Part shown: in pieces, positions 1-64,000 of the stretch
Layout: each line of letters begins with the position of its first letter
How positions within the stretch are numbered: the stretch's first letter is position 1
Assembly (NCBI GenBank): GCA_951406725.2
Contig: OX597828.1
Coordinates: forward strand, 62,372,001 to 62,436,000
DNA: 64,000 bases
Origin: Octopus vulgaris
Lineage: Eukaryota
Direction of reading: 5' to 3'
Translations under genes and position numbers: made by a program
Notes under the pieces: generated by a model
The model's database searches: none
What the model saw: the letters and a program-made list of their open reading frames with translations, nothing else
What the model was told of the DNA's origin: nothing

Positions 1-677
1 ATAATAATAATAATAATAATAACAATAACAATAACAATAATAATAATAAGAAGAAGAAGAATAACAATAACAATAACAATAATAATAATAAGAAGAAGAA
101 GAAGAATAACAATAACAATAACAATAATAATAATAATAATAATAATAACAATAACAATAACAATAACAACAACAACAATAACAATAATAATAATAATAAT
201 AACAACAACAACAACAATAATAATAATAAGAAGAAGAACAATAACAATAACAATAACAATAACAACAACAACAATAACAATAATAATAATAACAACAACA
301 ACAACAACAATAAGAAGAAGAAGAAGAAGAAGAAGAATAACAATAACAATAACAACAACAACAATAACAATAATAATAATAATAATAATAATCATAATAA
401 TAATAATAATAATAAGAAGAAGAAGAAGAAGAAGAAGAACAATAACAATAACAATAATAATAATACTAATAATAATAACAATAACAATAATAATAAGAAG
501 AAGAAGATGAAGAAGAAGAAGAAGAACAATAACAATAACAACAACAATAATAATAATAATAATAAGAAGAAGAAGAATAACAATAACAATAATAATAATA
601 ACAATAACAATAACAATAATATTAATAATAATAATAATAATAGTAATAATAATAATAATAATAACAATAACAATAAC

Positions 678-724
<47 letters not shown>

Positions 725-854
725 TAACAATAACAATAATAATAATAATAAGAAGAAGAAGAACAATAACAATAACAATAACAATAACAACAACAATAAC
801 AATAATAATAATAATAATAATAATCATAATAATAATAATAACAATAACAATAAC

Positions 855-886
<32 letters not shown>

Positions 887-1270
887 TAACAATAACAATA
901 ATAATAATAATAAGAAGAAGAAGAATAACAATAACAATAACAACAACAATAATAATAATAATAAGAAGAAGAAGAAGAACAATAACAATAATAATAATAA
1001 CAATAACAATAACAATAACAATAATAATAATAATAATAATAACAATAACAATAAGAAGAAGAAGAAGAAGAAGAAGAATAACAATAACAATAACAACAAT
1101 AATAATAATAATAATAATAAGAAGAAGAAGAAGAAGAAGAAGAATAACAATAACAATAATAATAATAACAATAACAATAACAATAATAATAATAATAATA
1201 ATAGTAATAATAATAATAATAACAATAACAATAATAATAATAATAATAATAATAACAATAGCAATAACAA

Positions 1271-1303
<33 letters not shown>

Positions 1304-1667
1304 GAAGAACAATAACAATAACAATAACAACAACAATAACAATAACAATAAGAAGAAGAAGAAGAAGAAGAAGAAGAATAACAATAACAATAACAATAAC
1401 AATAACAATAATAATAATAATAATAACAATAACAATAACAATAACAATAATAACAATAACAATAACAATAATAATAATAATAATAATAAGAAGAAGAAGA
1501 AGAAGAATAACAATAACAATAATAATAATAATAAGAAGAAGAAGAAGAAGAATAACAATAACAATATCAATAACAATAATAATAATAATAATAACAACAA
1601 CAACAACAATAAGAAGAAGAAGAAGAAGAAGAATAACAATAACAATAACAATAACAACAACAATAAC

Positions 1668-1709
<42 letters not shown>

Positions 1710-1766
1710 CATAATAATAATAATAAGAAGAAGAAGAAGAACAATAACAATAACAACAACAATAAC

Positions 1767-1817
<51 letters not shown>

Positions 1818-2357
1818 CATAATAATAATAAGAAGAAGAAGAAGAAGAAGAAGAATAACAATAACAATAACAATAATAATAATAATAATAACAATAACAA
1901 TAACAATAACAGTAACAGTAACAATAACAATAAGAATAACAATAATAACAATAATAATAATAAGAAGAAGAAGAAGAAGAATAACAATAACAATAACAAT
2001 AATAATAATAATAATAATAACAATAACAATAATAATAATAATAACAGTAACAGTAACAATAACAATAACAATAATAATAATAACAATAACAATAACAATA
2101 ACAATAATAATAATGATAATAATAAGAAGAAGAAGAATAACAATAACAATAACAATAACAATATCAATAACAATAATAATAATAATAATAACAACAACAA
2201 CAACAACAATAAGAAGAACAACAACAACAATAACAATAACAATAACAATAACAATAACAATAATAATAATAATAATAATAATCATAATCATAATAATAAT
2301 AAGAAGAAGAATAACAATAACAATAACAATATCAATAACAACAACAATAACAATAAC

Positions 2358-2416
<59 letters not shown>
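1..2416. repeat. Compound (AAT)n/(AAC)n/(AAG)n microsatellite, over 2.4 kb, open at the window edge
   Basis: Almost pure AAT, AATAAC and AAG blocks; source of the poly-N/K and poly-L/F ORFs. Confidence 0.98.
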
Positions 2417-2420
<4 letters not shown>

Positions 2421-2926
2421 TGATTGGAAGTGTTATCATGTACATTGTTTTGTCTTGGTATAAAAGATGGGCTACAGCAAATATTCTGCTCAATACCACA
2501 GATTTGCTTGTCAGTTGTTTGACCTTAACCAGTTGAGCATGTCCCTTAGTGGCTGACGATATGTGCATCTCTGATCACGAGCAGAAGTAGTGGGGGAGCA
2601 TCATAGCCATGTGTTGAGAGGGATTCTTTGGGGTTTGAATAGTTCACCTCTGGAAACATGGGTGGTTCTTTCAACATCCTTAAGCAACCCTTATTCAGGG
2701 ACCGTTTGAGCGGGATGGGCTACTCAACCTGAAGAAAATTCTAACTGGGCCCCACCTGCAAGGTCATGTGCTGTTTATCTTGATATGAGATCACCATGTC
2801 GCGCACATATGGTTGTGATGCATGTGCCTGGTGTACCTTTATCAGACGGGTAGTCATGATGGGTATATTGGGCTTCGTATATTTTACCCCAGTGTCACTT
2901 TGATGGCATGAACTGCTCTCTCACTC
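2417..2926 (+). mobile_element. (AAT)n-flanked ~510-bp non-coding retroposon, copy 1 (probable R4/Dong-type 3' region or non-autonomous derivative)
   Basis: Near-identical to 63198-63711 (minus) and to partial copies at 3092-3304 and 60041-60287; all end in ctctcactc(aat)n and have variable left ends. Confidence 0.8.
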
Positions 2927-2995
2927 AATAATAATAATAATAATAATAACAACAACAACAACAACAACAACAACAGCAACAATAATAGCAACAAC

Positions 2996-3053
<58 letters not shown>

Positions 3054-3304
3054 GCCCTGATTCAGTACCAGGCAGTGCTCTCATGACTTCTGATGGGCTA
3101 CTCGACCTGAAGAAAATTCTAACTGGGCCTCACCTGCAAGGTCATGTGCTGTTTATCTTGATATGAGATCACCATGTCGCGCACATATGGTTGTGATGCA
3201 TGTGCCTGGTGTACCCTTATCAGACGGGTAGTCATGATGGATATACTGGGCTTTGTATATTTTACCCCAGTGTCACTTTGATGGCATGCACTGCTCTCTC
3301 ACTC
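3054..3304 (+). mobile_element. (AAT)n-flanked retroposon, copy 2, apparently internally deleted
   Basis: 40-bp head gccctgattcagtaccaggcag...ttctgat joined at gat to gatgggctactcgacctgaag...ctcactc; (AAT)n on both sides. Confidence 0.75.
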
Positions 3305-3375
<71 letters not shown>

Positions 3376-3387
3376 TAATAATAATAA

Positions 3388-3418
<31 letters not shown>

Positions 3419-3421
3419 CAT

Positions 3422-3823
3422 TATCCTTATTTCTATTATAGGCACAAGACCTGAAATTTGGGGGACGTGGATAGTCGATTATATCGACCCCAGCCTTTCA
3501 CTGATACTTAATTTATCGACCTCCGAAAGGATGAAAGGCAAATTCAACCTCGACGGAATTTGAACTCAAAACATAGCGACAGGGGAAATACCTATTTCTT
3601 TACTACCCACAAGGGGCTAGATTCAGAGGGGACAAACCAGGACAGATAAACCGACTAAGTCGATTATATCGACCCGAGTGCGTAACTGGTACTTATTTAA
3701 TCGACCCATAAGGGATGAAAGGCAAAGTCGACCTCGGCGGAATTTGAACTCAGAACGCAGCGGCAGACGAAATACCACTAAGCAGTTCGCCCGGCATGCT
3801 AATGTTTCTACCAGCTCGCCGCC
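3422..3823 (-). mobile_element. Two stacked tRNA-derived Nin-domain SINEs
   Basis: Reverse complement gives the B-box gagttcaaattcc and the Nin-like core gcctttcatcc...ggtcgat...aagtaccag twice. Confidence 0.8.
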
Positions 3824-3836
3824 TTCTTTTAATAAT

Positions 3837-3894
<58 letters not shown>

Positions 3895-3896
<2 letters not shown>

Positions 3897-4135
3897 TAGC
3901 TGGACCCGTGAAAATTTCACGGAAAACATAAAAAATGTAAGCATCTGTAAACAATGTACTGGTGCCATGAGAAATGGTTGCATAATATGACCGTCTGTCT
4001 TTACTTTCTGAGTTCAAATTCTGCTGAGGTCGACATTACCTTTCGTCCTTTTGGGGTCGATAAATTAAGTACCAGTTGTGTACTGGGGTCAATCTAATCA
4101 ACTGCCCCCCTCACCCCACAAAATTTTCAGGCCTA
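3895..4135 (+). mobile_element. Nin-domain SINE
   Basis: gagttcaaattctgctgaggtcgac...cctttcgtccttttggggtcgataaattaagtaccagttg. Confidence 0.8.
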
Positions 4136-4146
4136 GAAAAGTATAT

Positions 4147-5656
4147 TGTGAATTTCTTTATTCACCATAAGGTTGAGAAAAAGAGGGGACCATACGAGGA
4201 CAGACAAAACAAATATTGGGGTCAGGGTATCGAATGAGACGAAACGTATGAATAAACAAACAATTAAAATATATACAATTAAATGAGAATGAGTGATTAA
4301 CAAAAAATGAAGCGGAGGACGTGGTTGACCCCACAAACCACAGACTCACACTGAAGACTTTGCTTTCTCCTTTTCTACATTCTCGATTAAACAGGTTCTT
4401 TCACTCGCAACATACTTGCTATAGACTTCCATCTTTTACGAAACACGCTTTGCGACAGGCATTTCTTCTCCAGCCTTATTTTCCGTTTCATGTGGAAAAC
4501 GAAAAAGTCGATTAGCTCGAGACTGGAGATTAACATGCCTGTTGCAATTCCTTTCACTCTCGTCTTCCATACTACCTCTTTCGCCACAGCAACTACCGAG
4601 AGAAAACAGGCTCGCTCCTCCCTATTCAGGGAGGTCGGCGGAACGATCTTAATTACAGATTCACTCGACAGTTGTACTCTTCTCGAATGCGACAGCAGGT
4701 GTTCGACATAAGCCCAGAGTTCAGTCACCTTGGGGCATTGCACAATCGCGTGCAGGACAGTTTCACTGTCCTGCTCACATCTTGCACAAACCGGCGAAGG
4801 TGCACACCCATGTCTAAAGATCTTATCTCGAACCGGTAAAGCTCCTCTGTAACACTGCCAGGCCAGGGACTTTTGGTAATTATCCATAGGCCCCGGCCCG
4901 AATGTTCTTTGGAACAGGCTGGCCAGTTGATCTTCGTCGAAGCCTAGGGTTTCTCCCAAGACGCCGTCACACTTAAACTCTGCCTGATAGCACTCTGCAT
5001 GCCACACGCCCAACTTCGGTCTACACTTGATCCATGGGTTCAGTTCGTTAAACGATGTGAACTGTGGAAATAACAGCTTGACGAACGGAGACCACACTTG
5101 CTCACCTTCCATGTAAAGCCAGAGGTGCCTAAGCCTGAGCGCATGTCTGCGCATTTTTAGCCACGGTATCCCTAACCCACCCTTCAGCGGCTTTTGGCAG
5201 CAGATAGAGCGCCTTACAAGAGGTCTGCTGTCCCTCCACAAAAAGCGAAAAAGCATGCGTTCCAGCTTGTTCAACCACGAATCGGGGCAAGGCACGACGG
5301 CCAGGCGGTAAGTGATTACAGAGGTGATAAACACCTCTGCAACCTCCGCCCTCCCTTTCAAGAACAGCTTCCGTTCAGACCAGGTCTAAGTTAGGAGAGC
5401 TACCTTTCTCGCCACCTCACGCCAATTCTTCTCTATCTGGAGATCTGAACCTAACCAGATTCCAAGCATTTTCACCGGCCCTTCCGTCCAACGTCCTACG
5501 ACGCTGTCGAAAGGCATCGACTTGTCCCTCTAGGTGCCGAGTTGCAAGCCGACCGATTTATCCCGGTTGACTTTCGCTCCTGCCACCGCTTCGTAGTCCC
5601 TTAAGGCTTCACCCACCCATTGTAGGTGCTCGACCCGGGATACGATGACGGTGATA
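4147..5656 (-). mobile_element. 5'-truncated Tx1-type (L1 clade) LINE: RT end, zf-RVT region and 3' UTR
   Basis: ORF 4387-5361 (FRFLW, KGGLG, CARC...ETVLHAIVQC) continues in frame upstream through two TAG stops: ITVIV...YEAVAGAKVNRDKS...VKMLGIWL, i.e. RT just after YADD; AATAAA near the 3' end. Confidence 0.9.
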
Positions 5657-5713
5657 AGAGAAAGAGGTAAACAGACAGACAGTAAGTGTCAAATAGCCCA
5701 CAACGAAGTGTTC

Positions 5714-5755
<42 letters not shown>

Positions 5756-5861
5756 CCTCTTCTCTCTCGCTTTGCTAAGGTACGTACAAAAACAAAAAGT
5801 TAGCGTATTAATATTATTGATGACGACGACAACAACATCAACAACAACAACAATAACAATG

Positions 5862-6140
5862 AAAAAAGGCATCGGAGGGGCGATGTATTCCCTGCGCATA
5901 GATAAATTTTTTTCGCAAACTCTAGTGTGGCTTACAATGCGTTGCTTAGCCATACTTTTTCATTGAACTGAATTAAGCTTTGTGTTTGACTAAACTTGCT
6001 CATCGGGAAATTTGTAAGTTCGATTTAGAAAAAAAAAAACAACTTTTGTTGTTTTTTTTTAAGTATCATCATTTATCAGTATTTATACTCAGGCGAAATT
6101 AAGTCAACTCATATATAAACAAAACCCTCCAATCCATCAG

Positions 6141-6205
<65 letters not shown>

Positions 6206-6898
6206 GCGCGCGCGCGCACAGAGTTGCATATGCATGTATGTATTTATGTATGTATGTATGTGTGTATGTATGTATGCATGCATGTATGTATGCATGCATG
6301 TATGTATGTATGTGTGTGTGTTTTGTGTGTGTACGCACATGTGTCTACGCGCATAGGTACACCATGATCTATACACACGTAAACGAGGGTCGATTCATAT
6401 GAAAAAGAAAGTGAACAAAATGAAATACTTATAGAAAATATTGCATAAAATTTGAGAAGTGTTTTGAACGTCTTTCAGTAATGGCAGGTGAATCAAACGT
6501 TCTGTAGTTTGCTGCAGGATATAAATAATATGACCGCTTGCTTATCGGGAAATTTGTAAGTTCGATTTAAATTTTTTTTTATTTATTATCATTTAAAAAA
6601 AATTTTTTTTTTTTTTTGTAAATATCACCATTATAGGTATTTATACTCCGGTGAAATTAAGAAACCAATTCGTAAATAAACGAGCCCTTGAATCCATCAC
6701 TACACACTCACACACGCGCGCACACACAGTCACATATCTACCTATGTATTTATGTATGTTTCGAGTCACTCGCCCAACGAGTATTTCTGCCAAATTTGGT
6801 GAAAATCCGTTCAGCCATTTCCCAGTAATTTTGCAAACACAGACAGACAACGACGAGTGATTACACTACCCTGCTTTCGCTTACGTGCGCAGGATAAT
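5862..6898 (+). mobile_element. Non-autonomous Helentron-type element (HINE/DINE-1-like) with an internal direct repeat
   Basis: 5' hairpin catcg..cgatg; 3' gccaaatttggtgaaaatccgttcagccatttcc, (acag)n and stem-loop cctgc...gcagg; internal repeat 5995-6140 vs 6537-6700. Confidence 0.6.
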
Positions 6899-7377
6899 AA
6901 TATCTGTGAAACTTTGTTTGAATTGTTTTCAGTTAGGAGATCTAATGCATGTTTTTTCTCCATATATATCTTTGTAACTCTTCTCCTGTAATGAAACACG
7001 TGTAACATGGAATTAAAAAATACACCAAGTTTTCCAGTCTTTTGTTTCGATGGATAAAACAATTATATACTATTTGTTCTCTGCGTGCGTTTCACCCTTG
7101 CGGTTGTTTGGAATTCTGCATCGGATGTTCCAAATGCAATTGGATGTTGAACCACATCAGATCATTAGGGAACACTGTGTGCGTGTATGTGTAAGTGCGT
7201 TTCTGTATGTGTACGTGTGTGTGTGTGTGTGTGTGTGTGCGCGTGTGTGTGTGTACGTGTGTGTGTACGTGTGTGTGTACGTGTGTGTGTGTGTTTGTGT
7301 TTGTTTGTGTGTGTGTTTGTGTTGTTTAATGTATAAAAACAACAGACATTATGGTATTAAATGGACAAAGGACTAGA

Positions 7378-8400
7378 TACAGGGTGTTAAGTAAAATATT
7401 TGTTTAAAAAAATGGTTGACCTTCGAATTTTATACTAGATCTTACACAATGGACGCTGATAAAACAGATCATATGGACATGACTTTACAGACGCCACCAT
7501 CTTTACAGGCGCCATCTAACCTGAGGCGGATTCTGACAGCTGGGAGCAACGGTGGTGACCGAAATAAAGCAACACAGTCGACCTGAAACTGTGTCTGTTT
7601 TACAAAATATTCCTCTTGCTGCTTGTTATTGCATGGTGCTGAAATCTGAGACGCAAATAAGAAGCAACTTGGTGATGGTGATAAATTAGTTTGTTAACAG
7701 CTGCAGTAAACGTTGTCATAAACAAAAGGCTGGCCACCAGACAAAGTGTGCAGTACATCTGGTAGTATATCAACCGTGACCACACGATCCAGTTAACAGG
7801 CAACAATTCTGGCGCTCACTGTGTCGCCAGAAACAATGCGACTACGATTCCACGACGCCATTATTTTGTACACATCACGTGACAGGACTGTGTTTGTTGT
7901 GTCAAAATACGGCCATATTGCTTTTGTTACGTAAGGTACGAATTGATGATTTTACAGATGAATGATGGATCATCTGATGGGTGTATGCGTGCAGGGATGG
8001 TCAATGTAGTTGGTACTACTTTGAATAGGTCAGACTAAAGTAAACGGACCTCTGTCGCTCTCGGCGATCACGTGGTTACGTGATGTATACACTTACCTGC
8101 GCACCCACAAAACATGGACAAATACAGGTATATCAAACAGCATACTTGATGCATCAAAATAATCGCCGCCTCTCAAGTGTCGTAATTGCAAAATGGCAGT
8201 TAAAACTAGCTCCACTTGAAGAATCAAGAATTTTATCCAGAGTTGACATGCCATCAAGGAAAAGGACGGGCTTATTGTATAGAGCTGAGAGGACAGTCAT
8301 GGACACCTGTTTCTACCGGAATAGGTGTCATCAGCATGACATTGTCACACTTTATATGTCTTGGACAAATATTTAAGAAAAAAAAACGTATAGAACACAC
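7378..8400 (+). mobile_element. Heavily decayed Tc1-like transposon
   Basis: Starts TA-CAGGGTG; relic motifs in Tc1 order across frameshifts: SPETMRLRFHD, FTDE (7951), SSDGCMR, HQNNRR (cf. QQDNARPH), YPELT (cf. SPDL); right TIR not found. Confidence 0.5.
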
Positions 8401-8808
8401 ATACATGTATAGGCGAATTCTTGAGATTATTATTTCGTCTTTCCAGACGGAAGCTGTTTTCTGTTGCTATTTGTTAATTTTAATGCGTCTTCTAGAGTCG
8501 ACCATGATTTTAATATATCCATAATTTATGTTGTATGTTAATTGATAGACCTGTATTTGTATATTACGTTCAAATACATACCACTGGCCAATCTGCCATT
8601 ATATAAAATATTAAGATTACAGTTTAAATTTGAATTTAAAATTTACGTGTTTGGGTATGTCCCTAGTAGTATGCCGACAAAGCATGTTCACTGTCTATGG
8701 CTACCTGGTGTCATCCACGATATTTGCACAATCGTAGCTGGATCTACCTTAGAAATTCCTCAGTGCACGTTGAGTATAAAACAAACAATGGATATGTATC
8801 CATTGTTT

Positions 8809-8894
<86 letters not shown>

Positions 8895-8949
8895 TACACA
8901 CACTCACACGTACATATACACACGCATCTAAGTATGTATTTACATATGG

Positions 8950-11088
8950 CAAGATTATGAAAGAAACGACAAAATAAAAAAAGAAAGAGAGAGGCGAGTG
9001 GGGAAAGAGAAAATAAGGAAAGAAAAAGAAATGATCGAAAGTGTAAATCAAGGAAAATTATTGACGAAATAGCGAACGAAAGTGAAAAAAAACAAATAAA
9101 GAGTGAAAGAAAAAATAGTGAAAATACTTATGAGGGGAAGGAAAACTAAAAGAAAAGAAAATGAGAGATTGAATGGAGAAAGTGGAGGCAAAAGTATTAA
9201 GCGAAAAACAACGGTAAAATAGAATTGAAAGTGAGTGGAGAGAGAGAGAGGGTGGAAGATGAAGAGAGAGGAAGATAGAAACGGGATGGCAGAGAGGAGA
9301 AAAAGGAAGAGAAAGAGAAAGAGCGAAGAAAAAAGGATGGGGGGGGGAGAAACAGAGAGAGGAATCAACAGTTGACAGACGTAGAAAGGGTTATAAGAGA
9401 AAGACAAAGACAATAATGCAAGTGAGGTAGGAGAAAAGGACGTCGAAGATAAGAAAGAGAAGAGAGATAGAGAAAGGGAGAGAGAAAGAGAAGAATTCGA
9501 AAGGAAGACGTGCGTGAGCACACACACACACACATACACACACATACGGATGAGGAGGGAGGCAAGTAAAACAGCAACAAGGCATCAAGTGACGTAGGAG
9601 TGAGTGTTAGGAGGAGGTAAAACATTAAAAGATTGTTTCTTTACGATATTTGAGACGTTAGTATCACAGTGCGAGGGGAGTAGTAATAGTAGTAAGAGTT
9701 GAAAGAGGGAGGGGGAAAGAAGGGGAGAAACTTTGCCGTCGCTGGTTACAGTTTTTCTTCCTCATATTTCCTTCTCTTCCTATCACTCTCTCTCTCTTTC
9801 TCTTTCCTCCTACCACTCTGATAAAGTTACTGTTGTTCACAGAAACTTTATTTCGCCTCCTCCTCCTTCCTCATTCTCTACTCCTCTTCTTTTCAGTTCT
9901 TACTCCCACTTCCTCTCTGAAACAATTCGGCCACTGTTATAAACTGTTTTACTTCCTTCTTCCTGTTTCCTCTTTTTTTTATCTCCTTTCACCATTACCA
10001 CCGCCGTCATCACCATCAACACCACTGCCACCATCACCATCAATACCACCGTGACCACCACCACTATCATCGCTACAACCAGCACCACCAGTAACATAAC
10101 CTCCCCTTCTTTCTTTCTTTTTCCTTCCTCCTCTAAACCACTTCTTCATTCATTCTGCCTTCTCTTCCTTCTCCTTCCTCCCCTTTTAACTCTAGCGCCC
10201 CTCTCTCTCTCTCCTCCTACCACCGTCTTCCACATTGATGGTGCTGGCGTTCAATTTGAACCCCAACCTCCGTTCTCTACCCCTCCTCTGCATCATCATC
10301 ATCATCATCATCCTCTTTACTATACTCGTCTCCCACTCTTCACTTTCCTCCTACTTATCACTCCTCCTATTCGGCCTCCTCCCTTTCTTTCCTCTTCCTA
10401 CGACTACGTCCTTCACCCCCTTCCTCTTCCGTCTTCAACCCATTTCTACCTTTACGGAGAGTCGCGCGACTTGGCTAAATATAGCAGCCAAAACTCACTC
10501 AAAATCACATCTTACAACCTTAAACCCATGCAGGGCTTCATAAAAAGACAGAGGAGCAGAATGGTCGCCACTGAGACACCTTCCAACAAAGCCCTGCTGC
10601 TCTAGCATGCCTAACAGTCCAAGAATTAAACAACATTTTCTTCCTTATTTCTCTTTCTTATTGAAGTTCTCCTTCTACTCCTCAAACTCCGACCACCTTT
10701 CTCAAGCGAACACCATCTCTCCCACTCTCTCTCACACACTTTCACTGTTTATCTATCTATTTAACCACTAATTCACGGGGACGTAACAAACCAACACCGG
10801 TTGTCAACTGCCATGTATGTGTGCATGTATGTATGAATGAATGAATGGTTGGATGTATAAATGTAAAGCATAAAGTCAGGAGGTATGCGAGTTGAATATA
10901 TATCTAACCACGTGATTCCTGTAAGGTTACAGCCGTTTCGCGAACTTCTCTATGAAGTTCAGTATGGCAGAAATAATGCATACGTCTTTGACATGTTCGC
11001 TTTAGTACGCACGCTCAGCATTATACAATATAACATACAAGCTAGCTCATCAGATGACCCCGAGCAACAGTGTTACATCAACTATTCA

Positions 11089-11152
<64 letters not shown>

Positions 11153-11343
11153 GAATTGGAAGAAATCTCCATTTTCTTCTTTTTTCCTTTGCATGAATAT
11201 AAACTATAGTTTATATACAAACCTATCGTTTTAAGGAAATCAATTTCCCCCAAAATATTAGGTATTAAAACAGTATTTCCTTGGATGAAACCATCACATC
11301 ATGAGGCTATCATGATCTCCATCTGACTTATATATACATACAT

Positions 11344-11416
<73 letters not shown>

Positions 11417-11544
11417 CAGATTGATAGATACACACACTTTCTAACCACCAAATCGACTCAGTCCGGAGCTAAAGCAGAAAATACTTGCCTAAAGATCTGT
11501 ACCTGAAATCGTGTGGTTGCAAAGCGAACTTCTTAACATACCCA

Positions 11545-11615
<71 letters not shown>

Positions 11616-13601
11616 GCCACAGCACCAGCCTGTGTAGGTGTATTTTCGTCCCCGTAAGCTAGCGATTCGAGAAAAAGAGTCCAATATAGAATAAGTAATA
11701 GGCTTAAAAAGTTAAGTTCTGATGTCCATTTATTCGACAAAAAATTCTTCAAGGCGGTGCCCCAGCAAGGCCGCACTAAGCGAGCAAAAGACAAGAGATG
11801 TATGTGCCAACCTTTTTAAACTCTCTTTCCTTATTTTTCCTCATCATCCTCTTTTATTTCCTATTCCTACTCCTCCCACCTTTCATTTCCTCTCATCTCC
11901 TCCACCTTTTGCACTTACATGAACTTTGCCACCTCTCTTCTTTCCTTTCTACTTTCTCTTTTATTTTTTCCACTGCTGCTCCTCCTCCTCCTACTACTAC
12001 TCATACTCCTACTCCTCCTACTACTCTTACGACGACGAAACAACTGTCAATGGTTTTCATTTTTTATTTAAATAATTCTCTCCCTTCCTCCTCCTCTTCT
12101 TCCGCCTCCTTTATACTCATGAGTTATTTTATTAAACACTCCCTCGTTCTTTCGTCACCCTTTTCCTTATATTTCGTCCTCCTTCTCCTCACTTCATCCT
12201 TCTCTCTCTCCTTCACTCCCACCTATTTTGTTACTCACTTCCTTTTGCCCGTCCCTCTCTCTACTTTTCATTTACTTTCACTCTCCCTCTCCCTATCCTT
12301 TATTCACGTTCGCTCCATTTCTCTCTAATCTTTTCGCTTCCTCTAACTCCAACTCTCTTTTTCTTTCTCTCACTTTCATTCTTATCAGAGAGAGAGACAG
12401 AAAGTAACGAAAGTGCGGTGAAGGAGGAAAGACAGAAAGTGAAATAATTGAAGATTGAGAAGGAGAGAAGAAGTAAGAATGAAAAGAAACTTCGTAAAGA
12501 CAAGTTTGAAAACTTTCGTCTGCTTTCTCTTATCTTCGTTTCTCTTTGATTTTCTCTTCTGCCACTTCATAAATGTCGCTCTTTCTTTCTCTCTATCTAT
12601 TTTTTACTCACTGTCTGTCAATCATTTCTTCTCTGTTCCGTCTTTCTTCACTCATTCATCTCGCCTGCTTTTACTTTTTATCGCCTTTACCTTGTGTCTC
12701 CTGCTCCTCCTTCTCCTCTGATTTACAATTCCAACCCTCCTCCTCCTCCTTCCTACTATCATTGCCTCCTCCTCTCTTCTGTGTCGTCTGCTTCAAACTT
12801 GTTGCTTTCTCCGCATCTACCACCTCCTCCTACTTCTTTCATTTTTCTTTCTCCTATACTCCTCCTCCTTCTCTTATGTCTTCATTTCCTCTTTCACTAC
12901 TTTTTCTTTCTCTCTTATTTTTCTCACCCTTTTCTTCCTCCTCCTCTCACTTTTCTGTCTACCCTCCCCTTCTATGTCGTCTGCTCAAAACATTTCGCCG
13001 TCTTTTCTCTCACTCAATTCCTCTCCGTCTTCGTCTCCTTCCTCGACTGATTCACATCTTCTTTTGTCCTTCTTTTCACTTCTTTCTAAATATATATCTT
13101 CATATCTATTCCTCTCCTCTAACTATCTCTCACTCTTTCTATCTCTCTCTAGCACTTATCTCCTCTCTTTCACTTCTCTCCCCTATTTCAGGCCGCCTGC
13201 TTGTTCCATTCCGCTTGTCTAGTTTTGCCTAGCTTCCACTTCACACTCCCACTTCCTTTTCTACATCTTCCTTTCTCATTCTCTCGCTTTCTCTTTCTGT
13301 CACACACCTTCTCTTTCTATCACCCCATCGCTGTCACACTTCCTCTCTTTTTATCACCCCTCTCTCTCATTCTCTCTTCACTTTATTTTTGTTCTCTTTC
13401 TATCGTAAAACACTTCTCCACATCCTCTTCCTCTTCCTCTTTACATTTCCTTATTTCCCTTCCTCCTCCTTTTTTTTCACTTCTACCAATGTCGTCTGCT
13501 TTTTATGAATATTACTTCCACTTCCTCTTCCTTGCGATTATCTTCCGCATTCTCCCTCTTCGTTTTCTACCTCTCTATCTCTCCCTTAATGCATACATTC
13601 A

Positions 13602-13636
<35 letters not shown>

Positions 13637-14110
13637 TTTCTCCTCACTTCTTCCACCTACTCCACTTATATTTCCTCTTTTACTTTCATTCCTTCTTTCT
13701 CTTCTTTTCCTTTTTTTGCCTTATGTCGTCTGCTTATAATTTTTACTTCCACCGCCATATTAATTTACCCCTTATTATTCTCTTCTCTTATTTTTCTCAT
13801 TCTTTTTTCTTTATCATTCCCCCATATCTCCCTTCTTTCTACCCTTTATCATCTACTCACAAGTTTTCCTTCATTTTCGTTTCCTCTTCTCCATTTTCTT
13901 TATATTTATACACATTACATTTTCTCTTTAGTCTCCCTTCTAATATTTCATCTCCATAACGTTGTCTTTCATTGCCGCCTTCGCTCTACACACCCTCATT
14001 CTCTACTCTCTACCCTGCTTATTTCTTCCTTTCTTTCTCCATCTCTTTTCTCTTATTTCCTTTTTAGTTTCTTTCTCTTCTTTTCCCTTCTCGTTCTTCT
14101 CTTACTCTGA
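8950..14110. repeat. Long polypurine (8950-9720) and polypyrimidine (9750-14110) low-complexity tracts with (GT)n and (GATA)n
   Basis: Strong strand skew; the F/L/S/P-rich ORFs are compositional. Confidence 0.85.
10445..10635 (+). mobile_element. ~200-bp element with HDV-ribozyme-like head and (AAC) tail; CpG-retaining copy
   Basis: cctttacgg...gtcgcgcgacttggctaaatatagcagccaaaactcactc ... ccaagaattaaacaaca, matching the family seen at 27-61 kb. Confidence 0.6.
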
Positions 14111-44344: not shown

Positions 44345-44546
44345 CATGTTGTTTGGCCCTAGGTCAGCCTTATTCCAAAACCTATGATTGATAGCATTCC
44401 AACTGTGACCATCTCATGCTTTTGCTTAAAGCAGGCCACATTGTCCAATGTATCCTTCCATGTTTTAAGATGATTGGGTATATGAGGAAGATTTGGTTGC
44501 TATTTCTAGCAGATCAAACGACCATGTTGAGGTTTTCTCATTGTTT
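44345..44546 (-). mobile_element. Complete copy of the ~200-bp HDV-like-headed, (AAC)-tailed element
   Basis: Reverse complement: aaacaa-tgagaaa-acc-tcaacat-ggt-cgttt-gat-ctgctagaaatagcaa-ccaa-atcttcctca ... gacctagggccaaacaaca. Confidence 0.7.
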
Positions 44547-46543
44547 AATCCTAATTACATTCAGTGTAAGATATTGTGGATTGACAGGAACATGGTGTCA
44601 GGTAAATTAAACATCTTCACCTTTTCACATACAAATTAAAATATGCTTGAAGCAAATTTAAATGAGTTCAGGACAAATTAAATTACTGGATATTTAGATA
44701 AAGCATTCAAGAGATTTATATTTTGAAGTTTTTGACCCTGGATTGATTCATTTCGAATTTGAATTTATTTCATCATTTGACGCAGTCCTGCAGTTCCATA
44801 TTTAATAGTGGATGAGGGAAATTAGCCGCAAAGCAACAGAAGCTTGTCTCAAGCTCCAGATACTGATGTGTCAGGAGGTATCAAAACAGGGAAGTAAAAA
44901 GGGGACCCATACAAGAAGTCTGGATTTGGAACTCGTTTGCATGTTCTGTTTGCCACTGAACAAGATAGTTGAGAATCCATTACTGCTGCATATGGTGTTA
45001 AGGAGACAACAGGATATAATTGAGGACAGCGAGACTCTCTGTCACCTTGACACTGTGAGGGGGTGTCCATGATGAAGTTAAAAAGATTGACCATAAAGAT
45101 TTGGTGAGTCATCGTTTGTTGGGTGGTTAAATGAATGCCCACAATTAGCTATGAAGAATCTTGGTGAATATTTACATTCAATGCCAGTATTGATTGTGGC
45201 CCCAACAAACTATAGCAAGGTCTCTTGATGGTGGAACGATTTCATTGACACATTTACAGCCAGATTAACTTGGGTTTTGTATTTTCAAAATAATGATTTC
45301 CATAAATTCTTGAAAGATATTTCAGTACTTATTCAAGAAATGTTACCTGTCAAGAGTAGAGTGTAATTTATTGCTTGTTAGATAAAGGTATCAAGAATGT
45401 AGTTTCGTAGATTGGCAGGACCATTAAAGAATCAGAAAAATGTTTTGTGGTATTTGTTCTGACTCTTTATGTGCTGAGTTCAAATCCTACCAAGGTCAAC
45501 TTTGGCTTTCATCCTTTCAAGGTTGATAAATCATCATCATCAACATCCATTTTCCATGCTGGCATCGGTTGGAGAGTTTGACAGGAACTGGCAAGCCAGA
45601 GAGTTACACCTGGTGCCAAATGATTTGGCATAGTTTCTACTGTTAGATGCCCTTTCTAATGCCAACCATTTTACGGGGTGTACTGGGTGCTTTTTACATG
45701 GCACCCAAAGGGTTGCCAAGTAGCTTGCAAGAGAAAGACCTCAGCTGAGAGAAGGAACCAAGGGAAGTGGCTGTGAGTCCAGTGAGAGGTTAGAGTTCAA
45801 ATAAGGCAACAAAAGAATAAATTTTTTAAGGCATTACCACTTTAGTAACCCTCTAAAATTTTGCTGACTTTGTGCCCTCCCACTCTTACAACCCCACCTA
45901 TAATCTCTTTGTCTGTCATTCTCCCTCTCTTCCTCTCATCTATACTTTAACAATTTTATCTATCCACCTGGGTACTTATTTATCAACCTCCAAAAGGAGA
46001 AAAGACAATCAATGTCACTAAGCTGCTAGAAATAGCTCAACAATCAGTTGACATCACTTTTCAACCTATAGCTTGTCATCAGCATTTCGCTGGGTCTATT
46101 AGCTCAGTCCACCTGGGATGTAAATAGGCAACACGTTGGAAGTGGAGTACACTGCCAGGAATAACAGGACACGAAAGCCAAGGAGTGAATCTCACATTAC
46201 TCTGCTTTCTTCAACTCAACTTTTTTCTCTGGAATATTGTTAAGGAAGATGTATCTTGCTGGACATCCCCATCTGCCCTACATAGAGGTCACCTGCTGAG
46301 GATTGGTTGCGTCTGTGGTCAGAACACTTTTAGTCTCAGACTACAGTCTCTCTGGTTGTGCAATCCATCAGATACAAGATCATTGTGATTCAGAACCAGG
46401 CCACAGTCCACCACCAATCAGTTTAACTAGGAACATGTATGTCAACATGGCTGTGTATGTGCGTTCTATTTATGAAATGGCAGAAAAGTTACACAAGGGA
46501 TTCACAGACTGAGACTTTTGTGCCTGGAACCTATCAAACCTTG

Positions 46544-46594
<51 letters not shown>

Positions 46595-46796
46595 AGCCTG
46601 GTGCAGCCTCCATGGCTTACCAGACCCCAGTCGAACCGTCCAACTCATGCTAGCATGGAAAACGGACGTTAAATGATGATCATGATGAGATATATATATA
46701 TATGGAGAGAGAGAGAGAGAGAGAGAGATTTATACTCATACAAACACACACACACTGTGTATAGAATTCCATTATTACTGTTTGTTTCACCAAACT

Positions 46797-46868
<72 letters not shown>

Positions 46869-46922
46869 ATGTGACACACACATATACATAATATATTCAT
46901 GATATATATACATATACACAAT

Positions 46923-47305
46923 GCAGGAGTGGCTGTGTGGTAAGTAGCTTGCTAACCAATCACATGGTTCCAGGTTCAGTCCCACTGCGTGGCATCTTGG
47001 GCAAGTGTCTTCTGCTATAGCCCCGGGCCGACCAATGCCTTGTGAGTGGATTTGGTAGACGGAAACTGAAAGAAGCCTGTCGTATATATGTATAAGTGTG
47101 TGTGTATATGTTTGTGTGTCTGTGTTTGTCCCCCTAGCATTGCTTGGCAACCGATGCTGGTGTGTTTACGTCCCCGTCACCTAGCGGTTCGGCAAAAGAG
47201 ACCGATAGAATAAGTACTGGGCTTACAAAGAATAAGTCCCGGGGTCGATTTGCTCGACTAAAGGTGGTGCTCCAGCATTGAAACAAGTAAAAGAGTAAAA
47301 GAGTA
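46923..47305 (+). mobile_element. Near full-length tRNA/CORE-type octopus SINE
   Basis: A-box tggctgtgtggtaag, B-box ggttcagtccc, cttgggcaagt core, (aagagta) tail; related copies near 11420, 15235, 32040, 36960, 49716 and 59725. Confidence 0.85.
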
Positions 47306-47867
47306 TACACAAATACACACATACACACACACACATGCGCATAAGATATCCATGAGGTATGTATATGCATATATTTACACACACATGAATACCTAATATA
47401 TGTGTGTGTGTAATACAAAATATATAGTTATGTACACACACACACACATTCAAACCAACACGTACACACTCACAAACACACCAACAGCCTACAGACATTT
47501 TCATTTGTTCCTTCTTGAAATGCTGTTATTTGTGGTAGACATATTTTTGTGGTGGCGGTATGATGTAGTTGGTGTGGTGGTGGTGGTAGTGGTAGTGGTG
47601 GTGGAGAGAGACTCTAGCTATAACACACACACACACACAAGCACTTGGTTCATTGAGAAGCTATGTTATCAGTTAGTGAGACAACATATCTCAAGTTAGT
47701 TAAAAAGTTATGTACTAACTCAGATATAATCGCACCTACTTAGAGGGAGGGAGAGTCCTTACTTCCCCACTTCTTTATTTCATACTTAACCTTGATGTGT
47801 ACAGCGCCGGCACACCACCACCACCATCACCACCACCCTCAGCACCACACCTCCTCCTCCTCCTGCA

Positions 47868-48400
47868 CTGGTGTGGTCTGGAGTTCTGCTGTGTGGTCTG
47901 GTTGTAAAGTGACAGTGGGGAGTGTTGTGTGGTCTGCTGTTGTGGTGTGATGTACTTTGTGATACGGAGTGGTATAGCAGTGTGTATCTAGTGTGGTGTA
48001 GCCTGGTGCATTGTGTATGGTAGTGGTGGTATTGTGCTAGGTTAGTGTGGTGTACTGTCCTCTATAGTGTGGTCCAGAACACTTGGTGGAGTGGTGTTTG
48101 GTTCTGGAGTGGTGTACTGGTGTGTTCTGATATATTTGTGATGTGGAGTGGCATTGTGATGTTTTTGTGCAGTATGGGTTACAGCAGGGAGTAGTGTCCT
48201 GATCTGTTGTGCTGTGTAACGATACATGAGTTAGTGTTGTGGTATATCCATGTGCAGTGTTGACCTGGTGCTCTGTGTGTTGTGGGCCCTTGTTCTGATT
48301 TGGTGTCTGGTGCACACCGCATGGCACGGTGGTTACTTTGGTCTGCACTTCAGAGTGGTCGGCTGTAATGTGATGTTGTAGAGCAATGTACTGTGTATTA
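47868..48400. repeat. Cryptic degenerate pentanucleotide repeat, (TGTGG)n-like; resumes at 49003-49140
   Basis: 5-bp periodicity, e.g. gtgtg gtctg ... gtgtg gtgta. Confidence 0.7.
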
Positions 48401-48995
48401 TTGTTGTTTAGCCCCAGGTGTGCCCTGATTGAGCAGATCTGTGATTAAAGAAGTTCCAACCATGACCATCCCATCACTGACATACAATGCCTCCATTATC
48501 CTGGACATATGTGTCTCTTTCTCTAGAAGACCATAAGATGTGAGCAGAGTGAGTCACATGATCACAAGGGTTTCATTTGGGTTCATGTGCTGCTGTTAGT
48601 GTTGACCCCTAATGAGAGCCAGTCTCGTTAGATCAAAATCATTCCAGTCTTGAACATTCTCTCTTTTTATGTATTTGTGACTATGTTGTTTCTGTGATTA
48701 TTTTTTTTTTATGTTAGGGTGCAGTCTGAGGGGTATTGGGTGCTATCTCTAACATGTCAAGCAGCTACATAATGGCAACCCTCTCATTCATTTATGTTGT
48801 TGGTGGTGGTGGTGTCTTCTGCATTGTTGCTGTTGTTTAACCTCAGGTTGGCCTTACTTGAGTAGCTCTGTGATCAAGGGCATTCCAGCTATGACCGTCC
48901 TTAGGAGTACATTATATAATGTGTCCATCTCTTTTTTAAGAGGGTCAGATGAGATTTAGTTGGGATTTGGCTGTTGTTTCTTGCAGGTCTGTAAT
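48398..48995 (-). mobile_element. Three tandem decayed copies of the HDV-like-headed element
   Basis: Tails ttgtttagccccagg (48403), gttgacccct (48601), gtttaacctcagg (48835); heads near 48727-48790 and 48950-48990. Confidence 0.65.
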
Positions 48996-50212
48996 CAAGT
49001 GCAGTGGTGTAGTATGATGTACTTAGATACAGAAGTGTGATGTACTTGGATGTGGTGTGGATTGATGTACTCAAACGTGCTGTTGTGTACTCATATGTGG
49101 TGTGTGTTGTACTCCGATGTAGTTTGGTGTGATGTTGTGTAACCTGCAGGTTAGTTTTCATCAAGCCACCTTAAGGCATACGGATTGTCTGGGTTTTGCC
49201 CACAGATTCATCCTGTCAATTATGCCAGGTCTCCATTTAACTGCATACAATATTGTACTTTTTGACATGAATTGAGGAATTCCTTGGGATGCAGTTTGAC
49301 AGTCTGGACACACTGTTTCTCTCAACTGTCCATTTTGTTCCTTGTATGTCTATAGGTTCTGGTGGTGACCACAGCAAGGCAGGAAAAGTGGACTTAGAGC
49401 ATAACAGACGGGGTGTTCTTTTGTGCTTATCCTTGGTACTGTGCCTCCCAACAAAGTGTTTGGGAGCCAGCAAGACCTTTGATTGTTACAGCTATTTCTG
49501 TGTGTGGGTGTGGGTGCGTGCGAACACATGCATGTGTGTGTCTCTCTCCAAGCAATGCAGAAACAATAATTGTTTTTAAAACGTCAACATTGTGTTCTAT
49601 GTATGTGTGTCTGGGTGTTTGAGGCGGTATTTTCATTTAGTGATCCATGATTATTGATGTGTCCATCACATGTCCAGATGGTCTTTAACTTTTTATATTC
49701 TTTTATCTCATTGAGTTGTTGTGGCTGTATGGTAAGAAGTTTGCTTCCCAACCGCATGGTTTCAGGTTCAATACTACTACAAGCCCCAGGCCAACCACAG
49801 CCTTGTGAGCACATCTGGAAGATGGAAACCAAAAGAAGTTCACCATATACATGCATGTGTATATGTATGTGTGTGTGTGTTGTCTCCTCGCCTTGACATC
49901 ACATGATGTTTGTTGTAAATGAGCATCACTGTCATATAGGTGGTGTCCTTCATTTCTAATCTTTCTTGAGAAACATGTCTAGTCATGGGGAAAAATTACC
50001 TTCCTTGGAGGCAAGTGAGGGTTGGCAACAGGAAGAGCATCTGGCCATAAAAATCCACCTCCAGATTCCGTTCAGTCCATATGAGCAAGGAGAAGTGGAC
50101 ACTAAAACAATGATGTTAATGTGTGAGGTGGTCAGTGGATTTGGTCTGTGTACATCCTCTTATAATGTGTTATGTTGTATGTTATTGTTTTGTTGTAGAG
50201 AGATTGAAAACC

Positions 50213-50860
50213 TCAATTAGGTCTAGAATTGTTCCTGATGGATTCCAGGTCTTGCTTGTACACCATTGATGGTGTTTCTTTCTGTTCGCCAGAAGTAGTA
50301 CCAGTAATTACTCTTGGTCTGATGTACATTGTTTTACTTTCTTTCCAATGTCTTTTATATGAGTTGTGAATGTTGTAGCCGAGTTCTACATAACTTTGTC
50401 TTCTCTCTTCTGTATGTGTTGGGTATATTCTGAGTGCAATGGTCTGATAGTCTCTGGTGTTGCTGATAAAAAGGGAGACAGTGGATTCATTCATTAGTTG
50501 TTATATTAAGGGTAGACCACAGTTTCCAGGTGATTTCAGTGGAGGTTTTGTGGAGAATGGTGGAAAGATGTGCCTGATCTCTGCATATCAGTGTGTCTGT
50601 GTTTTCTGGAGAGGTATGGGGCTCCTGTACGTGTAAGTTGAAAAGAGTAGGTGAGAGAATGGTTCCCTGTGGTACTTCATTCAGGAATATTGCATGTTCT
50701 GAAAGTGTTGTTCTTATATCCAACATAAAGTTGGCAACCTGACAGTTTGTTGGCCAGCATTTTCGGTTTGTTTCTACTGAAAGTGGTACTAAATGGGGGA
50801 TGGATGGGAAATGTAGTCGAAAGCTCAGTGAGGTGGTGGTGTGATATTATATAATCAGGT
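50213..50860 (-). mobile_element. Decayed I-group LINE RT fragment
   Basis: NEVPQGTILSPTLFNLHV (cf. GVPQGSVLSP.LFN.Y) and ITGTTSGEQKETPSMVYK (cf. LAGT.WGQQKETL..TYK). Confidence 0.7.
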
Positions 50861-51004
50861 TGGTTGGTCATGTGGCGTGATGTAAAAATTAAAACAGTCA
50901 ATTTCTACTTATTAAAGGCATGCCCTTACATATATAACCATTATATATATATGCATGCTTGTGTGTGTGTGTGCGCGCACACACATACATCCATGCATAC
51001 ACAT

Positions 51005-51064
<60 letters not shown>

Positions 51065-53019
51065 ATATATATACATACATACATACACACACACACACAT
51101 TGCAGCAGCCCAACAGGAAATGAATACAAAAGTGTAATTCATACAATTCATAATATTGCCTGTTTGTGTGTGTATATCTGTGTGAGTGTGTGCGCGTGTG
51201 TAATATGATACTAAAGGATATATCCAACCTGATGAAAGATATCCAATAAAATTTTTCTTATTTTCAGTTTGAACTCAATAAATTTAACATATTTTCAAAA
51301 TTTATTTATTGATCAAAATAAATATTTTTCCAAGTGTAAAAGCTAAATTAAACAAAAACACACACACACACACACACATAAACTGGAATTTGAAATGAAG
51401 TTGATTTTTAATTTAAATTTCAGTTTTGGAGATTTATTTTTTTAATTTTTGATTCAAGTAAAAAGTACCCAATTTGGTACCATGTAAAAAAAATGCCATT
51501 ACACTGCAAAACATGGCTGGCATTAGGAAGGGCATCAGCTGTAGAAACCTTTCCAAAGCAGACAATTGGGGCTTGGTGCTACTCTTCGACTTGTTAGTTC
51601 CTGTCAAACCATCAAACCTATGCCAGTTTGGAAAATGGATGTTAAATGATGATGATGATTTCAGATGCCTCCTCTTCTTGTCTTCATGCATTTTTTTTTA
51701 TAGTCTATGTAAATATCTGTTTCATTAATATTAAATTCCAAACTGAAATTTAAAACAAAAAAGTAACATTCTTATCACACATTTATTTCAATCGAAATCA
51801 GACTTCTTCAGTAATATTTCAGATTCATGATTTCAAGAATTCATAATCATAAAATTCAACACATCCCTCTGAAGAAATCTAGTTAAGCTTGAAATGTATT
51901 TGTGCACGTGTATGTGTGTGTGTGCACCCCTTGTCACGACATTTTGCATCAGTTGTAAACGAGAATGAACATTAGGTTGTTCTCTTTCTGTCTTCCATGC
52001 AAAACATGTCCTGTATAAAGCAAGGAAGATTTTGAGTGTCTATAAATCATCATCATTATCATCTTGATCATTTAATGTGCAGATTGCATCCAGGCATGGA
52101 TTGGACACTGTTTGACGAGAATCCAATGAGTCGAACGACTGCATCATGCTCCAGTGCCTGCTTTGGCACCGTTTCTATGGCTGGATGCCATTCCTAATGC
52201 CAACCACTTCCTACAGCAAGGACTGGATGCCTTTTTTGCATGGCACCATCCCTATTGAGGTCACCATGTACCTCGCAAGTCTACATAAACCCAGGGCAGG
52301 AGGGATGTTGTACCCTTGTGATAGATGTAAGGGGGGGGGGGCGTCAAGGTATGAGGGAAGAGGTTGGGGTGGAATAGGTTCTTGCAGAGGAGCCACATGG
52401 TGGCTACTCACATTTAAGAGAGAGAGAGAGTGAGAATGAATTGATGGTGTTTCTAAAGAGATAATGGTGATTAGATATCCAGGTGGCACCTTGGTAGGAG
52501 TGGGGGGGGGGGGAGAAACAGGTGAAGTGGGAGTGAGGGAGGTCAGTAGGCAACATCTGTAAAGATTGGGAAGAGTCGAGGGGAGAGGGATGCTAGCAGC
52601 AGCAGGGTAATATTTATGATGTATATGTGTGTCTGTCTTCTCTTCCCTCTCATCTTGATAATATGACACCCTCCTGCCATTCAACACTATTACTATTGAC
52701 CTCTGAACTTTGCTGTAAAAAAAAAAAGAGTCTTTCTAATGTTATTTTATATCCAGATATTTGTCTACCTATCATATTTGCATAATAAGCTTGGGACATT
52801 TTCCTCTGTGAATGTATACATACATACGTACATACATGTGTGTGTATGTGTTTTGGCAGAACAAACTGGGGAAATAGAACTCACTACATGAGACATTATG
52901 TGTGTGTGTGTTAATTAATTGGTGAATCACTGACATAACTTTACAACTGATTAATGTGTGTGTGTGGAATGGTTTAGAAGTTCCCTTCACAACCACAAAG
53001 TCCCAGGTTTAAATCCAAC

Positions 53020-53603
53020 CTCAGCAAAGAATAGCAAGTTTCAAGATGACGTATCATTTGATGCTTGTTCAGTTCGTTTGGTACCCACTTGTCTAGCTTC
53101 TTTACCTTGCCGATTTGTTTCAGATGGTCCAATACAGTTAGAATCAAAACACCAAACCTTGCTGCTAACTCATGTGTAGTTTGAGATGTATCTGCTTCCA
53201 CTACAGTTTTCAGCTTATCATTATCCACCTTGGTCTCTGGGCTAAAATGGGGCTGATTTTCAAGAGTAAAGTCACTAGACCAGAACTTCTCAAACCATCA
53301 ACGTACAGTGTGCTCATTTACCATATCTTCATTGATGTTTCGAGGTGTTTGGGATGCATTGATTCCACAATGGAACTCATACATAATCAACACAAATTTT
53401 TGATCTATCCATGGGTTTACAAAAACTGATTTAAAAGAGATAACTCACAATATAATCAGACACCATGAACTGCATTTCGAAAAGTGATGATGTAACTCTT
53501 CACTGTCGTAAAACAAAGAATTGTCAGAATAAAATATTAGAGTTAACAAATGTCAAATTTGGTAAATAAGAAAATTGGACATTTCATTCTTAATGACCTG
53601 ATA
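53020..53603 (-). mobile_element. Mariner 5' half: TIR and N-terminal transposase pseudogene
   Basis: TA-TCAGGTCATT end; ATG at 53412; HTVR*WFEKF...LENQP...ELAARFGV...HLKQIGKVKKLDKWVPNEL. Confidence 0.9.
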
Positions 53604-53749
53604 TGATGTTTTGCACAGTTGGTGAGGTCATGGTGGGCAATCAACCAAAAGGATCGAGAACACCAAGTTACAATGTTGCTTGCTCACTTTCATTGTTTAT
53701 AGAAGTGCTTGGAAGCAAAGTGTGTAGAGTGTGGTTGTCTGAAAAGAGA

Positions 53750-54260
53750 AGATCGGGTTTCAACTACACAAGTCTCCTTCATTGTGATGAAGAAGAGGAA
53801 AACTTTTTAAAAACAGTCATAAGAGGTGAAGAATCATGGATTTATGGCTATGACCCTGGAACCAAGGCTCAGTCTTTGCAGTGGAAGACCCCTACAAGAT
53901 TCCAAGACATTGAGAATGCAACAAGGTAGCTGCTCGCTAGCCCCAAAAAGGAGTTTCAGGAATTCTTCCATCAATGGAAACGACTCTGGAAAAAGTGTGT
54001 TGCTTCAGAAGTGGACGACTTCGAAGGAAGATTAAATGCTGAATTGATATGTGCTGTAGTTTTCTTTTTATAACAACAGTTAGGAAGGGCATCCAGCCAT
54101 AGAAACCATGCCAAATCAGACTGGAACTTGGTGCAGCTCTCCAGCTTACCAGTTCCAATCTAGCAATCCAACTCATGCCAGCATGGAAAGCAGATGCTAA
54201 ATGATGATGATAATGGTGGTGGTGATGGTGAGTCCTGATACTTTTTGATCGGACGTCATA
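53750..54260 (+). mobile_element. Internally deleted mariner (second family) 3' part with a nested SINE
   Basis: FLKTVIRGEESWIYGYDPGTKAQSLQWKTP fused to RFQDI...FQEFFHQWKRLWKKCVASEVDDFEG*; TIR gatactttttgatcggacgtcata; SINE at 54077-54228. Confidence 0.85.
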
Positions 54261-56679
54261 TATTGTGTTTTAAACATGAGACTATGAAGAGATTTTTATC
54301 TCTGGCAATTCCAAGCACCATGCCTTTTAATGATCTGTATACATTTAGTATGATACATATCTTGTGATTTTAATTGAATGCCATTTCAATTGCTTACACT
54401 GAGTTTTTTCTACAGCTTGGCAAGTTTCTACAATACTATTGAATGTTTTATCCCTTGTTTCTTGTATATAGAGGCAAGGAATTTCATTCAAGTCGGTAAC
54501 AACTGAGAGCTTGGCATTGATGAGCTGCAACAAAGAGGAAATATATCTGTTGTTTCCATAAGGCACAGCAGCAATGTTTATCTCAAACAGTTCCATAGCA
54601 TCATGCCTTCTAACAGTGTGCAGACTTTTAGTATGATACATAGATGGCAATTTTAGACTTTGGCTGATTTGGAAGTCTTCTGTAACTTCAGTTTTACAGA
54701 CCTCCTGGATGTTTATAAGTGTGTGTGTGAATGATTCCTTTACACAAGAGCATAACCCAGTATTGGTAATGTTTTTATTGTTGTTGGAGCATATGGAAAA
54801 CTAATTGAAAAGGAAAAAAATATACTTGAAAAAGATGTCTCCCCAACACCACCACCAACCCACCACTACAAGCCCCGAGAAAACTTTGTATTGAGAATGT
54901 GTGTGTGTGTGTGTATTAGTCTTAAAATAGCAGAAAAAATTTCAATGAAATCCCTAAAATGATTTTAAAAAGTTTCTGGTCCCTTCCCAAAAAGAACCCT
55001 GATAATTCCAGGCAATAATTACAGATGTACATCTCAGCAACCCACCCTACTCACATTCTCCCACCCCCTCCTATATCAACATGCTCCTTCATTTTGTCCC
55101 CCATATTTCTAGAGCCCTAAAAGGGATTAAATAACCACTATTTCAATTCTGGGTGCATTTGTTGTTAGCTCTGGTCCTGCCAACCTATGGAATTCATCTC
55201 TCACTCTCTCTCCCTCTCTCTCTCCCTCTCTTGTCTTTCCATAGAATGTAATTTCCTTCCTGCCTTCCCTCTCCAGAGATACACATAGATAGGACCTGAA
55301 CTCCCAAATAGCAGTTTGCTTATCAAATTCTTTATCCATTTCAATATTTCATATCCAGTGGATAGAAACACTTTAGCATGTAGTCCCTCGTCCACCCCAA
55401 CCCCCGTGTACATACAGACATTAAATGAAACAAAATATTACAAAAAAGGTAATATATGATATTGATGATGATTATATATATATCATTGTCATCATCATTA
55501 TCATCTTTTTAACATTTATATCCCATGTTAGCAAGGTTTGGACAGTTTGGCAGGATCTGGTGATCCTCAGGTCTGCCTTGAGCTTCGCCATGTTCTCTAC
55601 AGCTGATGCCTCTCCTAATGCCAAATGTGTACTGGGTGCCTTTTTTTGGTGCTGCCAGCACCATTGAAGTTTGACATGTAATTTGAAAGGCAAGAAAAGA
55701 ACTGGGGGGAAGTCCACATGACTACATAATGGTGGGGAGTATTTGAGAGGATGGATAAGTGGTTTTATGAAAGGCTTATGTATGACAGAGGGACAAGCAG
55801 GTGTCTTTGTAATAGCAGATACAGTGCTTCCTCACATTATATAAGGGAGTAGCTGGGATGATGATAAAGATGGTAGCGATGAGATGCTGGAAAAAACAAA
55901 TAAGGTACAAGAAAGTGAGCATAAGAGATACACACGGTAATCCCTTTGGTAAACTGGATTATTTCTTCATTACTGCAGATGTCAGCCAACCATGTACAGA
56001 CAAATGAGGTCAACCTTACAAAACCTTCAAGTATGAGGAAATTATTCAGTTTGCTAGGACAGAATTATAACATGCTACAGTTTTTTTTTAATTCAGGTGT
56101 GTACAGAGCACATTGCATTCTCTTGAATGAAAACACAACTTCCATTTAATATTGTTTTTGCATGTATGTAGGCAGCTTGGTTTGACTGTGTTTTTTTTTT
56201 CATGTAAAACTTCAAACTGTGCATACATACTCCCAGTAAGTCTCATAGAGTGGAGTATATATACACCAAAATTTTGTGCAAGTATCTTGGAATTTGGACA
56301 TAGCAATCAGTAGCAGATTTGTCATAGTTGACATAAAACAAAATGACTGCATGTCACATGATGCATAGTAATCTCCGTTGCCCTAAAATGAGAGGGTTTG
56401 CAAGTTGATATTCTGCTTATTACTCAAGTGGAGTGGCTTATGATGTAGTATTTCTCAGTCAAACATAAATTGCACTGCTTGAAAATATATAAAGTAGCTC
56501 TGTTCCAAGATACATCAAGTAATGTCATGACTACAAGTGAAAGAAAAAATGGCATTACTGTGTTTTAAAGATTTAACAGAAAACTCATTTAAACACCAAC
56601 TATTCCAGTCCTCCAAGTTCTTTCCAACAAAGACAATATTACTTCACTCTTGAAGCAGATGTAGCAAAGAAGGATTAGA

Positions 56680-57222
56680 CATCTACACAGCTGCTTAATG
56701 TGTTAGAAATAGCAGCCAATCTACCTGAAATCACATCTTACTGTCTGACAACAGGAAGGACCTAGAAATGCTGAAAATGGGAGAGTCAAGGCTGGCCTTT
56801 TATCCTAGACCTACTGGATTAAGATTGACCTGGGGTTAAACAAAAAGACACCACAGAGGTGGCTACTTTTGATGTTGTCCAAGATAAATCTAAAATAGAC
56901 TGGATGGTCACAGTTGGGATGGCTTTGGTCATAGGCCTGCTTAAGTTTAACCTGGAGTTAAATCACAATAATAGTTACGTTAGTATCACCAACGGCAATA
57001 ACTACAAGTGTAATGAGGAGCCAATGAGGGAGGGAGGCAGCATTATGTGGTTGCTTGACCTGCTAGAAACAACTGCCACATTGCCTTCAAGCCATAACTT
57101 ATATTCTCGAAGAAGGGCAGGACATACTGGGTTATTGGATAGTCAGAGAAACATTGTGTGAAATTAAGTTGGGTTGGTCATGGCTGGAACATTAGCTGAC
57201 CTATGGTTAATCACAACAACAA
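56680..57222 (+). mobile_element. Cluster of about three decayed copies of the HDV-like-headed element
   Basis: ttagaaatagcagccaa (56703), gacctggggttaaacaa (56827), cctggagttaaa (56951), gagccaatgaggga...gacctgctagaaa (57018-57070). Confidence 0.65.
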
Positions 57223-57577
57223 GAATGCCAGCCCCACCCCAGCCCTTGTTGGAAGTAGAAGGAAGAGGAGGAGTTAGGTGAGAGATCTGGGTTAACTGTG
57301 AGGGGAGGGGAGGGGTGTCGAAACTGTTATCTATCCCAGCATTCTTGGTATCACATTTCTTCATGCTCTTCCGATGGGGAGAAGTAAGAGAGAGAAATAT
57401 GGGAGAGGAAGTCTTTCTTTTTTATCTTCTTTTTCTTTCTCTTTTTTTAAAAAAAATTTATTTTCACACATTTCCACCACTCCCACCCACCCACTCCAAT
57501 TACTTCTGTCTCTGTGTATATATATATCAATCTATCTTTCTCTCTTTCCCAAATCACTCCATGTAATTCTATCTGTT

Positions 57578-57610
<33 letters not shown>

Positions 57611-60040
57611 TAATATATGTGTTTGTATATATATATATATGTATATATATGTTACATACATCTGCCAGTCTCTCTTTTACAATCCCCCTCTCTCTCTTTC
57701 TCTGTACACACACACACACACATATAATACATCTGTGACCATATCTCTCATCTTCTCTCCTGGAATGTACCAATTCTATTGAATTACGCACACATGCACC
57801 CACACACGTACACAGAGACTCATACATGCACACACATTGTGATTCATTTTGATTTTTTTTTTTTTTTTAGAGGGTGGGGGTTATCTGCAATTCAGTTTCA
57901 GAACAAAGAGAAGCAATTTTGGACCAAATTCTTGATGGAATTTAAGAATTCCATCGAGTATTTTGCGTTGGTGGTGTTACTGTGTCATTGTGGAGCAACA
58001 CAGGTCAACCTTCACCCAATAGAGCCTGTGTACTGAAGCGGTTGAGTAGTGGCCATCCTGTGGAGTGGACTGTCTCATCATTGTTTAGTCACCAGATCAA
58101 CTCTTATTCAAAGACATTCCAGCCATGACAACTCTGTGAGGCTTTTGTGGTTGTGGTGACCATTGGTGCATAGCTCCAGGTCAGACCTGACTCATTAGAG
58201 CTGTCATACAAAGGTGCTCCAGTTATCCAAATGTTTGTTATCCACAGCCCCCCCCCCCCCCAGTGTGCTTCATGTCTGCTTCATGTGTATCACATGTCCA
58301 GTACCTCCATTGTGCTACATATCTAGTACCTTTCACTTATTTAAACTTATTTCCTCCTAATGAAGATTTCTCTGCTACTAAGGGGACAGACTTGGATCAT
58401 TGAGTTGACAATAAACACACTCACAGTCACACACACACACATACTCATACACACAGATACAATCACTGATGTATGCACACAGACAAACATACAAACACTC
58501 CCAATTACATACATGTGTTCCCCAGACACATGTTGACACATTTCACATACACACACACACTCATACAAATATACACACACCCATGCACATACACACCAGC
58601 ACGTGCATACATACACCTGCAGATATCCATACACACACAGACTTCCCTGCGTGCACTCAATCACATTTACATACGTTCATCCCTTCCTTTCCCCTCCAGC
58701 CACCTCTCCATCTTCTATTGACTAAATCTTACCAACACATTATTCCAATGTTTAAAGAATCCAACCAACAGTCACCACCATTTCTAAATCTCACATCAAT
58801 ATTTAGATTTCAAAGCGCCATTTTTTTCTGTTCTTTCACCAAAACTCCAGCAGACAAAAGAAATTCTAACTTTTACCATTTATTCTAAATTCTATTTATT
58901 TACTTATTTACTGCTGTACAACATTTGTTCCATCCATTTTGATGTAGATGGAGTAGTTATTTGTCTTGAAGACTACTACTACTACTACTTCTTCTTCTCG
59001 TTGTTGTTTTTACCTAGGAGTATATTATTTGATGTGTCTGTTCTTGTTAGCTTTAATTTGGAAGACCTATGACCAAATGCATTCCAACCATGCCCATCTC
59101 ATTTAGGATTACATTATTTGACATGTCCTTTCCAGTCTTGGTCCTGCAGATTTGTAATGAAATCTTTGCGGACAGTGACCAACCATCTTTTTTTTACCTG
59201 TCATAGTGTATCTAGAGCTACACTAGCAAATGTGTCCTATACTTTTTTAAATAAATTTACTGTAATTTGAGAGAGATTTGGCTGCCATATCTTAGAAGAT
59301 TAACAAGATTAGTCCATAGAGGGTCTCTCATTATTTCATGTGTTGGAGTCATTGTTTTTGCTGCTAGATGTCGCTTCAGCATTTCTTATCACTTAACACT
59401 GAAGTAGGGAGTGGAACCTGTTGGTCAGCCAGGCAGACTAGAGTGAAAGAGTTTTGTGCCTTTGTCAAATATTGGTGGTCATTGTGGTGGGAGGGTCTTT
59501 CACTTTTAACCTCCTTCCTTTCTACTTCATTTGTTGAATGTTTGGCAGGACATATGGTGAAATGGCTACTGCCACATACCCACACACCCCCACACTATAC
59601 CCTTCTCTCTTCATTTTCTTCCATTTATTGACCACATAACTAACTGATCACCCGTCCAGGCATTCAAACCCATACTTGCTTTACTAAGCTGTGTCCTCTC
59701 CTTTTATCAGTCCTGTATATAGTTGCAGGCATGGCTTTGTGGTAAAAGGCTTGCTTACCAACCACACTATTCCAGGTTCAGTCCCACTGCATGACATCTT
59801 CAGCAAATATCTATTGCTATGTCTCCAGGTTGACCAAAACCTTCAAGTGGATTTGGTAGATGGAAACTGAAAGAAGCCCATTCATTTGTCATCATCATCA
59901 TCATCATCACCGGCATGGGCTGGACAGTTCAGCAAGGAGCTGGCTAGTAGGAGCTGTCCAGACCCCAATTCTCTGTTCTGGCAGGGTTTCGTTGGTTGGG
60001 TGCCCATCCTAACACCAGCCACCCAACAGAGTGTGCTAGG

Positions 60041-60287
60041 TTAAACAACCCTTATTCAGGGACCTTTTGAGCGGGATGAGTTACTCGACCAGAAGAAAAT
60101 TCTAACTGGGCCCCACCTGCAAGGTCATGTGCTGTTTATCTTGATATGAGATCACCATGTTGCACACATATGGTTGTGATGTATGTGCCTAGTGTACCTT
60201 TATCAGATGGGTAGTCATGATGGGTATACTGGGCTTCATATATTTTACCCCAGTGTCACTTTGATGGCATGCACTGCTCTCTCACTC
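60041..60287 (+). mobile_element. (AAT)n-tailed retroposon, copy 3 (5' truncated)
   Basis: Aligns with 2680-2926. Confidence 0.85.
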
Positions 60288-60329
60288 AATAATAATAATA
60301 ATAATAACAACAACAATAATAACAACAAT

Positions 60330-60555
60330 AATCTTTTCTATTATTGGCACAAGGCCTGAAATGTTGGGTGAAGGTTGTGGTGGGAGCTCGTCGATTACAT
60401 CGACCCCAGTGCATAACTGGTATTTATTTCATTGACCCTGAAAAGATGAAAGGCAAAGTCAACCGTGACGGAATTTGAACTCCCAGCTTAATGAAGGACA
60501 AAATGCTGCTAGGCACATTGTCCAGTCTGGTAACAGTTCTGGCAGTTTGCCAACT
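60330..60555 (-). mobile_element. Nin-domain SINE
   Basis: ggcacaaggcctgaaa...atgaaaggcaaagtcaaccgtgacggaatttgaactc. Confidence 0.8.
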
Positions 60556-60923
60556 TATGTAATAATAATAATAATAGTTATGGCTCTTGTGCCCCATGTT
60601 AACAATCATTGTCTGTTGTCTCCTTGTGCCACCAGGTAAACAAGCAGCTTCTAGAGACTTCCTTGACAACTGGTCATCAAGGTGATGTATTGTTGCGTAA
60701 GTCTCAGCAGTGATGCACACAGGAGGGCCACCTCATCACTGTTTCATGTCATCAGCTTGCTGCCAGCCATAGGTTCAGAATAGGGGGTTCAGAAGATGGA
60801 AGTGCACCAACTGAATTTGGAGATATGGGGGGGGGGGGCAATGCAAATGCTTTGAACAGCCTCCTGAAAAAACTTCATTGCCAAAACACATACAAATATA
60901 ATAATAACGATGATGATGATTAG

Positions 60924-61170
60924 GTGAAGATAGTTCCAATTAATGTTGGTTCCATGGGAACAGTATTACAAGGCATGAAGAGGTATATAAAGGAAATCGG
61001 AATAGAGTGCCCAGTAGAACTGTTACAAAACGTTTACTTCCTTGGCACAACCAGAATAATCAGGAAAGTATTAGAGAGCTGAAAAGAATGGATAGCATGG
61101 TACCGTAGGCTGCAGATGCAAGACTCCAGGAATCACAACAAAACCTGAGATAAAAAGAAATAATAATAAT
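60924..61170 (+). mobile_element. R4/Dong-clade retrotransposon extreme 3' end
   Basis: 60924-61082 reads VKIVPINVGSMGTVLQGMKRYIKEIGIECPVELLQNVYFLGTTRIIRKVLES* (cf. VPIVIGALG...LQK..LLGTARIIRKVL); short UTR then (aat)n. Confidence 0.8.
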
Positions 61171-61550
61171 TATTTCAGTGGTTGTTTTGATATTAAGATT
61201 GAAAAAATTGACCTTGTTTGTAAGAAATTTTGGACTTGCGTTTGCACCTCCAAAACAGATTTTGTTTCTGCACTTATGTTGCTCATATAGTCTCTTGTGG
61301 TGATATTTACTTGAGATAGGAGTAAAGTTCAGTTGTGACTATGAAAATGGCTGGTAGCAAAGGTGCCGAAAGTCTTTTGTTTCTGTTTACGCATAGAGAT
61401 TAGCAGTTTGGGAGGATTACCAGTATTTGGAAATGATTTATCTAGAAGTTGTTGTTATATTAGCTTAAAATATGTTCTAGCTATGACCATCTCATCGTTT
61501 TATTGTTCACATAATGTATCTAAGACTACACCATCCAGTATGCTTTTTAT

Positions 61551-62118
61551 TACGAGGATGAGTCAGAAAGTAATGCCATTTTGTTTAGGACAGGTAGAAT
61601 TACCAACACAGGAACATGTATCATACATCAAAAATGAAGCTGGTCCTCTGTGGATCACATCCCTACTTCTCAACTTAGTCACTGTTTCTCTCAATAGCAA
61701 TGTTCCACCTTCGAATGAGAGCATGTATCTCTGCCCCGTAAAATTCTTTGACTGTTCTTTGAGCCACTTCTTCACTACAGTTTTCACTTCCTCATCATCA
61801 GATTTAGCGCCTTCAGACTATCATCTCTTCGGCCCCATGAAAGAGGGTTTGAGAGTCAAACATTATTTTAGTGATGAGGAAGTGAAAACTGTAGTGAAGA
61901 AGTGGCTCAAAGAACAGTCAACAGAATTTTATGGGACAAGGATACATGCTCTCATTCAAAGGTGGAACATGGCTATTGAGAGAAATGGTGCCTATGTTGA
62001 GAAGTAGGGATGTGATCTACAGAGGACCAGCTTCATTTTGATGTATGATACATGTTCCTGTGTTAGTAATTATAGCTGTCCTAAACAAAATGGCATTGCT
62101 TTTTGACTCACCTTCGTA
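61551..62118. mobile_element. Mariner-derived foldback MITE with 247-bp inverted arms
   Basis: TA-CGAGG...CTTCG-TA ends; arms 61551-61797 and 61872-62118; plus strand reads SDLAPSDYHLFGPMKEGL...GAYVEK*. Confidence 0.92.
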
Positions 62119-62419
62119 TTTAAGTCTGCAAGGGTGGTTGGATTGGCAGAATTGCTGGGATGTTAAAAAATATGCCAAGTGCAATTTAATTCAGCTGTCT
62201 ATGGTCTGAGTTCAAATTGTACCAAGGTTGCCTTTATCCTTCAGGGGTTGATAAAATACTGTACCAGTCAAATACTAGGGCTGATGGTATTCACCTGCTT
62301 TCCCCTCAAAACTTTTAGCATTCTGCCTCAATTACAGATGGTCATTTAAGACTGAAGAATCCTGAATCTCAAACTTTGCAACTTGGTGACACAGTGGAAA
62401 CCAAGCAATAAACTAACTA

Positions 62420-62690
62420 CTTCTTGCATTCTTCACATGGAAGGTAAAAAAAAAGAAGAGAAAAAAACTATTGGTACTTTTCATGAGTGGTAAAAAAACA
62501 AATAGTTCTCTTATATCTGGAAATTATAAATATACTGGCACTGTTTGTATGGAAGACAAAAAGTTATTGGCACTCTTTCTTTGGGAGGCAAAAAAAACAA
62601 AACATATGAGAGGTTAAAAAAAAAAAACTAATGCCACTCTTCAAATGGGAGGTAAGAAAGTATGAGCAGTGTTCAATGGAAGGTTGAACA
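62420..62690. repeat. Degenerate ~31-bp minisatellite
   Basis: Units such as tattggcactctttctttgggaggcaaaa, taatgccactcttcaaatgggaggtaag and tactggcactgtttgtatggaagacaaaa. Confidence 0.6.
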
Positions 62691-63197
62691 AAACGTGTTT
62701 TAAAAGATATTTATTAAAAAAATAGAGAAGATTATAATTTGTTTTAATAAATTATATTTGTAGATAAATTTATGAAGAACAAGTTTACACAGATACTTGA
62801 GGATTAGAATGGATTATATAAAGCCTTTAAATTATAATATTAAGAATCTATGATGCACCTGTATACTATTTGCAATACTGCAGTGCACTGTCTGAGGTAA
62901 AGTAAGATTGAAAGATTTAGCTTCTATTTCTAACAAATTAAACAACACATGGAGGTTTCAGGATACTGGGTCTCAAAGAGTGTCACCATTATGCCACAAT
63001 CAGTAGAATGTGATAAACACACACTCTGCAGTGTTCAAGTTAAGTCACTTTCTATTCCAGGTTCAACTTCTGGGGTCAATGAAAGACAGAATGAACCAAA
63101 AGGGATTTCAGCGATGAAACCTTTCTCACAAATTCCTTCTTATTTTTCTATAAAAGAGATTATTAATTTAAAAAATTAAAAAATTATTATTATTATT

Positions 63198-63711
63198 GAG
63201 TGAGAGAGCAGCGCATGCCATCAAAATGACACTAGGGTACAAATATACGAAGCCTTATATACCCATCATGACTACCCATCTGATAAGGGTACACCAGGCA
63301 CATGCATCACAACCATATGTGCGCGACATGGTGATCTCATATCAAGATAACAGCGCATGACCTTGCAGGTGGGGACCAGTTAGAATTTTCTTCTGGTCGA
63401 GTAACCCATCCCGCTCAAAAGGTCCCTGAATAAGGGTTGTTTAAGGATGTTGAACAAACCACCCATATTTCCAGAGGTGAATTATTCAAACCCCAAAGAA
63501 TCCCTCTCAACACATAGCTATGATGCTCCCCCACTACTTCTGCTTGTGATCAGAGATGCACATATCATCAGCCACTAAGGGACATGCTCAACTGGTTACG
63601 GTCAAACAACTGACAAGCAAATCTGTGGTATTGAGCAGAATATTTGCTGTAGCCCATCTTTTATACCAAGACAAAACAATGTACATGATAACACTTCCAA
63701 TCAGTTAAGAT
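63198..63711 (-). mobile_element. (AAT)n-flanked retroposon, copy 4
   Basis: Reverse complement of 2417-2926 with few differences; (ATT)n on both sides. Confidence 0.88.
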
Positions 63712-63740
63712 ATTATTATTATTATTATTATTATTATATA

Positions 63741-63955
63741 GGAAGCGAGCTGGTAAAATCATTAGTGCGTTGGACAAAATGCTTAGCGATATTTTGCCCA
63801 TCGCTACATTCTGAGTTCAAATTCCGCCAAAGTTGACTTTGCCTTTCATCCTTTCAGGGTTAATAAATTAAGTACTAGTTGAATACTGGGGTCAATGTGA
63901 TCAACTCATCCCCTCCCCCCAATAGCTGCCCTTGTGTCAAAATTTGAAGCCCTTG
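63741..63955 (+). mobile_element. Nin-domain SINE (similar copies at 45405-45530 and 62130-62335)
   Basis: gcgagctggtaaaatc head; gagttcaaattccgccaaagttgactttgcctttcatcctttcagggt. Confidence 0.8.
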
Positions 63956-64000
63956 TTGTTGTTGTTGTTGTTATTACTGAGGGTGCTGCCTTCCAGTGTG

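Follow-up and report, generated by a model that had tools for sequence, protein, structure and literature searches.

A decayed, protein-less ~210-bp retroposon family of Octopus vulgaris with a predicted HDV-like 5' head and probable ties to Ingi-type LINEs

The window analysed here (one stretch of 64,000 bp of Octopus vulgaris DNA) carries at 44345..44546 a non-coding sequence that an earlier note, made from the letters alone, took for one copy of an abundant retroposon with a 5' end like an HDV-type self-cleaving ribozyme. Is this sequence part of a dispersed family, does its head have such a fold, and whose enzymes moved it?

The repeat family and its copies

The sequence at 44345..44546 belongs to a real dispersed family. 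A family profile of 217 model positions, built from genome-wide copies, gives 17 matches at E<0.001 in the 64-kb window, while reversal of the window left no match at E<1 to the first family profile; BLAST with the flagged copy alone as query found three partners only, all of them weak. All nine of the heads listed at that time are matched by the profile (two of these matches start late, at 10460 and 48989, which are model positions 27 and 35, respectively), and the terminal column profile confirms the tail motif and the (AAC)n that follows it. The matches in the window are as follows:

10460..10599, + strand: copy with its 5' part lost or diverged (model 27-186, E 4e-9)
27431..27520, - strand: head-only piece (model 4-94, E 3e-13)
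32322..32739, + strand: one copy in two pieces, 32322-32405 and 32617-32739 (model 4-87 and 85-215)
44347..44546, - strand: the flagged copy, a near-complete, decayed member of the ~210-bp family (model 4-215 of 217, E 1.2e-40)
48401..48989, - strand: three consecutive copies, 48989-48831, 48781-48628 and 48552-48401 (profile matches)
56674..57213, + strand: three consecutive copies, 56674-56845, 56871-56968 and 57019-57213 (profile matches)
58080..58226, - strand: two 3' fragments (model 143-214 and 154-216, E about 1e-4)
59046..59338, - strand: copy 59338-59133, then a second 3' half, 59133-59046 (profile matches)
61466..61551, - strand: body fragment (model 87-172, E 9e-9)
62897..62959, - strand: head fragment (model 14-80, E 3e-4)

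The two pieces of the copy at 32322..32739 are separated by ~210 bp of another common repeat (32405-32617).

The consensus of 345 distinct pieces consists of a 65-nt head, ~20 bases, an A-run and a ~120-nt body with a second A-run, and it ends at a fixed 3' terminus followed by (AAC)n. The whole is ~210 bp long and has no ORF-encoded protein. Pol III boxes had been reported absent, and this stands, as the consensus has no A/B box pattern and the 64-kb window no tRNA gene; nothing conserved lies upstream of the head, so a longer tRNA-headed element as source finds no support. The 5' boundary is the C of a decayed CpG (the first dinucleotide is CG in 7 copies, TG in 26 and CA in 11), which places the true start one base upstream of the one first proposed. 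An Rfam scan of the window gave only microsatellite-driven microRNA matches among the 150 of 453 listed.

What do the flanks say about insertion? In 8 of 33 full-length copies the two flanks have a word of 8 nt or longer in common, compared with 6.8% of mismatched pairs; we read this as a probable target-site-duplication signal that is weak, as expected at such age. In the flagged copy there is no clear duplication, the longest word common to its flanks being 6 nt. Of 102 copies with a complete 5' end, 12 have runs of C/A-rich triplets in the 5' flank, compared with 2.4% for random windows, and some of these runs are the tails of neighbouring element copies. Where pieces are truncated (40 at the 5' end and 82 at the 3' end), their flanks revealed nothing but other repeats that had inserted later.

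The abundance of the family can be estimated from a sample of 36 ten-kb stretches at hand-picked round coordinates on 30 contigs of the source assembly (2.8 Gb, 227 contigs). The sample contains 37 profile matches that cover 4,644 bases (0-8 matches per stretch). Scaled up to the whole genome, this gives about 3x10^5 pieces and about 1.3% of the DNA, with broken copies counted twice. Non-CpG divergence from the consensus averages 26% and is at least 17% among 140 long copies, and the closest matches of the best-kept copy elsewhere are 77-89% identical, none being above 89%. We looked for young copies and found none: a 27-nt CpG-intact pattern had 0 exact matches (a 17-nt one had 37). To judge from its sequences the family is old and inactive, and its present copies are decayed, most of them predicted to be inactive.

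The predicted fold of the head

The fold was read from a consensus of 221 heads in which the decayed CpG at position 1 had been restored. In this form the first 65 nt can be arranged as an HDV-like double pseudoknot beginning at C. In the model, P1 has five Watson-Crick pairs (CGAGC/GCTCG) with a C-C mismatch on top (six positions), P2 has six pairs (GAGGGA/TCCCTC), P3 has three pairs, one of them G-U, L3 has 7 nt (U at its first and G at its sixth position), P1.1 is a single U-A pair beside a C-C, P4 has six pairs and a GAAA loop, and J4/2 reads C-A-A-A, after which two extra bases precede P2'. The P2, P3 and P4 arms, the 7-nt L3 and the J4/2 that had been described by eye are therefore all present in the 221-head consensus. 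The majority states at the core positions are U (148 of 186 heads) and G (124 of 204) in L3, and C (150 of 220), A (188 of 216) and A (193 of 220) in J4/2; the remainder of the general-acid column includes T in 45 of the 220 heads, a distribution like that of the neighbouring C columns. The parts of the fold, and the other end of the element, fall in the flagged copy at

44483..44546, - strand: predicted HDV-like head, P1-P2-P3-L3-P3'-P1'-P1.1-P4-J4/2-P2' (by alignment to the family consensus; fold from the consensus)
44524..44530, - strand: L3 loop (by alignment to the consensus)
44497..44512, - strand: P4 hairpin closed by a GAAA loop; this copy has lost one of its pairs
44495, - strand: C at the HDV general-acid position (by alignment), kept in this copy
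44347..44363, - strand: 3' end of the element, where the (AAC)n tail begins (by the terminal column profile)

By analogy with HDV, the C at 44495 would have a putative general-acid role. Family bases 1-2 are missing or changed in the alignment of the flagged copy to the consensus, and in its L3 the G of the predicted U-G pair is gone by CpG decay and a second base is changed. This copy is thus predicted to be inactive: the catalytic C is still there, whereas the L3 G, one P4 pair and part of P1 are gone.

The same order of helices, the 7-nt L3 with U first and G sixth, and a J4/2 of the form C-N-R-A are features of the CPEB3 and HDV ribozymes. The element differs from them in having C rather than G at +1, a P1 of five pairs plus a mismatch, a P1.1 of U-A rather than C-G and two extra bases before P2', and it gives no Rfam match. 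The usual HDV-like P1 has 6-7 pairs (PMC4908430), so that of the element is one pair below this range. The caveats first attached to the fold (a short P1, an odd P1.1 and a long J4/2) largely dissolve when the first C is restored and the comparison is made with ribozymes of the L1Tc type and with the Ingi-type head described below.

How specific is the layout? A descriptor of it matches the consensus and none of 200,000 base shuffles. It was written and relaxed after both heads (that of the element and that of the LINE family B below) had been seen, since a stricter version had found nothing in 21 Ingi loci, and its matches therefore measure fit and are not a blind prediction. When run on both strands of 1,952,830 bases, the relaxed descriptor gave four distinct matches: three were 5' ends of a single LINE family and the fourth was the element copy L219; on the reversed sequence it gave none.

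The earlier note had proposed covariation and HDV-like covariance models as checks, and had itself pointed to P1 changes between copies that stayed complementary. Neither check lends support. Among 221 heads (23 pairs, 46 tests) four tests were nominally below p=0.05 and none survived correction, so that P1, P2 and P3 show no covariation above chance; for the two pairs cited, double changes number 4 where 4.8 are expected and 7 where 7.1 are expected, and the P1 differences between copies are decay. Such an absence of covariation is the outcome of neutral decay from one master and neither supports nor refutes the fold. No ribozyme was matched in Rfam either, with 0 matches at the gathering score in 8 loci and no ribozyme family among 38 matches at E<=10 in 6 loci that include the LINE head. 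On the modelled fold, we predict that the head is, in its ancestral form, a self-cleaving RNA. The predicted cut site of the L219 copy is spanned by contigs of three runs that are presumed to be RNA (in two of the three by more than 31 bases on either side), and this is uninformative about cleavage because contigs show no ends and the P4 of L219 is decayed.

Ingi-type LINEs and the search for a partner

The L1Tc/SIDER ribozymes, as described in PMC3185411 and PMC4035085, cut before a C at +1 and have a 3-bp P3 and a one-pair P1.1, and because of this likeness we searched the same genome for LINEs of the Ingi clade. An RNase H search gave 8 matches, 7 of them in non-LTR elements, and a protein search gave 100 matches in three Ingi-type families (A, B and C), all of which end in (AAC)n, as does the element. 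Families A and C are mostly 5'-truncated, and the single family-C 5' piece ends before its head. A near-complete family-B LINE of about 4.6 kb, with stops and frameshifts, lies at C10:3419809-3424460 (+). It has a 2A motif 165 bases from its start, then PHD fingers, an endonuclease, a reverse transcriptase and an RNase H (the endonuclease and RNase H matches are just below the Pfam cut-off in this broken copy), and no separate ORF1 was seen. Its layout is that of Ingi according to PMC3708506, and RNase H distinguishes Ingi from Vingi (PMC13708176); we accordingly class family B as apparently Ingi-type, its clade being read from domain layout alone. Its homologues are single APE-RT-RNase H proteins, with a 2A motif in 13 of 68. 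Several Ingi-type copies (L296, L297, L304 and L310) have their 5' part inverted relative to their 3' part, as in twin priming.

The 5' end of family B, as read from eight copies, starts with C and can be given a fold like that of the element: a six-pair P1, a P2 of GAGAAC/GTTCTC, a P3 of ACC/GGT, a 7-nt L3 and a J4/2 of C-G-A-A, again with two extra bases before P2'. P1 and P2 of the two heads differ in most or half of their pairs and the pairing is kept, compensatory helix differences that are seen only between the element family and this one LINE family; in primary sequence the two heads resemble each other weakly (p=0.019). A 94-bp stretch directly upstream of the family-B LINE was considered as a decayed head and rejected, as it belongs to an unrelated repeat and the true head follows directly after it. 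An abundant repeat of at least 300 bp, often in inverted or tandem pairs (L356-L374 and L295:4188-4281), has a short word in common with P4 and gives no family-profile match.

Family B also has short derivatives of 260-280 bp that carry both of its ends, are internally deleted and have no ORF:

L378, L379, L380, L381, L353 and L354 (on C6, C20, C19, C28, C6 and C11, respectively): short family-B derivatives

Such a two-end derivative means that the NARTc pattern occurs in the octopus genome. Its head has a perfect 6-bp P1 and GG for P1.1, and the general-acid position is A in 4 of 4 short derivatives compared and C in 4 of 4 LINE copies, so heads of this kind can spread without the catalytic base.

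Did family B or a relative of it move the element? No LINE among families A, B and C has the element's 130-nt 3' part, and comparison of its body and tail with the three families gave p values of 0.19-0.9. The last 7 bases of family B before the repeat are identical to those of the element; the same 7-nt terminal word also ends an RTE-like element (L142) that has a (GAT)n tail. In the 30 top reverse transcriptase loci the tail was behind the reverse transcriptase in none, and 30 endonuclease loci of one family had no ends in common with the element. Readable RTE-like ends are (ATAG)n, (GAT)n, (ATCAA)n-like or (AT)n, two others being illegible, and the 3' end of a Dong element is (TAA)n. RTE, CR1 and Dong were accordingly rejected as partners for the families that the searches returned, as no ends are shared and the readable tails lack (AAC)n. 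Two details of these loci are worth recording: L054 holds an RTE-like element followed by a minisatellite of ~52-bp units from its 3' untranslated region, and L123:3-2000 (+) an open stretch of 665 aa with a (TAA)n tail, which from its motifs we take to be Dong/R4-like.

The search for an autonomous LINE sharing both ends, another check suggested at the outset, therefore found none, and the parent LINE is either extinct or beyond the searches. Of the original proposal of a ribozyme-headed, Pol III-independent, SINE-like family mobilised by an RTE-type LINE, the lack of boxes and the HDV-like fit hold up and the RTE driver finds no support. An Ingi-type LINE is the likely driver instead, because the same predicted head fold is found on an Ingi-type LINE and all three Ingi families are (AAC)n-tailed while the other ends that could be read are not. 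Near Ingi pieces there are 21 matches to the element in 27 loci, 14 of them on the same strand; they were counted at thresholds that differ from those of the background count, and we do not take them as enrichment.

Mechanism, rival readings and relation to known systems

We think it probable, if well short of assured, that the following chain holds as a whole: an old, protein-less 210-bp retroposon with a ribozyme-fold head of the L1Tc/Ingi type was copied by the proteins of an Ingi-type LINE. Host promoters, or else the head, would have driven transcription of a master copy, and the head would cut the RNA just before its first C, freeing unit-length RNA from host transcripts. An Ingi-type reverse transcriptase would then prime on the (AAC)n end at a nick (target-primed reverse transcription), insertion would often be within C/A-rich triplet repeats, and the head would be carried along with each full-length copy.

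The origin could be the same and cutting not required, the head being an internal Pol II promoter, a protein-binding site or a cap substitute and the fixed 5' end a transcription start. PMC3185411 describes Pr77 of L1Tc as both promoter and ribozyme, and the CGTG at +25 to +28 that is essential in Pr77 (PMC4748587) corresponds to positions +23 to +26 in the element consensus; the short P1 and the two extra J4/2 bases also speak for this reading, as do the short family-B derivatives, which start near C1 in spite of their A for the catalytic C. Because heads have spread without that C and Pr77 is also a promoter, a fixed 5' end is no proof of cleavage. The ancestral element nevertheless keeps the catalytic C, the U and G of L3 and the adenines of J4/2, the family-B LINE head has AGTG and not CGTG at the corresponding place, and promoter and ribozyme functions are mutually compatible, so we hold a head that had no need to cut to be rather unlikely. 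A ribozyme head driven by an RTE or some other LINE seems to us a still poorer prospect. Tails of the (AAC)n type are common in Bov-B-type RTE elements, which counts for an RTE driver, as do the RTE-like element with the same last 7 nt and the failure to find the true parent; RTE elements can, according to PMC5786205, carry HDV-like ribozymes and make two-part derivatives. Set against this are the 0 of 30 top reverse transcriptase loci with the tail, the different readable ends of the RTE-like and Dong elements, and the fact that the only other head of such a fold that was found belongs to a LINE bearing RNase H and 2A.

Might the fold be a coincidence, the 5' half having come from elsewhere, for example from the coding 3' end of Ingi family A? 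The first 85 nt (consensus 11-84) do give a gapped match to a family-A coding 3' end (L270) at p=0.002, in one of nine tests, both halves of the element also exist as separate tandem arrays (below), and covariation within the family is absent. The family profile, however, has no match in family-A 3' ends at E<1, and a consensus translation aligned with the Ingi-A protein gave a six-residue match that is not significant (E 3.2). Five helical elements in nested order together with the core bases, reached by 0 of 200,000 shuffles, and an independent LINE head with an identical layout would also have to be accidents, and we give chance little credence. That the head is a hammerhead ribozyme, type-I or permuted and of Penelope-type origin, has next to nothing to recommend it, although P1 and P3 could supply the arms of stems I and III on either side of a GUC triplet and two head-to-head inverted element pairs occur (L007:1319-1669 and L009:1283-1675). 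The CUGANGA box needs a G at position 5, where the family has an A that is not a decayed CpG (CG 3, CA 34, TG 3), and alteration of the same G is an inactivating mutation in PMC10085705; no helix II closes onto the GAAA box, and in the minimal hammerheads of Penelope elements helix II is long (PMC4209133). Hammerhead identity was rejected on these column counts and on helix II, and the Ingi-driven retroposon with a ribozyme-fold head remains our preferred reading.

The class to which such an element would belong is already known (NARTc, RIME, SIDER, R2 SIDEs and two-part RTE and Vingi derivatives). As characterised in PMC3185411, PMC4035085 and PMC3383444, the trypanosomatid elements NARTc, RIME and SIDER1 are, like the octopus element, short and ORF-less with an HDV-like fold at their exact 5' end; both have C as first base, a 3-bp P3 and a one-pair P1.1, a likeness to their LINE that does not go beyond the head and the last 3' bases (NARTc and L1Tc have 77 nt and about 30 nt in common there) and a LINE partner, putative in the octopus, with a 2A motif. 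The octopus element differs in its animal host, in (AAC)n instead of poly(A), in its about 3x10^5 pieces, in having no parent found and in its predicted head of ~65 nt, Pr77 having been compared by features and not by alignment. The two-part ORF-less derivatives of PMC5786205 (Bov-A, RTESINE, Vingi-1_EE derivatives and R2 SIDEs) also lack a Pol III head and keep a LINE-type 5' end, and that paper ties the class to 5' ribozymes; the element departs from them in showing no body or tail homology to the LINEs known or found, and the Ingi-derived examples given there are trypanosomal. None of four motifs searched for is in the supplement of that paper. LP-SINEs of gastropods and bivalves (PMC4758252) likewise have ~70 nt of a LINE 5' end as head and no tRNA; the scallop LP head in the supplement of the same paper differs in sequence by eye and is tied to Nimb and RTE LINEs. 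A search of mostly open-access literature returned nothing on the element family, which may already be named in a repeat library, and nothing on heads of HDV type in Ingi elements from octopus or any other animal.

If the proposed chain is correct, the L1Tc/NARTc design, with a 5' end defined by a ribozyme and no Pol III promoter, extends to an Ingi clade in animals, and an element of this design can attain SINE-scale copy numbers. The two heads would be natural examples of a predicted HDV-like fold in which +1 is C, P1 is short and J4/2 is longer, and the family is one of the major octopus repeats, one that SINE annotation centred on tRNA heads would overlook. The family combines an uncommon variant of the modelled ribozyme fold with a very high copy number, and brings no new mechanism. 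A more ambitious extension, which we offer as conceivable and on balance doubtful, is that the C-started ribozyme of trypanosome type (perhaps also a promoter) is ancient in the whole Ingi clade and survived in animals, that in the octopus it drove a SINE-scale burst, independent of Pol III, which left some 10^5 insertions (about 1% of the genome) and was later recycled into satellites of 95-126 bp, and that a few transcript-borne copies may still cut or start transcription.

The satellites lie on C29 and C30, which are the two smallest chromosomes. One kind repeats only the head, in tandem arrays of 107-bp units (14 units, 96% matches) or of units of about 95 bp, and another repeats the 3' half in units of 126 bp. 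These young arrays are at dozens of places and include

L028-L030, L177-L184, L383, L384, L194 and L195: half-element arrays

All 25 distinct 107-bp units have a broken second P1 pair and an A in place of the L3 G, and on account of these two changes these arrays are predicted to be inactive DNA satellites that grew from a decayed copy, and not rolling ribozyme repeats.
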